Below, piece by piece: positions 1 through 64,000 of a stretch of DNA of 64,000 nucleotides. The notes below the pieces were generated by a model. The model was not told where the DNA came from. It ran no database searches and worked only from the letters and a program-made list of their open reading frames with translations. The translations under genes were made by a program, and so were the position numbers. The first letter of the stretch is position 1; every line of letters begins with the position of its first letter. Location: sequence record PV400809.1; one strand, written 5' to 3'.

Positions 1-1704
1 ATTAACGTTATCTTCCCCAAAGGCCTTGTAGGTCAGACTGGTACCAGCATCCTTGTCCTTGTAGGTCGAGTTAATCAAATACGAGGGAATTGAACTCCGA
101 ATCTGTTTAATAGCCGCAATGAACTGAGCTCGGTTATCCGACTTCAAGGTAATCAAGTGGCTGGTATACCCCCGCCCCATGATGTACGTTAACCAGAAGT
201 CAATCACCTGAACCGATACCGTGTTGTGGGTCACAATGAAGTCATCGGTCAAATACAACTGTTCACTGTTATCGACTTCAATACAGGTACAATCGTCATC
301 CCCTACGAAAGTCACCCGCTCGATCAGCAACCGATTATCAAAGACGACATTCTCTTCCCTGAACTTGAACGGAGGTACCTCTTCCGGTAGGGTAATCTCT
401 ACTCCGTTCTTGGTGACTTTACCGGTTCCACCTAGACTACGGGCTAAATACGCCAGTTGACCTCCTAGGACGCGATTTAAGGCTATAAAGACCTTACCCC
501 TACCAACCTTACCCCTAACGTCTAAAAACGCCTGTAAGAGGTCTCTCCGGGCGTTTAAAGGGGCTTCTAGGTATTGATCCGGTAAACCGTGTTCCCTGTT
601 GAATAAATAAGGTTGGTTATCAGTCCGTTCTAAGCAACTGTTAGCCACTCCCTGAATAACTGTTACCCCCCGAGGGAGATGATCAACTACGTACTGTTTA
701 ACCGCATCCGTACGCGTGGGGATAATAACCTTACCGTCTTGATCTTGTCCGCAATAGATCAACCCGAGAACGTACGGGTCAATAGGTAGGTCCTGTTCAC
801 TCCCGGGTACCGGAGCCGGTAACGGCAATTGAAGTTTAACCTTCTTCTTCAACAGGTTAATGACATCAACGGTCGAATAGTCATTCCAGAGTGCACGTCC
901 ATTGAGGCAGTTGGAATAATCCTTCAAGGTCCACAGATGTTCAGTCCCTACGTCTGTAGCTCGTCCGTCACTGGTAATGACGCGATACAACCGGCGTTTA
1001 CCCTGGGGATGAATACCAATCACCTGACACGGCTTCCCGGAACGGTCCAGGACTTGATCCCCCACCCGTAGGTGTTCGATCCGTTTCCAAGTATCCTGAG
1101 GGGTAATAGTCTTCAGGGTATCCTTAGGTACAATACGGACCTTAGCACTGTTACGCTGCTGCTTACCCTGTTGCCGCGGCATGATCATGTAGGTGGTAAT
1201 GTGATTCAAATACGACCAAATAAAGCTGATATTCCCCCGGTTCGCTAAGAAGGGCTGATTCGGCTTTAACCGACAGACTTCCCGTAGGAAGTACCAAAAG
1301 TTACTCCGACACTCCTCCAGGACCCACACCTGTTGCTCAGGAGTGAGGTTAGGATCAAAGGGATCCACTCCTTTCAACAGGGGATTGTTCAATTGGAGAA
1401 TAAAGTAAAAGTTATTGATTCCCTGTTGCCTGAACACTTCGGTGGTTCTGAGGAAACTGGTATTCCGGGTCTCCCGATCATAACCCGCTTGGTAGTTGAA
1501 AAAGTCCTTGAGAAAACGAACAGTCTTAATACCGCTTAAGCTGTCTTCATTGAAGTGAGCTAAAAGGGTTTCATCGTCTGTTCGAGCCTCCCAATCAATA
1601 CGGAGGCGTTTATCATCGATCAGTTCTTTGGGTAGGTTGTTACATCTCAGGTACTTAACCAACCATTTAGCATAGGAAAGGGATGTGTTCTGTTCGTCTG
1701 TCAT
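1..1704 (-). CDS. terL: Terminase large subunit, N-terminal part (runs off window start), intein-containing; phiKZ gp25-like
   Basis: Manual translation from ATG 1704 (SD GGAG) is open to position 1: MTDEQNTSLSY...ECRSNFWYFLREV...IMPRQQGK[intein]TVSVQVIDFWL. PRQxGKT is the terminase Walker A. Position next to baseplate and sheath genes matches phiKZ-like synteny. Not in the ORF track. Confidence 0.9.
   Translation of the reverse strand, partial: MTDEQNTSLSYAKWLVKYLRCNNLPKELIDDKRLRIDWEARTDDETLLAHFNEDSLSGIKTVRFLKDFFNYQAGYDRETRNTSFLRTTEVFRQQGINNFYFILQLNNPLLKGVDPFDPNLTPEQQVWVLEECRSNFWYFLREVCRLKPNQPFLANRGNISFIWSYLNHITTYMIMPRQQGKQQRNSAKVRIVPKDTLKTITPQDTWKRIEHLRVGDQVLDRSGKPCQVIGIHPQGKRRLYRVITSDGRATDVGTEHLWTLKDYSNCLNGRALWNDYSTVDVINLLKKKVKLQLPLPAPVPGSEQDLPIDPYVLGLIYCGQDQDGKVIIPTRTDAVKQYVVDHLPRGVTVIQGVANSCLERTDNQPYLFNREHGLPDQYLEAPLNARRDLLQAFLDVRGKVGRGKVFIALNRVLGGQLAYLARSLGGTGKVTKNGVEITLPEEVPPFKFREENVVFDNRLLIERVTFVGDDDCTCIEVDNSEQLYLTDDFIVTHNTVSVQVIDFWLTYIMGRGYTSHLITLKSDNRAQFIAAIKQIRSSIPSYLINSTYKDKDAGTSLTYKAFGEDNVN
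223..1161 (-). mobile_element. Intein (313 aa, residues 182-494) in the terminase Walker A; class 3 type with degenerate LAGLIDADG domain
   Basis: Starts QQRNSAKV after GK; has LRVGDQV, IHPQG, GTEHLW (block B), CTCIEV (block F Cys) and ends IVTHN before Thr. Removal restores PRQQGKT. Confidence 0.9.
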
Positions 1705-1736
1705 ACATCAACTCCACGAAAACCCTATAACAATCA

Positions 1737-1765
1737 AGTAACCCTGGGCGTTGCCCAGGGTTACT
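1737..1765. terminator. 13-bp hairpin between the 61-aa ORF and terL
   Basis: AGTAACCCTGGGC-GTT-GCCCAGGGTTACT. Confidence 0.6.
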
Positions 1766-1789
1766 CTTTAACTATAGGATCAACCGCCG

Positions 1790-1975
1790 TTAACCTTCGG
1801 GTTCCAACCGAGTCCGTTCGTGAATGATGACGTGCTTAGCGCCGAACACCACCACTTCCGTCTTCTCACCGTTCTGAAGAATAACCTCTTGCGAGATATC
1901 TTCAGGCGTCTGGACCCGAACCACTACTTCCTTATCTTCGGTACAATGAGCGGTTACGTTAACCGTACTGGTCAT
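1790..1975 (-). CDS. Small hypothetical protein (61 aa)
   Basis: Strong SD TAAGGAGG 6 nt before ATG; fills the gap after the 574-aa gene. Confidence 0.75.
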   Translation of the reverse strand: MTSTVNVTAHCTEDKEVVVRVQTPEDISQEVILQNGEKTEVVVFGAKHVIIHERTRLEPEG

Positions 1976-1987
1976 TTTGTTTCCTCC

Positions 1988-3712
1988 TTAAGGAAATTCA
2001 ACCGTTACACCGGTAACGGCCAGTTGCTTCTCATCACCAGACGTTTGGCGTTCTACCCAACGAAGGAACCAGGTCTTGCCCTTCTGAAGTTCAATGTTGA
2101 TGGTGTTGTTCTTATTCCAATCCGAGATCGGATACCGCCAGGAACGCCCGTCTTCATGAACCAGGTAGAAATGAGTGGGTAAAGGAGCTTTCTCTTCATC
2201 GAACCGATTGAAGCTAGGTTCGACCCCCCAATACAACGCTTTCAGCCAATCCGTTTGATTACCGTACCCGTTGGCCACATTGACCGTGGTAGCGACTCCG
2301 GAGTTCTTAGCGACAATGAACTTCGCTTCGTACGACGGTTTATTCTGCGAGAAGGACACGTCAAAGCGTTTACCCGGCCCATTGATGTCTTTATACAACA
2401 CAATGGTGGTGTACTGCCGGAAGATCACACTCTCGTACTGACTCGATACATCCCTCAAGTTCAAGTTAAAGATCAAAGATTGAGCAACCCCGTAGGCGGA
2501 AGGCCGCCAGACTTCACTCTTCTCATTGAACTTCACTTGAGCGGTCACATCAATGGCTGTTTTCCGATCCAGATCCAACAGCCAATGTTGGAGTCGATAC
2601 CCCGAAATACTCGGATCCCATTGCGGGAAGGTGTAGATCTTCGGCGAGTAAGCGCCTTTAACAGGACCGGCTTCTACCGAATAGGTTCGACTGATATGAT
2701 CAGGACTCCCGGGTTTGGCAATGTAATGCTGTTCATTCGCTGCCAGTTTAAGGGTCAGAACGATCTCACCCTCTTGACCCGGCCAGGTGGGACGCCATTC
2801 ATTCAACCCATACAGGTTGAACCGTTCGCCGTTCACCGGCATGGGCGCACTGGTGCTGCCGTCTGAGTAATGAATCACCGCCCTGAACTCAATAGCCGTT
2901 ACCAATACGTTCACCGGAATGATAATCTTCTCCGTATTGAGCGTGTTGGTAAACCACGGTGTGAGCAGTTCAATCTCCGTGACATACTTGGTACCAATCT
3001 GGTGATCCCGCATGTACGCACAGTGCTGGACCATTACAGGTTGAACCGGGGGAATGAAGTTACCCCCCTCGTCATAGAACACCAACGTACAACGTGTACC
3101 GTCTTTCAGGGCTTCCTCGTTCTCCGTGACACTGAAAGGACCCGTGGTCATAATCTCCAGGTTCGTACGATCTACGATCTCAGCCAACTTGGTAGGTACC
3201 TTGTTGCTGATCATATTCGCCGACTTGTCGTACTGAGCACTGATGATCCGACCGTTATCACTGGCGTCGTTACCGAGGTAGAGTTTAGCGTACGCTGCAC
3301 CGGGTCGCATGATGGTGCTGTCAACGCGCGCCACGTTAGGCCGTTGACTGTAGTCCACACTCAGCAAGGCTTCACCCAGCAGAGGACCCCCTCGTAGACC
3401 GAAGATCCAGTCTTGTTCAGTCGTAGTACCGTCCTCACTGGTCCGAGGTTCCCACGGGACCAAGGTAGACTTCAAGGTCTTCCCCTGATAATCCACATGA
3501 ATCACCTCCAGGAACTGTTTATTAGGTACATCAATCACCAATTCCCGTTCCCGGGGGACTACGTACTTAACAATGTCCTCCGGCGGATGCTTGTCCGGAT
3601 CATAGATGTCAGGCAGGTAATGGATCCTGTACCGTTGGCCGTCATTCTCAGGAGCCAAATCAGTACCCGCCACCGCTCGCTCAGCACTCGTGCTGGGTTT
3701 GTTGTCAAACAT
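1988..3712 (-). CDS. Virion structural protein (574 aa), probable baseplate component, phiKZ gp26-like position
   Basis: Long ORF in the conserved terminase-sheath block; function inferred from synteny. Confidence 0.7.
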   Translation of the reverse strand: MFDNKPSTSAERAVAGTDLAPENDGQRYRIHYLPDIYDPDKHPPEDIVKYVVPRERELVIDVPNKQFLEVIHVDYQGKTLKSTLVPWEPRTSEDGTTTEQDWIFGLRGGPLLGEALLSVDYSQRPNVARVDSTIMRPGAAYAKLYLGNDASDNGRIISAQYDKSANMISNKVPTKLAEIVDRTNLEIMTTGPFSVTENEEALKDGTRCTLVFYDEGGNFIPPVQPVMVQHCAYMRDHQIGTKYVTEIELLTPWFTNTLNTEKIIIPVNVLVTAIEFRAVIHYSDGSTSAPMPVNGERFNLYGLNEWRPTWPGQEGEIVLTLKLAANEQHYIAKPGSPDHISRTYSVEAGPVKGAYSPKIYTFPQWDPSISGYRLQHWLLDLDRKTAIDVTAQVKFNEKSEVWRPSAYGVAQSLIFNLNLRDVSSQYESVIFRQYTTIVLYKDINGPGKRFDVSFSQNKPSYEAKFIVAKNSGVATTVNVANGYGNQTDWLKALYWGVEPSFNRFDEEKAPLPTHFYLVHEDGRSWRYPISDWNKNNTINIELQKGKTWFLRWVERQTSGDEKQLAVTGVTVEFP

Positions 3713-3723
3713 GAATATCCCCT

Positions 3724-6336
3724 TTAGTCACTGTTACTTACTTCAAAGTGGCCTTCAATGACACAGACAGACTTCAAGTAAAGGTCGTTCACTTGCTTAA
3801 TGAAGACAAACTGGTTGGGTGTTACCGAGAGCAGTTCATCATTCGCGTAGGGCATAATGGCAAAATAGCGGAGGTCGTATTCCCGAATCACCGGGTCATA
3901 CTTTAACCACCACTTGTACGGACTGACCTGTTCCTCAATGAACTGAGGACTGTACGTCTCTTCACCGTCTACTCGATTAGGAACCACCAACAACCGGTTC
4001 TTAATCGCATTCACCACCACATTCAGGAAGGGGCTGAACAACCGGTACTTATCCTGAAGGGTCGGTATCACCGGATCCACCAACGGCTTAGGACAGTATT
4101 CCGTTAAGTAATCACTCACCCGTTGATCAATCTCCCGACTCTCTTTATACCCTGGGAAGTTGTCATAGGGGACGACATACTTAATGGGTTGGAAGACATG
4201 TTTGACCATGTACGGTAACCCATTGAGGTGATTCCAGAGGTTATCTGGAGAAGACAGCTCGGCCGTAGGCACATCGTCCGTTACCACCAAACGACCTCCA
4301 ATGACGGTACGCGTTACCCGGTCTTCCCTCAGGTTATACCGTTTAAACCGTCCGATCACCCCACCGTCCACAAACCCGAGTTCGGTTTCTACCTTAGGAC
4401 GTTCCTTATCCTCCCACAGGTCATGGCAACGCACCACAAACTGTTGAGCACCCGGTCGAATGAACTGTTTATTGATGATGTAGCAGTACCCGTTGTCAAA
4501 GATCCAATCGACATTATCAATCAATGGATGACCGTTCATCCAAATATCGATTTGAGCAGGAATCAAAGGGACTGCCAATCCACCCGGTTCATAGATGTGG
4601 GTAATGGCAAAGCTCAAGCTGTGATCAATGTGATCCAGTTCAAACCCATAAGCCAAGGTCCGGGTATTGAAGACCACTACCCCACGTTGGTTAACGGGAT
4701 CCAATCCTTTCCAGACTAAGACTTCATTAACCACCTCGTAGATCTTCTTATCCCCAGTGACATCCGTTAACGCACCGGTGATTTCCCCTCGATCCACATT
4801 GAAATGACTGGTATACACCCTGAACCCATCAAAGGGGTCTAAGGGCAGATCGGTATTGGTTACCACATAGTCCAACGTTCGTCCGTATTGACCACAGGTG
4901 AACTCAACGAGTTGACACTTCGGATTCCGAGGTGCGTAGTACCGAATATTGTTGACATTGTGGTATTCCAACAGGCACCCGTTCTCATCATGTTCCCAAG
5001 CGGTACAACTGACTCGGTAACTGATGGGGATCTCAACCCCTCGACCACCCGCCTCGTATACCGCTTTAAGGGGAGTTTCACTGAGGACCCGAGTCGCCGC
5101 ATTGTACCCCACTGCTTTACGAGCGCCCTCTACGGTCAGCGCTTTCATTTGACTCCGGGTAAAACTCATCACCACCCCAGCTTCCAGATTAGGAGCGGTC
5201 CACTCCGGTACCGTTGCTCGATCACCTGTCATGGCTTTAAGGATGTTTTCATCAGTCATCCGGTAGAGGTAACGGATCCGTTGATTATCATGTGGCCAAG
5301 GATATTCCCAATCCGTTTTACGAACCAATACCAGGATACGAATATCCTTCACCTCACTGAGGTCCTTGTGGTAATTACTCGCGGCTTGGATCTGGTCATC
5401 CGCGATGGCAACATCCACATGAGTCAACTGACGAATCGTACTCACCGCATTCCGATGGAAATACAGACCTGTCGACCCTTTACCCAACAGGTAGTAATCG
5501 TTGTCATCAAAATACCGAAGGGTAAAGTCCCCTGGGCGTTTAGGAGGATGCAGGATCAGTTTCCGTTTCTTATCCAAGGTGGAATAGAAGTCTTGCAGGG
5601 TGTTGTACGCGTACAGCTCCGTACGGATCACAGTGGGGTCATGGAAGAACTCCACTACATCCCCTAGGACCAAATTAGGAATCGACCCTGGATTACCATG
5701 CCAATAGACCCCATTCACTGTTACCCCGGTAAACCCAGGCTTGGCTTTACAGGCTAAGTAGCGGTTATTAAAGACCGCCAGTTCAGCCTGACTCTCGTAC
5801 ACCATGGTCTCATAGACGTACGGGTTACTGGCAGCATTCGCAGTTTGTTCATTCTTCGCCACGTCACTGGAAGCGGTGTAGCATCGAAAGAACATTTCCT
5901 GACCCGTTGGCATGGGGTAGGTGTTATACTTCTCCAGGGCGATAAACGTGAGCTTATCGTACGTCATCATGACCCAAGCTTTATTCCGGCTGTACTGGTA
6001 CCCTTTGGTGTTGTAGATATCCAGCTGAACACCCCGGCGTTTACACAGCTCGGCCAGGTTCATCCACCGGTCTAAGGGATTCCGTTTCAGTAAGTTGGTA
6101 TGGAAGTTCCAATACCCTGCATCTAACCCCCCTACAGAAAAGACGTAATAGAACGTATCCCGCTTAGGCAAACTCCGCCATTTGCCCATAAAGGAGAAGT
6201 TGTCCACATCTCCGTAGTAGTCACTGAGCCGTACTGTACGCACCTGGTACTGGTTATTCTCTTCCGGGTTACCCCACAGGTGGTCTGTCGCGTAGGCCAG
6301 CAATGGGTTATCCGTATCAAACCCTTTCATGGTCAT
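3724..6336 (-). CDS. Virion structural protein (870 aa), probable baseplate component, phiKZ gp27-like position
   Basis: Long ORF tightly packed with its neighbours; synteny. Confidence 0.7.
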   Translation of the reverse strand: MTMKGFDTDNPLLAYATDHLWGNPEENNQYQVRTVRLSDYYGDVDNFSFMGKWRSLPKRDTFYYVFSVGGLDAGYWNFHTNLLKRNPLDRWMNLAELCKRRGVQLDIYNTKGYQYSRNKAWVMMTYDKLTFIALEKYNTYPMPTGQEMFFRCYTASSDVAKNEQTANAASNPYVYETMVYESQAELAVFNNRYLACKAKPGFTGVTVNGVYWHGNPGSIPNLVLGDVVEFFHDPTVIRTELYAYNTLQDFYSTLDKKRKLILHPPKRPGDFTLRYFDDNDYYLLGKGSTGLYFHRNAVSTIRQLTHVDVAIADDQIQAASNYHKDLSEVKDIRILVLVRKTDWEYPWPHDNQRIRYLYRMTDENILKAMTGDRATVPEWTAPNLEAGVVMSFTRSQMKALTVEGARKAVGYNAATRVLSETPLKAVYEAGGRGVEIPISYRVSCTAWEHDENGCLLEYHNVNNIRYYAPRNPKCQLVEFTCGQYGRTLDYVVTNTDLPLDPFDGFRVYTSHFNVDRGEITGALTDVTGDKKIYEVVNEVLVWKGLDPVNQRGVVVFNTRTLAYGFELDHIDHSLSFAITHIYEPGGLAVPLIPAQIDIWMNGHPLIDNVDWIFDNGYCYIINKQFIRPGAQQFVVRCHDLWEDKERPKVETELGFVDGGVIGRFKRYNLREDRVTRTVIGGRLVVTDDVPTAELSSPDNLWNHLNGLPYMVKHVFQPIKYVVPYDNFPGYKESREIDQRVSDYLTEYCPKPLVDPVIPTLQDKYRLFSPFLNVVVNAIKNRLLVVPNRVDGEETYSPQFIEEQVSPYKWWLKYDPVIREYDLRYFAIMPYANDELLSVTPNQFVFIKQVNDLYLKSVCVIEGHFEVSNSD

Positions 6337-6341
6337 AACTG

Positions 6342-7220
6342 TTACCCGTTGAGATCATACGTGTAATCGATGTTCTTAAGGAAGGTATCCAGGATCCCTT
6401 TGTTGTATTTAGGATCCAATGCCATTCCCAGCGGTGTTTTATTCAGCGCCCTGAAACGTGCTGCACCATAGACAAAGGCCGTCAACAAGCAAGGTGCTTC
6501 AGACGCAGCTTCAAAGACCTGTTTCCCCAGCCCCGTAAAGGCCAATCCACCCACCACAGCAATGAAGTCCTTAAGACCCATCCCTTTGAGTTTATACAAC
6601 ACAGGATTCTTACGAATCTCACTGAGGAGGTCTTCCAGCTTACTCAGATGAGGGAGATCGGCAATGACCCCCAATACAAAGTCTTTTTCCATCCCGTACA
6701 CATTACGCAGGACATTCTCAACTACAAAGACCAGGTCATTGTTCGGGTTCTCTTGAAGACAAACCACATAATACCCAATCAACACCTTCAGGGTCGAAGA
6801 CTCTACGATATCCAAACCACCCCGCATCGTTAACCGTTGGGTTAGCGCGTCACTAAAGGCTTTGGTTACCATATTGCGACTCAGCTTAACCGGACCGAAG
6901 TTCAACTCAGCAACATCCTGTTGTAGAAACGCCGCCAGTCGCATAATAGTCAGGTCATTCTGGTTCGTGACTCGGTTCTGTTTATCCCGGTACGGACGTT
7001 CGTCATACACCGTAATGGTTTGGCGGGTATGGGTCTGTAAAGTAATCGGAAAAGCAATGGTCGAAAACGGAACGTTGGTGGCGTGCGTAATAACGTAGAC
7101 CTTGTCTTTCTTAGTGGGAGACAGATTGTTAGTCAGATGAAGGGTTTTGATGACTTCGTCTACGTGGTGAGACGCCCGGATCACTTTACCGACCGTGGTG
7201 TCATAGGCATTGATCAGCAT
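6342..7220 (-). CDS. Conserved jumbo-phage protein (292 aa), phiKZ gp28-like position
   Basis: SD AAGGA; divergent from sheath gene; synteny. Confidence 0.65.
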   Translation of the reverse strand: MLINAYDTTVGKVIRASHHVDEVIKTLHLTNNLSPTKKDKVYVITHATNVPFSTIAFPITLQTHTRQTITVYDERPYRDKQNRVTNQNDLTIMRLAAFLQQDVAELNFGPVKLSRNMVTKAFSDALTQRLTMRGGLDIVESSTLKVLIGYYVVCLQENPNNDLVFVVENVLRNVYGMEKDFVLGVIADLPHLSKLEDLLSEIRKNPVLYKLKGMGLKDFIAVVGGLAFTGLGKQVFEAASEAPCLLTAFVYGAARFRALNKTPLGMALDPKYNKGILDTFLKNIDYTYDLNG

Positions 7221-7329
7221 GGTAGATATTCCTTAAAATAACATGTTATGTGACAGTGCCTTATTACACTGTACGGCCCTGAAAATGGGTTCATACGATT
7301 GCTTCAAACTTTTCCCCCACGAGGTTGCC

Positions 7330-9498
7330 ATGACTGTTTTCAACAGAATCGTCCCTGGAAAGGTGGACATTAGTGGGATTCGGGACAACTCTATTCCAGA
7401 ATATGACACGTCCCCGCCAACCACCCCGCTCCACCTTCCTGTTATCCACGGTATCTTCCCCAAAGGAAAACTGGCGTCTAAAGCAGGCACCCAATGGGTA
7501 GCCCCCCAAGACGTCAAAAAGATCTTTGGTGACATTTTCGACGAGAAGTCGCCCTACTACAGCCCAACGTCGGTCCTGATCCAGGCCCTCGCCCTGGGTC
7601 GCCAGAACACCATTGGTATTCGCCGCCTCTCGGTCAACGAAGTGGTTTCGAAAGCCTCGCTCTCTGCGTTTGTTCAGAAAGTGGAAGTTCAAGCCTACGA
7701 GCGGGATGCCAACGGCCGTTGGAAGTATAACGAAAACGGCGAGCGTATTCCGATCCCGGGTAAAACCTACCCGAACGGTCTGAACATCGAAATCAAAATC
7801 GATGATGCCGCAGCGGGTAAAGAACCCGGCGCGCTCGAAGTCCGCACCATCGCCGCCAGTGGTGATACCCCTGAAACCCTGGTACTCCCCCTGTTCGAAG
7901 GGGTGGCTGGTGTCGGTGACGAATACAACAAGTCGGGCCTTAACCTGGGTGTCCGTGCGGACGCGCTGAATTGGCGTTCCATTTCCGAATTCGTTCGGTC
8001 CACGGGGACTTTCCCTTACGACCTCCGTCAGTTCACCGATGGAGTCGATGGGACTCGTGTGTATTCGAAAACCACCCTCCAACAGGAAAGTGCCAAGTTC
8101 ACCCTGTTCCCGGTGTCCCTCAACGGCGTTCAGTACAGCCTGCAAACGGGTTTCGGCTCCTTTACTGGTCGTAACAAGAACGCCCCGGGTAACCCGGTTC
8201 CGGCTCCGTTCAACGACCTGGTCGTTTACCAGGACAACATCGACACCCTGTGTCAGATGATGTATGTGGTGGAACAGCCGGAAAATGATACCCTGGTAGA
8301 AGTCGGTGTTCCCGGTGAGTACTACAAGCAGATGAACCCGTTCACCTGCACCAACCACAACGGCGCGCCTTACTACGCCATCACCACCTCGGGTGTTATC
8401 AAGTGGGACCTGAGCGGCGCTATTAAATCCTCGGGCGGTATTTCGCCGTTCCTGGATAAGGACGGTAAGGTACCTGATTACGTTACCAAGCCGACAGTCA
8501 ACGATCCCTTTGGTCTGCTGACTAACACCGAGCGTCCTCTCACTCACCTTCAGGCGTGGGAAATCACCAACAAACTGATGGTGGCGGATCTGACCAGTTA
8601 CGTGAATGGTGTGGAAATGAAAGACACCACTCGTAACCGTCAATCGATCTTCTGGGATATTGGTTATTCCCAAGAAGTAAAAGATATCGCCGAGCAGTTC
8701 CTGGGTGCCCGTAAGGACATTCTGGTTGTAGCAGACGCCTGTGTCTGGAGACCGGGTGAGAAGAACAGTCTCGAAGAGATCTATTCTCGGGCTGCAATGA
8801 TCACCAATCGACTGCGCATGACGGTCGAGTCTGAGAAGTGGGGTACCCCAGCCTGCCGTGCAGCTGTGAACCTCATCGAAGCGAAAGTCACCGATGAACC
8901 GACCGGCTGGTACTTCTCGGGTAACATCGACCTGGCCTATGCCTTTGCACTATGGGCAGGTAACATCGACGGTCTGATCGTCACTCCAAACGCACCGGAT
9001 CATGCGGATAACCGTAAACTCCGTCTGATGCACTCCCCCAACATCGTCTTCGAAGAAGATGAAGTGGCGGCTGAGAACTTCAGCAACGGCCATATCTCCC
9101 TGAAGCCTTGGGACTGGAACGTTCAAACGTACCGTCCGGGTCTCCCCACCATTCACCCGAACCCCGACTCGGTCCTCAAGGACCTGGCTAACCCGTTCCT
9201 GTGCGTGGCGATGGAGAAGATCTCCGCGGATCAATGGCGCATCGTTTGTGGTGACCGTACCATCACCGCAGATAACTACGCCTCCATCATGAAAGACGAG
9301 ATCGAGAGCGCGTGCCGTAACGCGGTAGGGGGTGAAGTCTCCAACATCGTCGCAGAAACGTTCTACGAAACTGGAACGCTCGGATCCCGTGCGAAACTGC
9401 GTGTGATTCTCCACGCTTGGTTTAACAAAGCCAAGTACATGATGGAATTCGATCTCTACGCTTACAACCAACAGGATCTGGCCACTACTGCGGCCTGA
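7330..9498 (+). CDS. Contractile tail sheath protein (722 aa), phiKZ gp29-like
   Basis: Start moved to ATG 7330 (SD GAGG; MTVFNRIVPGKVDISGIRDNS resembles phiKZ-type sheath N-termini); size, C-ending codon bias and position before the tube gene fit. Confidence 0.85.
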   Translation: MTVFNRIVPGKVDISGIRDNSIPEYDTSPPTTPLHLPVIHGIFPKGKLASKAGTQWVAPQDVKKIFGDIFDEKSPYYSPTSVLIQALALGRQNTIGIRRLSVNEVVSKASLSAFVQKVEVQAYERDANGRWKYNENGERIPIPGKTYPNGLNIEIKIDDAAAGKEPGALEVRTIAASGDTPETLVLPLFEGVAGVGDEYNKSGLNLGVRADALNWRSISEFVRSTGTFPYDLRQFTDGVDGTRVYSKTTLQQESAKFTLFPVSLNGVQYSLQTGFGSFTGRNKNAPGNPVPAPFNDLVVYQDNIDTLCQMMYVVEQPENDTLVEVGVPGEYYKQMNPFTCTNHNGAPYYAITTSGVIKWDLSGAIKSSGGISPFLDKDGKVPDYVTKPTVNDPFGLLTNTERPLTHLQAWEITNKLMVADLTSYVNGVEMKDTTRNRQSIFWDIGYSQEVKDIAEQFLGARKDILVVADACVWRPGEKNSLEEIYSRAAMITNRLRMTVESEKWGTPACRAAVNLIEAKVTDEPTGWYFSGNIDLAYAFALWAGNIDGLIVTPNAPDHADNRKLRLMHSPNIVFEEDEVAAENFSNGHISLKPWDWNVQTYRPGLPTIHPNPDSVLKDLANPFLCVAMEKISADQWRIVCGDRTITADNYASIMKDEIESACRNAVGGEVSNIVAETFYETGTLGSRAKLRVILHAWFNKAKYMMEFDLYAYNQQDLATTAA

Positions 9499-9508
9499 GG
9501 AATGAAAG

Positions 9509-10417
9509 ATGGCTAACGAAACGAACTTCCCTCATCGGTCCAGTACGACCCTACTCCCGAAGTCCGATCCCTTCGTACGGGCTCTGGACCTGCAAAACCG
9601 TCCGGTTATTAACGCCCAATTCGGGGGTATGTACGGTTGGGCTGGTAACGTCTTCGAGTATGTCAGCGCACAACCTCACGTCAGTCAACTGGGGTGGTGT
9701 ATTGTCCTCTCGACTCCTGCTGCCTTCTCCCGACTGCCGGGTGGCACTGCGTTGCATTCGCTGTGTAAGGCGTGGTTTGAAAACCGTTCTCAGTCGTTCG
9801 AAGGTCTCCGTGACATGACTGAGGTTCAGTTTGCTCAAATGGAATGGACGGGTCACGTACTCTCCATTCCGTCGGGCGCTACCCGTTCAATGGGTCAAGT
9901 CACGCATACTGGTTACGATTGCATCGGTGAAGTGTTCACCAAGATGTTCAAGGTCTGGCAACAATGGCTGGTCATGGATTCGGAAGTCCTGAACGCCAAG
10001 ATTGTCATCCTGGATAATCCGGGTGACATGCTGATCGATGAAGTATCGGTCTCGTGCATCTACTTCGAACCCACCCACACCATGAAGGACATTGCTCACG
10101 CTGCCTTGGTGGTTGGTATGATGCCCCGTACCTCTGTTCCGATTGAAATCAAGCGTAACAAGAGCGAAGAAGGCGCAATCCGTCAGATCACCATGGAGTT
10201 CACCGGTTTGGTGGAATTCGACACCCTGGCTGTGAAACAGATTGCTCGTCAGATGTTGAAACTCCTTCCGCTGTACAACCCGGATGCCATTGCTGCCCCT
10301 CCGGGCTTCAAACAGCGTTCTGCGGCTGTCACCTCGTCGCCGTCCGGTACCATCGAACGGATGATCGATCAGAAAGCCCAAGTGGACGGCGCTGCCGGTC
10401 AGTTGTACATGGGTTAA
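9509..10417 (+). CDS. Tail tube protein (302 aa), phiKZ gp30-like
   Basis: Directly follows sheath; SD GAGGA; size and codon bias typical. Confidence 0.8.
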   Translation: MANETNFPHRSSTTLLPKSDPFVRALDLQNRPVINAQFGGMYGWAGNVFEYVSAQPHVSQLGWCIVLSTPAAFSRLPGGTALHSLCKAWFENRSQSFEGLRDMTEVQFAQMEWTGHVLSIPSGATRSMGQVTHTGYDCIGEVFTKMFKVWQQWLVMDSEVLNAKIVILDNPGDMLIDEVSVSCIYFEPTHTMKDIAHAALVVGMMPRTSVPIEIKRNKSEEGAIRQITMEFTGLVEFDTLAVKQIARQMLKLLPLYNPDAIAAPPGFKQRSAAVTSSPSGTIERMIDQKAQVDGAAGQLYMG

Positions 10418-10436
10418 ACAAAAAAGGTGTACTGCA

Positions 10437-10470
10437 TACCCTCCCTACCCTTTGCGGGGTAGGGAGGGTA
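10437..10470. terminator. 14-bp hairpin between convergent genes
   Basis: TACCCTCCCTACCC-TTTGCG-GGGTAGGGAGGGTA; A-tract at 10417-10425. Confidence 0.75.
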
Positions 10471-10483
10471 CTGTATGGGTTCA

Positions 10484-10888
10484 TTACGCTTGGCAGAAGA
10501 TATTCCCATCTACGCACGAAACCTCATTGTTCTTGCGAATCATGACTTCTCTGAAGACAACAAAATCCTTCGAATGAGACGCATTGTGTTCCCCAAAGGG
10601 TTCGTGGTGCATGATGTAATGGTCCATCTGCTCTTCCGTAAAGTGTTCAGGAAAGGTCACTTCCCATCCATCATAACGGCGTTTGAAGATCGGGTCTGTG
10701 CAGTCCGGAGAATGCAGGATCCGTATCTTCCCTGCGTATACTCCTAACGAGAAGCTAAAAATACGACCGTTCTCTATTCGCTTAATGGAGTAACGCATAC
10801 CCTTAGCTTCTAGATAGCGCTGAACAACTAGCAGCACGATTACAGCATATGTGGTCAGAAGCACCGCATTTGCGATAACGTTGTACAT
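10484..10888 (-). CDS. Hypothetical protein (134 aa) with N-terminal membrane anchor
   Basis: SD GAGGA; hydrophobic stretch VIANAVLLTTYAVIVLLVV. Confidence 0.7.
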   Translation of the reverse strand: MYNVIANAVLLTTYAVIVLLVVQRYLEAKGMRYSIKRIENGRIFSFSLGVYAGKIRILHSPDCTDPIFKRRYDGWEVTFPEHFTEEQMDHYIMHHEPFGEHNASHSKDFVVFREVMIRKNNEVSCVDGNIFCQA

Positions 10889-10900
10889 AGGTTTATCCTC

Positions 10901-11581
10901 TCATCGAACGTTAAGTTCGTCCACGAATGGACCGATTTTCTTCTTGAAGTTGGATATTTCTAAAGCGAAAATGTCCTTAGTTGAAGTGGTGAACCCATCC
11001 CATAGATTACCTTTAGGACCATATTCCTCCAAAAAGGCCTTATTCAATTTCTTAGAACAAGGGGGTAATCCAGTGAGTACAGCAAACTCGTCGTACAGCT
11101 TTTGATACTTCTGATTGACGACATCCGTTAAGCGCTTAGTGGTGTGAATGACCAGCTCAACGAAGGTGTAGGAAGACATTCGAATAGTATCTGCCCTGAT
11201 AGGCCGACAGGATTGTGAAATGAAACGTTCGTCCTCAGGTGTAAAGATCCCGTCCGCATAATACCGAAGAAACATCCACCCTACTCCTGGAGAGACTTCA
11301 TAGGGATGACGTTTCGTAATAGGACGACCCGTCTCAAGTAACAGGATAATAGTGTAGATAAGCAAAACATCATGTTCTGTTAGATTATCCTGGTGGTCTA
11401 TTAGACGCTTAGCGACGTTAAGGGAATCCAGCAAGTAGTAGTGGTCATACCCATCCTGATGATTATGCTTCAAGTGGTTAAAGACCTTGTGTACTAAATC
11501 CGTGGGAATTCTACCGCCTAGGATAAGTTTGATGTCAGACAGTAATTTGATTTCTCCAAGGGTTTTCGCATCGGCTTCCAT
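10901..11581 (-). CDS. HD-domain-like protein (226 aa) with degenerate metal ligands
   Basis: Start moved to ATG 11581 (SD AGAAGGGA). DGYDHYYLLDSLNVAKRL...LLIYTIILLLETGR...HPYEVS...FTPEDERFI follows the HD-fold pattern but has LE in place of HD. Confidence 0.55.
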   Translation of the reverse strand: MEADAKTLGEIKLLSDIKLILGGRIPTDLVHKVFNHLKHNHQDGYDHYYLLDSLNVAKRLIDHQDNLTEHDVLLIYTIILLLETGRPITKRHPYEVSPGVGWMFLRYYADGIFTPEDERFISQSCRPIRADTIRMSSYTFVELVIHTTKRLTDVVNQKYQKLYDEFAVLTGLPPCSKKLNKAFLEEYGPKGNLWDGFTTSTKDIFALEISNFKKKIGPFVDELNVR

Positions 11582-11599
11582 TGGTGGTATCCCTTCTAG

Positions 11600-11647
11600 A
11601 AAAAAAAAATAAAGATTGGAACAGGGGGAGCAAACGCTCACTCCCCC
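11600..11647 (-). terminator. Hairpin plus downstream T10 tract after the secreted-protein gene
   Basis: GGGGGAG...CTCCCCC at 11624-11647, followed on the minus strand by TGTTCCAATCTTTATTTTTTTTTT. Confidence 0.65.
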
Positions 11648-11654
11648 AACAGGT

Positions 11655-12110
11655 TCAATCTACAACCGTCATGTTGACAAAGGCACCTTCTTTTTCGAAC
11701 TGCTCACGAAGGCTTCCTGTCACACAATGTTCGTAGGCTGTTTCTGTTCCGCTGTTCATAACTTGGATATAACCGCTTTTAGCCTTACCGTTATCATCCA
11801 CCCCGAGGGTATAGAACCAGTTACCCGTCGGGTTGGTTATGAAGACTTCACGGGTAGCGAGATTGGTCTCACGGTGGTAGGAGAACTGTTTACCCATGTC
11901 ATTCCCAGGCTTGGTAAAACTGACTTGGACTTTTTCCGGGTACCCGATGGTCAGGGTCCACAGGTCACCTTGAGGAATCTGGGTCAGCTTGACCTCAGCA
12001 CCGTCCTTCAAGGTGCAGTTGAACATGATTTCTTCATTACCCGCCGCATTGGCCAGTTGCAAGAACAGGAAAGTGAAGACGGTTGAAATAGACAGGAAAA
12101 ACGTTTTCAT
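11655..12110 (-). CDS. Secreted/periplasmic protein (151 aa)
   Basis: Sec signal peptide MKTFFLSISTVFTFLFLQLANA-A (AxA cleavage site); two Cys in the mature part. Confidence 0.75.
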   Translation of the reverse strand: MKTFFLSISTVFTFLFLQLANAAGNEEIMFNCTLKDGAEVKLTQIPQGDLWTLTIGYPEKVQVSFTKPGNDMGKQFSYHRETNLATREVFITNPTGNWFYTLGVDDNGKAKSGYIQVMNSGTETAYEHCVTGSLREQFEKEGAFVNMTVVD

Positions 12111-12172
12111 GGAGTATCCTCATGTGTGCGAAAGTACATCCTTGTGGATGTTGGGTTTCATTCGTTTAGGTG

Positions 12173-12694
12173 TTAAGCAGACTCCCCCCAACCAAAGAAC
12201 CCTGATAGTGCTTTAGACGGGGGTATTCCCTTTGGGGTTTTTATGATCTTCTCTTCCTTGTTCTTATCCTGCGTGCTCCGGTTCACCTGTTGAATCAAGC
12301 GACGGAGACTGATACCGATGTTCTCTTCGATATCATAATCCGTAATCGCCAGACTAAATTGGGCGATTGAGAGCCGACTTCCTCCCAACATAAAGTCTAA
12401 GGCAGGGTTAGCGTTATACGCCAAGGCAAACTTGGATCCGGTCTTGTCACGACCGTTATGTTCGAAGATCACCACAGTACCGCAGTCCGTACCGATCAAA
12501 ATAAGACGACGACCTGTTTTAGGATCCAGTGCTTTAAAGACCTTACCCACTGGGAGTTGAAGTCTTACAGCACCCTCGTACATATTCCCTGAGCTCCTCC
12601 ATTCGGGATCAAAAGCCATTGAGTTATCTATGCGGGCTATCACGTTTTCGAAACGTTTAGCCAACTCAAGACTTTCGTCTAGTATCGCCAGCAT
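12173..12694 (-). CDS. Hypothetical early protein (173 aa)
   Basis: SD AAGGAGG; directly downstream of a promoter-motif copy. Confidence 0.75.
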   Translation of the reverse strand: MLAILDESLELAKRFENVIARIDNSMAFDPEWRSSGNMYEGAVRLQLPVGKVFKALDPKTGRRLILIGTDCGTVVIFEHNGRDKTGSKFALAYNANPALDFMLGGSRLSIAQFSLAITDYDIEENIGISLRRLIQQVNRSTQDKNKEEKIIKTPKGIPPSKALSGFFGWGESA

Positions 12695-12738
12695 AGAGCA
12701 TATCCTCCTTTAATTGACTAAGGAAACCAATGCCTTAT

Positions 12739-12763
12739 TCACCCTAGTGATATAGACCTCAAA
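12739..12763 (-). promoter_or_regulatory. Early (vRNAP-type) promoter motif
   Basis: Minus strand TTTGAGGTCTATATCACTAGGGTGA; core TATATCAC is one mismatch from the phiKZ early consensus TATATTAC. Confidence 0.7.
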
Positions 12764-12789
12764 GAACATGCAAGTTAAAATACGACAAC

Positions 12790-12821
12790 CTACTGCCTAG
12801 CCCATTACGGCTAGGCAGTAG
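12790..12821. terminator. 13-bp hairpin after tmk
   Basis: CTACTGCCTAGCC-CATTAC-GGCTAGGCAGTAG. Confidence 0.7.
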
Positions 12822-12830
12822 TGACGTGTT

Positions 12831-13484
12831 CTAATATTTATTACACAGGCGTTCCAGATAGGTGGTCATTTGATTGAACACCTCGTCTTCACTCACGGTG
12901 GCGTCAATGAGCGCACAGTCACGGCCTGTTTGCCCCATGCGTCGATACGCTGTACGGGCCTTTTCATAGAATTCAACCGTTTGAGAATCCAGACGGTTCA
13001 TACCACCCCGTTGATGGACCCGGTCCAACACCACCTCAACCGGTGCATCCAGAATGAACGTAAAGTGAGGCCAGAAGTCTTGGGTCAGTAAGCGGTGTAA
13101 CTCCAGGATTTTCCCTACCCCCAATCCCCGGGCTTCCCCTTGGTACGCTATGGTCGTATGCACATACCGATCACAGAGTACAAACTTCCCGGCTTGCAAG
13201 CTGGGTTTAACCAAGGTTTCAAGGTGTTGTACCCGAGCCGCATTGAACAACAGGAGTTCCGTCATTTGGCAAGGGCCTTCTTCACCCTCATCCAGCGACA
13301 GGAGCAATTCCCTGATACGGTTACAGTACGGAGTCCCACCTGGTTCTCGGGTCTTAACCACATCCACACCACGTTCTACTAACCAGTTCGCTATGCGATT
13401 AACAACAGTGGTCTTACCCGTTCCATCCAACCCCTCCACCACACAAAACATTCCGGAGTAGAGACTAGCGAAATTCATAGTCAT
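12831..13484 (-). CDS. tmk: Thymidylate (dTMP) kinase
   Basis: EGLDGTGKTT P-loop, TREPGGT, ELLLFNAAR, CDRY and TIAYQG motifs. Confidence 0.95.
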   Translation of the reverse strand: MTMNFASLYSGMFCVVEGLDGTGKTTVVNRIANWLVERGVDVVKTREPGGTPYCNRIRELLLSLDEGEEGPCQMTELLLFNAARVQHLETLVKPSLQAGKFVLCDRYVHTTIAYQGEARGLGVGKILELHRLLTQDFWPHFTFILDAPVEVVLDRVHQRGGMNRLDSQTVEFYEKARTAYRRMGQTGRDCALIDATVSEDEVFNQMTTYLERLCNKY

Positions 13485-13660
13485 TTCCCGATTTTTATTT
13501 CAAAGTTGAATCGCTTGGGTTTCTCATACGTCTTGAGGATACCTGCGTCCCCTTCAGGTCTGCTGGGGTCGTACGGACGGCGTTCTTCAGGAATATGATC
13601 GTAAACCTTACCGAGGGATTCCAGCAGTTTACGGTCGATTTTAACATCGTTGTTAGCCAT
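13481..13660 (-). CDS. Small hypothetical protein (59 aa), not in ORF track
   Basis: SD GGAG 8 nt before ATG; MANNDVKIDRKLLESLGKVYDHIPEERRPYDPSRPEGDAGILKTYEKPKRFNFEIKIGK; its TGA overlaps the tmk ATG (ATGA). Confidence 0.75.
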   Translation of the reverse strand: MANNDVKIDRKLLESLGKVYDHIPEERRPYDPSRPEGDAGILKTYEKPKRFNFEIKIGK

Positions 13661-13683
13661 AACGAATACTCCAGTGTTGTAGG

Positions 13684-14601
13684 CTACTCTCTACTCCGTA
13701 AGATATCATTAATCACACCCAAATAAACCCCCTTAACTTCTTCATAGTCATTCATCCAGTAACCGGATTTCCTCCTGATGATACCCTGGGTGATCTCATG
13801 CAGTGTTCCACCAAGATCATCTTCTATCTCTAGGTCTTTAGGGGTGGGCAACCCTACCAATAACCTCATCGCAGGGGTGGAGTCTTTCAAACGAAAGACA
13901 AAGCGTTGAGTCGGTAGAGGAATACCTGCCCTTTCCCACTCTACCTCCTTCTCCTTAGAGACCGTAAGGACCACTTCATCGTTCTCTTTTAGAGTATACC
14001 AATGTGAAATGAGATTGGGGAGTACTAGCTCTTTCAATTCCCCGGGAAGATCGTTGTAAAGGATTCGCTTAGGGACATCCCACAATGGGGCTATAAATGG
14101 CCGACAACCTATGTCCGTGCCCGCCAATTTACCGAGTGTGGCGGGAAGATTCAACAGTACCTGGTAATCTGATTCACTCCATTCATTGATGTTTAACGTG
14201 TGTTCTGAGGTGTCTTCCTGTATGAACCCTATCCACGTACTGGGGAATAGGTGAATGTTACTCCGAGACGCCTGCATCATCCCCAATACCACATTCAGGG
14301 ATTGATTAGCAATATGAACGAATGGACTCTGTCTGTTGCTATCAATGGTGTAAATGGAAGGAACGGCCATACTCGTGTCCATCATCACGAAGGTCTTTCC
14401 AATGGACCCTGGGTAGTCATCCGTGTGATCTCTGAAATAGTCTTCCACTTTAGCGAGTGCCATTAATTCCACCAAGGTCACGCATGCACTACCCGTGGCA
14501 TTCACCAAGCAAGGATTCACTGTATGGCCTGCTTTCATGGCTTTATGATACATCGCCACAGATTCCACCCCACCACTCCAAGCCAAATTAATAACAGCCA
14601 T
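13684..14601 (-). CDS. QueC-like PP-loop (adenine nucleotide alpha-hydrolase) protein, 305 aa
   Basis: N-terminal LAWSGGVES (SGGxDS family) and FIAPLWDVPK (QueC xxPLxxxxK-like); no C-terminal Cys Zn cluster; SD GGAGG. Confidence 0.65.
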   Translation of the reverse strand: MAVINLAWSGGVESVAMYHKAMKAGHTVNPCLVNATGSACVTLVELMALAKVEDYFRDHTDDYPGSIGKTFVMMDTSMAVPSIYTIDSNRQSPFVHIANQSLNVVLGMMQASRSNIHLFPSTWIGFIQEDTSEHTLNINEWSESDYQVLLNLPATLGKLAGTDIGCRPFIAPLWDVPKRILYNDLPGELKELVLPNLISHWYTLKENDEVVLTVSKEKEVEWERAGIPLPTQRFVFRLKDSTPAMRLLVGLPTPKDLEIEDDLGGTLHEITQGIIRRKSGYWMNDYEEVKGVYLGVINDILRSRE

Positions 14602-14629
14602 TCTCTTTCCTCCAAATAAATAAAGAAAC

Positions 14630-14658
14630 CAGTAGGTAGGGGTATCCCCTACCTACTG
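14630..14658. terminator. 13-bp hairpin
   Basis: CAGTAGGTAGGGG-TAT-CCCCTACCTACTG; minus-strand GTTTCTTTATTTATTT follows. Confidence 0.7.
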
Positions 14659-14667
14659 ATCGTCTGG

Positions 14668-15003
14668 TTATTGCGGTTGATAGTGAGCAATGATCTCTTT
14701 AAGTACCGCAGTGAGATCTTCCTCGTGGAAGGCGATCCGTTCTCGCGTGGACAGACTGATAATCCCCAAAGAGACATATTCACCCGTAGGGGTCAGTTTA
14801 GCCACCGGTGTTTCCCGGGATGGGAAATGGTAGAACCAAACCCCATTCGGACTGATAACGGCGGTCAACCCGTTACGACCTTCGGTCTGGTATACCGTGG
14901 GCGTTTGATCCTTCCCCTGTTCTTTAAGAACCTCCAACAGTTGGAAGAACGTGTCCAAAAGCGTCTTACTGGTTGCTTTGGTACAGAACGAATCCCCTCT
15001 CAC
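14668..15003 (-). CDS. Hypothetical protein (111 aa)
   Basis: 4-nt overlap with upstream Nudix gene; fits the operon. Confidence 0.65.
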   Translation of the reverse strand: MRGDSFCTKATSKTLLDTFFQLLEVLKEQGKDQTPTVYQTEGRNGLTAVISPNGVWFYHFPSRETPVAKLTPTGEYVSLGIISLSTRERIAFHEEDLTAVLKEIIAHYQPQ

Positions 15004-15818
15004 TGACCCTGCCCCTTGATGATATCCACAATCTGGTCAATCCGGTTGATGATCAAACCTGACCAAGGTTCGAACCCAACGAGTTCACCGTCATCCGATT
15101 TGATGGGGGCATCTTTGTTGGTATGCTGAGCGATCAACTCTTTGACCGTAAACCACCCCATATCCTTGTTGTTCACTTCGTTGGACATATCGAACGTGGT
15201 GTTGTGTTCCACCACCGGAACCAGACAGATAACACCGACGTGAATATTCCCAACGTACCCGGGCTCACCCTTATCCATTACGAACCCAATAGGAAACGCC
15301 TTCTGAGTAACTTCTTCGGTGATATCACCCCGGTTAAATGAGTAGAAGGAGACCTCCTCCAGGAATTCACGACGGAGATTAGCCTCCACGGTATGAGCCC
15401 AATCGATCACCGAAGTTTCCCCGTAGAACTTATCAGCTTCCAGGTAGTGGGAAATGTCTTCCTTCTCGATATGACCCCCGGGGGCCAGGGACAAGCAGCT
15501 ACTCAGGCGTTGATCCCCAGCTTTCTTGGTACGTTGATACACTGCGAACTCGATATTCCCATCGGTACTGATACGGTACGGGAGACCGTAGGCAATCCCT
15601 TGACGGAAGAGTTCATGCTGGTTGTTCAGGGAACGAACAGAACCCATGACCGCACTATCCAGTTCGTTCAGGATCTTGATGGTGGCTTCTTGCCCCAAGA
15701 TCGTGGCCTCGTTAACAGGCACCAAGGCTTCAACACTGGGAGAATGAACCCCGTAGGTGAATTCACCGTACTTCTTGAATTCGTGCGACTCTTTAACCAC
15801 TTGTTTAGGGACGATCAT
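15000..15818 (-). CDS. Nudix/MutT-family hydrolase (COG4112/YmaB-like)
   Basis: YQRTKKAGDQRLSSCLSLAPGGHIE...NLRREFLEEV...IGFVMD...VGNIHVG pattern. Confidence 0.8.
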   Translation of the reverse strand: MIVPKQVVKESHEFKKYGEFTYGVHSPSVEALVPVNEATILGQEATIKILNELDSAVMGSVRSLNNQHELFRQGIAYGLPYRISTDGNIEFAVYQRTKKAGDQRLSSCLSLAPGGHIEKEDISHYLEADKFYGETSVIDWAHTVEANLRREFLEEVSFYSFNRGDITEEVTQKAFPIGFVMDKGEPGYVGNIHVGVICLVPVVEHNTTFDMSNEVNNKDMGWFTVKELIAQHTNKDAPIKSDDGELVGFEPWSGLIINRIDQIVDIIKGQGQ

Positions 15819-15830
15819 GGAATAAACCTC

Positions 15831-16136
15831 TTAGTTGACAGTGGAAGTGGGGGGTGTTGCGGCTTTGAGTTTCTCTGAGATCTGTTCAAAGATCAGCGAG
15901 AGAGCTTTTTCAGTGTCCTTACGGCTAAACGGACTCCCTTCAATATTCACGGTGATATCACCGTCACTGGGGATTTCGATCGTGGCATACACCACACCCT
16001 CCTTCCCCTGTTCAATGACAATGAAGGTTTCGAGATGCCCCATCATAACCCTCAAGGGTTTATATTCAAACGTCCGAATCACCGAAGGTTCAGCTTCCAG
16101 CGCCATCTCGAACGTGATGATGTTATCACTTAGCAT
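15831..16136 (-). CDS. Hypothetical protein (101 aa)
   Basis: SD GAGGGG; operon packing. Confidence 0.7.
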   Translation of the reverse strand: MLSDNIITFEMALEAEPSVIRTFEYKPLRVMMGHLETFIVIEQGKEGVVYATIEIPSDGDITVNIEGSPFSRKDTEKALSLIFEQISEKLKAATPPTSTVN

Positions 16137-16138
16137 AT

Positions 16139-16810
16139 CTACCCCTCATGGTCTTGAAATCGGTTAGGCTGAATCATTAGGCGCGAGAGACCCTTCTTAC
16201 CCAGCATGAACCATTGGATCTGTAACCCTATCCCTACAAGGTCCTCTTCCGTCAGGATGTCATCCATTACTTCGTACTTGAGGACCTGGTTTCCAGAATG
16301 GATGCTCCCAATGAGGGCATCACTGTCCCCATTCACTACCGCGGCATACCAATCCGTATCGTTCAGGGTTTCAAAATACTCGTTTTTCGCACTGTAGTAA
16401 CGGATAAGGTAACCCGTTTCACCCCGGATGGTCAGTCGAATCGTCCGAGACTCCGCCTCCCAGAAGGTCCCTTCCGCATCCGGTTCCGTAACGACGATGT
16501 GACTCAGATGCTTTAACCCCCCTACCTCGATCAGTCCAGTGGGTTTAACCTTATTGATCTGATCTTTCAATTGGGTATGGATATCGGCCAACAACTCGGC
16601 ATCTACGAGATCCACTCGGTAACTGGAGAATGAGAACCCAGTTGGACTATCTTCAATCCGAGCAATCGTCCCTTCTGCATTCCAGAGGGTAACCTCCCAG
16701 CCTTCACCCTTACGGGTATAATCAAACCGGAAATACAGGTTGTTCTTGATAGCAATAGGGATACCGCGTTGATTGTCCTCCCAATTGATGGCTTTAAATA
16801 AACGTTTCAT
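16139..16810 (-). CDS. Hypothetical protein (223 aa)
   Basis: SD AAGGA; operon packing. Confidence 0.75.
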   Translation of the reverse strand: MKRLFKAINWEDNQRGIPIAIKNNLYFRFDYTRKGEGWEVTLWNAEGTIARIEDSPTGFSFSSYRVDLVDAELLADIHTQLKDQINKVKPTGLIEVGGLKHLSHIVVTEPDAEGTFWEAESRTIRLTIRGETGYLIRYYSAKNEYFETLNDTDWYAAVVNGDSDALIGSIHSGNQVLKYEVMDDILTEEDLVGIGLQIQWFMLGKKGLSRLMIQPNRFQDHEG

Positions 16811-16862
16811 CGCGAACAGTCCTTGGAATAGGGAAGGGGTAGTTGCCTACCCCTAGGTAAGA

Positions 16863-17237
16863 TTACTCTTGCGGAGGAATGAGGGTGGTACGGTTGTCGC
16901 AGTGTTCCTTGATGAACGACCGGTGGATGGCATAGGTGACCATAACCAAGAACTTCTCGAGATACTCGATGAGGTTCTTTTCGTCAACGCTGGATTTCGG
17001 TATCGAAAAGGTGATACCTTCGGAACGGGCGCGGTAATGCACCAGCAGTTCATCATCACGCTCGACGACGATGTCAGCAACCAACGCGCCCGGCCGCGCT
17101 TTCAGCTTGACCTCGCCGATGTAGAACTCGACGATCGACGCGTTCATCTGGAAGGTAAGGGTTTGGAGCCCGAACATCATCGCTTCGATACGCTGCTCCA
17201 TTGGAGTCTCAGCCAAACTCTCTTGGGTGTATTGCAT
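16863..17237 (-). CDS. Hypothetical protein (124 aa)
   Basis: TAATG overlap with upstream gene; SD AAGGAG. Confidence 0.75.
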   Translation of the reverse strand: MQYTQESLAETPMEQRIEAMMFGLQTLTFQMNASIVEFYIGEVKLKARPGALVADIVVERDDELLVHYRARSEGITFSIPKSSVDEKNLIEYLEKFLVMVTYAIHRSFIKEHCDNRTTLIPPQE

Positions 17238-17482
17238 TACTTAAGCTCCTTACAGTTGATGGTCAAGGTAACAAGACCTTTGGTGATGGATTTGCGGGCT
17301 TTGAGGTATTCCTTGCCTTGCGAGAAGATGTTGTTCTGCAAGCCGTGATGTTCAACAACCTGGCGCATGGCGGCCGAGCATTGAGTTGAATCATCCAACA
17401 AGGTGGATGTTGTAGCAACGTTGTCGTTGTTACCCATGCTGAGGATGTTTATGGTGACCAACAGCAGTGCTTTCGCGCTCAT
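17237..17482 (-). CDS. Small protein (81 aa) with hydrophobic N-terminus and two Cys
   Basis: ATGA overlap with upstream gene and TAATG overlap with downstream gene. Confidence 0.65.
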   Translation of the reverse strand: MSAKALLLVTINILSMGNNDNVATTSTLLDDSTQCSAAMRQVVEHHGLQNNIFSQGKEYLKARKSITKGLVTLTINCKELK

Positions 17483-18270
17483 GGTAGTAACCTGTGTGCT
17501 CTGAGCGAGGGGTGCTCTTCCAGCATCCTTTCTCGCATGGGGTCAATGAAATCATGAAGAACCTCAATCAACCGACCACGGCTGAGGTCGGCAGTCCCGA
17601 AAGGTTCCTTGCGCAGCTTGCCGTGAGGGTTGGTACCAAACAACGCCAACGGCTTGCTCTCTTCGGTCTGCGGGGTAACCACATGTTCACGTAAAGCGAA
17701 CTCCCAACTGTCGTCCGTCCAATGCACTGCGAGGGTGTAAGGGGGGCTCTCAAAGTCCCACTTGACGCTAACCCTACCTGGCAGAATCAGTGGACTGAGG
17801 ATGTCCTTGATACGCTTGGCGACGATCAGCAACTCTTCCTCGAACAATACCTCGCCAGAGAGACCTGTTTCGAAGTCGATGGTCGGCGCAAGATTCACCC
17901 GTGCAGGTGCGTTCTCAACTGCAATTTTGTAAGCGCCGAGGAGACGAATAGCGTCGGTCGAGTTGAACAGCTGCTCGTTGCGCAGGTTAATGTCCAAGCC
18001 CAGTCGGCCTTCATCGTCCGGTTCACTCACACCGATGGAGGCGATGTAGGTACTGCCGCATGCCGTGATCTTGTAAACCTCCATCGATTTACCACGGTTG
18101 ATAGTATTATCGAGAATGAACCCCGATTGACGTTGCGGGGTTGCTTCGGTGGCCAGGTGTACTTCGCCGCGCAAGTAGACCGGTGGGGTCTTACGCGGAT
18201 CGTTGGTGTTGGCTAGGACCAGCCATTCTTTCAGGAAAGAAGCGAGGGTGTGCAGGTCAGTAGTTTTCAT
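17479..18270 (-). CDS. Hypothetical protein (263 aa)
   Basis: Long ORF on the same strand as the rest of the island. Confidence 0.75.
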   Translation of the reverse strand: MKTTDLHTLASFLKEWLVLANTNDPRKTPPVYLRGEVHLATEATPQRQSGFILDNTINRGKSMEVYKITACGSTYIASIGVSEPDDEGRLGLDINLRNEQLFNSTDAIRLLGAYKIAVENAPARVNLAPTIDFETGLSGEVLFEEELLIVAKRIKDILSPLILPGRVSVKWDFESPPYTLAVHWTDDSWEFALREHVVTPQTEESKPLALFGTNPHGKLRKEPFGTADLSRGRLIEVLHDFIDPMRERMLEEHPSLRAHRLLP

Positions 18271-18391
18271 TTATACATGGGGTCCTTTCAACGTGGTAGA
18301 TGAGGATAAAGAATGCGTAAGCCTGCTGTAATACTACCAATGATGTACTGGCCTTCAACCCCCGCACTCCTTAAATCAAAAAATAGTCCCT

Positions 18392-18426
18392 ATAAAGCTA
18401 GTGGTCCTAACGGCCACTAGCTTTAT
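18392..18426. terminator. 13-bp hairpin after the 146-aa gene
   Basis: ATAAAGCTAGTGG...CCACTAGCTTTAT; minus-strand TATTTTTT about 7 nt downstream. Confidence 0.7.
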
Positions 18427-18437
18427 TGAAGGAATGC

Positions 18438-18878
18438 TTACTCGAACAGCTTGGCGGCCTGTTCCTGGCTGGCCGTACGTTGGGTTTCCAACCAAACGGC
18501 TTGTTCTTCGGTATGCGTGTAATCGACTGCGGTGGTGCTTTGCCCCCACAGATAATCTTCACCCACTTTCTGTTTCAGGTGATGCTGGGAATTGATGTTC
18601 AACCCCCCGAGGTTCAGGGTACCGTCGACGGTGGTCAGTTCCTTGTTGTTTTCGAATTGACTCCGGGCGATCTGGGAGGTGGCTGTTTCAACCTGCGCGC
18701 TGATATCGTTGAAGAAATTGACATGCTGGAGAATGCTGTCTTGGGTAACACCCTTAGGCAGTTCCACCTTCTCCGAATCGAACGTGATGTGGTTGGTGGC
18801 CTTATTGTAGTCGTGCGCGTCTACCAGACCTTTAACGCCCTTTTCCATCCATTCGCCGTATTCTTTATTGATCGACAT
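18438..18878 (-). CDS. Hypothetical early protein (146 aa)
   Basis: SD AGAGG; own promoter motif upstream and terminator downstream. Confidence 0.8.
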   Translation of the reverse strand: MSINKEYGEWMEKGVKGLVDAHDYNKATNHITFDSEKVELPKGVTQDSILQHVNFFNDISAQVETATSQIARSQFENNKELTTVDGTLNLGGLNINSQHHLKQKVGEDYLWGQSTTAVDYTHTEEQAVWLETQRTASQEQAAKLFE

Positions 18879-18974
18879 AACAACCTCTTACTGTCCAAAA
18901 GTGGTGGTGTGACGACACCAAGACAAAGCAAGGGAAGTGGTGTACTGCCCTCGTCAGGTAGGTCCTGATGTCGC

Positions 18975-18999
18975 TCACCCAAGTAATATAGACCTGAAA
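18975..18999 (-). promoter_or_regulatory. Early promoter motif
   Basis: Minus strand TTTCAGGTCTATATTACTTGGGTGA with exact TATATTAC. Confidence 0.8.
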
Positions 19000-19017
19000 T
19001 CTTTTGGGCGAAACCCC

Positions 19018-19686
19018 TTACTGCTTGCAGGGTTGGTGCAGGAAGTTCTCCAACACATCCAACGGGGTTTGTTGGAAATCAACCGATCCGCTCTCGAAGT
19101 AAGTTTCTGCTTCCTTCAGCAGGTTCTCAAAGAACTCATCTGTAAACCCATTGTTACCGATCAACTCACTCAGGCTACTGGTGAGGTCAGGGTAGTCCTC
19201 TTCCGGGACACCCGGTTCATCCACACGGTACCCCAGGTAGTTAATCAGGATACGGGCACGATCCCGGGGTTTGTCTTCATCGGTCAGGATATACTCCACC
19301 AGGGTTTTATCAACTCCCAATACACGGGTGGCAACCAATTCGAACAACTGTTCGGAACTGTTCACTTCCATGGTACAAATCTTGTCCACAGTGGCTTTGG
19401 TCAGGACATGTTCATGGGTCAGAGTATGTTTGGACCACATGCCCGGCAGTACCCCCACGGTGTTCATATACAACTTAGCCAGCTTCGCCACATAGATCCG
19501 GACCGCATCGGTTTTCTGAGTGGAAGTAAACACGCCTTTGATGAAATGGATGTCTGTATCAGCATTCTTGGAACGTTCCCATTCCTTCTGGGCGGTTTCC
19601 CACAATACCTGGAGAACATTAAACCCTCCCTTCACCTCACGCAGATGAAGAACCAGGGTTTGGAAATTAAGCTTTTCAATCAACAT
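19018..19686 (-). CDS. Hypothetical protein (222 aa)
   Basis: SD AAGGA; ORF between the protease terminator and a promoter motif. Confidence 0.7.
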   Translation of the reverse strand: MLIEKLNFQTLVLHLREVKGGFNVLQVLWETAQKEWERSKNADTDIHFIKGVFTSTQKTDAVRIYVAKLAKLYMNTVGVLPGMWSKHTLTHEHVLTKATVDKICTMEVNSSEQLFELVATRVLGVDKTLVEYILTDEDKPRDRARILINYLGYRVDEPGVPEEDYPDLTSSLSELIGNNGFTDEFFENLLKEAETYFESGSVDFQQTPLDVLENFLHQPCKQ

Positions 19687-19758
19687 AAGGAAATTCCTTC
19701 TGGTTTAGATAGATAGCCGCAACGGACTATAAGAATAAACAAACAGCTAAAATTAATA

Positions 19759-19790
19759 ACCTAGCCTTGGGGTCTACCCCAAGGCTAGGT
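19759..19790. terminator. 14-bp hairpin ending the vRNAP-protease operon
   Basis: ACCTAGCCTTGGGG-TCTA-CCCCAAGGCTAGGT. Confidence 0.75.
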
Positions 19791-19804
19791 GTGCTGGCTC
19801 AGGC

Positions 19805-20668
19805 TTACCGGAACACATCCAACGAACTGGACACAATCAACCGTGCGGGTTTGGATTGAGCAGGCGTTCGTCTACGGAGATCATCCAGCATTTCCTGTAC
19901 TCGAACAAAGCTTTCTGTACCCGCATAACGTTCCGCCACTTCAGGTGAACGCATCTTCTGATCACAGATGAAGAAGAGCTCTTCCATGGTCGTGGTGAAC
20001 TCCATTTCCCCACCCTCAGCGGAATAGTCGTCCAGAAGGCTCTCCAAGCCCGCTGTGAGGTGTTTACAGGCACGGAGTATACCCTGCTCTATGACAGCGT
20101 CATACGTGCTCCAGTAGTCCACCTCGCGCGTTTTATCGCCAAAGTTCTGAGGCTTGGTTACCGTACGGATACTAAACGCCGTATTAATATCCGGATTATC
20201 CAGACTTTCTTGCAGCAGTTGTTTATGGTGTGGGTTCTTCGCCCACGGAATCACTTCAATGTCGTTGTAAACCGGATCATTCGGTCCACCCGTAAAGATC
20301 CAATGAACTTTACGAATATGACCACAGACATTATCAAAATCAATGGTCCGAAGACGGTTAATCCATTCGAAGAGATCCGTGATCTGCTTGCGAACCACTT
20401 CCCCATTGACCAAGATCTTGTAATACTGGGGTGGATGACCGATTTCACAATACATCTGACCTTCGTTCACCCGACGGTCAAAATCACTGCCTGGACGGGC
20501 ACACTCACGAATGTAGTCATTCACACGATAGGTAATACCGGAACGGTTAGGGATATTGAACCCCCCCGCATTGATCCGGTAGTACCCCGAACTGTCCATG
20601 GGTTTGAGAATACCCCGTTTACCACTGTTCGCCAGCAGGGTATTCTCAAAGGTTAAAGTATTACTCAT
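19805..20668 (-). CDS. Prohead (head maturation) serine protease, phiKZ gp175-like
   Basis: YCEIGHP (catalytic His), TIDFDNVCGHI, AFSIRT (catalytic Ser); position matches phiKZ gp175. Confidence 0.85.
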   Translation of the reverse strand: MSNTLTFENTLLANSGKRGILKPMDSSGYYRINAGGFNIPNRSGITYRVNDYIRECARPGSDFDRRVNEGQMYCEIGHPPQYYKILVNGEVVRKQITDLFEWINRLRTIDFDNVCGHIRKVHWIFTGGPNDPVYNDIEVIPWAKNPHHKQLLQESLDNPDINTAFSIRTVTKPQNFGDKTREVDYWSTYDAVIEQGILRACKHLTAGLESLLDDYSAEGGEMEFTTTMEELFFICDQKMRSPEVAERYAGTESFVRVQEMLDDLRRRTPAQSKPARLIVSSSLDVFR

Positions 20669-21389
20669 CTGGGACCCCTTTAACGATCATTTCCAGATCG
20701 GTTACTTTGGTGTCTTGCTTGATAATAGCAGCCACCGTGTTGTCTTGGAGGAAACCTCCGGTGAGTTTCAAGTAGGTGCCGTCAATCAGCATCGAGCTGT
20801 TATTCAACCCTACCCATACCGGAGGGCGACCGTCTAGCATGGCTTGACTGTTACGATACGGATTATCCAGGTTATCCGGATCCCGCATCATAACAGAATT
20901 AAAGATCCGCATGTGTTGCGGCGTATCACCGACTTCACTGCCTGATTGTATCTTGGCGTTATCAAACAAGGAAGTGACATCATTGTCTGATAAGTACCAA
21001 GGAATCTTCGCGTAGAGGTCAAACTCAGTGAAATAGAAGTAGGGCTTATTGGGGTCTTGGATATACCGAAGGTTCTCAATAAGGGTATCCCCTTCTTCAA
21101 ACTCCAGGATAAGGTACTGAACACCATCAATACCCGTCTCCCGAACGTTCATAGGGGCCATTGTGACATCCGTCAACGCCACCCAAGGGGAGTAACACTC
21201 CCCCGGAATGACAACACCCGCCACTAACGTAGTGGTCACTTTATCCCCAATAAACGCTAACCCATGTTCAGTAAAACGTTTGGGAATATGAACTTCCAAA
21301 GGACGATTCGCAGTGACACTGTGATCGTCGTGGAGGGTGTACGCCTTACGGATCTTACTTCGGTCTCGTACGAGAGAAGTAACGTCCAT
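20661..21389 (-). CDS. Virion protein (242 aa), phiKZ gp176-like position
   Basis: Overlaps the protease start; synteny. Confidence 0.7.
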   Translation of the reverse strand: MDVTSLVRDRSKIRKAYTLHDDHSVTANRPLEVHIPKRFTEHGLAFIGDKVTTTLVAGVVIPGECYSPWVALTDVTMAPMNVRETGIDGVQYLILEFEEGDTLIENLRYIQDPNKPYFYFTEFDLYAKIPWYLSDNDVTSLFDNAKIQSGSEVGDTPQHMRIFNSVMMRDPDNLDNPYRNSQAMLDGRPPVWVGLNNSSMLIDGTYLKLTGGFLQDNTVAAIIKQDTKVTDLEMIVKGVPDE

Positions 21390-21392
21390 TCA

Positions 21393-22943
21393 TTAAACTC
21401 CCAGCAGTTCACCTACCAGCAGTTCGATCAACGCCCCATGGAGGCGTTCACGCTTGCTGTTGAGGTTGTCTTCCTCACCGAGCTTAACAAAGGTCAGTTC
21501 AATGATCTCCGCAGCCAGTTCACACCCCAACAACTTCAAGAAGTTAGGGACGAGTTTGGTTTGGAAGATGACCTCTTTCGCCCGTTGAGCCTCAATCTCC
21601 ATGCTCACAGGTTCAACGCCACTGCTCTTGCGGACATCATTCTCGTAGAGGGTGTAGAGAACGTCCAGGTCACCGCTCAGGTTCTCTTCAATGAGGGTAC
21701 GGACCGAAGACCCTTCTGCATCCAAATGCTCATACAACGCCGCCCGAGCTTCTTCCCGTTCATTCAGGAACTGAACAATAGCCCCAACACTGTTGTTAAT
21801 GAAATGTTTACGGGCATCTTGGTTCAGTGGACGGTGAATACCCTCGAAGTAGTCAGCCGTCAAGTTTTTAACCAGGTCAGGGTTATTGATGAGGTCCAGG
21901 AAGCCATTCGGACGACCAGTGAGACGCCCATAGATCGAGGCGATCACACAGTCGTTCAAACTCCCCCCATTACCCGTTACCGTCTTGAGGACCTCATCGC
22001 TGTAATACACGACGACATTACCACTCAATCCCTTAACGGTAACGTCCAGGGCATCAACCGGTTTAAAGTCCACCAACTTAGAGGCTTCAGCCTCGTAGAT
22101 GGCCGCTTTACGGTTACGGTAGAGTTGAACCGTGTTCTTCAACGCAATGAGGTAATGGGTCATCCCATTCCACAACAGGTTGATATACGCCCGGTAATCC
22201 TCCAGCGACCCCTTAACCAGGAACGCCGGGTCTTCCTGACTGTACATCTTCGTCAAGATCACGTAGGTCTTCAGCAGCAGGTTAAGACGTACCGATTTCA
22301 CACGCGTAAAGTCAAAGGTCGCCTCACCCTTGTAGTGGAAAAGGGATTTGAGATCGGCCAGCATCGTAATCGCGTAGAACGCGTACACGATATCTTCGAG
22401 TTTGGAATCCAGGATGGCATTAATCTCTGGGTGAGACGTGGCCACATAATCCCGGATCTCCTGTTCCGTTGCGAATTCAAACTCCAACCGTTTCAGAACA
22501 TCCAGACCCACACTATCAAACGATAGTGCCTTGTTCTTGACTTCAGTGGGATAAATAGCCGAGTCAAAGAACGGATCCGAGACATTGATGTACGTGATAT
22601 TGAAATGACGCAACGACGCCCAGTTCAGATCACTTCGGCTGTACAACAGACCCACTTTCTCCTGGACGGCGTCCGCCATCGGGACGCCGTAGGACTTCAC
22701 CATCTCGAACGCACCGCGGATGGTCTCAGCGGCTTTGTCACTCCCCGCCTCAATCGCTGCCGAATGCTCCGTGATCTCGGAAGTCACTTCAACCACCTTA
22801 TCCCGGAAGTCCTCCTCGTACGGGAACGCCCCATAACTCAGGGTATTCAACCCCTGAAGGATCGGGGTGGATGGGACTACAGTGCCTTCAGGGAGCGCGA
22901 CGGCGATGTTCTCTGCCAACGCCAGGCTGTCCTTACTGATCAT
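21393..22943 (-). CDS. Virion protein (516 aa), phiKZ gp177-like position
   Basis: Long ORF; synteny. Confidence 0.7.
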   Translation of the reverse strand: MISKDSLALAENIAVALPEGTVVPSTPILQGLNTLSYGAFPYEEDFRDKVVEVTSEITEHSAAIEAGSDKAAETIRGAFEMVKSYGVPMADAVQEKVGLLYSRSDLNWASLRHFNITYINVSDPFFDSAIYPTEVKNKALSFDSVGLDVLKRLEFEFATEQEIRDYVATSHPEINAILDSKLEDIVYAFYAITMLADLKSLFHYKGEATFDFTRVKSVRLNLLLKTYVILTKMYSQEDPAFLVKGSLEDYRAYINLLWNGMTHYLIALKNTVQLYRNRKAAIYEAEASKLVDFKPVDALDVTVKGLSGNVVVYYSDEVLKTVTGNGGSLNDCVIASIYGRLTGRPNGFLDLINNPDLVKNLTADYFEGIHRPLNQDARKHFINNSVGAIVQFLNEREEARAALYEHLDAEGSSVRTLIEENLSGDLDVLYTLYENDVRKSSGVEPVSMEIEAQRAKEVIFQTKLVPNFLKLLGCELAAEIIELTFVKLGEEDNLNSKRERLHGALIELLVGELLGV

Positions 22944-23116
22944 TGGTTCGCTCCTTGTTTAACAACACGCTTCGTGAGGGCCTTGCTGATCTTCTCAGCC
23001 TGAATACTGGGATCCAGCGGCGCAATGTACTCCAGTCCTACCTTACGGATCGTCTGTTTAACGAACTCCGCGGTATTCGCCAGTGCAATGACATTGTTGA
23101 TTAGTTCTGCTTTCAC
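22940..23116 (-). CDS. Small protein (58 aa, GTG start), not in ORF track
   Basis: SD AGGAG 9 nt before GTG; MKAELINNVIALANTAEFVKQTIRKVGLEYIAPLDPSIQAEKISKALTKRVVKQGANQ; ATGA overlap with next gene. Confidence 0.75.
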   Translation of the reverse strand: MKAELINNVIALANTAEFVKQTIRKVGLEYIAPLDPSIQAEKISKALTKRVVKQGANQ

Positions 23117-23147
23117 AGGGAAACTCTCCTACGGAAAAGAAGGTGAA

Positions 23148-24026
23148 TCAATACGAAATAACGTGACGATTTTCAGGCAACAGACCTTTGTAATACGTGG
23201 TGTACAATGTAGAAGAAATTTCACCCAGGGTGATCTTACCATCCTTATCTACATCGAACCCCTTGTTCTGGAGATACGCTTTACTCCCCTGAAGGAAGAG
23301 GACTTCATCCGCCTTCTTACCTACTGAGGCCGGATGGAAGATCGTCAGATAGAAATCTTCCAACTGGGTATACCGCTTACCCCGTTTCATCCACATTTCG
23401 AAGTACTTGAAGACCAGATCCAATTGAGTCAACTGATCCATGGATCGAATCACACTCAACGGAACATTCAAATCATTGGCGGCTGGACTCATGAATTGAA
23501 TCAACCCGTACGCTTCAGAACCTGCCGCATTCTTAATAGATGGACTGAATGTCTGACCGGTCTCAAAAGCCATACAGGACATCAGCCAATGAGGCGCTCG
23601 GTGATTCGGTACATGAACACCGCACCAATCCTTCACTTTCGCCGTAAAGGCAGGACTGACTTTACCGCTCCACGCAATGTCGTAGGTCGGCGTGCGGTAA
23701 CGCTCCTTGTACACCTCGAATGCCTTATCCAAGCCACTCAAGGTCCCATTCCCCCAAATACCATCCACAGTCAGGGAATAGAGACCCAAGAAGGCCAGAT
23801 TACGCTGGAGCGCTGTAATGACGTTATAACCACTGGCATCCGAGGTGGTGGGGAGACCGATACCTCCGGTATTCTTACCCACCACCTCGGCATACCCCCG
23901 GAGCAGGGTTTCAGTGGAGGAGGAAGTTCCCTTCCCCCACACACCGTCAATCTGCCCGGTATAAAGACCCAGTTCCTTGACCAATGCTTGCAGGTCTCGG
24001 TAACCGTTCTTCGTCCGGAAGTTCAT
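23148..24026 (-). CDS. Modular endolysin (EL188-like): N-terminal peptidoglycan-binding repeats plus lytic transglycosylase-like domain
   Basis: IDGVWGKGT and VDGIWGNGT PG-binding repeats; CMAFETG with Glu155; GLIQFM; 292 aa; matches my recollection of EL188. Confidence 0.95.
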   Translation of the reverse strand: MNFRTKNGYRDLQALVKELGLYTGQIDGVWGKGTSSSTETLLRGYAEVVGKNTGGIGLPTTSDASGYNVITALQRNLAFLGLYSLTVDGIWGNGTLSGLDKAFEVYKERYRTPTYDIAWSGKVSPAFTAKVKDWCGVHVPNHRAPHWLMSCMAFETGQTFSPSIKNAAGSEAYGLIQFMSPAANDLNVPLSVIRSMDQLTQLDLVFKYFEMWMKRGKRYTQLEDFYLTIFHPASVGKKADEVLFLQGSKAYLQNKGFDVDKDGKITLGEISSTLYTTYYKGLLPENRHVISY

Positions 24027-24028
24027 CG

Positions 24029-27000
24029 TTATTTACCTCTGTAGAGTTTAATGGCTTGGCGAGTGATCTGGAAACCATACTCATTAGCAACCAGCTTGTT
24101 CCTCAAACTGAGTACCATTCGGTTAAACATCCCTTTAAAGCTCGACTTCACATCAATTACAATCCCACTGGCAGTCTTAAGCGGTCTTTCCATGATACGA
24201 CCCACAGTGGCTTTCATCTGGTTCCCAATGACATACTTATCCGCATTGGTACTCGGGTCTAACGACTCGATGTAGAACGTAATGAATGCCTTACCTGGAC
24301 CTAACATGGGACGATTAAGATTGAACATCGTGGAAATGGCATTGTTCTCGACACCGGTTCCTTCCACCAACCCTTTCCGTTTCGTTTCCTTATCCTTCTG
24401 AACAATGAACGAACGGAACGAGTCAGACATCTTGTCTAAGGGAGAGTTGTACCGAACATCGATGTGTACGATCTTTCCATGATGCTTCGAACGGATCTGT
24501 TTGATACCGAGTTTGTTGATGTCTGCTTCGAGCTCAGGAAGCTCCTCGCCCTCCACCAAGTGAGGCTCTTCGATATCACATAAAATCGTGTCCTGTTCGA
24601 CGTAATCTCCTACCTTAACCCGCATCACCAGGTTGTTTGACACGTCCTCGGCAAACCGACTGGGTTTAATGAATGGGGTACGTGCTTCCATGGCCAATTC
24701 TTTCGAAATTGCAATAGAGTCCTCGTACACATCCTGGTCTTCCACCATAACGATCTGGCACATCTTACCCATCTTAACCCCGACCTGCCCTGGGCAGAAG
24801 GGGTCTCGACCGAACCAGTTTTCATCCCAGCCGATGACATCTCCCTTACGGAAGGTATCTCCGACCTTCAGATCCGTGGTACGGTTATGAGGATGGTATT
24901 CCCCACTGGCTTCTCCAATCACCAACCCCAAGGGGTACGAGTCCGTTGTTCCATCCTTGTATTCGACGAGTAAGCGATCGTTCTCCACTTTAGTGACCTT
25001 ACCATCTTCAGCGGCTACTTTGCTGTAAAGATCGGAGGTCCGGTGGGCCAGTACGTTCTCGTAACCCGTTCTCAGGGTAACGATCTCGTAGTTCTTAGCC
25101 ATCACTGCTTGAGAGGCCTGAGTCGATGTGAATACTGCTCGCTTCACATCGTCATGCGTTCCACCGTACATCAGGTTCATGGTAACCGAACCGTCACCGG
25201 TAGGGGTACGTTTGTTCTTGGGATCAACATTGCCTCGGAAATCAGCGATACCCGGATCAGAGGTGGTGTAGGTCACATACCCCACTTTACCACTGTCCTT
25301 GTTGGCTTCACTGATGACCCCTTTGTAACTCTCCAGCTGAGTCCGTGCGCGTTTGACCATGGTGATTTCACTACGACCACCTGTTCCACCAAACGTCACT
25401 TCCTCTTGGTCCTTCACTTGGTGAACCGGATTCACTTCTTCCACCAAGTTCGTAGACCGGTCAGTACCAATGGCAATAATAACCGCATCCGGGTTAAAGT
25501 CCAGTTTGTGTTTACGCCCTTTCCCTTTATTCCGGTATTGACGAATGGACTTTACAAATTCCGTGTAGAGATGACCTGCGAAGCGTTCATACCCTACAAT
25601 GCGCTGCTCTTCAATCTCCACCTCGTGCCGACTGTAATCCGTTTCCAATGCCTTAGCTGCATCAATCAGCAAGTAATGGAAGTCTTCAGACAGCTTCATC
25701 TCTTTCAAAAGGTCTTTCGTAATGGGATCAATAAAGAGATCGAAGAGGTTCTTCATTTCCTGGAACTGAGATGGACGAACCCGAGGGTCTCCCATCAACG
25801 CACTCCAGATACTGTTATTATTCAAATCACTCCGACTGAAGTTACTGATGTTGTTCAACTTCGGCATTCCACCAAAGATCAACGTGGTGAGCTTCTCCCG
25901 ACGGTTAAAGATCAAGTATTCGTCATTGAACTGAATCGCGTATTCATCCTCCGTCAATTTAGGGCGAGTCCCTACGGGTACCGAACGCGTCGTGGCTTTA
26001 ATCACCCGCAACAGTTCATCAATACCGAAGTAGAAGCACAGGACCACTCCCAACGGAAACGAATACCCGCTGATGTTAATCACCACGTGTTCCAAAGGCG
26101 CTTTACGAACATCAATACCGAGCAAGTCTTCAACAGTACCGAGTTCCTCTTCCCCTTTGTACAGGTTACCGTAATCATCAATGATCAAAGGTAATCCGTC
26201 CTTTACCCCAATCAAGAACCGATCAGGGCGGGTATAGGCTTTGAACTCAGGGTGGAGTTCCAGGAGATCCTTCAACCGGAAGTCCAATACCAACCCGTCG
26301 ACAGTAATGTACTTGTACTGACGGGCCAGAATGCTGTAAATCCGAGGGGCTTTAAGGGAGCGATCCCAAGTACTGCCTTTAGTGACCGTATACCCTTTCC
26401 GTTTACTCTGGAGGGAGATTTGCTTCACCATGAACGTAGAGAGGTTATCCACCATCTTCGGACTACGACTCACCATGAGCTTACGGTCATAATAGCTCGA
26501 CAGCACCACTTCCCGGGGACTGATCTTCCGGAAGGGTTTCTCCCGACGTTGCAGTTGCATGTGTTGCTTAACACCATCAATGACGTAGGTGCCGTCTTTC
26601 AGCACCGTAGGCAGCCGAGTATGTACAGTGACCTGATCACCATTGACTTCGTGCAACTGAATGCTGTGGACCTCGTAACTGCCTTCTACGCTGACGACCT
26701 TCTCACGCCGGTAGTCGTTCATCGCAAAGCCAGCGTTCTGAAGACCCAACACCATTCGACCAATATCCCGGTGTAAAAACTTCTGAGGATATTCGATCTT
26801 GAGGGATTTGGCACGACTCCGCAACATGCTCTCATCCAGTACGGGGAGAAACTCACCTTCAATCTCTCCACCCAGGTCTTTAACCTCTTCGGGTTTAATC
26901 TGAATGAACTCTTCGAACGTTTGACCGTTCTCCATTTCAATGTGTTGATAACGGGTCGCTTTACGCATGAAGAAATCATGTTCAGCTACCGTCAGCGTAC

Positions 27001-28348
27001 CTTCCTTAGCCCGCTCCTCTAACGCCCGCTTTACACCACTCTCAGGCGTCTTAAACACATTCTTGTTGGTATTGATCTCGGTTTGGACTTTCTCCACCTC
27101 CAGCAGTTCATCATCTACCGGCGATGTCCACTCTTCAAGATTTGAATCAGCACCTCGTTCTCCCGCTGTGTCTTGCTCTTCGTCATGTGCCTCGCCAGGT
27201 CCTTCACTTCGGCTGAAAACATCAAGGATAGAACCAGCAGGACGATCAGCACGGGGAACCGTGCCCGAGCCAGTATGGTCTCGGGTTTCTGGAAGATTGG
27301 ATGTTTCTTCTTCTTCTTCTCGTGACGTTCCCGCAGCCACTTGGTCAACGGTACCTTTCTCTCCGGCAATTGGGATGACATTTTTCGTTTCCTCTTTAAT
27401 GAGTACATTCTCAGGAACGCCTCCACGAGAAAGATTCATCAAAGCCAAATAGAAACGTTTAACCGCATTATGGCGGGTCAATGTCTTCAGACTTTCAAAC
27501 TCTTTCCGAGCAGAGGGGTAGGTTTTCTCGTCTTTAGGATTTGTCTCATCTAACCAACCCTTCAACAGCCCCAGTTGTACTACAATGACTTTACTTTGAG
27601 ACGTAAAGAGGATATGCAAATCCTTATACGCCTGGTCAGTGAGTTTACCGAACAAACTGAACGAATACTGGCCAAACAGGAACCCCAGTAGGTCCAACAG
27701 CCAATAGCAGTTCTCAGCCTTCGTACTCTCCAGCATATTGCGCATCAGGACAGGATGGCCGTCCTTAAACCCATCAATAAACCGCCCGTAGTCTTTCTCA
27801 AGCTCAACCAGGGACGGTAGGTTCAACGGCAGGTCAATCCGCATATACTGCCGACGCACCCCTTTCTCGGCTTCTGCATTGATGTTCTCAATGAGCAGGT
27901 GCATCATGTTGTAGTATTTTTCATAATTCACGAAAATACTCGGACGGTAAACGAACCCCTGAGGAATCATCCCGTAGTTCTTAACGACTAGGACGTTCTC
28001 TTTGTTGTACACCGTGCTGATCTCACGCACCCAGCTGTACATGTAGTGACTCGCCCGGTACGCCTTAACCGCCTTAGGGTAGTCATAGGCGACTGTACGC
28101 CCATGCCCCATCACCGGCTTATACCCGTCCCTTACAAACTCAATAAAGACCTCTTTAGGGAAGTTACTGATAAACGCTTCACTACTACCCGGTCCCTTTT
28201 CATTAACCGTCTTCGGTACGAAGTGCAGTAAACTCCCCTTAGGAAGGATCACTTCACCAATACCCAGGACTTTAGGGTTTACAACGTCTTGTTTCTTACG
28301 CAGCACAAAGTGCTTAAAGAACTCGGAATACGTAATTGGATTGCTCAT
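24029..28348 (-). CDS. rpoB: Virion RNA polymerase beta subunit, main part (1439 aa), phiKZ gp178-like
   Basis: EEVTFGGTGGR, SEANKDSGKVGY, HDDVKRAVFTSTQASQ, YEDSIAIS and ADKYVIGNQMKATVG are beta-type motifs. Confidence 0.92.
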   Translation of the reverse strand: MSNPITYSEFFKHFVLRKKQDVVNPKVLGIGEVILPKGSLLHFVPKTVNEKGPGSSEAFISNFPKEVFIEFVRDGYKPVMGHGRTVAYDYPKAVKAYRASHYMYSWVREISTVYNKENVLVVKNYGMIPQGFVYRPSIFVNYEKYYNMMHLLIENINAEAEKGVRRQYMRIDLPLNLPSLVELEKDYGRFIDGFKDGHPVLMRNMLESTKAENCYWLLDLLGFLFGQYSFSLFGKLTDQAYKDLHILFTSQSKVIVVQLGLLKGWLDETNPKDEKTYPSARKEFESLKTLTRHNAVKRFYLALMNLSRGGVPENVLIKEETKNVIPIAGEKGTVDQVAAGTSREEEEETSNLPETRDHTGSGTVPRADRPAGSILDVFSRSEGPGEAHDEEQDTAGERGADSNLEEWTSPVDDELLEVEKVQTEINTNKNVFKTPESGVKRALEERAKEGTLTVAEHDFFMRKATRYQHIEMENGQTFEEFIQIKPEEVKDLGGEIEGEFLPVLDESMLRSRAKSLKIEYPQKFLHRDIGRMVLGLQNAGFAMNDYRREKVVSVEGSYEVHSIQLHEVNGDQVTVHTRLPTVLKDGTYVIDGVKQHMQLQRREKPFRKISPREVVLSSYYDRKLMVSRSPKMVDNLSTFMVKQISLQSKRKGYTVTKGSTWDRSLKAPRIYSILARQYKYITVDGLVLDFRLKDLLELHPEFKAYTRPDRFLIGVKDGLPLIIDDYGNLYKGEEELGTVEDLLGIDVRKAPLEHVVINISGYSFPLGVVLCFYFGIDELLRVIKATTRSVPVGTRPKLTEDEYAIQFNDEYLIFNRREKLTTLIFGGMPKLNNISNFSRSDLNNNSIWSALMGDPRVRPSQFQEMKNLFDLFIDPITKDLLKEMKLSEDFHYLLIDAAKALETDYSRHEVEIEEQRIVGYERFAGHLYTEFVKSIRQYRNKGKGRKHKLDFNPDAVIIAIGTDRSTNLVEEVNPVHQVKDQEEVTFGGTGGRSEITMVKRARTQLESYKGVISEANKDSGKVGYVTYTTSDPGIADFRGNVDPKNKRTPTGDGSVTMNLMYGGTHDDVKRAVFTSTQASQAVMAKNYEIVTLRTGYENVLAHRTSDLYSKVAAEDGKVTKVENDRLLVEYKDGTTDSYPLGLVIGEASGEYHPHNRTTDLKVGDTFRKGDVIGWDENWFGRDPFCPGQVGVKMGKMCQIVMVEDQDVYEDSIAISKELAMEARTPFIKPSRFAEDVSNNLVMRVKVGDYVEQDTILCDIEEPHLVEGEELPELEADINKLGIKQIRSKHHGKIVHIDVRYNSPLDKMSDSFRSFIVQKDKETKRKGLVEGTGVENNAISTMFNLNRPMLGPGKAFITFYIESLDPSTNADKYVIGNQMKATVGRIMERPLKTASGIVIDVKSSFKGMFNRMVLSLRNKLVANEYGFQITRQAIKLYRGK

Positions 28349-28527
28349 ACCTCAATATCCTCTAAGCCGCTCGTCGCTGCTTTAAACATAAAGAGAATCG
28401 GTTCATTGATCGGATCATACAAAAACCGACCTGTACCACTGATGTAATACTCCCGTTTCCCAAAGAGTTCGTAGGCCTGTTGTTTGCTGTCTTCCGCTAC
28501 AACAGAATGGCTCGACAATTGGTCGCC
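28345..28527 (-). CDS. rpoC: vRNAP beta-prime exon 2 (60 aa), not in ORF track
   Basis: After the intron terminal G: GGC GAC CAA... = GDQLSSHSVVAEDSKQQAYELFGKREYYISGTGRFLYDPINEPILFMFKAATSGLEDIEV-stop; stop overlaps the beta ATG; completes DxDGD. Confidence 0.9.
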   Translation of the reverse strand, partial: GDQLSSHSVVAEDSKQQAYELFGKREYYISGTGRFLYDPINEPILFMFKAATSGLEDIEV

Positions 28528-28942
28528 CGCATTGGTCAGTCCATGCTAGGACCCGGCACGCTCAGGTGCCTGCCTGTCTATTAAACAGGGCCAGACTATA
28601 TCTTGACCGTAGGGAATAGGTTTATTCCCCCTTAGGTCTCCTCCACTTCCACCCCCTTCCTTGGTAGGTGTACAGGGTCATAACTCCCTTAGTCGTTGAA
28701 CTTTACGCGTGGGGTCTAACACCCGGTAGCGTCTTAGCGGCTGATTGTCCCTTGTTTACGACCCTTAGCGTTATTGGTTAGCGTAGGTCAGGTCTGCTGT
28801 TCTTTCTACCTTTCGGTCGCATTCACGCTTACTGTTTCCAGTTACGTTGTAGCCAACAGACTTTTGTGAACTCCCAGCAATTCAGAGGAATACGGTCTAG
28901 GACTTTCGTGCCTAGCCGGACTAAGTGATGGATATAAACTCG

Positions 28943-30214
28943 TTAACGTGTGAGTTTCTTGAAACGATAACGGGAATGGAGCAACTTACCTTCTCGTGCG
29001 CAAACGATAACGGTACGGGGATTGGCTCCGGTGATTCGGGTAACTGCATCAACGCCATACACAATCGACGTCTCCTGGGTTACCGAATCAAACATTTCAT
29101 ACACAGCTGTAGCAGGGTGCATCTTGCGCCGGATGCATTCCAGTTCGTATTCATTCAAATCAGGCCAAGGGGTCTCGTCAGACTCCCGCTTGAATTGAAG
29201 GTCTTTAAAGGCGGATCTCGGGTTGGTGTTACTCAGGGACGTCAGGATGCCTGTTGTCCCTACCTGTGTTGCTCTAGAGGCCTCCGCCAATGAATTATAC
29301 ACCGTGATTTCACCGGTGAAGACATTCCGGGCAAGGATCTTCTTACCCACAGGGGGTTTATAGTCCCAGATCTCTTGGAAGTCACGTTTATCTCCCTCCC
29401 GACGAAGAACGTACCTGTTCTTGTACACCGAGCGAGGACGTTTGAGCACCAGACCAATACACCAAGAATCCACCTCCATGGTTCTGGCAAACTCATTTTG
29501 ACTGACGTACTTAAAGACTTGACCTAATTCCCTGTCAAAAACCTCCAGGGGATTATTGTCCGCTCTCGCTTCTTGATTGTTGCACGCTTTGAAGGAGTTG
29601 TCCTTAGCGGTAACCCAAATCAAGTTAAAGAGCTTGAAGTTCATCTTGTTACCGTCATTATGATCGACCATTAGCTTGGGGTAGCCCTTAGGCGGCTTAC
29701 CGAAGGTCTCCGCCAGTAGCCGGTGGACATACTTGCGTTCATCCCCACTGACCACATCCAGTCGAACAAAGGGGTAGAAACTGTCCACAATGACCTTACC
29801 ACCCAGATACGGTGGGTAAAGATTCTTTCTAAGTGTTCGGTATACCACACCGTCTCGGTTGATTGCGTTGAGTTCAAACCCAGGGATGTAGTAGTACCCA
29901 GAGAGTTCAGGGTAAGGGATGCCCTCTTCAGGATAGACCAAGTAAAGGTTATCCGCTGCAAAGTTTTCTGCATCGTCATCCAGAAAACCTACTTTCACCT
30001 GTTCCCATTCAGAGATAGGAAGGTGGAACTTTCCTTCTCCATGGAGGATCATTAATCCCAGTTTGATCTTAACCAGTTCGTCTCCATCGCCCCGTGCGAT
30101 GAAGAACGTGTTCCCGTCTGCCATCCGATGGACCGGAACATCCGTCTTATCAGTGACATTGAAAACTGTGTTGGTTGTAGACAACACGTATTTCTTTCCA
30201 AAACACGTTAACAT
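28943..30214 (-). CDS. Intron-encoded HNH homing endonuclease (423 aa) with NUMOD-type DNA-binding repeats
   Basis: YVHRLLAETF...VDHNDGNKMNFKLFNLIWVTAKDN (HNH_3 pattern); repeated units such as RNVFTGEITVYNSLAEASRATQV. Confidence 0.9.
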   Translation of the reverse strand: MLTCFGKKYVLSTTNTVFNVTDKTDVPVHRMADGNTFFIARGDGDELVKIKLGLMILHGEGKFHLPISEWEQVKVGFLDDDAENFAADNLYLVYPEEGIPYPELSGYYYIPGFELNAINRDGVVYRTLRKNLYPPYLGGKVIVDSFYPFVRLDVVSGDERKYVHRLLAETFGKPPKGYPKLMVDHNDGNKMNFKLFNLIWVTAKDNSFKACNNQEARADNNPLEVFDRELGQVFKYVSQNEFARTMEVDSWCIGLVLKRPRSVYKNRYVLRREGDKRDFQEIWDYKPPVGKKILARNVFTGEITVYNSLAEASRATQVGTTGILTSLSNTNPRSAFKDLQFKRESDETPWPDLNEYELECIRRKMHPATAVYEMFDSVTQETSIVYGVDAVTRITGANPRTVIVCAREGKLLHSRYRFKKLTR

Positions 30215-30218
30215 CTTT

Positions 30219-30268
30219 ACAACTCCTTATGGTCGAATGCGAACACTTCCGCATACAATAGGAGTTGT
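30219..30268 (-). promoter_or_regulatory. RBS-sequestering hairpin of the HNH gene with an internal TATG
   Basis: ACAACTCCT (30268-30260) pairs with AGGAGTTGT (30227-30219), which contains the SD; TATG at 30255-30252 lies between the arms. Confidence 0.7.
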
Positions 30269-30299
30269 ATAGTGAGTTTATATCATGCATCACTATCTA

Positions 30300-31742
30300 A
30301 TCATGGTCACTGTCGAGCAAAGCTTCTCTAGAGGGGTCTACGGACATGGCATCGAAGTAATCGGGATGGACTTCACGTTTAGGGAACCGTTTACAGGTTT
30401 CCCGTACACCCCAATCAATCGGATTACGAATGACCCGCTGACTCGCATTGGTGGTGGTACGTAGGTTAACCTTAGCCGGGAAGATAGAGCCAATTCCCGT
30501 AATGGGATACCGGGTTTGTCCCGTAATCTGTTCTTCGATGACACTGTGGCAACTCAAGTAGAAGAGTTCCATGTAGGTGATAGGTTTCACCCATTTACGG
30601 TCTTTCCCTTGAGGGAGATCGTTGATGTCATGGAGAACACACACATCAGTCCCATCATCATAAATGAGGGCTAAGTATTTCCACTCAATGACAATGGGTT
30701 TACTCCGTAGGGAGGGATCAGCAAACCCGTTGAAGAGTTTCATTAACCCGGTGGCGGTGGTCCATTTCTCTACCACTTCAGGGGAGACTTCAGCGTATTC
30801 GTATTCCAGGGTCTTGGTATTCACCAGCTTAGCGGTTTGAGAGCTGGGGGTGAAGATGTTGGAGAGGTAACCGTTGGTTAACGCATTGATGCAGACATAA
30901 GGGAAGTTCAGTAGGGCTTGGTAGAGCCCCATGTCCGCAGAGTTAGGACCTACACCGTCGTCGAAGTCTAAACGTGTCCTGGAGACTTTACGGGCGGTAA
31001 TGACATTCCGGGTGCTGTTGTGAACCCCCCGGGTGGACATACGACGCTGGAGAACACCCCCTTTCCCTTGGAGTAAACCAAAGAGGTAATTATCCAATTC
31101 CAAGAAAGCATTCTGTACCCCCCACCGAACGGTATCGTAAAGGGGGTTCAGGGCATCTTCCTTATTCCCGAGGATCACCCTCACCCGGAACATTAAGGCG
31201 CGGTAGAATTCAGTGATCTCAGGTTCGGTATGGGAACCATCCGGATTGAATTGGATATCCCTGAGACCCGCGGGGATGACCAGGACCTTATCCGTTAACG
31301 CTGTCTTACGGAATTGGTTCGCCAGTTCTACCCGTTGTTTGCGTTTATGGGAGGGGGTCAGGGAGAAGACAGTTTCATCGAAGTGTTTCAGGAAGAAGGC
31401 GAAACCCTTTTCCCCTTCCAGGATGTTCGATTTTATGAAATCCTTCAATTCGGGATCCCATACCGCGTATTCCGATCCTTTCAAAATTGAATGATACAGA
31501 CTTTTGATCTGTATAAGGGCTTTTAGGTAAGTGGGATTGAAGATGGGAAGTTTAACGTCGATATACGCTTCCGTGTTATCGCGTTGTTTACTACCCAGTT
31601 TACCGAAGATGTCAAGGGAGAAGAGACCATCATCATTGAGGTTCTGAGTCATCCCTTCAAACGAGTCCGTAGACGTAATAGGTTTAAAGACACCCGGAAC
31701 AATCGTCCGGGGGTCTAAGAGGGTAATGTTAGTCGGTTTCAT
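30300..31742 (-). CDS. rpoC: vRNAP beta-prime middle part, exon 1 (481 aa; 541 aa spliced), phiKZ gp180-like
   Basis: GLFSLDIFG, VLVIPAGLRD, LLQGKGGVLQRRMSTRGV; ends LDSDHD immediately before the intron-derived TAG. Confidence 0.92.
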
Positions 31743-31772
31743 ACGGTTTCCTTATGCGGGAGTGCATTAACA

Positions 31773-34700
31773 ATGGCGGATAATACATTCGATGATTTCG
31801 ATTGGGGAGAGGATCCCTTTACTGGGGATATTGATTTCGATACCGATTTCGATGGGAAGAAACCGGGGTTCATTCGTTCGGTAGCAACCGGGTTTTTGTC
31901 AGGAGTAGTGAATCAGACAGTAGGGGACACCGATGCTCGGTTGAACACCCTGAAGATGGTCCTCCCTAAGACCTGGGGGACTGCCTTTACGACGGCGTCG
32001 GATATTAACCGTCGTCGGAGAGAGATCGTAGACGAACTTAAACGTGAAAGCTACGACGCAGTCGTGGACCTCCAATACTTGGCTAAACGGGGTGGTGATA
32101 AGTTAGGTAAAATAGCTCCTAATAAGATCACCGGGGGTGTGGCCAGTGGGCTGACTCGGTTTAGTCAGAATGACTTCAGCAGTTGGAAGCCGTATACGTC
32201 GTCGGCGAGTGACACCCCGTCCATGGAAAATGTGGACGAAAATGATGTGAAAGACCTGCTGGGGAGTGAAGACGCCAACTCCCTGTTAGAGCGGGAAACG
32301 GTCATTGGGGTGGGTGAAAGTATTACCGCCATGATGACCGAAGTAGGTGGCCGCACCATTGGGGGATTGAATACCCTGAACCTGAGTATTGGGCGGAGTA
32401 ACCAACTGCTGGAACAAATGGTGAATTACCAACGTAAAGTTCAATTGAGAAATGATACCCTCAAGGTGAACCTGTTGGCACGTTCCTATTTGACCAGCGC
32501 GAAGTTCTACAAGTTCATGGAAGCCAGTAATCACCGGATGATTGCTGAACTGAAGACCATTGCCCTGAACTCCGCTAAGAGTGATTACGAAAAGACCACC
32601 CACAGTCAAGCGATGCGTAAGAGCATTCGGGAATCGGTCTTCAATACGGTTAAAGGCTCCTTTGGAGGAATACGGGAGTTTATTAACGAGCGGTTCGGTA
32701 AGGATGCGCGAGGGGACGGAATCCGAGGTGCAGGTGACCTGATTGGTGCTATGCGCATGGCGGCGGAGATGTCGGAAGGCATGCCGCTCAACGTAGGGAC
32801 CATGGTGGGTAACGTTGCAGCCCAAATGTTCATTAGCAACCTCCCCCGGATGATCAATTCCCGGAAAGGGAAGGAATACGTTGCTAAGTTCAAGAAACAA
32901 TTCCCGGAACTGGGGAAATGGGCGGATAACGCGTACGCGCAACTCACGGACTTGGGTAACGTAGCGTCGTATAACCTCAGTAATGCGGAAGGGATGGTCA
33001 ATACCCTTTCGGAATACCACAACTGGGGATCCTCGTTTGACGAGGATGGGGACTACGAACAATACCTCAGTACGCTCCGTTCAGGTCAAAAGCCGTTGGG
33101 TAAAGTGGAATGGACGGTTATTAATACCCTGAAGAAAGGGGCGAATAAAGGCATGGCGGGGTTGTTGGATGAGATGTACCAACCCACCGGGAGTCGTTAC
33201 AGCCTAAAACGTCGGGGGTTAATGGATGCCCACGAACCGGAGATCTGGAACAAACAGTCCTCCCGTACCCTGAATGAAGTGATTCCCGAACTGCTCAGTC
33301 ACATTCACTTGTCGATTGAAAAGATCCGTACAGGGGATGATACCCTTAAAGCATCGAGTTATGACTACGTGCGGGGTAAGTTGGTCAGCCATAACCAAAA
33401 GGTAGCAGATACCTTTAACCGGGTGATGGATAAAGACCAATTCAAGTCCCAAGCGGATACGTCCCTTCGATTGGTGGATTCCATTGACCCCAATAAGGAA
33501 TTGTCCAACGAAGCCCGCCGTGTATTGGCGATGCAACTGGTTCAGAATGCGGATAAACGGAAAGGGTTCAGTCCGTACCTGTACATGAACTTGGAGACCA
33601 AAGGAGTTAACCGTCAGGTAGCGGATGAAATCCGGGAATTGTTCCAACGGAATTTTGATATTACCCCGGAAGCCTTTACGGCCTTTAAGGAGGGCAGTAC
33701 CCTGGACCGGGCGAGTGCTATTGCTCGTCTTCCCACAGAACAAGCCCGAGAACGCGCCGCTAAGTTAACGGAACAATCCAACCTCCTGGGTCGGTTTATG
33801 CCTGACATTGCCGAACGCGTCGATATGTTGCGTTCGTCCGGGTATTACAACGTCATGAAAGAAGCTGGCATCATCAAGTCTGAAAATGGCCACGATGAAG
33901 TCAATATGGACACCTTCCGGAACGTCCTCCAGTCCTTCATTGACAACCCTGACCGTGCTATGACGTATGACAACCCTCTGGAAGAAGCGGTGCGTAAGAC
34001 CCGTTCCTTTGGCAGACGAGGAAGAGGACGTCGAGACGCCGGAGGTGTGATTGCGGCTGAGAACGCTCAGTTGAATGAAACCCTTCAGGGTGTACGGGAA
34101 ACTTTGGATAAACTCGGGGCGCATATTGAGCAGGGAGGTGTAAGTCGTTCGGGTCTTACGGATCCGTCTTCTCTGTTCACCGCTCTGAACGACCAGGTGA
34201 CCCAAGGGAACAGCCTGCTGGGTAAACTGGTAGAACTGGGAGGGAACCGTAACGATATCCTCACCAAGATCTTGGAACGTCAACCCTACGAGAAAACCAC
34301 CCCTGAAGCTGAAGAGGTCATTCAACAACAGAAACGGAGTATTCTGGAACGGATTAAGAGTACGTCGTTTGGGGATCTGTTTAATAAGGGAATAGACAAA
34401 CTCCTGGATAACCAACCGTTGGTACTGGGTGGCTTACTGGGTGGATTGGCGGGTATGGCGATCTACAACCCGAAAGGCGCTGCGTTGGTAGGGGGTGGCT
34501 TGGCGCTAGGGATGGCGTATAACAAGTTGCGTGCCAGAGCGGCTGCTCGTCGAGCCGAGGACACGGAAGACCTGTACGAAGAAGGGTCCGATACCCCGAT
34601 CCTTGAATCCTTTAAACTCTTTAAGGGTGAGTATCTGGATATGCTCACCGGGAAGATCATTCAGGGGTGGGATCAGATTACCGGGAGTATTAAAGACCTG

Positions 34701-37700
34701 GCCAACGGAGCCGTTATTGGCGCTAGCCGCTTAGCGGGTAAACTCTTTACCGAAGACAACAAGGAAGTATTCCTTAAAGGCCTGAATAAGGTGCGGGATC
34801 TCTTTATGAAAGCCTTTAACTGGCTGGATCCCGTTAACCGAGTGAAAGGGCTTTGGGATAAAGCTCGTACACGTCTGTACCGGATGGATATTTACATTGA
34901 AGGTGAAGACGAACCGGTTTTGCTGGGGAGTCGCTTTGGTAAAGGTCAATACTTCAAACGGAGTGGCGACGGGTTCGTTGAACTCCAGGGATGGGATGAG
35001 ATCGATGGCCCGGTGTATGACAAGGAAGGGAATACCCTGATCACGGCTGAAGAATACGACCGTGGACTTAAAACCTCCATGGGGACCAGTATCAACAAGC
35101 TGGGTGCAGGGCTTAAACAAGCCGGACAGTTCGGGTTGGATCTCTTTGGTAAACTGAAAGACCGTGCGGGCGGGTATGCGAAAGGCATGGGGGGTCGGGT
35201 TAAGAATCCGTTCAGTACGGATCACTCTCCGGTGGTCAATTCCGTGGATCGGATCTATTACCTCCTCTTGAAACATTGGGGGTATAACTCACCGGATGGT
35301 AGCCCCAATCCCTTTACTCCTCCAGTACCAGGTTCCCAAGATGCCCCAGAGGGCCCTCCAGGGTCCCTAGGAGATCGAAACGATCTTACCCTCACCGAAG
35401 CCCTTATGGAAAAGAATCCAGCGCTTAAAGACGCCCTGGAGCGCTTTAGAGCCGCTAAAGGAAAAGCGGGTGCGGGGGACAACACCGATCGGTTCCGTCG
35501 GTCAGCGTCGACCAGTGATACCACCCGAGCTAACTCACTGGCCGACCGCACGCAAAAACTCCAGGAAGAGAAAGACAATACCGTTAAGAATGCCATCATC
35601 TCGATTGCTGAAAACTTCGGTTTCGGTATGAAGGATGAGAAAGAACTCGGTAAGAAGAAGAAGTTCGGTATCTTCGGTCTCCTGAGCAGTTTGGTAGGAG
35701 GTGTTAAGAAAGGCTTCGAGTGGTTGACCAGCTTCCTGGGTTCTAAGGTCCTCTGGAGCGGGTTCAGTGCATTGTTTAAGTTCGGTCGTATGGGACTTAA
35801 ACTGTTGCCGATTATCGCTAAGGGCGTCGCTGGTGGACTCGGTGGGTTATTGAATGGTCTGGGTGGACTCGGACGCTTGGGTAAACTGGGTGCAGGACGC
35901 GCCGGTTTGATTGGCGCAGGTGCATTGTCTGCGTACGAAATGTACCAGGTCGCTACTGACGAAGAAACGAAGAAACTCGATACCACCGACCAAATCCTTA
36001 AAGTGGGTAAAGCCGGTAATAGTCTTTACCAACAAGTGGGTGCCACTGCGGGCTTACTGGGTGGACAGACCATTGCGAAATGGATTCTGGAGAAGGTCAA
36101 AGGAAAGAGTCCCACTACGGATGCCCTGGGGTCTTCGATGTACAGTCCCTTTGGAGTGATGTTGGGGACTTCTAAATGGGGATGGGATTCCCTGTTTGGT
36201 TCAGGTAAGGGGAAACAAACTGAACTACGGATGGTTCAGTACGGTCTCTCAGATCCTCACGGTCCTCTGGCGGCTAAAATCCTCAACGTTGAGAACCTGC
36301 TAAAAGACCATGTGGTGATTGGAAATGGGCGTGCGTCGCTGTCTAAGCAAGCGCCTATTGAGGAAGTCCTTCGTCTCTTCGTGGGTGATCCTCAAGACCG
36401 TAATGAAATTGGTGAAGTCTTTACCTGGTTCAATGGACGGTTCAAACCCGTTTACTTGACCTACCTGGCCTGTTTGGATGCGGTTAAACTGAGGTCGTTG
36501 AAGGACTATGACGATTCGTCTGACTTAATCGTGTACAAAGTGGCTAAGCAAGCCCACAGTGCCCTCAGTGGGTTGGTGCCTTCCCCGTACCAGATCGTAG
36601 CTAAGATTGACAAGGAGACTCCTCTCCTTGATCAACAAATGACGATCATCCGGGTGGGTAACCTCCTGGAGGCTCTGAAGAAGTACGTCGGGGCTAAAGA
36701 TCCCACCATTGATCCCTTTGCCGTTTCTACGGTTAAAGGCCAAAGTCTGGAGTCCCTCCAGAAGGAACGGGTTCAACTGGAACGGAGGCTGGAAGACCGC
36801 AGTACTCAGTGGAAAGACTTCGGGGAGAAGATGGAGGCCACCGATCGCCTGAAGGAGGTTAAAGGTGAAATCGATCGGTTAGGGAAAGCGTATACCGCCA
36901 ATGCGGTTGTCGGTCAGATCTATATCCAAGACCTGATGCCAGATGGTAAAGCTCTGGATATGCTTACTGCTATCCGGGTGGCTACCTACGGGAATGATAA
37001 GGATGTCCCCTGGCGGGTCGAAGCTGTCCTCAAGTTGGAACGTCATTGTGAATCCCTGTTTATGGCGAAAGGGGATGACATGGTGTTCAAGGGCAACATA
37101 GGTGAACTCTTCGGTCGGTTCAAGGACGCCTTCCGGGTGGATGATCGGTACGTGGATGCCTGGTGCAAGTGGTTCAGGGATCGGTTCCTGCCGGTACTGA
37201 CCAACTACATGACCCTGATGAAGAAATACCGTCGGGGGCTACCGGGTGTGGTTTGGAGAACCCTTTCCGCCACCGCACGGTATGAGATCGCCAAGGAACT
37301 GACTCAAACCCAAGTCAATGGTGTCTTTGGCTTTACCATTTCAGTCTGGAACGTACGGGCGGCACCCTTCGCCTGGGAAACCTCTCCAGGGCGGTCGGAT
37401 AAAGTTGACAGGATGTTGAACCTCTTGGGGGAAGCGTCGGTAGAAGCTAAACTCAAAGACCCTGAATTGGAAGCGGGTAAGACCAACGCCCAAACCTGGG
37501 CTGAGAAAATCAGTCCTCACCGGGTAGGGGGTGGGTTCACCGACCAACAGGCGAATGTTTCTACCCCGGAACAGTTCCGGTCTCGGAGAGATTCTGCTCT
37601 AGGAGGGATGTACGGTACCTTTGGCGGAGACGCTGGGAATACGTACAGTAGTGACGGTCGGTTCAGAACCCCTGAGAATGCTTTTGGCTTCACGCCCATT

Positions 37701-39404
37701 ACGGGTGATTCGGACACCAGTCATTTGGATATGACCGGTGTGCGTACGAACCAAGGAACGGATCGAGGGGTGAGTGTTCCTAAACCGTTGGCGGAGCAGT
37801 TGATCATCCGTGAGATGCTGAAACAAGGTTTTACGGATCCCCGTGAAATCGCTGAAATGCTCGCCCTTACCAACTACGAGTCTTCAGGCTATTCCCGGAC
37901 CACTGAGAACATGAAGTACAGCAGTCCGGAACGCTTGGTTCAACTCTTCAGGGAAGTGAAGAGCATGGAACAAGCGAGAGCCCTCGTACAAGCCGGTGAA
38001 GTGGCCATCGCCAATACCGTGTACGGTGGGGGTAAAGGTGCTTCCTTAGGGAACAGGGAAGCTGGTGATGGGTACCGTTACCGAGGGCGTGGGTTTATTC
38101 AGCTGACGGGTCGGGCTAATTACCGGAGGGTTGGGCAAGAGCTGGGTATTGATCTGGAGAACAGACCAGAGCTGGCCAGTAACGATCCGAATGTCATGGC
38201 AGCAATTGCGGTGAACTTCTTCAGGAACTCTAAGCTCTTGAGGAGTATTAGCCAAACCGGTGACTTCGGTAGAGCAGCCACAGGGTTGAATGGAGGTAAT
38301 CCGTTACCTGAAATGCCTCAGCGCTACGCGCTCTATCTGAATTACCTGAAGAAACTGCAAAGTGGTGAACTGACCACAGCTGATAAAACGGCTGGGAGTG
38401 GGTTAGGGAGCCAAACCGGGTCCGACCTGTACGGTCAAGAAACCCCCAGCGAACCCCAGCGTCCTCAAGTCAGTAGACCGGCTCCAGGCGTTGTGGGTGG
38501 TAGTCTGCCGTCCCTGAATGGAACCATGGGAGGCGGAGGGGGACAATACGGGTCAGGTGATAACGGTGGGATGATCGTTAACACCAATACACCGGGTAGC
38601 AGTGGACTGCGCCTGAAATCCCCTGAAGCCATTGCGGGTGGTGAACATCACCCTGCTGTGGAAGAACTGGGTAAAATCATTCAACAGACAGTTCCGGGTT
38701 TCCGGTACTTCTCTGCGCTGAATGACGCCTACCACGTCAATAAGGGGTCTAAAGGCGCTCATCCTAAAGGCCTGGCCTTAGACTTCACCCTGGTGAATGG
38801 CGCACAAGGAAGTGACCAAGCGGTTGCCATTGTAACGGATATTCTTCGTCGGGCAGGATTGAGCCCTCAGGAATTCCAAGTCATCAATGAATACCGCAGT
38901 CGAACGGCACTCGGTACGGGCGGGCATATCCACGCGGCCTTTAAGTCCCCTGAAGCAGCGAACAAGTTCCTTAACGCTGTACGAGGCGGCCAGTCCGTGA
39001 ACGGGCAGGATACCACCGGACTGGGAGGGGGTGTGGTTGGACCGATGCAACGGAACGTTCCACCTACGCCTACTCCCACCTTTGGTAACCCGGCTACGGA
39101 TGTCCCGATCTCGACTCCGAGGTCTAATGAGGGTTCTCCACCTCCCTCTGCACCTCAACCGGTTCCGCCTGCGCCGTCTGAACCTGTTCCTCAGTCCCCT
39201 CGGGGTACCGAGGCGCTTACGACCACCCGTAGTGATGACTCTGCGTTGGTGGCTGAGCTTAAGGCCTCGTTGGGTAAACTGGGTGATAACAGTTCGGATA
39301 CGAACAGTATTCTGGCTGAGATCTACAAGGTACTGGGTCGGATGGCGGAGATGCAAGACAAACAGGTGAATCAGGGAACCGATAAAACCGTCCGTTTGAA
39401 TTGA
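31773..39404 (+). CDS. Tail tape-measure / virion peptidoglycan hydrolase (2543 aa), phiKZ gp181/EL183-like
   Basis: Very long helical ORF divergent from vRNAP genes; Gly-rich hydrophobic segments; GH19 motif GDGYRYRGRGFIQLTGRANY; M15-type HPKGLALD...GHIH. Confidence 0.92.
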   Translation: MADNTFDDFDWGEDPFTGDIDFDTDFDGKKPGFIRSVATGFLSGVVNQTVGDTDARLNTLKMVLPKTWGTAFTTASDINRRRREIVDELKRESYDAVVDLQYLAKRGGDKLGKIAPNKITGGVASGLTRFSQNDFSSWKPYTSSASDTPSMENVDENDVKDLLGSEDANSLLERETVIGVGESITAMMTEVGGRTIGGLNTLNLSIGRSNQLLEQMVNYQRKVQLRNDTLKVNLLARSYLTSAKFYKFMEASNHRMIAELKTIALNSAKSDYEKTTHSQAMRKSIRESVFNTVKGSFGGIREFINERFGKDARGDGIRGAGDLIGAMRMAAEMSEGMPLNVGTMVGNVAAQMFISNLPRMINSRKGKEYVAKFKKQFPELGKWADNAYAQLTDLGNVASYNLSNAEGMVNTLSEYHNWGSSFDEDGDYEQYLSTLRSGQKPLGKVEWTVINTLKKGANKGMAGLLDEMYQPTGSRYSLKRRGLMDAHEPEIWNKQSSRTLNEVIPELLSHIHLSIEKIRTGDDTLKASSYDYVRGKLVSHNQKVADTFNRVMDKDQFKSQADTSLRLVDSIDPNKELSNEARRVLAMQLVQNADKRKGFSPYLYMNLETKGVNRQVADEIRELFQRNFDITPEAFTAFKEGSTLDRASAIARLPTEQARERAAKLTEQSNLLGRFMPDIAERVDMLRSSGYYNVMKEAGIIKSENGHDEVNMDTFRNVLQSFIDNPDRAMTYDNPLEEAVRKTRSFGRRGRGRRDAGGVIAAENAQLNETLQGVRETLDKLGAHIEQGGVSRSGLTDPSSLFTALNDQVTQGNSLLGKLVELGGNRNDILTKILERQPYEKTTPEAEEVIQQQKRSILERIKSTSFGDLFNKGIDKLLDNQPLVLGGLLGGLAGMAIYNPKGAALVGGGLALGMAYNKLRARAAARRAEDTEDLYEEGSDTPILESFKLFKGEYLDMLTGKIIQGWDQITGSIKDLANGAVIGASRLAGKLFTEDNKEVFLKGLNKVRDLFMKAFNWLDPVNRVKGLWDKARTRLYRMDIYIEGEDEPVLLGSRFGKGQYFKRSGDGFVELQGWDEIDGPVYDKEGNTLITAEEYDRGLKTSMGTSINKLGAGLKQAGQFGLDLFGKLKDRAGGYAKGMGGRVKNPFSTDHSPVVNSVDRIYYLLLKHWGYNSPDGSPNPFTPPVPGSQDAPEGPPGSLGDRNDLTLTEALMEKNPALKDALERFRAAKGKAGAGDNTDRFRRSASTSDTTRANSLADRTQKLQEEKDNTVKNAIISIAENFGFGMKDEKELGKKKKFGIFGLLSSLVGGVKKGFEWLTSFLGSKVLWSGFSALFKFGRMGLKLLPIIAKGVAGGLGGLLNGLGGLGRLGKLGAGRAGLIGAGALSAYEMYQVATDEETKKLDTTDQILKVGKAGNSLYQQVGATAGLLGGQTIAKWILEKVKGKSPTTDALGSSMYSPFGVMLGTSKWGWDSLFGSGKGKQTELRMVQYGLSDPHGPLAAKILNVENLLKDHVVIGNGRASLSKQAPIEEVLRLFVGDPQDRNEIGEVFTWFNGRFKPVYLTYLACLDAVKLRSLKDYDDSSDLIVYKVAKQAHSALSGLVPSPYQIVAKIDKETPLLDQQMTIIRVGNLLEALKKYVGAKDPTIDPFAVSTVKGQSLESLQKERVQLERRLEDRSTQWKDFGEKMEATDRLKEVKGEIDRLGKAYTANAVVGQIYIQDLMPDGKALDMLTAIRVATYGNDKDVPWRVEAVLKLERHCESLFMAKGDDMVFKGNIGELFGRFKDAFRVDDRYVDAWCKWFRDRFLPVLTNYMTLMKKYRRGLPGVVWRTLSATARYEIAKELTQTQVNGVFGFTISVWNVRAAPFAWETSPGRSDKVDRMLNLLGEASVEAKLKDPELEAGKTNAQTWAEKISPHRVGGGFTDQQANVSTPEQFRSRRDSALGGMYGTFGGDAGNTYSSDGRFRTPENAFGFTPITGDSDTSHLDMTGVRTNQGTDRGVSVPKPLAEQLIIREMLKQGFTDPREIAEMLALTNYESSGYSRTTENMKYSSPERLVQLFREVKSMEQARALVQAGEVAIANTVYGGGKGASLGNREAGDGYRYRGRGFIQLTGRANYRRVGQELGIDLENRPELASNDPNVMAAIAVNFFRNSKLLRSISQTGDFGRAATGLNGGNPLPEMPQRYALYLNYLKKLQSGELTTADKTAGSGLGSQTGSDLYGQETPSEPQRPQVSRPAPGVVGGSLPSLNGTMGGGGGQYGSGDNGGMIVNTNTPGSSGLRLKSPEAIAGGEHHPAVEELGKIIQQTVPGFRYFSALNDAYHVNKGSKGAHPKGLALDFTLVNGAQGSDQAVAIVTDILRRAGLSPQEFQVINEYRSRTALGTGGHIHAAFKSPEAANKFLNAVRGGQSVNGQDTTGLGGGVVGPMQRNVPPTPTPTFGNPATDVPISTPRSNEGSPPPSAPQPVPPAPSEPVPQSPRGTEALTTTRSDDSALVAELKASLGKLGDNSSDTNSILAEIYKVLGRMAEMQDKQVNQGTDKTVRLN

Positions 39405-39416
39405 TCCATCTTAATA

Positions 39417-39438
39417 GGGGAGTACATCAGTACTCCCC
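39417..39438. terminator. 9-bp hairpin after tape measure
   Basis: GGGGAGTAC-ATCA-GTACTCCCC. Confidence 0.55.
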
Positions 39439-39471
39439 GCCTCTTTAGTTAACCTTAGGAATTTATTCACG

Positions 39472-41664
39472 ATGGCTCAGGTGACGACACGCGACCGGGA
39501 CATTATCACGAAATCGTTCCGTCTGTTAACCCGCGGTATCCCACCGAGTGAAGTATTAGACATCCTCGATTGGGACAAATATTTCAACGTTTTCAGTAGT
39601 GCAACAGGGGATAACCGCTTTGTGAACCCTGTGCCTCAATGGAGCCCTGCGACCGATCCCCGATACGGACGGTTAATGGTCACCCCAGAAGGGGGATTCG
39701 GCTCCATGTATAAAGAGATCTACGACAACAATGCCACTCTCTTAACCATTACTCCAGGTGTGGCTCAGTTCGCTGGTCTGCTGTCATTCATTACAAACAT
39801 GTTCTCTCCCGCAGCGGCTATCATTGCCAACAAAGGGCGGGCACCCAGTCTGTCGTTCTACATGGGACAAGCCATCGGTTCTATCGCCTTTTGGCCTATG
39901 CAGCTGTTGAGTATCAGTACCCAATTTCTGGCATTCTTAGCAGATTCCCCCAAGCATCAGTTCTGGACTGTTAAGCCTGCGGTTGGGGCGTACACCATGG
40001 TGGCTACCGGCGTACTGAATGACTTCATGGTGAAACTGGGGTACATTGATCCCATCCTACCTAAGATGAACCAGCAACAGACCGATCCCCTGTACGGTCT
40101 TAAACCCGATTACGACAACAGTAAAGCCGTTTCCAGTCTGTCTACCCTTTTCCCTGATTGCGTCAACCAGGATGGGACTATTGACCTCATGCGGTTGGTC
40201 AATAAAGGGGTGCGTAAACACCGGGTGATGTTGGAACGTCTGGCCTCTATGGACAACGACACTTCTATTAACTCCCCCCAACAGAAATTGGAACGAGCCA
40301 AACAAATCCTTCAAGAAGTCACCTTCGATCGTTCGGTAACCGCTGGCAGACCTTCTCAAGAGTATATTGAAAAGGAAATGAGTACGGTCGGTAAATACCG
40401 GGGTGATAACGAACCCAACTATGTTGAAGAAGACAGTGCCTACCTCAACCGAGGCGCTTATCAAGACATCGACCCTGCACGTAATAAGCAATATGGAATT
40501 GCCAACCTTGAACTGGAACAACCTCCAACCGGACCTGACGGACAACCCACCTCCACCATGCAGCCTATGGGAACGGGTGGGTCTTATGGTACTTCAGCTC
40601 CTCCTGTAAACCCCAACGAACGGCCTCAACGCCCCTCTCCCGCCACTCCCTCAGTAACCGCTAATCCCGCTATTAACAATGGGGATCAGTTCTACTACGA
40701 AGACAACCCTAACGATCGTACCTGGATGGGAGATATTTACGACCTCGTTAAAACCGCTGTAGCCGGTGGTATGGATGGGATCACCTTCCGCGTAGAGGGG
40801 AACGGGGGAGCTACTCGGGATTCCTTCTCTAATAGCACTGGGCAATCGCCTATGGCGGAGAAGTTCAATTCCATTGTTCGCACTACCAATGACTTCACCT
40901 TCGATGTGGCTAAAGGTCAAACTGGCTTAGCCATTGTCGATGGACTGATTAACATTGTTAAAGACGCGGCTATGGGAGCCCTTTCCGGGTCTGTTATTGG
41001 AAATATCCCCCTGGCTGTTGCCAATAACAGTTACGTCAAGATCCCTGACCACTGGACTGAATCCTCCTGCAATCTCCATACGGAGACCTACACCATTAAG
41101 TCAGTCTGTAACTACGCACACCCGTATGAGCAGATTGTTAAGATCTGGGTATTGATTTCCCTCCTACTGCCCTTAGTGGCCGGTAATACCTCAGGTGGTG
41201 GAACCCATACCTCACCCTTCTACGTGAAAGCTTTCTGTAAGTCTCGTGGAATCATCCGTACCGGTCTGGTGACTCAACTGGATCTGACCCTGGGGGAAGG
41301 AGATGCAGGGTGGACTCGTGATCGTAAACCGTTGAATATGACGGCCAGTTTACAGATTACCGATCTGGAACCCCTGGTCACCCTTCCTATTGATCGGTCC
41401 ATTAGCATCCTGGATCTTACTAATCCGAATGCGGTGGTCAGTCGTATTCTGTCGGATGACAGTGCGTTCAACAACTTTGCCAGTCGTATCACAGGGATGG
41501 ACTACCTGGATACCATTCTGCGGTGGTCGCGTTTGAACCGTCAACTGACGGGTGTGGTCACGGATATTAAGACCAGTATTCGTTCTGACAACATCGCGGC
41601 TAAAATCAACGATTCCGTGGTGGGTGATATACTTCGCATAACGACAAAACCTCTTGCAAGATAG
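39472..41664 (+). CDS. Virion tail/baseplate protein (730 aa), phiKZ gp182-like position
   Basis: SD AGGA; directly follows tape measure; synteny. Confidence 0.75.
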   Translation: MAQVTTRDRDIITKSFRLLTRGIPPSEVLDILDWDKYFNVFSSATGDNRFVNPVPQWSPATDPRYGRLMVTPEGGFGSMYKEIYDNNATLLTITPGVAQFAGLLSFITNMFSPAAAIIANKGRAPSLSFYMGQAIGSIAFWPMQLLSISTQFLAFLADSPKHQFWTVKPAVGAYTMVATGVLNDFMVKLGYIDPILPKMNQQQTDPLYGLKPDYDNSKAVSSLSTLFPDCVNQDGTIDLMRLVNKGVRKHRVMLERLASMDNDTSINSPQQKLERAKQILQEVTFDRSVTAGRPSQEYIEKEMSTVGKYRGDNEPNYVEEDSAYLNRGAYQDIDPARNKQYGIANLELEQPPTGPDGQPTSTMQPMGTGGSYGTSAPPVNPNERPQRPSPATPSVTANPAINNGDQFYYEDNPNDRTWMGDIYDLVKTAVAGGMDGITFRVEGNGGATRDSFSNSTGQSPMAEKFNSIVRTTNDFTFDVAKGQTGLAIVDGLINIVKDAAMGALSGSVIGNIPLAVANNSYVKIPDHWTESSCNLHTETYTIKSVCNYAHPYEQIVKIWVLISLLLPLVAGNTSGGGTHTSPFYVKAFCKSRGIIRTGLVTQLDLTLGEGDAGWTRDRKPLNMTASLQITDLEPLVTLPIDRSISILDLTNPNAVVSRILSDDSAFNNFASRITGMDYLDTILRWSRLNRQLTGVVTDIKTSIRSDNIAAKINDSVVGDILRITTKPLAR

Positions 41665-41711
41665 AACACCTCTTCTATTTTGTATTGATTAAAAGAACTT
41701 ATTCAGTAATA

Positions 41712-41743
41712 ACTCCCCTACCCCTTAATTGGGGTAGGGGAGT
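41712..41743. terminator. 13-bp hairpin between convergent genes
   Basis: ACTCCCCTACCCC-TTAATT-GGGGTAGGGGAGT. Confidence 0.75.
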
Positions 41744-41754
41744 CTTCGTTAGGG

Positions 41755-42864
41755 TTATTTAATGCGAATAGGGGCGTTCGGGAAGGATTGATTCAATACA
41801 TCCGTTGCCCGTTCAGTCTGAAAGATCCCCCGGGTGGTTAAGAGGGGAATCAACTCTTCAACAGGTGTTAACAGGGTTACCATGTCGTCACTGATGTTCG
41901 ATACCAACCCCAGGTTGTACGCTTTACCGAATTGGGTCTCCCGGTAATACCACTCTTTACCAGCTACCGTTTCTAAGACGTTTAAGAGTTTCGTACGAAT
42001 GGCGGGGTGCTCTTCACTGTGGACTTGACTGTCGAAGGAGAACTTCGTAAAGAGGGTTTCAATGAAATCCGGGTATTTACTCAGTAAGGTATTCTTGCCT
42101 TCGGTGTTAATGAGTTCAAAGACCTTACTGATACTCTCGACATCCCCATTCGTAATCATGTACTGAATAGCTTCAATAAAAGCATCTTGTCTCAGAGAGA
42201 GATACGGGTAGTTATCCCATTGGGTTTTATAACTGTCACTCATCCCGTACATCGCCGAGTTGTACAGGATGGCGTTGTAAAACGCCGATTGAACACTGAC
42301 GTCTACAAACTCATCAATACCGGTATAATCCCTGAGCATATCGAGGGTGGCGCTACCGAGCTGAGTTCTCCAACTGTCATTGATACGGAAGGGTGAACCT
42401 TGATCACCATAACCGACCTGGATAATCTGACCCACATTCAATCCAGTGAGTCGATTGAATTCTGCGGTGAGAGTGTCTGCGATGAGTTGCTTAACGCCGT
42501 TCTTACCCCAGACGTTAACACCCATTTGATTCCCCGCCGCGGTAATCAAGTCATCATCACTGAAACTGACCCCATTGCTATCAATACGAATGGCTCGGGT
42601 AATGTCCTTCGTATTGAGTAAACCGCCTGACAGGGCTCCAATAACACCGTCTAGGGCTTCTACAACCGAACTCCGGTACGCGGTGATGGTTGACTTGAGT
42701 GTGGTGTCATTCGGGTTAGTAAGAGCCACCCCTTCTTTAAGACGACTGGCGGTGACATCAATAGGGGTTAGGGTTTCACTTTTAACCCCCCGCATTGCGG
42801 TTTCGGTTTCTTTCTTAAAGGCATTAATACCCGAAGACAGATTGAACCCGTCAAGGATACCCAT
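41755..42864 (-). CDS. Conserved jumbo-phage protein, probably virion (369 aa)
   Basis: SD GGAG; long ORF. Confidence 0.7.
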   Translation of the reverse strand: MGILDGFNLSSGINAFKKETETAMRGVKSETLTPIDVTASRLKEGVALTNPNDTTLKSTITAYRSSVVEALDGVIGALSGGLLNTKDITRAIRIDSNGVSFSDDDLITAAGNQMGVNVWGKNGVKQLIADTLTAEFNRLTGLNVGQIIQVGYGDQGSPFRINDSWRTQLGSATLDMLRDYTGIDEFVDVSVQSAFYNAILYNSAMYGMSDSYKTQWDNYPYLSLRQDAFIEAIQYMITNGDVESISKVFELINTEGKNTLLSKYPDFIETLFTKFSFDSQVHSEEHPAIRTKLLNVLETVAGKEWYYRETQFGKAYNLGLVSNISDDMVTLLTPVEELIPLLTTRGIFQTERATDVLNQSFPNAPIRIK

Positions 42865-42900
42865 AGCGGCACTCCAAAAAATAAAGAATAAAGGGGAAGG

Positions 42901-42928
42901 GGAGTAGGTGCGCTAGCGCACCTACTCC
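42901..42928. terminator. Perfect palindromic hairpin
   Basis: GGAGTAGGTGCGC-TA-GCGCACCTACTCC; minus-strand TTCTTTATTTTTT downstream. Confidence 0.7.
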
Positions 42929-42933
42929 TGCAT

Positions 42934-43368
42934 TCACTCTTCCGGTTCATCCACAATGGGTTTCTCCAAACGCTTCTTCTCTACGATGCGAATGGTTTCT
43001 TCCACTGTGAGTATTTCACCGTGTTCATCAACAACCTCGATGATGATTCTGCAAGATTTCATCCGTAGGATAGACAACCCTTCCAAGAGTTTCTGGAAGG
43101 TTAACGTATAGCTTTGGAAATAGGTTGCCTTAATGTTACCTTGCCGGGTAATGCGTTCGGTCTTAGCCCGTTGGGGATCTCGGGTGGTCACCACATACTC
43201 CAGATAATCCCGTAAGTAGTTCTTCCACTTGTGAGGGGTAGGAACCACTTTGTTCAGAATTGCCCGGAATAACCGGGCGGGGGGATCTCTGAGTTCTTCA
43301 TCCCGTACAAACTTGTGGGAGATACTCTCCAACCGGCTGGCTTTGGGTCTCTTTCTGTTTGCTTCCAT
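42934..43368 (-). CDS. Basic hypothetical protein (144 aa)
   Basis: SD GGAGG; abuts upstream stop. Confidence 0.75.
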   Translation of the reverse strand: MEANRKRPKASRLESISHKFVRDEELRDPPARLFRAILNKVVPTPHKWKNYLRDYLEYVVTTRDPQRAKTERITRQGNIKATYFQSYTLTFQKLLEGLSILRMKSCRIIIEVVDEHGEILTVEETIRIVEKKRLEKPIVDEPEE

Positions 43369-43947
43369 TTAACCTCCCCGACGTTGGATAAGTACCAGAG
43401 TCAGTATTTTGATCAGGTCAATAACCATCAGCCTAAACCACCGGCTGGTTAAGAAGTTCTCTACGACAGGATGACATTCAACAGGATCGTCCTCATTCGG
43501 TATAACGGGGAATAAGGTACAGTATAGTTCCATGAGTTTCAGCATCCCCTGGTAATACCCGTCGAGACTGTAACCGTTACTGTACCAGTCCAGGAAACTG
43601 GGGTAGTGTTCGATCATGTTACTCACGAAGTGTTCGTCAGGGTTCCACGAGTAACCTGACAGTACCCTCTCTACCAGCCTGTGAGCGTCCTTAGAGGACT
43701 TTGTTGACAGTTCAATAGGTAAGGGTAGGTAGACCCTCGGATCGATGTCAAAGGACGTATTTAGGGGCTTTAAGCAATCGTATAGATCCTGGATCTGAGC
43801 TGCGAACCGTACTGAAGCCTTAGAGAACCGTTGATTAATCTCAGTCAGCTGCTCGATCGTGAGGGAATCCAGTTTTCGGTTAAACAGGTTACCTATACCA
43901 GGTATCCAGCTTAACCACCTGAATAGAGCCCGTTTAGTTAGTGCCAT
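43369..43947 (-). CDS. Hypothetical protein (192 aa)
   Basis: SD AGGAG; promoter motif upstream. Confidence 0.75.
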   Translation of the reverse strand: MALTKRALFRWLSWIPGIGNLFNRKLDSLTIEQLTEINQRFSKASVRFAAQIQDLYDCLKPLNTSFDIDPRVYLPLPIELSTKSSKDAHRLVERVLSGYSWNPDEHFVSNMIEHYPSFLDWYSNGYSLDGYYQGMLKLMELYCTLFPVIPNEDDPVECHPVVENFLTSRWFRLMVIDLIKILTLVLIQRRGG

Positions 43948-43967
43948 TTACACATACTCCTAACCAC

Positions 43968-43992
43968 TCAAACGAATAATGTAGGTCTGAAA
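43968..43992 (-). promoter_or_regulatory. Early promoter motif variant
   Basis: Minus strand TTTCAGACCTACATTATTCGTTTGA aligns with the other copies. Confidence 0.6.
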
Positions 43993-43996
43993 AATC

Positions 43997-44509
43997 ATGG
44001 AAACGCCTGACGACACACCCGAAAAGGAAAAGAAGAAAGCCAGTCCTTTGGATACGGATAAAATGCAAACGGTTCTGGAAGAACTCCGTAAGGCAATGAC
44101 TGGTAATCTGGAGGATATCGAACAGGAAGAACTGGTTAAGGTAGTACAACGTAACCGGGCTTTCATTCTAGAATACGCTATGTCTGCGTATTTGGATAAT
44201 CCGAAGAATGCGCATCTACTGGAAGGGGTGACCCAGATTATTGCGCAGATTGAAAAGACCGTACGGGATGACCGTAAAGAGCGGGCTAAGAAGAAAGAGA
44301 ATGAAGGCAACCGACTGGCCTTTAACCAAATGCTGGAGGCTATGGAGCGTATTCAAAGTGGAGGGATTAAACTCCCCACCTTTGAGTTCTCCCATTTCGT
44401 ACTGGATCCCTCTAAACCCCTGCCTCTGGATCCTACCTTGAGTCCCATTACGGAAGAAGAGCTGGTGCAGGGGAATCAGCTGGTGGATATCGATGGTGAG
44501 GAAATTTAA
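43997..44509 (+). CDS. Hypothetical helical protein (170 aa)
   Basis: ORF fills the gap between promoter and hairpin; coiled-coil character. Confidence 0.7.
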   Translation: METPDDTPEKEKKKASPLDTDKMQTVLEELRKAMTGNLEDIEQEELVKVVQRNRAFILEYAMSAYLDNPKNAHLLEGVTQIIAQIEKTVRDDRKERAKKKENEGNRLAFNQMLEAMERIQSGGIKLPTFEFSHFVLDPSKPLPLDPTLSPITEEELVQGNQLVDIDGEEI

Positions 44510-44520
44510 CCAAGCGAACA

Positions 44521-44550
44521 TAACTGGGTGGGGATCTCCCCACCCAGTTA
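44521..44550. terminator. Perfect palindromic hairpin between convergent genes
   Basis: TAACTGGGTGGGGA-TC-TCCCCACCCAGTTA. Confidence 0.7.
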
Positions 44551-44559
44551 ATAAAGGGG

Positions 44560-45342
44560 TTATTCCGTCAAGTAATCATAGAAACCTTTATTGATCGGAA
44601 TCAATTTCAATACAGGAGCTAGCGCAATGGATTGGGCGAAGATACGGTCATAAATACTCCCTTCTAAATACTCGGTTTCTTGAACCAGGAGATCTGGAAC
44701 CAAAAACGCCGTATCAGGAATAGGCGGTTTACCGACGTTCTCAAAGAAGGACTTGTAGTCTTCATTCAACAGGAAGTCATATTTGAAGACATAATCGAAC
44801 TGTCGATAGTAGGAGGGTGTCGCATTGATAATGTCGTCATCAACGGTCTTCACCTCCACCCGGTAGCCTAACCGAGTCTTAACGTGCTCGATCAACTCCT
44901 CCTTAAGGGCTGTATCCATGACATAAGGGAAACAGTTGATCGTGAGGGTAATCCCTTTGATCTCGATAGGTTTATCGGTCAGTTGTTCATGCTCGATAAT
45001 CACCTTAACGAAATTAGACAGGAACCCTGTAGGGTAATACCCGTACCCCCAATCCCGTAAGCTCCGTTTCTGATAGAGTTCCCTGAAAATCTGTCGGGTG
45101 AACCCAAAGAACGGATAATTAAACGTATCCATCCTTCTCTCCCTGTAGTTCTTCTCAATATGAAGTTCCCACAGGGTGTCCCCTTGAAGCCGGCGTTTCT
45201 CTTGATACGCTGCAAAGGCTTCATCACTCAAGCTGTTTTCATCGCTAACAGCCATGTCTCGTGTTAACCACTTCTGAATCAATCCCCTCCGATAATCGAA
45301 GAGACTGTCCACATCCGCGTAGGCGGTTAATACCCGATTCAT
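44560..45342 (-). CDS. Conserved jumbo-phage protein (260 aa), possible HAD-like fold
   Basis: N-terminal YADVDSLFD resembles HAD motif I; ATGA overlap with upstream gene. Confidence 0.65.
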   Translation of the reverse strand: MNRVLTAYADVDSLFDYRRGLIQKWLTRDMAVSDENSLSDEAFAAYQEKRRLQGDTLWELHIEKNYRERRMDTFNYPFFGFTRQIFRELYQKRSLRDWGYGYYPTGFLSNFVKVIIEHEQLTDKPIEIKGITLTINCFPYVMDTALKEELIEHVKTRLGYRVEVKTVDDDIINATPSYYRQFDYVFKYDFLLNEDYKSFFENVGKPPIPDTAFLVPDLLVQETEYLEGSIYDRIFAQSIALAPVLKLIPINKGFYDYLTE

Positions 45343-45752
45343 GCCTTACGTCCTTTAGATGGGGGTACAATGAAATGACTGGTATACACCCTAAACGCTA
45401 AAGCAATCAAGAAACTCCAGCGTTTATATTCATTCTCATCGGAAATATCCAGTCCATTACCCCCTTCAATGGTCTTAAAGACTTCCTTGAACATTTGACT
45501 GAACTGACTGAAAGCCACCTGATGCTCACCCAAGCGGGTGATAACCATCATTTGAATACTGACCCAACTGTCGAAGAGATCACTCTTACTTCCCACTTGG
45601 GACATAAAGACTGAATAGGCTTCGTTAAAACAGATCAAAGGACGGTTGATAAGCGACGAGAAGTTCTGAATAATGGGAGAAGGAGCTTCTCCGGTTGACA
45701 GGTCTAACCATACTTCTTGAATGGTATTCGACAAATGAATGAGTTTATCCAT
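45339..45752 (-). CDS. Hypothetical protein (137 aa)
   Basis: Operon packing after the vRNAP beta C-terminal gene. Confidence 0.7.
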   Translation of the reverse strand: MDKLIHLSNTIQEVWLDLSTGEAPSPIIQNFSSLINRPLICFNEAYSVFMSQVGSKSDLFDSWVSIQMMVITRLGEHQVAFSQFSQMFKEVFKTIEGGNGLDISDENEYKRWSFLIALAFRVYTSHFIVPPSKGRKA

Positions 45753-45761
45753 GGGGAGAGA

Positions 45762-46439
45762 TCACTTCTGGTTAAAGTTAGTGTCGATATGACGACCACG
45801 CATGAGGTGGTGGACCGTGCTCAGCACCTTGGTACCCGAGCCTTTACGCAGGCTCCCATTGGTGGTAGTCTTACCGGTGGTCAACAAATCGTTCTTGTAC
45901 GCCTTAAAGGCCTCTTGGTCGCCGCCTTTAACGTTGTACAGTTCATTCGCCATGATGTTCAAACCCAGGTTACGCAGTACGGTAACCTCAGGACCGCTGA
46001 TCCCCGCACTCCGGCTGTCCCCCATGGGTTGACCGGTGAGGTCATCGATTTCGTAGTCGTTCTTAGCCGCACTGAACTTCTTGGACAACATCTGACGTTG
46101 TTTACGGACTTCAGCACGTCCTACAATCGCCTTATAAGCGGTCAGTGACTTGATCCCGGTGTCTTCGTCGTAAATAACCAGTTGGTGTTCAACTTCAATA
46201 CCGAACTGTTTACAGAGTCTCATCAGGTTATCAAAATTCAGTTTCTCTTCAGGAACAAAGTTACTGGCCCAAATCGCCAGGGGATTCCCTTTTTCCAACC
46301 ACTGGACGAAGTCTTCAAAAGCGTCATCGTCCATAGTGGCAAAGAGTTTCTCATAAATCTTCTTATTGCCACCCCCTTTGGTCAGAGGGCCAAAGGCTTT
46401 ATACACATGTTCTTCAAATGCCTTCCGGTTACCAGCCAT
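45762..46439 (-). CDS. Virion RNA polymerase beta subunit, C-terminal part (225 aa), phiKZ gp149-like
   Basis: VGRAEVRKQRQMLSKKFS...GDSRSAGISGPEVTVLRNLG...ELYNVKGGD parallels the beta C-terminal GQRFGEMEVWAL...EMLTVKSDD region. Confidence 0.8.
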   Translation of the reverse strand: MAGNRKAFEEHVYKAFGPLTKGGGNKKIYEKLFATMDDDAFEDFVQWLEKGNPLAIWASNFVPEEKLNFDNLMRLCKQFGIEVEHQLVIYDEDTGIKSLTAYKAIVGRAEVRKQRQMLSKKFSAAKNDYEIDDLTGQPMGDSRSAGISGPEVTVLRNLGLNIMANELYNVKGGDQEAFKAYKNDLLTTGKTTTNGSLRKGSGTKVLSTVHHLMRGRHIDTNFNQK

Positions 46440-46813
46440 TACACTTTCCTCGGGTATTTGTAATGTGTAAACGTCTTGTTGGCCAACGTAATCACTTCTT
46501 TGGCGGAGTTAATAAAGGGATCACTCTCGACCGTACTGATCGCCAGGAGTTCATCAAACAACATGGAGCAGTTCTCCAAGGTTTGACTGAAGAGGGTCTT
46601 ATTCCGGTCATTCACTTCAATCACCGGGATTTCACTGTCAATGGCGCTCACACCATAGCGACCACTGACAGTATACAACAACGGGCTATCCTCCCGCACA
46701 GCAGACACCCGTTCTTTCAACCGCCTGATGTAGTCGAACGGATCCAGGCAAAGATTAATAAAGTTACTGTCCGCCATAATGAGAATGGTGGTGGGGCACG
46801 GTGCTGTTTCCAT
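46439..46813 (-). CDS. Hypothetical protein (124 aa)
   Basis: Start moved to ATG 46813 (SD AAAGGA, downstream of hairpin 46836-46866); TAATG overlap with next gene. Confidence 0.65.
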   Translation of the reverse strand: METAPCPTTILIMADSNFINLCLDPFDYIRRLKERVSAVREDSPLLYTVSGRYGVSAIDSEIPVIEVNDRNKTLFSQTLENCSMLFDELLAISTVESDPFINSAKEVITLANKTFTHYKYPRKV

Positions 46814-46871
46814 GAGGGGGTCCTTTACAGAGTCGGGGTGGGAGGACACAGGCTATCCTCCCACCCTTTAT

Positions 46872-48341
46872 TTAAACAATAGCCTTAGGCGCACCTTTCT
46901 CTTTCCAGTAAGGTTTACGTTCACCCAGTGCAATACGAATGAGCTCATACGTTGTAACGGTGTACTTGTCAATATCTGGATTGGTGTACCAGTAGTCTAC
47001 CGTGTTCTCCAGAATATCGTTCCAGTCCAGTCCTTGAGCAATAATACCGTCGTACAATGCCTGAGGAGTCAGACGGTATTTGTGGGGGAGTGTCAGCCAG
47101 AAGGTTTGCATGAACCACAAGTGGTAAATGATGGTCAGTGCTCGCAGGAATTTACGGTCTTCAATGGTATTTTCCCATACAGTGGTACGTCCCACCTTCA
47201 GATCAGGGTACAGAATGCAGTGATGACTGCGGTCACTCCCTTCCAGGCCGAAGTACTTAGCTGTCTTCAGTACATGGTACATGGTCAGACCTTCTTGAAT
47301 CCCCATGGACTGGGAACCAATGAAGAACGCGTTAATACCTGACATCCCCGCCTTATTCCGATAGGGTTGACTACTGTAAAGCATCAAGTCAGGCATTTCT
47401 TTAGCGTCGGTCGTCACGATAACGTCCTTACCGAAGGGATTCGGGTACAACCACTCTTGGCCGTTGCTCCCACCTTTAAGCACCGACCCTTTAAGGATCT
47501 CATGCCCAATCTGCGGAATACGCATCATGGCCTTAGGACCTTTCAGTTTCTTCCCTGGACGAATGAAGACTGATTCCTTCTCTTCAGGACGGCTGTTCAT
47601 ATTGATCTTATCAACAACCTGAGCTACCCAAATCTGGTAGCAACCCGATACCCCACCCAAGATATCCGCGTCTTCATAGACAATCCGGCGGAGGTTGCCA
47701 ATCACCAAATCCCGAGTCTTCTTCTCCCCGCCTTGATCGACTTCCCCTTCCTGGAAATGCTCCGATACACGCTGGAAAGGCATTTCGGAGATAGAGTCGA
47801 CCACACACAGAATAGGGGTAATAATCTTAACGGGTTTGCCTTCCCTGTCAATAAAGGGGGTCTTCATGAAGATATCAGCTTTGGCTTTAATCTGTTCAGT
47901 AACCTTCTCTTTAAGCCATTTGAACTTGTCATGAACAAAGGCTCCATCACAAGAATTTACCAAATCATTCCGAGAGAAGTAGAAGAATCGCTTACCGAGT
48001 ATCTGTTCGTTGAAGTACTCGGGAATACCGATCTCTCGGTCTACCATTTCCGCCAGACGGTCTACAGAGAAGGTGGCCTCAATATCAAAGAAGAAAACAA
48101 CCGACCCTTTAAACCGAATCAGGACCCGTGCCATACCCAGTACGGTCATCCCGGTCTTCTGGGTGTTGTTTCCACCGGCGATCGCATTGTTACGACAAAG
48201 ACCCCCGTTGTTATACGCCACGCCTGATGCACTCATCAAGATCTCGGTGTTTAACATATCGAAGATAGGGGAAAACGGAAGATCAACAATCAACGTATCC
48301 GACGATTCCAACTCTTGGGTAAACAGAAGAGGTGTGCTCAT
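46872..48341 (-). CDS. uvsX: RecA/UvsX-like recombinase (489 aa), phiKZ gp152-like
   Basis: GGNNTQKTG P-loop variant, FFDIEAT, CVVDSISEM (Walker B), WVAQV. Confidence 0.8.
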   Translation of the reverse strand: MSTPLLFTQELESSDTLIVDLPFSPIFDMLNTEILMSASGVAYNNGGLCRNNAIAGGNNTQKTGMTVLGMARVLIRFKGSVVFFFDIEATFSVDRLAEMVDREIGIPEYFNEQILGKRFFYFSRNDLVNSCDGAFVHDKFKWLKEKVTEQIKAKADIFMKTPFIDREGKPVKIITPILCVVDSISEMPFQRVSEHFQEGEVDQGGEKKTRDLVIGNLRRIVYEDADILGGVSGCYQIWVAQVVDKINMNSRPEEKESVFIRPGKKLKGPKAMMRIPQIGHEILKGSVLKGGSNGQEWLYPNPFGKDVIVTTDAKEMPDLMLYSSQPYRNKAGMSGINAFFIGSQSMGIQEGLTMYHVLKTAKYFGLEGSDRSHHCILYPDLKVGRTTVWENTIEDRKFLRALTIIYHLWFMQTFWLTLPHKYRLTPQALYDGIIAQGLDWNDILENTVDYWYTNPDIDKYTVTTYELIRIALGERKPYWKEKGAPKAIV

Positions 48342-48438
48342 GTTCCTCTTATTCCTCGTATTTTATGAACTTTAGCTGAAAGGGCAACGCCCTGTTTTAG
48401 ATGGGTCTGCGTAAAAACCCATTCCCCAAACTATACTC

Positions 48439-49281
48439 ATGAGATTTTCAGTTATGGAACATTCCTTCACATCAAAAGACTTCATCGAACGGATCAAGAA
48501 TCCCCAGCTTCTCTCAGTCCTGGGGGCTGAAAAACTCAGTGTAGGGGAAAGTGTGGGTCTTTTCTTCTCTGAGTTCGGTGCGTCTATAGACCGCCGCCTG
48601 GCCGCCTTCGAAAAGTCGGTTATCACCCTGGACGTTGAAAAGTTCCGTAAAACGATCCAGCGGAAAGAGATTCTCTTTGTTAAGAACGCCGGTTTGCCAG
48701 TCATTGTCCCGGAGACCTACACGCCTGGACTCGGTAATATGATGGCCTATACTCAATTCGTAGCCACGGATGGGGTCTATCTGGTCAGTAGTATGAAAAC
48801 TGAAGCAATTCGACTATACGATTGGCTTAAGCAACTGATTAAGACTGGTCGTCCCGAAACCCGTTTCCGTTGGACCATTACCAACTTCGACGCGGTACTG
48901 GACCGTTCCGAACAGTTCCTTAAAGGTCTCCCATCCAACCCCCACCGCAAGACCTGTACCCTGGGTGAAGTTTACGTCAATTTCGAAGAACTGTACAGTG
49001 TACTGGAAACCTACAACGTGTCAGCCAAGCTACTGGGTGCCCGGGATGTTGAAATGGCCAGTCGGGAATTGAGTCGGGTTTATGAACTGGGACAACTCCT
49101 GGTGGAGAAGATCAAAACCAATGACCTCATCGTGGATGAGAAGAATCTGACTGAAGTGGAATTGGTGGTTAATCGTTTTGTGGAGTTTACAGACATCTGC
49201 GGAGCGATGATGACCCTCCTGAACGAACTGGCAGCCGTCTTCCGTGATCAGACCGAGACGATTGTAACCAAAGCAAAATAG
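48439..49281 (+). CDS. Conserved jumbo-phage protein (280 aa)
   Basis: Long ORF divergent from the RecA-like gene; probable start MEHSF at 48457. Confidence 0.7.
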   Translation: MRFSVMEHSFTSKDFIERIKNPQLLSVLGAEKLSVGESVGLFFSEFGASIDRRLAAFEKSVITLDVEKFRKTIQRKEILFVKNAGLPVIVPETYTPGLGNMMAYTQFVATDGVYLVSSMKTEAIRLYDWLKQLIKTGRPETRFRWTITNFDAVLDRSEQFLKGLPSNPHRKTCTLGEVYVNFEELYSVLETYNVSAKLLGARDVEMASRELSRVYELGQLLVEKIKTNDLIVDEKNLTEVELVVNRFVEFTDICGAMMTLLNELAAVFRDQTETIVTKAK

Positions 49282-49290
49282 CAGCATACG

Positions 49291-49328
49291 TATACCTACT
49301 GGGAGGTTCACACCTCCCAGTAGGTATA
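49291..49328. terminator. 16-bp hairpin between convergent genes
   Basis: TATACCTACTGGGAGG-TTCACA-CCTCCCAGTAGGTATA. Confidence 0.75.
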
Positions 49329-49332
49329 ATGT

Positions 49333-50844
49333 TCACTCTTTATCAGTACTTCGTCCTAACTCCGCCAAGGTTAACACCCGAAGGTTAGCAATCGCCGACG
49401 TATGGATATAGATAAACTCATCCGTCTCCACAATCGTCGCGTACCGCAAACCTTCCTTGTTACGGGTGTCCGTCACACACCATACCTTAACTTTAGGGTC
49501 CGTAATCGAATTAAAAGCGTTTCGATCCGGGGTGTCGTACCCAATGGACAGCTTGATGGTTACCGGCTTAATTGCACTGGGATGAGTGACCTTTAAACTG
49601 ATCGTTTCCCGAGTCTGGGTAAAGGCTGGATCCAGCTTAAGTTTCTCCACCCCTTTTCCATTGACTTCCTTCTGGTAAATCAAATCCGTGATAATGTAGA
49701 ACGTCAGATACCCATAGCGGTTCTCGGTATCCTTGTTCATAAACCCTTCAAACAGAATATCCATCCCAATTAAGAAATCCCTGATCCGATACGACATCAA
49801 TACCGGTGAGATCAGTTCAATCAGAACTGGTTTCGTATTCTGTTTGGTGAAAGGGGAGATCAGTTCCTTTTCCTTAGGAACCCCTGGGAAACGATCCACT
49901 AACCGCGCCACGTCCTTGGTGACAATGTGGTTCAGATCCCCTGCTGACAAATACCCCTCGGGATTGGCAATCCGTTGTACCGTAAAGTCAAACAACTTAT
50001 CCAGTAAACGAAGGGGTTGTTTGGTGTAGAGCTTAGAATAGGTCACATCCGGGGTGAGCTTACCGTAGTACGTTTTATCCCGTTCGACCTTACCAAACCC
50101 GTACACCCGATACCCGTGTTGTTCTTTATAGAACGCTTCAGGATCCAAGGTATTGAAATACCACCGAGAGGCACTGACGATCTTGTTGAATTCCACCTCT
50201 GGGTTTTCATATTCCTTACGGGAAACCACTTCCAAGTTAGTTTCCTTCTTAAACCCAAACAGACTGATTGTTTCAGCAAGGTCCCTTTGTTTGGAGGCTT
50301 CCTTATTCCCTTGACCCCCTTCTGCAACGCCTGGGAAATCGAAGACTACCCGACGGTCTGTTTGACTGGCTATTTCCAAGCAGGTGAGGATGTCTAACAA
50401 CACCGCTCGCTCCGTTGCACTTAAAACCAGTCTTCCGAGTTTGAACTCTTCAGTGGCTTCGACGTTCTCCTTATCCACCTTACTCAAGGCTTCCAAGACT
50501 TTGTGTTCGGTAATGATACACAGGTTCTTCAGGATGGGATCGGTGGTAAGGGCGTTCAGGACTTCCCAATATCCCTTCAAGAGGGCTTCCAGCTCACTCT
50601 CCGCATTCACTACGGTCAACGACACAATATCCCGAATCGTTACAGCCGTGTTGGTCTTCTGAGGATTACCGGTGTAATACCCCGCTGACGTCGGGACATC
50701 CTTGGCCAGCTTACGCTTACCTTCTTGTTGGATATCGTAAGAATACCCATGACCACCCAGGAAGTAGCTGTTTTTCTTTAACTTGCTGTTATGCCCCACC
50801 AGGAGGTACATAACCCAGTTGACAGACGGTGTGATGGCTTCCAT
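49333..50844 (-). CDS. RNase H-like protein (503 aa), phiKZ gp155-like, catalytic acids partly lost
   Basis: GGHGYSY, SELEALLKG, CIITEHKV and GGQGNKEASKQ align with RNase HI motif positions. Confidence 0.6.
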   Translation of the reverse strand: MEAITPSVNWVMYLLVGHNSKLKKNSYFLGGHGYSYDIQQEGKRKLAKDVPTSAGYYTGNPQKTNTAVTIRDIVSLTVVNAESELEALLKGYWEVLNALTTDPILKNLCIITEHKVLEALSKVDKENVEATEEFKLGRLVLSATERAVLLDILTCLEIASQTDRRVVFDFPGVAEGGQGNKEASKQRDLAETISLFGFKKETNLEVVSRKEYENPEVEFNKIVSASRWYFNTLDPEAFYKEQHGYRVYGFGKVERDKTYYGKLTPDVTYSKLYTKQPLRLLDKLFDFTVQRIANPEGYLSAGDLNHIVTKDVARLVDRFPGVPKEKELISPFTKQNTKPVLIELISPVLMSYRIRDFLIGMDILFEGFMNKDTENRYGYLTFYIITDLIYQKEVNGKGVEKLKLDPAFTQTRETISLKVTHPSAIKPVTIKLSIGYDTPDRNAFNSITDPKVKVWCVTDTRNKEGLRYATIVETDEFIYIHTSAIANLRVLTLAELGRSTDKE

Positions 50845-50910
50845 TACGTTAACTCATTCTAGTAGGTGCGTGCACATGGGATACACATCCTTGTGGAATT
50901 TAACCGGTCC

Positions 50911-51444
50911 CTATTGCGTGCATTTTCTTAACAGCATTTGGTTATTATTTTGTAGAATCTTGTTCTCTTCAAGGACCTTAAGTAGGTGTTCCTTAAGTAC
51001 CTTGTTTTCAGCCGTCGCAGTAATGGTTCGTTTCGACAAGATGATATTTTGATTCTTGACACTGTCTAGTTGTCGACTCAACGCATCATTGATACGAATG
51101 AACTCTTTTAGAGGACCCCCTTCCCCCGCGGTAGGGTCGAAGAGCATATTAATCTTAGCCAGACCAATTTCAGCATCTGCCAGATCCATACGCAGGTTGA
51201 GGTTGTTACTCAACAACGCAAACAAACCAAATAGTAGCAGGGCAATAGTGAGTACTGAAACTTTAAGGGCTTTGCTCAGTTGGTCTTCAGCAGATTCCCC
51301 TTTGAAGAATTTAAGAACGAATTCTATGAATCTATCCGCCATCTCCTTTGCAATACCTAAAACCATGGGCGTATTCCTTACATCAACGGTGAGCCAATCA
51401 TGAGTACCACGTTCCTTTCTTTCGCAAGTATAGCAAAGCTTCAC
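50911..51444 (-). CDS. Single-pass membrane protein with C-terminal coiled coil
   Basis: TM VSVLTIALLLFGLFALL, then heptad-rich region ending RKCTQ; true start probably 51368 or 51344. Confidence 0.65.
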   Translation of the reverse strand: MKLCYTCERKERGTHDWLTVDVRNTPMVLGIAKEMADRFIEFVLKFFKGESAEDQLSKALKVSVLTIALLLFGLFALLSNNLNLRMDLADAEIGLAKINMLFDPTAGEGGPLKEFIRINDALSRQLDSVKNQNIILSKRTITATAENKVLKEHLLKVLEENKILQNNNQMLLRKCTQ

Positions 51445-52746
51445 GACAACAGTCTACTCACAACCTCCCCTATTGGCGAGCTGTCGAACAAGTCCAATAG
51501 TTACGCCAAAGACCCGGGTAAGTTTACCCTGGCTGCGAACAGTCCCAGTGCAACCGTATTGGTCAATTTCTATTCCGAAACCGATGGAACAGAGATTGTT
51601 ATGCCGCAAGCGATTGCTGAAGCTCAAATCGGTGTGTCCAACTGGTTGTATGAACAAGCTCTTAGTGGGAAAGTCACTGACAGTCGTCCTAACACCCTTG
51701 CGCTACTCAAAGCCCAATTCACCACCAGTGTTGTGATTGAAGACGTTGGTGAAATGGTCACCAATAATACGATCTGGCTACCGAGCTTTGTTCGTGGCTA
51801 TCATGTCGTGGGTGGTGATAAGCAGCCGTTCTACTTGTGGATGGCTGACGCGTACTTCCTGATCCAATATCCCCGTGTTCAGTTTACGATTATCCACCCC
51901 ATCCCGTTAAACGAGATGGACGACCTGATGACCATGAACTACCAGCAGATTGCTGAACGGTTCGCACGGGAAACCCCGACGGTCATCGCGCAACGTGAAC
52001 ATGAAGCGACTCGGAATGCAGGCTGGCCCTATACAGAGCGCAACGTCGAAGAATTCCAGATACTTGACCTGGTTAACACCGGCAAGTTCAACATGGGGTA
52101 CTGGTCTATCCTGTCCTGGGGTAATGGTACCGAGGCGGAAGATCAGCTCTACGAACAGATTCAAGATGAAATCCTGAAAGATTCGAAGTATCCCCGTGAA
52201 GATTGGGAAGAAAAGATCCCCGATCTCTTCAACCCGCTGGAGTTCTATGCCATCCCCCGTTTCGACATGATTGGGATTGTAGACCGCACCACCGGTGCTA
52301 GCTCGTTCTCCCCCATTGTCGATCGTGAGACTGAAATCGATATTGCCAAGCAGTACTTGGTCCCAACAATACCAGAAGACTTCATCATAAAATCCTTCCA
52401 AACCCTACCCATGCTGTATAAATCGATTCAGATTGGGTTTGTGGCTAAAAAGAACAATCGTCAAGGGATGCAGAAGATTCGTTCAATTGTTCCCCAGTAC
52501 CAATTGATCCCCTCCCTGGATCCTGATTTTGGATCCATGGGTGAGGCCACCATGGCGTTTATCCGTGGAATGGAGGACTTGGTAGCAGCCGCTGAAGTAG
52601 TTACACCGTTCTCTTTGCTGCCTCCCGGGGTTACCCGTCTGACTCGTTTGGATAAGGTCTGTGTGGGCAAGCGTATTGGTAAAGTGAAATACGTGATGTT
52701 CACGCGCTGGCAAATGATTCAAGACGGGATTGTAAAGGAGGATTAA
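51400..52746 (+). CDS. Virion structural protein (448 aa)
   Basis: Long ORF; synteny with the phiKZ gp157 region. Confidence 0.7.
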   Translation: MSTTFLSFASIAKLHDNSLLTTSPIGELSNKSNSYAKDPGKFTLAANSPSATVLVNFYSETDGTEIVMPQAIAEAQIGVSNWLYEQALSGKVTDSRPNTLALLKAQFTTSVVIEDVGEMVTNNTIWLPSFVRGYHVVGGDKQPFYLWMADAYFLIQYPRVQFTIIHPIPLNEMDDLMTMNYQQIAERFARETPTVIAQREHEATRNAGWPYTERNVEEFQILDLVNTGKFNMGYWSILSWGNGTEAEDQLYEQIQDEILKDSKYPREDWEEKIPDLFNPLEFYAIPRFDMIGIVDRTTGASSFSPIVDRETEIDIAKQYLVPTIPEDFIIKSFQTLPMLYKSIQIGFVAKKNNRQGMQKIRSIVPQYQLIPSLDPDFGSMGEATMAFIRGMEDLVAAAEVVTPFSLLPPGVTRLTRLDKVCVGKRIGKVKYVMFTRWQMIQDGIVKED

Positions 52747-52749
52747 TGA

Positions 52750-53382
52750 ATGGCTGAGCAAAACATCATCCCAGCCATTGGTGCAGCCGGACGGTTTGAA
52801 GCCATCGCGCCCTTCTCAACTGTGGTGAATCCCAATACGTTCTACACCGTAGAGGCCACTCGAACGATACCTGAAATGCAGGGATTGAAGATTAAGATCT
52901 ACGAGCGGGTCTTTAAACCCATTGGACTCAGCGAAGCAGATTACCCTGCGGTACTGGAAAAGGCGATCAGTGAAAACGCCGTGGTGGTGTCGTTAATACC
53001 GCGGAGTGGTCCTCCGGTCTATGTACTGACCACCTACCTGAAGAGTTTTCCATTGGTAGACGGGTATTCGTACGAACGCATGTGTATTGTCACCGACTGC
53101 GGTGCATTACCCCCTGAGATGAAGGATAACCTTGTCTTGGCGATGCAACATTTCGATACCTACATCAAAGCCCATTTCGGAGTGGAAGGGAAATCCACTT
53201 TGGGAACTGTGCCGGTGATTGGGTATGTCTCGAAGAATGAGCATGATGTGTTCGAAACCACCCGCAAGAATACGATCACGGATGACAGTAATGATTTGTC
53301 TCGTATTCGAGATCTGGAAGCGGCCTTAGTGGCCAGGGATGAATACATTAAGGATCTAGAGTCCCGGTTGGGGGTACCGTAA
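52750..53382 (+). CDS. Virion structural protein (210 aa)
   Basis: SD AAGGAGGA; co-oriented with upstream gene. Confidence 0.7.
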   Translation: MAEQNIIPAIGAAGRFEAIAPFSTVVNPNTFYTVEATRTIPEMQGLKIKIYERVFKPIGLSEADYPAVLEKAISENAVVVSLIPRSGPPVYVLTTYLKSFPLVDGYSYERMCIVTDCGALPPEMKDNLVLAMQHFDTYIKAHFGVEGKSTLGTVPVIGYVSKNEHDVFETTRKNTITDDSNDLSRIRDLEAALVARDEYIKDLESRLGVP

Positions 53383-53390
53383 TACTGACT

Positions 53391-53422
53391 ACTCCAGGAG
53401 AGCCGTTGGGCTCTCCTGGAGT
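53391..53422. terminator. 14-bp hairpin between convergent genes
   Basis: ACTCCAGGAGAGCC-GTTG-GGCTCTCCTGGAGT. Confidence 0.75.
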
Positions 53423-53435
53423 ATAGTCGTTTTCG

Positions 53436-54602
53436 TTATTTAACTCGACGAATCGAGCCGATCGAGTATCCGTCACTGAGGTCAGCAGGCACCACGTAGT
53501 GATACGGACGGATGACTTCCGTGTGGTTCAAATCCATCAGGAAACCCGTCAGGATATCAACAAAACTCTCCGTGTACCGATTAAGTACGCACTCAATAAA
53601 GTCAACCGATTCATCCGTGATCTTAACCGGCTCACTTCCATCCAGTGGATAACTCCACACGAACCAACTGTTCACATCCAACCCGAAGGGAACGTCTGTG
53701 GTGGCTTTATAGGCGTACAAGCGCTCCAGGATCTCGTTAGCCGCCTTATCCAACCATTCCTTACCATGCACACTGTTGAAAGGATAAATGCGTTTACTGA
53801 AGTGACTGGCAGCAAATAGAAGGGTGCGGACTTCCTGCTCGAAGAGTGCTTTACCCGCGTCGGTCAGGTTCGCATGCTTGCGGTAATATTGAATCTGGCG
53901 GTTCACTTGATGTTCCAGTTCACCGATAGACTTAATAAGGTCCTTAATGTCCTGACGGTCATCGGGGTTATCGATCTCCAACGTTTCCCCTTCTCCGAGG
54001 GTAATCCCTTCTTTAGGGACTTCAGGGTAGACTTTATCAAACCGAACCGTAAAGTAAGAAAGGTCGTCTTTCTTGGTTTTGAACGTGAGGTAGAGGTCGT
54101 GGTCACGTTTACCTACCCATTCAACCAAATGGTTGCTTTTCTTGGTGATAACATCCACTGCATGACGGAGTTTATTGGAGAGTTTAATCACCAGTTTATC
54201 CGTGGTTTTCAGATCATCTTGAAGCACATCATCAGCGGGGTGTTTAGCCGCGACCTGTAACCAACTACTGGGGAACTCTATAGAGACCCTCCCCATACCC
54301 CCTACGATCTCTTCTGGAATGGTGAAGATTTCGTCATTGAAGAGGTATTGGGTCCACTTCTCGTTCAGTCGGAACGTGAGGGTACCGTTGTCACGGGTAT
54401 ACCGCACGTAGGCTTCTTCTTTACCTTCTTTATTGAGGGTAAAGAAGTAATGGATCTCGACATCCCCGAGGGTCAGCACATCTCGATATTCCGTTTCCCC
54501 TTCTACCCGTTGGCCTACCTCAACCAATTCTCCACCCCACAGGTGGTCGTATAGACGAGCCAGGTTGTTATAGCCCACGGATCCTACTTCTACTTGACGC
54601 AT
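53436..54602 (-). CDS. Hypothetical protein (388 aa)
   Basis: Start moved from TTG 54632 to ATG 54602 (SD GAAGGGG). Confidence 0.7.
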   Translation of the reverse strand: MRQVEVGSVGYNNLARLYDHLWGGELVEVGQRVEGETEYRDVLTLGDVEIHYFFTLNKEGKEEAYVRYTRDNGTLTFRLNEKWTQYLFNDEIFTIPEEIVGGMGRVSIEFPSSWLQVAAKHPADDVLQDDLKTTDKLVIKLSNKLRHAVDVITKKSNHLVEWVGKRDHDLYLTFKTKKDDLSYFTVRFDKVYPEVPKEGITLGEGETLEIDNPDDRQDIKDLIKSIGELEHQVNRQIQYYRKHANLTDAGKALFEQEVRTLLFAASHFSKRIYPFNSVHGKEWLDKAANEILERLYAYKATTDVPFGLDVNSWFVWSYPLDGSEPVKITDESVDFIECVLNRYTESFVDILTGFLMDLNHTEVIRPYHYVVPADLSDGYSIGSIRRVK

Positions 54603-54631
54603 TTTAAACCCCTTCTTTAAGGACGACTTCA

Positions 54632-57454
54632 ATGTTAGGACTGTTTTCAGTTAAGATCAAACAAACGGGAGACTACGTACACATTACGGGTGTGTCCTAT
54701 TACGATTTAGCCAAAGACATTGAGAAGTTCTACAGCACTTCTCTCTTAACGAAACATCAGATTCGACGCGAATCCTGGGACACCATTAAGGTGCATAACT
54801 TCTTCCTGGTAGAATTGCACCACATTGTGGGGGAACTCCTCAAAATACGGAACCTTCGTACCCGCAGACGAGCGTTGAGTGAACTGAAGGAACTCATTGA
54901 AACCGAGACCTGGATTAAAGATACGGTTAATCCGGGAGGTAAACCTTTTGATCTTAAGAAACTGAATCAATTTAATACGGTTCCTTTTCCTCAGCAGTTG
55001 GACTTCCTTCAGCAATACCCGATCATTGTGAACAGTTATCACTTGAAAGGGATGCTGCTGGATGCTAAACCAGGTTCAGGGAAAGCCATGCCACTCTCAA
55101 CTCGGGTTAAGGTCCCGAATGGGTGGAAAGCCTTGGGTGACCTAAAGGTCAAGGATATCGTAGTGACCCCTGGAGGCGATACCGCGTGTGTGGAGAGTAT
55201 TTACCCCCAGGGGATCACGGAAGTTTATCGCTTCTATTTCGAAGACGGTAGAACGGCTGACTCTCATCCGTATCATTTGTGGAAAACCACGGTGAATGGG
55301 ATCGATGAAATCTTAACCACGTTGGAAGTACTCCATAAAGCCCGTAAAGAGGATGTGTACTTCCCCTTAGTGGGTGAGATCAATGGATGCAACCCCCATT
55401 GCGATACGTCTTCTGAAGTCGCTGCAAGGGAGCTGGTCAATACCGACGTTGTAATAGGGGACAACGTATTGGAGCTCCCGTATCGGGATCGCTTTAATAT
55501 AGTCACATCGGTGATTGAACACGTGGGGTGTTTAATCAGTGAATCCGTCTTATCCGCGTATCACGAGAACCGGATTGGGATGGAGAACTTCCGTCGGTTG
55601 ATGTGGTCCATTGGAGGAACAGCTACGGAGCCGGTGTTGGTTAACGGTTTGTATAAGGTTGACTTTAAGCACCGAGACGTCGGCAAGATGATGACTGGGT
55701 TAATTGGAGACAATCCCCGTATTCAAGGAATGTATAACTTCTCCCAGTATGAAGACCTGCAACTGAAGCTGGCGTACTGGGAGAAAGTGGAGAATCAAGA
55801 GACTTGCTGCATTGCCTTGGATAATGACGAGAAGCTGTATGTGGTGGATGACTACATCGTGACCCACAATACCTTTACGTCCTTGGCGTGGTCTCAATTG
55901 ATCAATACGGCTCCGACGGTTGTCTTTTGCCCTATGAACATTGTGGATAAAGTCTGGGTAGAACAACCCCTCCAGCACTTTAAGGTTCCACCCCGTATCT
56001 GGACCAGTATCAGCGGTAAGGTCTTAGAAGAAGGGTATGACTTCTACATCGTCCATTACGATTACATGACCAGTGGTATGGGGAAATACTTGGAGAACTT
56101 CCTCATTACGCTGAGTAAGAAGCATAAAGGCGCTTTGAAGATGATTCTGGATGAATCCCAGAACTTCAATGACCCTAAAGCAGCCCGTACACGGAAGTTG
56201 ATCGAATGGTGCGACATGGAACTGTTCGGGCATCACCTTCCGATGTCCGGGACCCCGCTAAAGGCTCAGGGGAGTGAGATCTTCCCAACGACCTGTATGA
56301 TCGATCCCTACTTCGATAAGAAGGCTCGGGAGTTCTTTATGGCGTCCTATGGTCGTAACCGTCCCTCGTTAATGGATTTACTGAGCCGACGTATCGGACG
56401 TATGAAGTTTACGATCCCTGAACTGGTGGGATTGGGTGATCCTCCTCCTATGGAACTGGTTAAGGTGAAGATCCCGAATTCAGATCAATACACCTTGGAT
56501 GCTATTCGCCTCCAAATGCAGATTTACATTGGAGAACGGATTGCGTTCTATACGAAGCATATGCCGAGCTTCCTGGAATTCTACAACGATGTTCTGACGT
56601 CGTATGAATTGTCTATCCAGGGGAATGCTAAAGCGGTTGAGAATCTGGTGAAGTACAAACAGATTGTTCACCGGTTCAGAACCCGGGGGTACAACAGTTT
56701 TACGGATAACCAAGACAGTCAGTTCTGTAAGCGGGTGGAAGAAGACATCGAGAAGGGCCTTAAAGGGACCGCCCTGAAGGATTTCAGGAACATTAAGTCC
56801 GCGGTTAAGTACTTGGGTCTAAAACTGCGTGGAGAGGCCTTAGGGAACGTTTTAGGACGAGCCCGTATTAACGCTATTAAGGACACCATTGCGCACGCAG
56901 GACTCCCTGAGCTCATCGATAACGTGGAGAAGAAGACCCTGATCTTTACCTCCTACGTGGATGCCCTTAAACTCTGTGAGGAATACCTCACGAAGGTCGG
57001 GTATCCGAATGTGACAGTATACGGTGAAAACAGCGCCGAACGAGACGCCAATATCAAACGCTTTGAGAAAGACCCCACTCTCCGTGCGTTGATTGCGATC
57101 TTTGATTCCCTGAAGGAAGGGTATCCCTTGATTATGGCGAACCTGACCATTCTGTTGAATGCGCCTTTCCGAGAGTATGAAGTGAAACAGGTCCAAGCCC
57201 GTACCTGGCGTACCGGTCAGGATGCTCCCTGTTACTTTAAACTCTTGGATATGGACACCGGGGATAAACTCAACATTATGACCCGCAGTATTAACATCAT
57301 GGAATGGTCTAAGGAACAAGTGGACATTCTCATGAGTAAAGAACAGGGTCATGAGTTGTTGGGTAATATCACCGGCCAAGAAATGTTTGATATGGGGGAT
57401 GAACCTGAAACCCATTCTCTGTATACCTCCCGGAGTGTTCTTTCACTCTTTTAA
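54632..57454 (+). CDS. SF2 (SNF2/DEAD-like) helicase with intein; 678 aa after splicing
   Basis: LDAKPGSGK[intein]TFT motif I, ILDESQN motif II, MSGTP motif III, KEGYPL and QVQARTWRTGQ motifs V and VI. Confidence 0.92.
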   Translation: MLGLFSVKIKQTGDYVHITGVSYYDLAKDIEKFYSTSLLTKHQIRRESWDTIKVHNFFLVELHHIVGELLKIRNLRTRRRALSELKELIETETWIKDTVNPGGKPFDLKKLNQFNTVPFPQQLDFLQQYPIIVNSYHLKGMLLDAKPGSGKAMPLSTRVKVPNGWKALGDLKVKDIVVTPGGDTACVESIYPQGITEVYRFYFEDGRTADSHPYHLWKTTVNGIDEILTTLEVLHKARKEDVYFPLVGEINGCNPHCDTSSEVAARELVNTDVVIGDNVLELPYRDRFNIVTSVIEHVGCLISESVLSAYHENRIGMENFRRLMWSIGGTATEPVLVNGLYKVDFKHRDVGKMMTGLIGDNPRIQGMYNFSQYEDLQLKLAYWEKVENQETCCIALDNDEKLYVVDDYIVTHNTFTSLAWSQLINTAPTVVFCPMNIVDKVWVEQPLQHFKVPPRIWTSISGKVLEEGYDFYIVHYDYMTSGMGKYLENFLITLSKKHKGALKMILDESQNFNDPKAARTRKLIEWCDMELFGHHLPMSGTPLKAQGSEIFPTTCMIDPYFDKKAREFFMASYGRNRPSLMDLLSRRIGRMKFTIPELVGLGDPPPMELVKVKIPNSDQYTLDAIRLQMQIYIGERIAFYTKHMPSFLEFYNDVLTSYELSIQGNAKAVENLVKYKQIVHRFRTRGYNSFTDNQDSQFCKRVEEDIEKGLKGTALKDFRNIKSAVKYLGLKLRGEALGNVLGRARINAIKDTIAHAGLPELIDNVEKKTLIFTSYVDALKLCEEYLTKVGYPNVTVYGENSAERDANIKRFEKDPTLRALIAIFDSLKEGYPLIMANLTILLNAPFREYEVKQVQARTWRTGQDAPCYFKLLDMDTGDKLNIMTRSINIMEWSKEQVDILMSKEQGHELLGNITGQEMFDMGDEPETHSLYTSRSVLSLF
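55085..55870 (+). mobile_element. Intein (262 aa, residues 152-413), Ala1, class 3 type, truncated/degenerate endonuclease
   Basis: AMPLSTRVKVPNGW...LKVKDIV...IYPQG...HPYHLW...ETCCIAL...YIVTHN followed by Thr. Confidence 0.92.
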
Positions 57455-57471
57455 CCCTTAAGGAACAGATA

Positions 57472-58527
57472 ATGAATCAGCAAGCTGATACGGTTGAATA
57501 CGAAGACGAACTGATGGACGGTGTTCCAGAAATGGAACATATTGAGCAAGTACTCGATGGTCTTTCGGATACGGTCATGGGAACTGAAGGAATGGACCTG
57601 ACCGCGAATCAGCGTTACCTTCAGTCCGTTCTCCATACCGCGGGTTACCTGACCCGTAATGAAGTGGCGGGGAATGAGGGGTTCCTGTCGTCGATTGGCG
57701 AAGGGATTAAGAAAGCCTGGGAATACATCAAGAACCTGTTCAAGTCGATCTTCGGAAGTCTTTTCAAGAAGAACGTTAAAGACAAACTAGATAAGGTAGA
57801 TGAATCCGCTAAGGCCGCTGAAAAGGCGATAGACGCCGTAGCGAATCCTAAGGTGACAACGACCAACGTAGGACCTGTTCTCCAAGAAGCCACCCAGATC
57901 GCCAACAAGATCGAGGACCAAAGCGCTAAGGAGACCGTAGTTAAGAAACTTGACGACATTAAAGCCCTTCCGGTGGAACACCAACCTGAACAGACCAAGA
58001 AGGTGATCGAGGAAGTCTTTGAGTCCAGAATCATTTACAGCAGTCTAATGCGTAACCAGGTCACCAAACTGGAAGCCGCGGTGGCTCGTTTGAATGAGCG
58101 TAAAGCGAAGTACCAGAAACTGGCAGATGAAGGTGAGGATTCTGGCGTAGCGGACGGCATGGTTATTGGTATCCAGCAATACGTGAATGGACTTATCGGC
58201 CTGCCTAAAGTGACAACGATCAAAGACCTCAATTCCGCTAAGGAATTTGTCCGCAAAATCGGTCGTTGTGAAGAAGCAATGTCCAACAGTTGGGTGAGCA
58301 TCTTTGAGACCCGCCGAGTACTGGAGAGCAAGATTGCCAAGGTGGAAGGTCAAATCAACCACTACAGTAACGACACCGATAAGGAAGCCCTCAATAAGCA
58401 ACTCGATGAGCTGAAAGGACTGCTGAGTGGGGTGGTCGAGGTGGATAAGATCACCGAGACGGTGGCAGCTACGATGATCGGCATCACCGAACTGGTCAGA
58501 TCGTCGTGTGTTACCAAAGTGAAGTAA
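57472..58527 (+). CDS. Internal head protein of the phiKZ paralog family (351 aa)
   Basis: Acidic propeptide with GTE/G and GNE/G sites followed by amphipathic FLSSIGEGIKKAWEYIKNLFKSIF. Confidence 0.75.
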   Translation: MNQQADTVEYEDELMDGVPEMEHIEQVLDGLSDTVMGTEGMDLTANQRYLQSVLHTAGYLTRNEVAGNEGFLSSIGEGIKKAWEYIKNLFKSIFGSLFKKNVKDKLDKVDESAKAAEKAIDAVANPKVTTTNVGPVLQEATQIANKIEDQSAKETVVKKLDDIKALPVEHQPEQTKKVIEEVFESRIIYSSLMRNQVTKLEAAVARLNERKAKYQKLADEGEDSGVADGMVIGIQQYVNGLIGLPKVTTIKDLNSAKEFVRKIGRCEEAMSNSWVSIFETRRVLESKIAKVEGQINHYSNDTDKEALNKQLDELKGLLSGVVEVDKITETVAATMIGITELVRSSCVTKVK

Positions 58528-58545
58528 ACAAAAATAAAGAGATTA

Positions 58546-58579
58546 ACCCCTACCCAGCCGAAAAGGGCTGGGTAGGGGT
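58546..58579. terminator. 14-bp hairpin between convergent genes
   Basis: ACCCCTACCCAGCC-GAAAAG-GGCTGGGTAGGGGT; minus-strand TCTTTATTTTT downstream. Confidence 0.75.
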
Positions 58580-58590
58580 ATACAACGCTT

Positions 58591-58791
58591 TTAATCGAAA
58601 GAGACCGGTTGGGGGATCAGGTCTTCTTTCTCAGGTCGAAAGGGTTCTGCGTAACCCACCGAGTTTTCACCGGGGAGGGTGAGTGTCCACAACATGGGCT
58701 CATCGTCGGGCCCTATCCCCGCAAACCCGATTTTGTTCTGCAAAGGAACACTGGGTTTCTTTTCCTTATCCGAGTTCTCGAAACGAGTCAT
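58591..58791 (-). CDS. Small hypothetical protein (66 aa)
   Basis: Start moved to ATG 58791 (SD GGGAGA, 1 nt after the Arc-gene stop). Confidence 0.65.
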   Translation of the reverse strand: MTRFENSDKEKKPSVPLQNKIGFAGIGPDDEPMLWTLTLPGENSVGYAEPFRPEKEDLIPQPVSFD

Positions 58792-58792
58792 A

Positions 58793-59140
58793 TCAAACAA
58801 TCTCCCATAACGAATAAATATCCTCTCCCTCACAGGTTTTTGCCCGGATCTTTAATCCAGTCGGTGTCGGTATCAATTCAGTCACCACACCTGGGAGCCC
58901 TTCAACCCGAACAGGGTCACCTACCGATGGAATAGTCCTTATTTGGGTTCCACCTGTGTTCCCACTGGCTATCGCAGCCTGTATGAGCATGATAAATTCA
59001 GCATTCATACTCCGCCCATTGGCCGTTGCGCGTTCGCTAACCTTATCGCGTAGCTCAACTGGCATCCATAATACAAACTTATCGGCCGTTCGACTGTTAC
59101 CTTTCAGAACACCTTTCATCGCTTTCTTGACTTGACTCAT
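58793..59140 (-). CDS. Arc-family ribbon-helix-helix regulator, AmrZ-like (115 aa)
   Basis: [43 protein letters not shown] matches the Arc/AmrZ pattern; start at ATG 59140 (SD AAAGGA). Confidence 0.85.
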   Translation of the reverse strand: [115 protein letters not shown]

Positions 59141-59200
59141 AGATAACATCCTTTGTGTTTATTCGGTCTTAAAAATAGGAAGGCAACCACGCCTTAATAT

Positions 59201-59225
59201 ACACAAAGGTAATATAGACCTGATT
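59201..59225 (-). promoter_or_regulatory. Early promoter motif upstream of the AmrZ-like gene
   Basis: Minus strand AATCAGGTCTATATTACCTTTGTGT with exact TATATTAC. Confidence 0.75.
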
Positions 59226-59483
59226 ACAACTAGAAGTTAATTACCCTTAGTTCCATTGACTTAGCCATGCGTTCGTCAAGTGTTCTTATAATCGGTGTCC
59301 TTACTCAGTAAGCGTTTGATGAGTAACCAGAATTTACGAAGACCCCTTACTTTTATTCTTTTGAACTGCACACGTTCCATCTTTATTTCCACAGGACCGT
59401 TGTTAGTGTCAGGCATTACTTTGCTCGTTGTGTTGAGTGAACTATAAAAATGGAAATGAAGCAAAAGATAAAATACTGATCAA

Positions 59484-59505
59484 CCCTCACCCCTAGGGGT
59501 GAGGG
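59484..59505. terminator. Perfect palindromic hairpin
   Basis: CCCTCACCCC-TA-GGGGTGAGGG. Confidence 0.65.
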
Positions 59506-59516
59506 CTAACCAATAC

Positions 59517-59945
59517 TCAGAACCGACTGCGTTCGATCTCTTCTGCCGACAAACCGTCGTAGAAGTGGTCGAGCGTGTACTGTTCGCCGACCTGCACGCC
59601 ATTTTCCCACGTCATCAAGATGCGTGCACGATGTGTGACGCCGACCCGGTTAGGTACATCACCCAGACCACCGAGTTCGGACAGCGCTTTACCCAAGACT
59701 TTGATGTCAGCCTTTTCGAATGGGTAAACAGTGATCTCCGCGATCGCGTACTGCATGGTCAACGGGAGGTCATCGAGGAACTCGGGAATTTCTTCCCCCT
59801 CGGCTTGCTCGACGATGGTCAGACCCAGTTGCTTGGCGCGCCAGTCCTGGGTTACAGCACGAACCCCAGCGACTTCAACGATTACCAGAGGGCCGAAGTT
59901 CATTTCGAAACCACCAGCGCCCTTACGGATAACATCTCTTTTCAT
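59517..59945 (-). CDS. Hypothetical early protein (142 aa)
   Basis: SD GGGGGA; GC-rich host-like codons. Confidence 0.75.
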   Translation of the reverse strand: MKRDVIRKGAGGFEMNFGPLVIVEVAGVRAVTQDWRAKQLGLTIVEQAEGEEIPEFLDDLPLTMQYAIAEITVYPFEKADIKVLGKALSELGGLGDVPNRVGVTHRARILMTWENGVQVGEQYTLDHFYDGLSAEEIERSRF

Positions 59946-60013
59946 AACGATCCCCCAGATAAGTTGGACTTGAGTGTCGTGATTACCACCGCGTAGACTG
60001 GTGTTTTGGTGAG

Positions 60014-60448
60014 CTATTGGGTGACGACTTCTTCAGCCAGGTCCACAGGTTCACCGAAGGCCGGTGCGGTTTCGTCGGTGTAGTCGAAGATGCGTACATG
60101 CATCAGTTGACCACCCGACAACGCCCACTCGGATTGCTCCTTGTTGTAGGCTTGGATCGCTTCTTCCAGCCCACCGTGTTGGTGGGTGAAGATGGTACCA
60201 CCGACCGACCAGCTGGAGAGGGTCACCGAACCATCGGCTTCCTTGTGCAGCGAGTTCAGGCAGAAGTAGGAACCATGGCACAGCAGCACCGGGGTAACCC
60301 TTTCGCCCTTCACCAGTGCGGCGATACCAGCAGCACGATAAGGTCCACGGCTACCACCGTGGGTGTCGATCACATAACCGTTGTTGGCTTTAACAGCTTC
60401 CAGGACGGCGTTGTAGTTGGCGATGGTGAAGTTCGATTGTTTAGCCAT
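60014..60448 (-). CDS. Hypothetical early protein (144 aa)
   Basis: SD GAGG; promoter motif 40 nt upstream. Confidence 0.8.
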   Translation of the reverse strand: MAKQSNFTIANYNAVLEAVKANNGYVIDTHGGSRGPYRAAGIAALVKGERVTPVLLCHGSYFCLNSLHKEADGSVTLSSWSVGGTIFTHQHGGLEEAIQAYNKEQSEWALSGGQLMHVRIFDYTDETAPAFGEPVDLAEEVVTQ

Positions 60449-60488
60449 GGTGTAAACCTCTAAAAAGGAATGAATGTTGTGTACCTAA

Positions 60489-60513
60489 TCACCCAAGTAA
60501 TATAGACTTGATT
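60489..60513 (-). promoter_or_regulatory. Early promoter motif
   Basis: Minus strand AATCAAGTCTATATTACTTGGGTGA. Confidence 0.8.
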
Positions 60514-60534
60514 ACCACTGGACGTTAAATGTCC

Positions 60535-60765
60535 TTAGATACACTGACTCAACGCAATGGTCTTGGTGTAAATTTCAATCCTGACATCCAACAGGAAGAG
60601 TTTAGCTTGTTCATACGCCAAGACCGTATCCGCTGAAGCGATCTCCTGAAGCGCGCGGTTCTGAATGACGTACAGTGCTTCGATTTCACGATGAAGCACT
60701 GAGAACTGACTCGAACACTTATTCTTCGAGTCCCGCCAGTCGAACATATCGATAACATTGCTCAT
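60535..60765 (-). CDS. Small hypothetical protein (76 aa)
   Basis: SD AGAGGT. Confidence 0.7.
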   Translation of the reverse strand: MSNVIDMFDWRDSKNKCSSQFSVLHREIEALYVIQNRALQEIASADTVLAYEQAKLFLLDVRIEIYTKTIALSQCI

Positions 60766-60802
60766 CTTACACCTCTGTGTGGGGGAAGGGGGTAAACACC
60801 AA

Positions 60803-60979
60803 TCACAGTTGGCGTTGAAGGCGATCTGCCATACGGCTTGCTTCGTAGCTCAGTTGACGGTAATGTTGCCGGTAAGACGGTTCTAGGGAACACATCGCCT
60901 GACGGGCATAACGACGAGCTTTTTGACGCAGGGTTTCAACACGCTGAGCTAACCCCTGTTTGGCCTGATGGGTATTCAT
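60803..60979 (-). CDS. Small basic helical protein (58 aa)
   Basis: Start moved to ATG 60979 (SD AAGGAG), downstream of the promoter motif. Confidence 0.7.
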   Translation of the reverse strand: MNTHQAKQGLAQRVETLRQKARRYARQAMCSLEPSYRQHYRQLSYEASRMADRLQRQL

Positions 60980-61020
60980 TGACAAGGCTCCTTGACCGTT
61001 AAACGGTCTCTGTCTGTGCT

Positions 61021-61045
61021 TCACCCTAATGATGTAGGTTTGAAA
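61021..61045 (-). promoter_or_regulatory. Early promoter motif variant
   Basis: Minus strand TTTCAAACCTACATCATTAGGGTGA. Confidence 0.65.
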
Positions 61046-61147
61046 AGAACCTCAAGTTAAATAACCAGGTAAGTGAAGAATATGGGTTTGGGTACTATTT
61101 TATTTACCAATTTTATGGTCTAATGACCGAACCCTCTATCTACTTCT

Positions 61148-61741
61148 GTGGACACGCCCATGGCCTTTCCAAACGATCTACTGTTTCTGGAACGGTTCAT
61201 CGCTTTTAATAAAGAACGTTATTCCGATGAACCGAACATTGTTAGCGTATTAGAGCAACTCACCCTGGACAACACTACCCTCTCTGACCTCAGGAAAGTT
61301 GAGGTAGAAGGCGGTGAATTTGCTCGGGTGGTCAATATCGATTCCGAAGGTAAACTGACCGGTAAGAACCAACGGTACCTCCCAGCGGATTATGTGAAGA
61401 ATAAGGTCTCCATGCTGGAGACCCCTGATCCGGTTGATTGGGACGTTTTACAAACCCAGGGAGTGGAAGGTATTTACCAAGTCAAACGAGACGAGGATAT
61501 CATTGAAGGCGCGGTATTGGTGTTCAAAGGGAGTCGTAACCCTGAACACATTAAAGCCCTAATCAAAACCAAATGCTACTACGACTTGACGGATGATGAA
61601 ATTACCCTCGACGGGGAGTTCACTCAGGCTACCATTGACTCCAACACCGTTACCGGTACCCTGGCTGTCGTAGAAAGCCATTACGATGCCATTCCTCGTT
61701 TTAACGGGCAATTCCGTTACGACGGCACCCTCACGTATTAA
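61148..61741 (+). CDS. Tail/baseplate-associated protein (about 193-197 aa)
   Basis: C-terminal RFNGQFRYDGTLTY aromatic-Gly repeat typical of tail-fibre-adjacent baseplate proteins; precedes fibre genes. Confidence 0.6.
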   Translation: MDTPMAFPNDLLFLERFIAFNKERYSDEPNIVSVLEQLTLDNTTLSDLRKVEVEGGEFARVVNIDSEGKLTGKNQRYLPADYVKNKVSMLETPDPVDWDVLQTQGVEGIYQVKRDEDIIEGAVLVFKGSRNPEHIKALIKTKCYYDLTDDEITLDGEFTQATIDSNTVTGTLAVVESHYDAIPRFNGQFRYDGTLTY

Positions 61742-61756
61742 ACAGGACTTATTCTC

Positions 61757-63199
61757 ATGGCTGACAATCCCGTGGTGATTAATGAACAACCGGGATGGGT
61801 TGAACCTTTGTTGGCTCTGATGCCGGATGACAAGGTTGAAGCCACCGAAGAAGGCACCGGCAATGCGAACAAGCAAGCGCGTGTGCTGGACGCTCGTACC
61901 CGTTATTTGAAAGAAGAAGTGAATACCCTGACCACCAAAGTCAATGCGGTAAGTAATGACCGGTTGCCGTTTAACCGCAATATCGTGGTGTACGGTGACA
62001 GCCGTGCTTACCAGTGCGTGAAAGGTAACGTTGGTCTGGCCTTCTGGACCAGTGCGAAGACCGAGGGGGTCGTAGCCTTCCCGGATGCCATGAACGCCGG
62101 TGTCGATGGGAATACTACCTCCCAACAAGCCCAACGTCTTCCCCAACTCCTGGCTTCCTTGGATAAGTTCGATGTGATTATCCATTTGGGTTCGGGGAAT
62201 GACCGTCTGCGTAACCAGACGTTCAATGAAACGATCAATAACCTCTCCGAGATTTACGCTACATTGCTGGCCAATGGTAAGACCGTCATTGCGATCGCTG
62301 AAACCCCGGTAGAACAAGCCGCTATTGGAATCAGTGATGAACAATTGGCTATTCATTACCAAGTGCACCAGTGGATGCTCTCTGAGCTGCCTAAACGGGG
62401 CGTTATCGTGGTTAACCCCTGGGATGACATGGTAGAACCGGGTAATGTCAATAAGCCGCTGGCAGGCATGCTGGGGGACGGTGTACACCCAAGTCCCAAA
62501 GGAGCCGAGATCATCGGTAACCATGTCGCCGCTGCGGTGAGCAAGCTGTTCAAGAATACCATTACCTTGCCAACCAGTTATATCCCGTTCAGCACGACAC
62601 CACCAGAGACCGCGCACTTCTTCGGGAGTATTAACCCTAACCCTTTGCTGACCGGTAACGATGGTGTTGCGGGGGATTCGGGAGGTGCTACTATTACCAC
62701 GGTTGAGATCGCCTCGAATACCGGTATTGGGGGTAATCAACTAACCGGTTTGACCATTGGTATCACCAAGGAAGCCAACCCTTCGGGGGGCGAATACCAG
62801 GTGATGTCCTTTACGGGCACGCCTACCGGTGATCAACCAACCCTGGGAATGGAACAGGATCTCTCTATTACAAACCTGACCGTAGGGATGAAACTGGTAG
62901 CTCAGGGTCGTTGGGCGATTCAAACCGATGCTGAAGCGGTCTTGCAAGTAGGGTTGGAACTGGAAGTAACCTACCAGAACGATCAAGTCCAAACTGTACG
63001 CTCGGGTCAGAACACTGAACTGAATTACCCCCTGCGTCAAGGGGATCTCTCGGGGATCTTCGATACCCAAATCCTTGAATTGGCCAGTGTACCTAAGACC
63101 TTGAAACTCCGGGTCGTGATTGTGTTGAAGAAAGGGGTCGCCCAAACGACCACCGTGCGGGTGGGTCAATTGAACACCCATCTTGTCTTTACCCCTTAA
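61757..63199 (+). CDS. Tail-associated SGNH/GDSL esterase (480 aa)
   Basis: Blocks VYGDS, GVDGN, GSGND and GDGVHP; N-terminal fibre anchor ANKQARVLDARTRYLKE. Confidence 0.85.
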   Translation: MADNPVVINEQPGWVEPLLALMPDDKVEATEEGTGNANKQARVLDARTRYLKEEVNTLTTKVNAVSNDRLPFNRNIVVYGDSRAYQCVKGNVGLAFWTSAKTEGVVAFPDAMNAGVDGNTTSQQAQRLPQLLASLDKFDVIIHLGSGNDRLRNQTFNETINNLSEIYATLLANGKTVIAIAETPVEQAAIGISDEQLAIHYQVHQWMLSELPKRGVIVVNPWDDMVEPGNVNKPLAGMLGDGVHPSPKGAEIIGNHVAAAVSKLFKNTITLPTSYIPFSTTPPETAHFFGSINPNPLLTGNDGVAGDSGGATITTVEIASNTGIGGNQLTGLTIGITKEANPSGGEYQVMSFTGTPTGDQPTLGMEQDLSITNLTVGMKLVAQGRWAIQTDAEAVLQVGLELEVTYQNDQVQTVRSGQNTELNYPLRQGDLSGIFDTQILELASVPKTLKLRVVIVLKKGVAQTTTVRVGQLNTHLVFTP

Positions 63200-63216
63200 T
63201 CAGAGGAATTTCTTAA

Positions 63217-64000
63217 ATGGCTATTGGTGATGAAACAGTAACACCGGGTGAACTACCGGCAATTGTCGAGGAGTCTCGATGGGAAGAACACCTCCCGGCT
63301 ATGGTGACTGACGTACGAGTTCGCGGGGGAGACAACGGCGAGGGTGCGGCTAACTTCCAAGCTCGGGTGTTGGATGCACGTACCCGGTGGCTGAAGGAGA
63401 GTCTAGAATCCCTCTCAACTCAAGGGGTTGTTCTTAAAGGTAAACTCAATTCGGAAGCTGAACTGGAGGCTATTGATACCCAAGGGCTTCCGATCGGTAC
63501 GGCCTACTTCGTTAACTTTGCCCTACGGGTATGGAACGGTAACGAATGGGCGTCTTCGGGTTCCTTGCAAGGGGAACGGGGGATTAACATGTTGGGTGTT
63601 TGGCCTGACAACCTCGATCTCCCTCTGCCTGAAGGGAATAAACCCGGAGATGCCTACCTGTGGCGGAATGACATCCATGTTCTGGTTCCGGGTAAAACAG
63701 CAGGTGAGTTTGTCTGGGAAAGTTTGAACATTCGAGGTCCTGAGGGTAAGAGTACCTTCCAGCTGTGGAAAGAGATTCCTGGGAATGAAGAAAAGACCCT
63801 TCAGGAATTCCTGGCTTCCCAACGAGGAGATAAAGGTGCTCAGGGAGATGATGCGTTCGAAACCTGGAAGAAGATTCCCGGTAACGAGAACAAAACCATT
63901 ACAGAGTGGCAGGAAGCCATTCGGGGTGAACGCGGTGCTAACCTTCAGGTACAGGGAACTGTGGCTGACCGTAATGCGTTGAATGCTAAAGACCCGGTTG
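63217..64000 (+). CDS. Tail fibre protein with collagen-like repeats (partial, runs off window end; not in ORF track)
   Basis: SD GAGGA; MAIGDETVTPG...ANFQARVLDARTRWLKE...RGPEGKSTFQLWKEIPGNEEKT...RGDKGAQGDDAFETWKKIPGNENKT...RGERG; open to 64000. Confidence 0.85.
   Translation, partial: MAIGDETVTPGELPAIVEESRWEEHLPAMVTDVRVRGGDNGEGAANFQARVLDARTRWLKESLESLSTQGVVLKGKLNSEAELEAIDTQGLPIGTAYFVNFALRVWNGNEWASSGSLQGERGINMLGVWPDNLDLPLPEGNKPGDAYLWRNDIHVLVPGKTAGEFVWESLNIRGPEGKSTFQLWKEIPGNEEKTLQEFLASQRGDKGAQGDDAFETWKKIPGNENKTITEWQEAIRGERGANLQVQGTVADRNALNAKDPV

Follow-up and report, generated by a model that had tools for sequence, protein, structure and literature searches.

A predicted AmrZ-like ribbon-helix-helix regulator in the genus of jumbo phage EL, with a natural tryptophan allele at the base-reading arginine column

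Introduction

AmrZ of Pseudomonas aeruginosa (PDB 3QOQ) is a chromosomal, AlgU-controlled ribbon-helix-helix (RHH) protein of the Arc family, whose regulon includes alginate, Psl, flagella, pili and CRISPR-Cas. It reads DNA through the triad Lys18-Val20-Arg22 together with an N-terminal arm (Ser13-Arg14), and assembles through a C-terminal tetramerisation domain (residues 67–108). Arg22 makes a bidentate contact with guanine, and the R22A mutation raises the Kd 44-fold (PMC3325190). Arc and Mnt of Salmonella phage P22, which belong to an immunity-region switch of a temperate phage, share the fold and carry arginine in the same column (Arc Arg13, Mnt Arg10).

Relatives of AmrZ are also encoded on mobile elements. 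Borges et al. (preprint, bioRxiv 10.1101/673095) report that 14 mobile AmrZ homologues show “perfect conservation” of the residues that contact DNA, and that homologues carried by Pseudomonas phages and plasmids (PaBG, phi3, JBD68) repress CRISPR-Cas, which documents both a host target and the precedent cited in a preliminary description of the present locus. PhiPA1019 Gp53, an early phage RHH protein of 126 aa that has been likened to AmrZ, likewise targets the host, binding the ftsZ, fleQ, pslA and amrZ promoters, and its R15A mutant largely loses DNA binding and phenotypes (Commun Biol 2026, PMC13650114).

Here we analyse a protein of this kind, encoded in a 64,000-nt stretch of sequence record PV400809.1 (hereafter the window). 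It resembles the homologues of Borges et al., including that of the large lytic myovirus PaBG, in carrying an AmrZ-like RHH domain on a Pseudomonas phage. Unlike AmrZ, it is encoded by a phage under a phage-type promoter, its C-terminal domain is a predicted β-barrel in place of the tetramerisation domain, and the allele in the window has tryptophan where AmrZ has Arg22.

Results

Locus and family assignment

The window matches Elvirus vB_PaeM_GXNNE2 with 100% identity, and its gene at 58793–59140 (minus strand) encodes a 115-aa protein orthologous to gp163 of Pseudomonas phage EL. The gene lies in a 210-kb phage genome, downstream of a phage promoter motif. A Shine-Dalgarno sequence, AAGGA, is located about 8 nt ahead of the ATG at 59140; an alternative upstream ATG at 59149 yields a longer open reading frame of 118 aa (58793–59149, minus strand).

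58793..59140, minus strand: coding sequence for the orthologue of EL gp163, 115 aa and a stop codon (ORF list; CDS annotated in PV400809 and NC_007623)

The protein matches the Pfam Arc family (PF03869) with 52.1 bits (cut-off 20.4; E 5.9e-14) over residues 16–56 of the 115-aa form, and a FitA-like RHH family weakly, at 21.7 bits and under the cut-off of 27. A phmmer search against the PDB returned Mnt at 2.4e-6 and AmrZ (3qoq) at 3.3e-6, and a profile built from gp163 relatives matched AmrZ (1.9e-23) much more strongly than it matched Mnt or Arc. A word-indexed protein search found two Elvirus clusters only; the wider set of relatives comes from an exhaustive search. PDB entry 9pio, labelled “Arc family DNA-binding protein”, was set aside, since it is a ClpXP substrate only. 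Judged by these sequence matches, gp163 is a phage-encoded, AmrZ-like RHH protein of the Arc family.

The RHH head and the residue-25 column

58961..59101, minus strand: N-terminal arm and RHH domain, residues 14–60 (AmrZ/Mnt/Arc alignments, AF2 helices, TM 0.70 to 3qoq_D, column statistics)
59066..59068, minus strand: codon 25, TGG (Trp); CGG in Arg-allele Elvirus phages (alignments, allele comparison)
59054..59056, minus strand: codon 29, GAG (Glu); GGG (Gly) in Arg-allele phages (column statistics, allele comparison)

The N-terminal peptide quoted in the preliminary description lies in the gp163 translation, and pairwise alignment with AmrZ confirmed the similarity of the two N-termini, the stretch SRTADKFV being identical at all residues. 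Residues K21, V23, S16, R17, R31 and N46 of gp163 pair with K18, V20, S13, R14, R28 and N43 of AmrZ (the 3qoq chain numbering is that of AmrZ +3), which places the DNA-reading strand at K21-V23-W25, whereas Tyr11, Glu25 and Gly26 of AmrZ are not conserved. The AF2 monomer model, in which the RHH strand itself does not form, contains helix A (residues 30–41) and helix B (45–58) with an RSMN N-cap, and matches 3qoq_D and 1bdv_B with a TM score of 0.70 in Foldseek. Each of the four cap residues (R43, S44, M45 and N46) is kept in 135–150 of 151 representative relatives.

To call the protein a “mimic” of AmrZ, as was initially proposed, overstates this likeness. At every position the octamer has the residue that prevails in that column of a large AmrZ-like subfamily, SRTADKF occurring exactly in 23 of the 151 representatives, and the EL RHH domain shares only about 42% identity with the AmrZ RHH fragment, ranking 171st of 200 family HSPs. 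By alignment, it is among the least AmrZ-like members of the AmrZ-like subfamily.

Residue 25 (residue 28 of the 118-aa ORF) occupies the column of AmrZ Arg22, Arc Arg13, Mnt Arg10 and Gp53 Arg15. The base-reading arginine that Arc, Mnt and AmrZ present on the outward face of the strand is absent from the window protein, where tryptophan takes its place, in agreement with the preliminary description. Among the 151 representatives, this column holds Arg in 148, Trp in two (gp163 and a relative in cluster P0088) and Gln in one; at the residue-29 column, Gly is the family majority (121 of 151). Relative to the reading triad and arm of AmrZ, the window allele lacks Arg22 only, whereas Arg-allele relatives have the full set. 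Trp25 thereby breaks the contact-residue conservation reported for the mobile homologues, which the Arg alleles of sister phages satisfy. At canonical GGC sites, binding by the Trp allele is probably weak or altered. The P0088 protein, the only other Trp-bearing relative, occupies the position of Mnt in a P22-like arc-ant region, so that Trp may instead allow full operator binding.

Other described proteins share parts of this design. Mnt is the best single-sequence match in the PDB, its helices being about 46% identical to those of gp163, and it also adds a C-terminal oligomerisation domain; however, the reading residues of Mnt and Arc are His/Asn/Arg and Gln/Asn/Arg, against Lys/Val/x in gp163. 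The Mnt C-terminus is helical, not a barrel. The phi3 protein gp09 aligns over the RHH domain at 36% and is without the barrel. SM1 gp115 (126 aa) has R15, R21, M35 and N36 exactly at the positions named for PhiPA1019 Gp53, and its length and residue numbering suggest that it stands for Gp53; its Arg15 falls in the column of EL residue 25, its RHH domain is 39% identical to that of gp163, and the phage has a 94-kb siphovirus-type genome and is not a nucleus-forming jumbo phage.

A predicted C-terminal barrel shared with jumbo-phage-sized genomes

58796..58933, minus strand: end of the linker and C-terminal small β-barrel domain, residues 70–115 (AF2, Foldseek, jackhmmer, pN/pS)

Alignments of gp163 to AmrZ, Mnt and Arc all stop near residue 60, bearing out the claim that its C-terminal domain differs from that of AmrZ. 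AF2 places barrel strands at residues 76–79, 82–92, 95–102 and 105–110, with pLDDT of 82–86 in this part. Foldseek matched the barrel to Tudor, KOW and CAP-Gly folds with TM scores up to 0.70 but E values of at least 0.1. The C-terminus is best described as a predicted SH3/Tudor/KOW-like barrel, unrelated to the AmrZ C-terminal domain. By analogy with the C-terminal domains of AmrZ and Mnt, to which it is unrelated, the barrel may provide oligomerisation or partner binding.

A jackhmmer search seeded with residues 66–115 found the domain in at least 11 non-Elvirus clusters, with E-values that are nominal for the 200-sequence set used. The combination of RHH and barrel recurs in clusters P0003, P0067, P0070, P0108 and others, a pattern also visible in the MAFFT alignment, and the longest contigs bearing homologues of the C-terminal domain measure 217–249 kb, the size of jumbo-phage genomes. 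P0003, from an assembly labelled P. aeruginosa, represents a non-Elvirus lineage syntenic with EL: it adjoins an SNF2 helicase that is 33% identical to that of EL, in the same arrangement. At the homologue loci other than P0003, no neighbours shared with the window were found. PaBG gp184 has the same two-part length as gp163, and PaBG gp184, SM1 gp115 and Noxifer gp106 show C-terminal likeness to gp163 as a MAFFT alignment pattern only, a link unsupported by BLASTP and jackhmmer; for SM1 gp115, C-terminal homology is not demonstrable by sequence. The gp163 family has long resided in jumbo-phage-sized genomes and is no recent copy of host amrZ; of the earlier idea of an early-expressed “copy”, the timing alone is plausible, given the promoter motif described below.

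Natural alleles and selection within Elvirus

In the Elvirus alleles compared, Trp25 is always linked to Glu29. The Trp25+Glu29 pair is carried by EL, IR-QUMS-PaBa1 (Iran) and GXNNE2/A8 (China), and Arg25+Gly29 by HHBS47_1/HHBS8_1 (Germany), MIZ-Pa99 (Iran) and phiRU. Arg25+Gly29 occurs in 11 of 14 distinct gp163 protein variants, and most metagenomic alleles also keep Arg. The two haplotypes differ by one transition per codon, and the Trp codon is found in independent assemblies from several countries, which rules out a sequencing error. As the allele sequences indicate, Trp25+Glu29 is a minority, derived haplotype within the genus. Trp is not a property of the gene as such; since most Elvirus relatives carry Arg25+Gly29, the basic role of the gene cannot depend on it.

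The two halves of the protein evolve differently. Whole-gene pN/pS is 0.3–0.45 in comparisons that include the Trp allele, being 0–0.19 in the C-terminal half and 0.46–0.92 in the N-terminal half, and the RHH half is fast-evolving, in the latter range, in every Elvirus lineage. The C-terminal domain is under strong purifying selection. Positive selection on the whole gene was rejected, pN/pS being below 1 everywhere. The Trp copies contain no stops and no frameshifts, and the haplotype is nucleotide-identical between the window and EL, while the adjacent gp161 differs at a pS of 0.11. Genes in the slots neighbouring gp163 are swapped freely among isolates.

The gp163-gp164 transcription unit

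59473..59516, minus strand: terminator closing the upstream gene, which sets the 5′ limit of the gp163 unit (terminator prediction)
59209..59240, minus strand: promoter-like site, TTAACT-18 nt-TATATT(AC) (motif comparison)
59150..59209, minus strand: 5′ leader of gp163 (hairpin and folding analysis; dG -22.9, z -2.7)
58591..58791, minus strand: gp164 orthologue, 66 aa (ORF list, annotated CDS)
58546..58579, minus strand: intrinsic terminator with a 14-bp stem, ending the gp163-gp164 unit between convergent genes (terminator prediction)

From this arrangement, gp163 and gp164 appear to form a transcription unit of their own. Further copies of the promoter core GTCTATATTAC with NNNN-GTG behind it lie upstream of gp161 and at two or three sites besides. 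The sequence TATATTAC is a listed promoter core of phiKZ, with 201phi2-1 and EL motifs of the same build alongside (PMC7058600 Table 2). The gp163 promoter would accordingly belong to the AT-rich early type, a motif class that makes early expression plausible.

The leader contains an inner hairpin, AAGGC-GTGGTT-GCCTT (59180–59195), followed by a T-run; it is terminator-like and is at the same time a GGC-N6-GCC palindrome. An outer stem, in which CCUUUGUGU pairs with ACACAAAGG, covers the Shine-Dalgarno sequence. Across five Elvirus genomes the leader is invariant bar one base. The near-invariance of the 335 nt upstream of gp163 is no proof of functional constraint, as the cold block extends over about 900 nt including the EL-type gp162, so that recent shared ancestry explains it equally well. 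A search of the window for an AGGC-N6-GCCT operator gave one occurrence against 0.4 expected by chance, which is not significant, and the N5 form gave none.

The gp164 start lies 1 nt past the gp163 stop and its Shine-Dalgarno sequence, GGGAG, lies inside the last gp163 codons, arguing that the two genes are co-transcribed. No match to gp164 was found in Pfam, PHROGs, NCBIfam or PADLOC; its AF2 model is a three-strand sheet (pLDDT 72), for which Foldseek returned no fold match. Its pN/pS is 0.03–0.47 over pairs and at most 0.14 in most of them. In the surroundings, Rfam found nothing in 58400–60700, PADLOC found nothing for gp163 or the sORF, and the sORF, gp161 and the gene in the gp162 slot had no Pfam or PHROGs match, NCBIfam giving only a sub-threshold TprA match.

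Discussion

With a probability of roughly 0.6, we read gp163 as an AmrZ-like transcription factor of Elvirus phages, of a kind already known from the PaBG homologue and PhiPA1019 Gp53, which is present in the window as a weakened or re-targeted Trp allele. The AmrZ-like RHH head (arm S16 and R17, strand K21-V23-x25, RSMN cap) would read DNA, the barrel would oligomerise or bind a partner, and gp163 and gp164 would be transcribed from their own early-type promoter up to the intrinsic terminator. Because most Elvirus genomes encode the Lys-Val-Arg triad of AmrZ, the Arg-allele proteins should read GGC-type half-sites as a dimer of dimers, although with an RHH domain only about 42% identical to that of AmrZ specificity may differ even there. 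EL encodes a nuclear shell protein and PhuZ, the equipment of a nucleus-forming phage; since gp163 would be made early in the cytoplasm, its likeliest targets are host promoters, including AmrZ-regulated ones, an argument that draws on general knowledge of chimalliviruses. The palindrome in the gp163 leader may be an additional target. Without the guanine-reading Arg, DNA binding is predicted to become weaker or to shift to other targets, in a protein that is itself still under selection. The analysis establishes the family, the anatomy, how the alleles are distributed, the pattern of selection and the signals of the transcription unit; timing, targets, the oligomeric role of the barrel and the effect of Trp are what we infer within this reading.

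It is also possible, if unlikely, that gp163 acts on phage DNA, as an autorepressor or as a shut-off factor for TATATTAC-type promoters (gp161, gp163, gp194, gp001), at the leader palindrome or at a region of about 70 nt common to the upstream regions of gp161 and gp163. Arc, Mnt and AmrZ as a rule control their own expression (PMC3325190), and the palindrome, lying between promoter core and Shine-Dalgarno sequence in an almost invariant leader, resembles the amrZ1 geometry GGC-N5-GCC. Yet it is unique in the window, against 0.4 expected by chance, is missing from the gp161 leader and can also be explained as an RNA hairpin or terminator; the leader, moreover, is the same in Trp and Arg phages, revealing no compensating operator change, and its invariance may again reflect recent shared ancestry of the whole block. 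Access to phage DNA would further need import of gp163 into the phage nucleus. That gp163 is a dispensable accessory gene and Trp25+Glu29 simply a nearly neutral or loss-of-function form of it, drifting or hitch-hiking by recombination without new activity, is distinctly unlikely. Alanine at the Arg column strongly cuts DNA binding in both homologues tested (Gp53 R15A, AmrZ R22A), every Elvirus lineage shows rapid evolution of the RHH half and the neighbouring slots are freely exchanged, but the Trp copies are intact, their C-terminal half is under strong purifying selection, the haplotype, already present in the EL record, is still carried by recent Iranian and Chinese isolates and is identical between genomes whose neighbouring gene has diverged, and a second, unrelated Trp case sits at the Mnt-like position of an immunity region. 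More doubtful still is a selected change of function, in which the Trp-bearing head would leave the canonical GGC site to read a new site, or would act as a decoy in mixed oligomers with host AmrZ or the Arg-type proteins of co-infecting relatives, while the barrel keeps partner contacts and the haplotype spreads by recombination.

The hypothesis put forward in the preliminary description, that the Trp protein forms mixed RHH dimers or tetramers with host AmrZ and, by crippled or redirected binding, switches the AmrZ regulon during infection, is very improbable. In its favour, RHH proteins exist only as intertwined dimers, gp163 and AmrZ are nearly identical in strand and arm, selection still acts on the remainder of a protein that has lost the DNA-reading Arg, and the promoter is probably early. 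Against this stand the low identity of an RHH domain among the least AmrZ-like of its family, a C-terminal domain unrelated to the one that drives AmrZ tetramerisation, the conservation of the family in jumbo-phage-sized genomes, including an EL-syntenic lineage outside Elvirus, and the prevalence of Arg in Elvirus, which argues that the role predates Trp and does not need it. A CRISPR motive for such poisoning is weakened as well, since nucleus-forming phages of the phiKZ type already escape CRISPR-Cas systems that target DNA. It is scarcely to be expected that gp163 and gp164 make up a type II toxin-antitoxin-like pair, in which an RHH antitoxin gene would precede that of the toxin: the order of an RHH gene and a small co-translated gene 1 nt on, together with the sub-threshold FitA-like match, would suit it, but gp164 lacks a toxin-family or fold match, and P0003, P0067 and P0070, which share the gp163 architecture, have no gp164-like neighbour.

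It is already known that AmrZ-like regulators carried by phages reprogramme P. aeruginosa in its CRISPR-Cas expression, cell division, motility and biofilm, and gp163 opens no new kind of mechanism. What it adds is that EL, the type jumbo phage, and its genus encode such a regulator with a distinct, well-conserved C-terminal barrel, predicted from models, that is common to other jumbo-phage-sized genomes, and that near-isogenic natural phages differ at one base-reading arginine that is otherwise about 98% invariant. This natural Arg/Trp pair offers a descriptive handle on the effect of that residue in real infection, and on host- versus phage-DNA action in a nucleus-forming phage.

Locus and annotation of gp163

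Over the 3.1 kb around gp163, the window matches Pseudomonas phages vB_PaeM_GXNNE2 and GXNNA8 at 100% identity, and phage EL together with five further Elvirus genomes (~210 kb each) at 96-98%; EL and the Elvirus relatives matching this region are all P. aeruginosa phages. Because genes for a nuclear shell protein and the PhuZ tubulin are present in EL, and the GXNNE2 record is classified in Chimalliviridae, the window phage is taken to be a nucleus-forming jumbo phage. The gene at 58793-59140 (minus strand) coincides exactly with the CDS annotated for the orthologue of EL gp163. Its labels differ among records, i.e., “transcriptional regulator”, “hypothetical protein” and “partition protein ATPase”. 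The last, carried by RefSeq EL and the HHBS phages, is a mislabel from PHROG names; Pfam detects no ATPase domain in the protein. The MIZ-Pa99 record leaves gp163 unannotated, calls two opposite-strand ORFs in its place and assigns the phage to Straboviridae. These annotation problems concern the compared loci L002 4394-4741, L003 1492-1848 and L004 1401-2059.

The gp162 slot (59517-59945, minus strand) encodes a 142-aa protein with no family match and no similarity to gp162 of EL, HHBS47_1, MIZ-Pa99 or phiRU, and the terminator 3' of this gene differs likewise. The slot is a cassette replacement among otherwise collinear Elvirus genomes, which accounts for the 82% coverage of the 3.1-kb genome match.

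gp163 as an AmrZ-like RHH protein

gp163 matches the Pfam Arc family (52 bits), and its best phmmer matches in the PDB are near-equal, Mnt (2.4e-6) and AmrZ 3QOQ (3.3e-6). By hand count from the alignment, the likeness of its helices to Mnt (~46% identity) is comparable to that of its whole RHH to AmrZ (~41%). Aligned with AmrZ, gp163 shares SRTADKFV exactly, and the numbering of the 115-aa protein equals that of AmrZ plus three: K21, V23, W25, S16/R17, R31 and N46 correspond to Lys18, Val20, Arg22, Ser13/Arg14, Arg28 and Asn43, and in the residue-25 column Arc has Arg13 and Mnt has Arg10. In the AmrZ–DNA structure the GGC half-site is read by Lys18, Val20 and Arg22, the last making a bidentate guanine contact, and R22A raises the Kd 44-fold (PMC3325190). 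Thus the ORF, its peptide and the AmrZ likeness reported in the preliminary description are real, and the Arg22 column is indeed Trp.

HMMER, run exhaustively over 1.84 billion cluster representatives (E<=0.001), returned 183 relatives, among which the sole close one is the Arg-allele Elvirus cluster. Across the 151 relatives used for column statistics, every SRTADKFV residue is the commonest at its column, and exact SRTADKF occurs in 23. A profile of 35 relatives matches AmrZ at 1.9e-23, Mnt at 2.3e-12 and Arc at 5e-7; judged by these profiles, the gp163 family really is an AmrZ-like branch of Arc proteins. Measured against a 44-residue AmrZ RHH fragment, EL gp163 is 42% identical (rank 171 of 200 HSPs), many relatives reach 60-86%, and EL gp163 is, by this identity, peripheral within the family. 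In view of the family-wide octamer, the 42% identity and the rank, the earlier word “mimic” is too strong, and “homologue” is right.

Trp25 as an allele

Nine Elvirus records divide between two alleles. An identical Trp protein is found in EL, IR-QUMS-PaBa1 (Iran) and GXNNE2/GXNNA8 (China), and the Arg protein in HHBS47_1/HHBS8_1 (Germany), MIZ-Pa99 (Iran) and phiRU. In a 15-billion-protein collection, 14 distinct gp163 variants cover the site, three with Trp and 11 with Arg; in these, Trp25 always occurs with Glu29 and Arg25 always with Gly29 (codon 25 TGG versus CGG, codon 29 GAG versus GGG). Family-wide, Arg occupies the residue-25 column in 148 of 151 relatives and Gly the residue-29 column in 121 of 151; since distant homologues carry Arg and Gly, the Trp25-Glu29 pair is derived. 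On these comparisons Trp25 is an allele and no trait of gp163 as such.

The only other Trp in the column belongs to cluster P0088, which also has Glu at the residue-29 column. It is a Mnt-like protein of 75 aa, encoded divergently from an arc-antirepressor (pRha/ANT) pair (L013 1218-1702, on a 2.8-kb metagenomic contig), a position equivalent to that of Mnt in P22. This single contig hints that Trp can occur in a working repressor.

The predicted C-terminal barrel and its relatives

The alignments to AmrZ, Mnt and Arc all end near residue 60, in line with the earlier remark that the C-terminal domain is unlike that of AmrZ. AlphaFold2 with a 35-sequence alignment predicts two RHH helices followed by a four-stranded barrel at residues 76-110 (pLDDT 82-86 in the barrel, 77 overall). 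In Foldseek the N-terminal part matches chains of AmrZ and Arc. For the barrel the hits are Tudor, KOW, chromo and CAP-Gly domains, with a best TM of 0.70 but no E-value below 0.1. The model has no named match in a viral structure library, and the barrel has no Pfam model.

A jackhmmer search seeded with residues 66-115 against the proteins fetched in this analysis recovered the barrel in at least 11 non-Elvirus clusters, whose members lie on contigs of 217-249 kb amid dense arrays of small unannotated genes; the “different C-terminus” is thus the standard tail of a jumbo-phage AmrZ-like lineage. The barrel-tailed AmrZ-like proteins on such contigs (clusters P0003, P0067, P0070 and P0108) point to further jumbo-phage lineages. 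The RHH of P0070 is 86% identical to AmrZ. P0003, the closest of the clusters, shows 38% identity across the full length, and one member comes from a P. aeruginosa-labelled assembly; its gene is convergent with an adjoining SNF2 helicase, 33% identical to the window helicase, which is the EL arrangement (L008 5001-7482). PaBG gp184, SM1 gp115 and Noxifer gp106 share the two-part length of gp163 and a similar W-x-P...G..V pattern in a MAFFT alignment; BLASTP and jackhmmer did not confirm homology of their tails to the barrel.

The window SNF2 helicase (54632-57454, plus strand, 940 aa) aligns in two pieces to the 685-aa L008 helicase. The pieces flank a ~260-aa insertion (roughly 55090-55871) that follows directly on the Walker-A GSGK, has His-Asn as its last residues and is intein-like. 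RefSeq names the EL orthologue “DarB-like antirestriction”.

Transcription unit, putative promoter and leader

The following features make up or surround the gp163-gp164 unit, the last line giving the other promoter-motif sites in the window.

59473-59516: intrinsic terminator at the end of the upstream gene
59276-59416, minus strand: short ORF (sORF) of 46 codons
59209-59240: promoter-like site, TTAACT-18-TATATT
59150-59209, minus strand: structured gp163 leader
58591-58791, minus strand: gp164, starting 1 nt past the gp163 stop
58546-58579: intrinsic terminator closing the unit, 14-bp stem
18976-18990, 60490-60504, 12740-12754 (minus strand); 43975-43993, 61028-61046 (minus strand): promoter-motif sites in the window

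Further copies of the promoter core GTCTATATTAC-NNNN-GTG lie at 18976-18990 and upstream of gp161, where ~70 nt of flanking sequence are also similar; EL has the core ahead of gp001, gp161, gp163 and gp194. It is built like nine extracted annotated “putative phage promoters” (CCTACATTATY-NNN-GTG/TTG). Two related motif classes can be distinguished, this one, which is unannotated in the EL record, and the published EL consensus WTTTYAAACCTACATTATY, both with a CTAYATTAY core and a downstream GTG or TTG. The phiKZ promoter core is TATATTAC, and 201phi2-1 has BTATATTAC...GTG (PMC7058600). AT-rich, -10-centred motifs of such phages are virion-RNAP early promoters (PMC7598289; PMC8244752), and given this resemblance it is reasonable to infer that gp163 is expressed early.

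The leader fold has a dG of -22.9 kcal/mol (z -2.7), and the Shine-Dalgarno is masked by its outer stem. The hairpin inside that stem, AAGGC-GTGGTT-GCCTT followed by a T-run, is terminator-like and lies directly after the promoter core. As DNA, the same hairpin is a GGC-N6-GCC palindrome, found once in the window versus 0.4 expected, and is therefore no more than a candidate operator; its geometry is near that of the amrZ1 operator, GGC-N5-GCC (PMC3325190), differing in spacing. Trp and Arg phages do not differ in the leader, so no compensating cis operator change is seen. The leader has no Rfam match and resembles the 5'UTR-derived short RNAs of 201phi2-1 (PMC11512511).

gp164 (66 aa) is proline-rich, strongly conserved and translationally coupled to gp163; it has no homologues, and no known fold matches the three-strand sheet predicted for it. 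Proline-rich peptides are frequent ligands of SH3-like barrels, which suggests, as pure speculation, gp164 as a partner of the gp163 tail.

Selection and history

The gp163 ORF is intact in every copy. By Nei-Gojobori counts, which are small, whole-gene pN/pS is 0.3-0.45 where the Trp allele is compared and up to 0.97 in the closest Arg pair, and that of gp161 and gp164 is mostly 0.03-0.28. Codons 1-65 give 0.46-0.92 versus 0-0.19 for codons 66-115, a consistent pattern also seen among Arg phages (again on small counts). By these ratios, the barrel is firmly conserved and the RHH half is quick to change. The changes fall mainly in the N-terminal tail, at the end of helix B and on the exposed side of helix A. 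Among the DNA-contact positions, residue 25 alone varies.

Between the window and EL, gp163 has zero nucleotide differences. The adjacent gp161 has a pS of 0.11, and an unrelated gene occupies the gp162 slot. It follows that the Trp haplotype either moved between diverged genomes or stayed unchanged, which argues that it is neither an artefact of laboratory culture or handling nor a gene broken only recently.

Among EL, HHBS47_1, MIZ-Pa99 and phiRU, a cold block of ~900 nt with 3 variable columns (window 59150-59472, minus strand; L003 600-1500) spans the EL-type gp162, the 46-codon sORF, and the gp163 promoter and leader; gp163, directly after it, has 32 variable columns in 348 nt. The sORF shows no change, synonymous or not, among these phages. 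The block may reflect either constraint or recent shared ancestry.

Proposed function of gp163

gp163 is almost certainly an AmrZ-like RHH protein of the Arc family and quite probably acts through DNA binding. We propose that it is a phage transcription factor with an AmrZ-like RHH head and a barrel tail, expressed early along with gp164, and that in the Trp allele binding is weakened or re-targeted (probability of the whole statement about 0.6). In chimalliviruses the phage genome becomes enclosed shortly after injection, and protein entry is selective; on that basis, a DNA-binding protein made early in the cytoplasm, such as gp163, would by default target host promoters, with its own leader as a second possibility. 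By analogy with AmrZ and its mobile homologues, the Lys-Val-Arg head of the Arg alleles would be expected to read GGC-type half-sites. The Trp allele lacks the guanine-reading Arg and also carries Gly29Glu at the strand-helix turn; as judged from AmrZ R22A and Gp53 R15A, its binding to canonical sites should be much weaker or shifted. Because the barrel is conserved and the haplotype persists, the Trp protein is probably still in use.

The preliminary description had instead proposed that gp163 poisons host AmrZ by heterodimerisation. Nothing favours this mechanism, and we consider it very improbable: the dimer-forming domain has low identity to AmrZ, the oligomerisation tail is unrelated to that of AmrZ, most relatives retain Arg at the residue-25 column, and the family is old in large phages. 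A CRISPR motive is also weak, since nucleus-forming phages have little need to repress DNA-targeting CRISPR-Cas.

A DNA-binding transcription factor has precedents among phages. amrZ_PaBG (PaBG gp184) lowers Csy levels, and mobile AmrZ homologues complement an amrZ deletion (Borges et al., bioRxiv 10.1101/673095). Gp53 of the 94-kb phage PhiPA1019 (126 aa) is early and binds the ftsZ, fleQ, pslA and amrZ promoters, and R15A largely abolishes its DNA binding and phenotypes (PMC13650114); Arg15 falls in the column of EL gp163 residue 25. SM1 gp115 has the same 126-aa length and carries Arg15, Arg21, Met35 and Asn36 exactly at the positions named for Gp53, so that the two are inferred to be orthologues.

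Published work already covers AmrZ homologues of phages and early RHH proteins that reprogramme the host, and gp163 is already annotated as an Arc-family regulator. To these our analysis makes two modest additions: a conserved jumbo-phage subfamily with the barrel tail, and a 98%-invariant contact residue that is naturally polymorphic between Arg and Trp.

Follow-up and report, generated by a model that had tools for sequence, protein, structure and literature searches.

What does an enzyme that databases call a lipase do among the tail fibre genes of a giant Pseudomonas phage? The question is raised by a single gene in a 64,000-nucleotide stretch of sequence record PV400809.1, the whole of which we refer to as the window. 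By sequence match the window belongs to an Elvirus (Chimalliviridae), a giant phage of P. aeruginosa and a relative of phage EL: its final 3 kb are a 100% match to GXNNE2 (vB_PaeM_GXNNE2) and a 96.8% match to EL. The GC content of ~49–52% therefore marks this DNA as EL-type and not as phiKZ itself.

The gene is the orthologue of EL ORF157 (gp157; CAG27251, YP_418190), with a product equal in length to the EL protein, 97% identical to it and encoded between the same neighbour genes, and it was found in 9 of 9 EL-like records of the phage collection. EL ORF157 is labelled 'putative GDSL lipase family protein' in the EL genome record and 'lipase' in RefSeq; the orthologues in phages GXNNE2 (100% identical to our 480-aa product) and IR-QUMS are annotated 'tail fiber'. 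The family profile, PHROG 6102 ('lipase'; E 6.1e-139, residues 43–480 against profile positions 8–442 of 442), is placed by PHROGs in the category 'moron/auxiliary'. For EL gp157, the word lipase derives from the Pfam name only. The product is built of three parts, an N-terminal module, an SGNH esterase domain and a C-terminal beta-sandwich, whose coordinates are collected in Table 1 together with those of the adjoining genes.

Table 1. Coordinates of the gp157 gene, its parts and its neighbours, counted from the first letter of the window
Feature	Position	Strand	Basis
Upstream gene, EL ORF158, first of the plus-strand cluster	61148..61741	+	PHROG 18233 (1e-24); PHROG 21620 'virion structural protein' (1e-12)
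Ribosome-binding motif AGGA, 9 nt 5' of the ATG	61744..61747	+	Direct reading of the sequence
Esterase gene, EL ORF157/gp157 orthologue, 480 aa	61757..63199	+	Uninterrupted ORF, ATG start
N-terminal module, residues 1–68, putative baseplate-attachment piece and long helix	61757..61960	+	Paralogy with the adjoining fibre
SGNH/GDSL esterase domain, residues 69–265	61961..62551	+	PF13472 (4.5e-14); fold match Z 19.8
Block I, GDS, residues 80–82, nucleophile Ser82	61994..62002	+	Alignment to GDS of solved SGNH esterases (7c2a)
Block II, NAGVDGNT, residues 113–120, oxyanion-hole Gly118	62093..62116	+	Alignment to NAGVSGDTT of 7c2a
Block III, GSGND, residues 145–149, Asn148	62189..62203	+	Alignment to GGND of 7c2a
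Block V, DGVH, residues 241–244, Asp241 and His244	62477..62488	+	Alignment to DHVHP of 7c2a
Linker, residues 266–295	62552..62641	+	pLDDT < 50 over residues 266–290
C-terminal beta-sandwich, CBM type, residues 296–480	62642..63196	+	Model of the domain alone, fold matches
EL ORF156, gene of the long tail fibre (1046 aa in EL), truncated where the window ends	63217..64000	+	PHROG 3904 'tail fiber protein'
Paralogous anchor in ORF156, residues 14–69	63256–63423	+	47% identity to the gp157 N-terminus

The central domain scores 53.8 bits against Pfam PF13472 (Lipase_GDSL_2), for which the curated cut-off is 32.9. An initial annotation of this DNA had proposed an intact Ser-Gly-Asn-His set, and it holds in full: GDS (61994–62002) and DGVH (62477–62488) lie exactly where they had been placed, blocks II and III are present too, and a set of this kind is well beyond chance. 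GDS, N113/G115/G118, G145/N148/D149 and DGVH are unchanged across homologues of 30–50% identity, and no variation is seen at the catalytic residues S82, G118, N148, D241 and H244 in seven distinct EL-like alleles. Invariance of Ser, Gly, Asn, Asp and His both in homologues and among alleles argues for selection on catalysis. In the same seven alleles, codons with synonymous changes only are more numerous in each domain than those with replacements: 9 versus 3 in the N-terminus, 36 versus 13 in the SGNH domain, 9 versus 0 in the linker, which has no amino-acid change at all, and 34 versus 18 in the C-terminal domain, the most variable part of the protein. Taken with the invariant catalytic residues, these counts indicate that the gene is under purifying selection.

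In an AlphaFold2 monomer model of the whole protein (mean pLDDT 70.5), residues 71–265 have the three-layer alpha/beta/alpha SGNH fold and superpose on the SGNH esterase 9kr1 with Z 19.8 and an rmsd of 2.4 Å over 184 residues. Judged by sequence together with modelled fold, gp157 is a catalytically complete SGNH serine esterase. Within ~2 Z units of the top match stand polyvinyl-alcohol esterase, acetyl-xylan and other carbohydrate esterases, sialate O-acetylesterase and GDSL 'lipases', so that fold cannot separate an acetylesterase from a lipolytic GDSL enzyme. A sequence search of solved structures detected no similarity of gp157 to the solved tailspike esterases. The viral structural neighbours in BFVD include GDSL 'lipases' of phage nickie (ranks 2 and 3) and a Vibrio Kuja tail fibre, and further viral neighbours are the tail spike of PP99 and a Bacillus protein named 'tail fiber esterase'.

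Behind the linker, the beta-rich C-terminal domain of the initial annotation proves to be, by fold, a beta-sandwich of the carbohydrate-binding-module type. Folded separately (pLDDT 77.7), it is a jelly-roll, and an all-against-representatives structural comparison, plus Foldseek (probability 1.00), gave hyaluronan-binding CBM70 (4d0q) as the top CBM match, with Z 13.1 and an rmsd of 3.1 Å over 156 of 161 residues. CBM4-2, CBM16, CBM61, CBM27 and CBM22 follow at Z 10–12, the first three of them at Z 11–12, an alginate-binding CBM scores Z 10.4, and a like fold is found at the C-termini of two tail proteins, with Z 11.7 for the CBA120 tailspike TSP4 and Z 11.1 for gp52, the Klebsiella Kp7 fibre. 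By sequence, PHROG 6102 matches the domain alone at 1.7e-58; residues 264–480 gave no Pfam hit with E values of up to 10 allowed, and a protein-atlas feature search with the C-terminal part gave sub-threshold leads only (scores 0.83–0.86). As no curated CBM sequence family claims the domain, we file it as CBM-like by fold only. Foldseek with the whole model also finds 6hh9/6hfz, an acetyl-mannan esterase composed of SGNH and CBM parts.

Attachment to the virion is a matter of the N-terminal module. Its residues 5–61 align with residues 14–69 of the next ORF (63217..) at 47% identity (E 2e-12), which bears out the claim of an anchor motif common to gp157 and the adjoining tail fibre; the EL genome holds this module in two copies only, in gp157 and in gp156. 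Residues 36–66 appear as a long helix in the AlphaFold2 model (at low confidence as a monomer), and this helix probably forms a trimeric coiled-coil stalk. Outside the EL group, tblastn with the 70-residue module found gene starts in P2-like prophages of Klebsiella and in phages of Burkholderia, all of them weak matches (E 6e-4 to 5e-2). In Klebsiella phage ST437-OXA245phi4.1 the weak match (E 6e-4) coincides with the beginning of the gene after baseplate genes V-W-J-I, that is, in the slot of the P2 gpH fibre or spike, and the payloads annotated in the matched gpH-slot genes vary (tailspike, endo-N-neuraminidase, CotH). The module also matches the N-termini of PHROGs 9391, 16348 and 38759. 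In isolation it falls in no Pfam family, and a word search with residues 1–70 for other payloads on this anchor returned, among 24 candidates, the EL protein itself only. The matches at P2 gpH-slot gene starts thus make a myovirus baseplate-attachment N-terminus the best reading of the module, by which gp157 would probably dock on the baseplate; the attachment itself is putative.

This anchor is not the one known from phiKZ, the fibres of which are anchored through gp131-like N-terminal segments, with propellers as the distal domains of gp131 (PMC13250141). When the N-terminus of gp156, the paralogue of the gp157 anchor, was used as query, the phiKZ genome gave no match at E up to 10, and PHROGs 13857 and 2163, the home of phiKZ gp131–135, matched no EL protein that was scanned. 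At the level of sequence the EL anchor does not resemble the gp131-type anchor, and the phiKZ-type anchoring implied by the initial annotation gives way to one like that of the P2 gpH slot. We also considered gp158 as a counterpart of phiKZ gp131 that would dock gp157, and rejected it at sequence level: gp131–135 fall in other PHROGs, BLASTP found no similarity (best E 0.63), and phiKZ lacks a match to the N-terminus of gp156.

The gene stands in a plus-strand cluster of the order gp158-157-156-155-154-153, 15 nt from the upstream stop and 17 nt from the downstream gene. The relatives of ORF158 include virion structural proteins from jumbo phages of Erwinia, and in phage RisingSun its relatives adjoin genes annotated as virion structural proteins. 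The match of ORF156 to PHROG 3904 stands at 6.7e-40 for the part in the window and at 5e-214 for the full EL ORF156, and gp155 is a Kelch propeller, called 'virion structural protein' in RefSeq. We found no terminator-like site between the genes of the cluster, in scans where promoter and terminator counts were at chance level. Contigs of a small transcriptomic library span positions 61396–61641 and 61730–61991, which is not proof of transcription.

The esterase and sandwich unit (residues ~69–480) recurs in other Pseudomonas phages at 30–50% identity. Podovirus-type Pseudomonas prophages and IMG/VR contigs, with an SU10-type portal and adaptor and a tail-tip protein, have a 603-aa version (42–44% identity) in the tail-fibre slot, right after the tail genes; over its first 138 residues this version matches tail-fibre PHROGs 1591, 1980 and 2712 and shows no relation to the EL anchor. 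A second copy in the podovirus-type prophages, 436 aa long, anchor-less and 50% identical, is the last phage gene. In Otagovirus (the phiPsa374 group) an anchor-less version of 425 aa lies beside a 'minor tail protein' and is labelled 'lipase' in phiPsa374, and T7-like MR6/16/18 have an anchor-less copy at the right genome end. The alignments show a module that has been shuffled between different tail-fibre N-termini, which is typical of receptor-binding proteins. Among the 70 phage records matched by tblastn there was no chimallivirus outside Elvirus, and the nearest relatives of the module (50% identity) come from P. aeruginosa; the module was therefore acquired within the Pseudomonas phage pool.

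An intact esterase, a domain of sugar-binding type and the attachment piece of the neighbouring fibre together make gp157 probably a tail-borne deacetylase. In its full form, to which we assign a probability of about 0.6, our reading is that the protein is bound to the baseplate, is probably a trimer and helps adsorption as a glycan O-acetylesterase, with predicted activity and substrate and putative attachment. It would be a short enzyme-bearing tail appendage of the EL-type jumbo phage; residues 1–68 would dock at the edge of the baseplate, in a socket like that of the long fibre gp156, and the CBM-type sandwich (residues 296–480) would hold a host surface polysaccharide as its presumed ligand. 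Once in contact with P. aeruginosa, the SGNH domain would cleave O-acetyl esters, or those of other short acyl groups, from a surface glycan, for which O-antigen, LPS core and alginate are candidates. Deacetylation would lead to reversible binding, and either the receptor would be unmasked for other fibres or the virion would be able to travel through the glycan layer, as has been shown for the esterase tailspikes of G7C, a coliphage, and PP99, a phage of Pectobacterium. The catalytic module was gained by exchange with other Pseudomonas phages. Further than this goes a tentative proposal, which we think somewhat more apt to be wrong than right, that a single type of socket on EL virions takes two appendages, gp156 and gp157, which can replace each other, and that gp157 strips O-acetyl 'masks' from a P. 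aeruginosa glycan to give the fibre or the Kelch-propeller proteins access to the receptor. It should be noted that gp157 has no beta-helix and for that reason does not count structurally as a tailspike, for which it had initially been proposed as a candidate.

The anchor-less paralogues at prophage or genome ends suggest another role, that of a soluble esterase outside the virion, synthesised late and set free at lysis, which would modify or loosen exopolysaccharide or LPS round lysing cells and so ease the escape of progeny or destroy receptors on debris. The 'moron/auxiliary' category of PHROG 6102 speaks for such a role, as does work on a related enzyme of a Psa siphovirus (JBC 2025, PMC12173070), a GDSL protein with a CBD that acts on C2–C10 esters, sensitised cells and was read as a non-virion lipase of the lysis cassette, acting at lysis time. 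However, tail fibre genes too are found where siphoviruses have their 'lysis cassette', the gp157 gene lies inside a fibre gene cluster and not beside lysis genes, and a free enzyme would have no evident need for the 68-residue EL N-terminus, common only to the neighbouring tail fibre. We therefore regard a soluble enzyme as unlikely. The Psa siphovirus cluster that holds the GDSL gene also holds a 'particle-associated lyase'.

The activity of the Psa enzyme on C2–C10 esters and its effect on cells can equally be put to the account of a virion-borne lipase or acyl-esterase, which would attack lipid esters of the outer membrane (phospholipid, lipid A acyl chains) and aid penetration. The best sequence matches of gp157 in solved structures and NCBIfam are of the TesA/lysophospholipase L1 type, although weak (E 1e-3 to 1e-5), and a Pseudomonas phage 'lipase' is listed as a virion depolymerase by Pires 2016, as cited in a 2017 review (PMC5380687). 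Against a lipid substrate stand the fused CBM-type domain, whose nearest folds bind polysaccharides, the structural neighbours, which are mostly carbohydrate or polymer acetylesterases, and the phage SGNH tail proteins characterised in the literature cited here, which are all glycan deacetylases; such a role seems to us distinctly improbable. Loss of enzymatic function has also to be weighed, since the fibres of phage DEV are described as O-antigen binders via an esterase-like domain, and in related N4-like phages no direct link between the esterase-like domain and host specificity was reported (PMC12625404). That gp157 is a binding-only fibre, its esterase fold acting as a lectin and its catalysis gone or of no importance, is very hard to reconcile with catalytic Ser, Gly, Asn, Asp and His that are invariant in homologues of 30–50% identity and in the seven alleles, and we give it hardly any credence.

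A tail-borne deacetylase would be in known company, as esterase fibres and spikes are established in G7C, PP99, Aristophanes, Possum and the Vi phages. For the trimeric gp55 of PP99, deacetylation of the host O-polysaccharide has been demonstrated by NMR (PMC6989608). Like it and G7C gp63.1, also an O-polysaccharide deacetylase, gp157 combines an attachment N-terminus (putative in our case), an SGNH esterase and beta domains of carbohydrate-binding type; unlike EL, G7C and PP99 are podoviruses, domain order and anchor differ, and the activity of gp157 is a predicted one. Closer in host are the long fibres of N4-like phages (Litunavirus, Luzseptimavirus, DEV), which share P. aeruginosa as host species and a GDSL/SGNH and CBM unit with gp157, a unit proposed to bind or deacetylate O-antigen (PMC12625404). 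These fibres are much longer, however, have pyocin-like knobs and place the CBM before the esterase, and they are absent from the 70 tblastn matches of gp157. The phage proteins of PHROG 6102 (of the prophages, phiPsa374, MR6/16/18 and nickie-like phages) are homologous to gp157 over residues ~69–480, whereas their N-terminus is a podovirus tail-fibre adaptor or is missing. Among cellular enzymes, Roseburia RiCE17 (6hh9/6hfz; SGNH and CBM35-like) and PbeAcXE (7toh) likewise pair an SGNH domain with a beta-sandwich, but they are without a virion anchor, and at ~14–16% identity the likeness is one of fold level only.

Within its own virus family gp157 can be set beside the phiKZ gp131–135 complex and the DUF7941 proteins of Goslar, which are appendages of the peripheral baseplate. 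For Goslar, carbohydrate-binding and glycoside-hydrolase payloads have been proposed on peripheral-baseplate DUF7941 proteins. The distal domains in these two phages are propellers, CBMs or glycoside hydrolases, and an SGNH esterase is not reported in their structure papers. Our search of the literature found nothing specific on the receptor of EL or on the structure of its baseplate. The initial annotation had presented such an enzyme on a phiKZ-type jumbo virion as a distinct way to engage the host, which appears too strong: the EL gene was already annotated as a GDSL lipase, SGNH fibres are known in N4-like phages, and the Goslar proposal had put carbohydrate-active domains on chimallivirus virions.

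Esterase tail fibres being well established, those of P. aeruginosa N4-like phages included, our results do not change concepts. They amount to a sound reinterpretation, by which a gene that mostly goes by the label 'lipase' probably encodes a tail-borne receptor-modifying enzyme. If this is true, it corrects a propagated automated annotation ('lipase; moron/auxiliary metabolic gene') and offers a small soluble-domain enzyme with which O-acetylation of alginate or LPS could be probed or stripped. Should the proposal of two appendages also be true, gp157 would be the first enzyme shown to modify a receptor from the virion of a nucleus-forming jumbo phage, and its module a cassette demonstrably exchanged among podo-, myo- and jumbo phages of Pseudomonas. 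Elvirus phages are under consideration for therapy cocktails (PMC12141865), and if virions do carry gp157 and it deacetylates a glycan of P. aeruginosa, this would help to explain the host range and adsorption of the genus.

The fibre-gene neighbourhood may also contain parts of what is a single protein elsewhere. PHROG 21620, annotated 'virion structural protein', is a 616-position family whose positions 1-191 are matched by gp158, the product of the gene upstream of the esterase gene, and positions 192-390 by gp155 of the EL locus (L009:12666-14165). The gp157-gp156 pair of esterase and long tail fibre may therefore be flanked by two pieces that make up one protein in other jumbo phages. A distant paralogue of gp158 lies at EL 151009-151467, and the Erwinia phages RisingSun and Joad have four copies related to gp158. 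Together with gp153, gp155 is one of two Kelch-repeat beta-propeller proteins encoded downstream of the long fibre gene (L009:12666-15820). They recall phiKZ gp131, whose tip is a seven-bladed propeller, but the N-terminal parts of the EL proteins and of gp131 show no sequence relationship.

The original EL record annotates gp158 as 109 aa only, and in the EL-like phage IR-QUMS it is labelled 'terminase large subunit'. Its PHROG matches start at residue 5, and this favours the long form.

Gene model of the EL ORF158 orthologue in the window
Feature	Coordinates	Length	Start codon
gp158 ORF	61148-61741	193-197 aa	61148 (GTG) or 61160 (ATG)

Paired esterase genes occur in podovirus-type Pseudomonas prophages (L003-L005, in P. 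aeruginosa chromosomes, and L006-L008), each with two paralogous SGNH-plus-beta-sandwich genes. One copy has a tail-fibre N-terminus and is located within the tail module; the other, without an anchor, is the final phage gene and adjoins the host junction.

The GXNNE2 record PV400809 is linearised within the orthologue of EL ORF156, the gene for the long tail fibre. Window and record alike stop inside this gene (63217-64000 in the window), and the record's sole annotation there is a misc_feature reading 'similar to tail fiber'. The EL-like phage MIZ-Pa99 (PV472050) is 95.8% identical across the 3 kb. Its record places it in Pantevenvirales/Straboviridae, which looks like a taxonomy error. In one public sequencing run, the assembly over 62093-62770 fragments into short contigs with many substitutions, a span that covers exactly the later half of the esterase domain plus the beginning of the C-terminal one. 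This suggests that the sample contains co-existing alleles of the gp157 gene.
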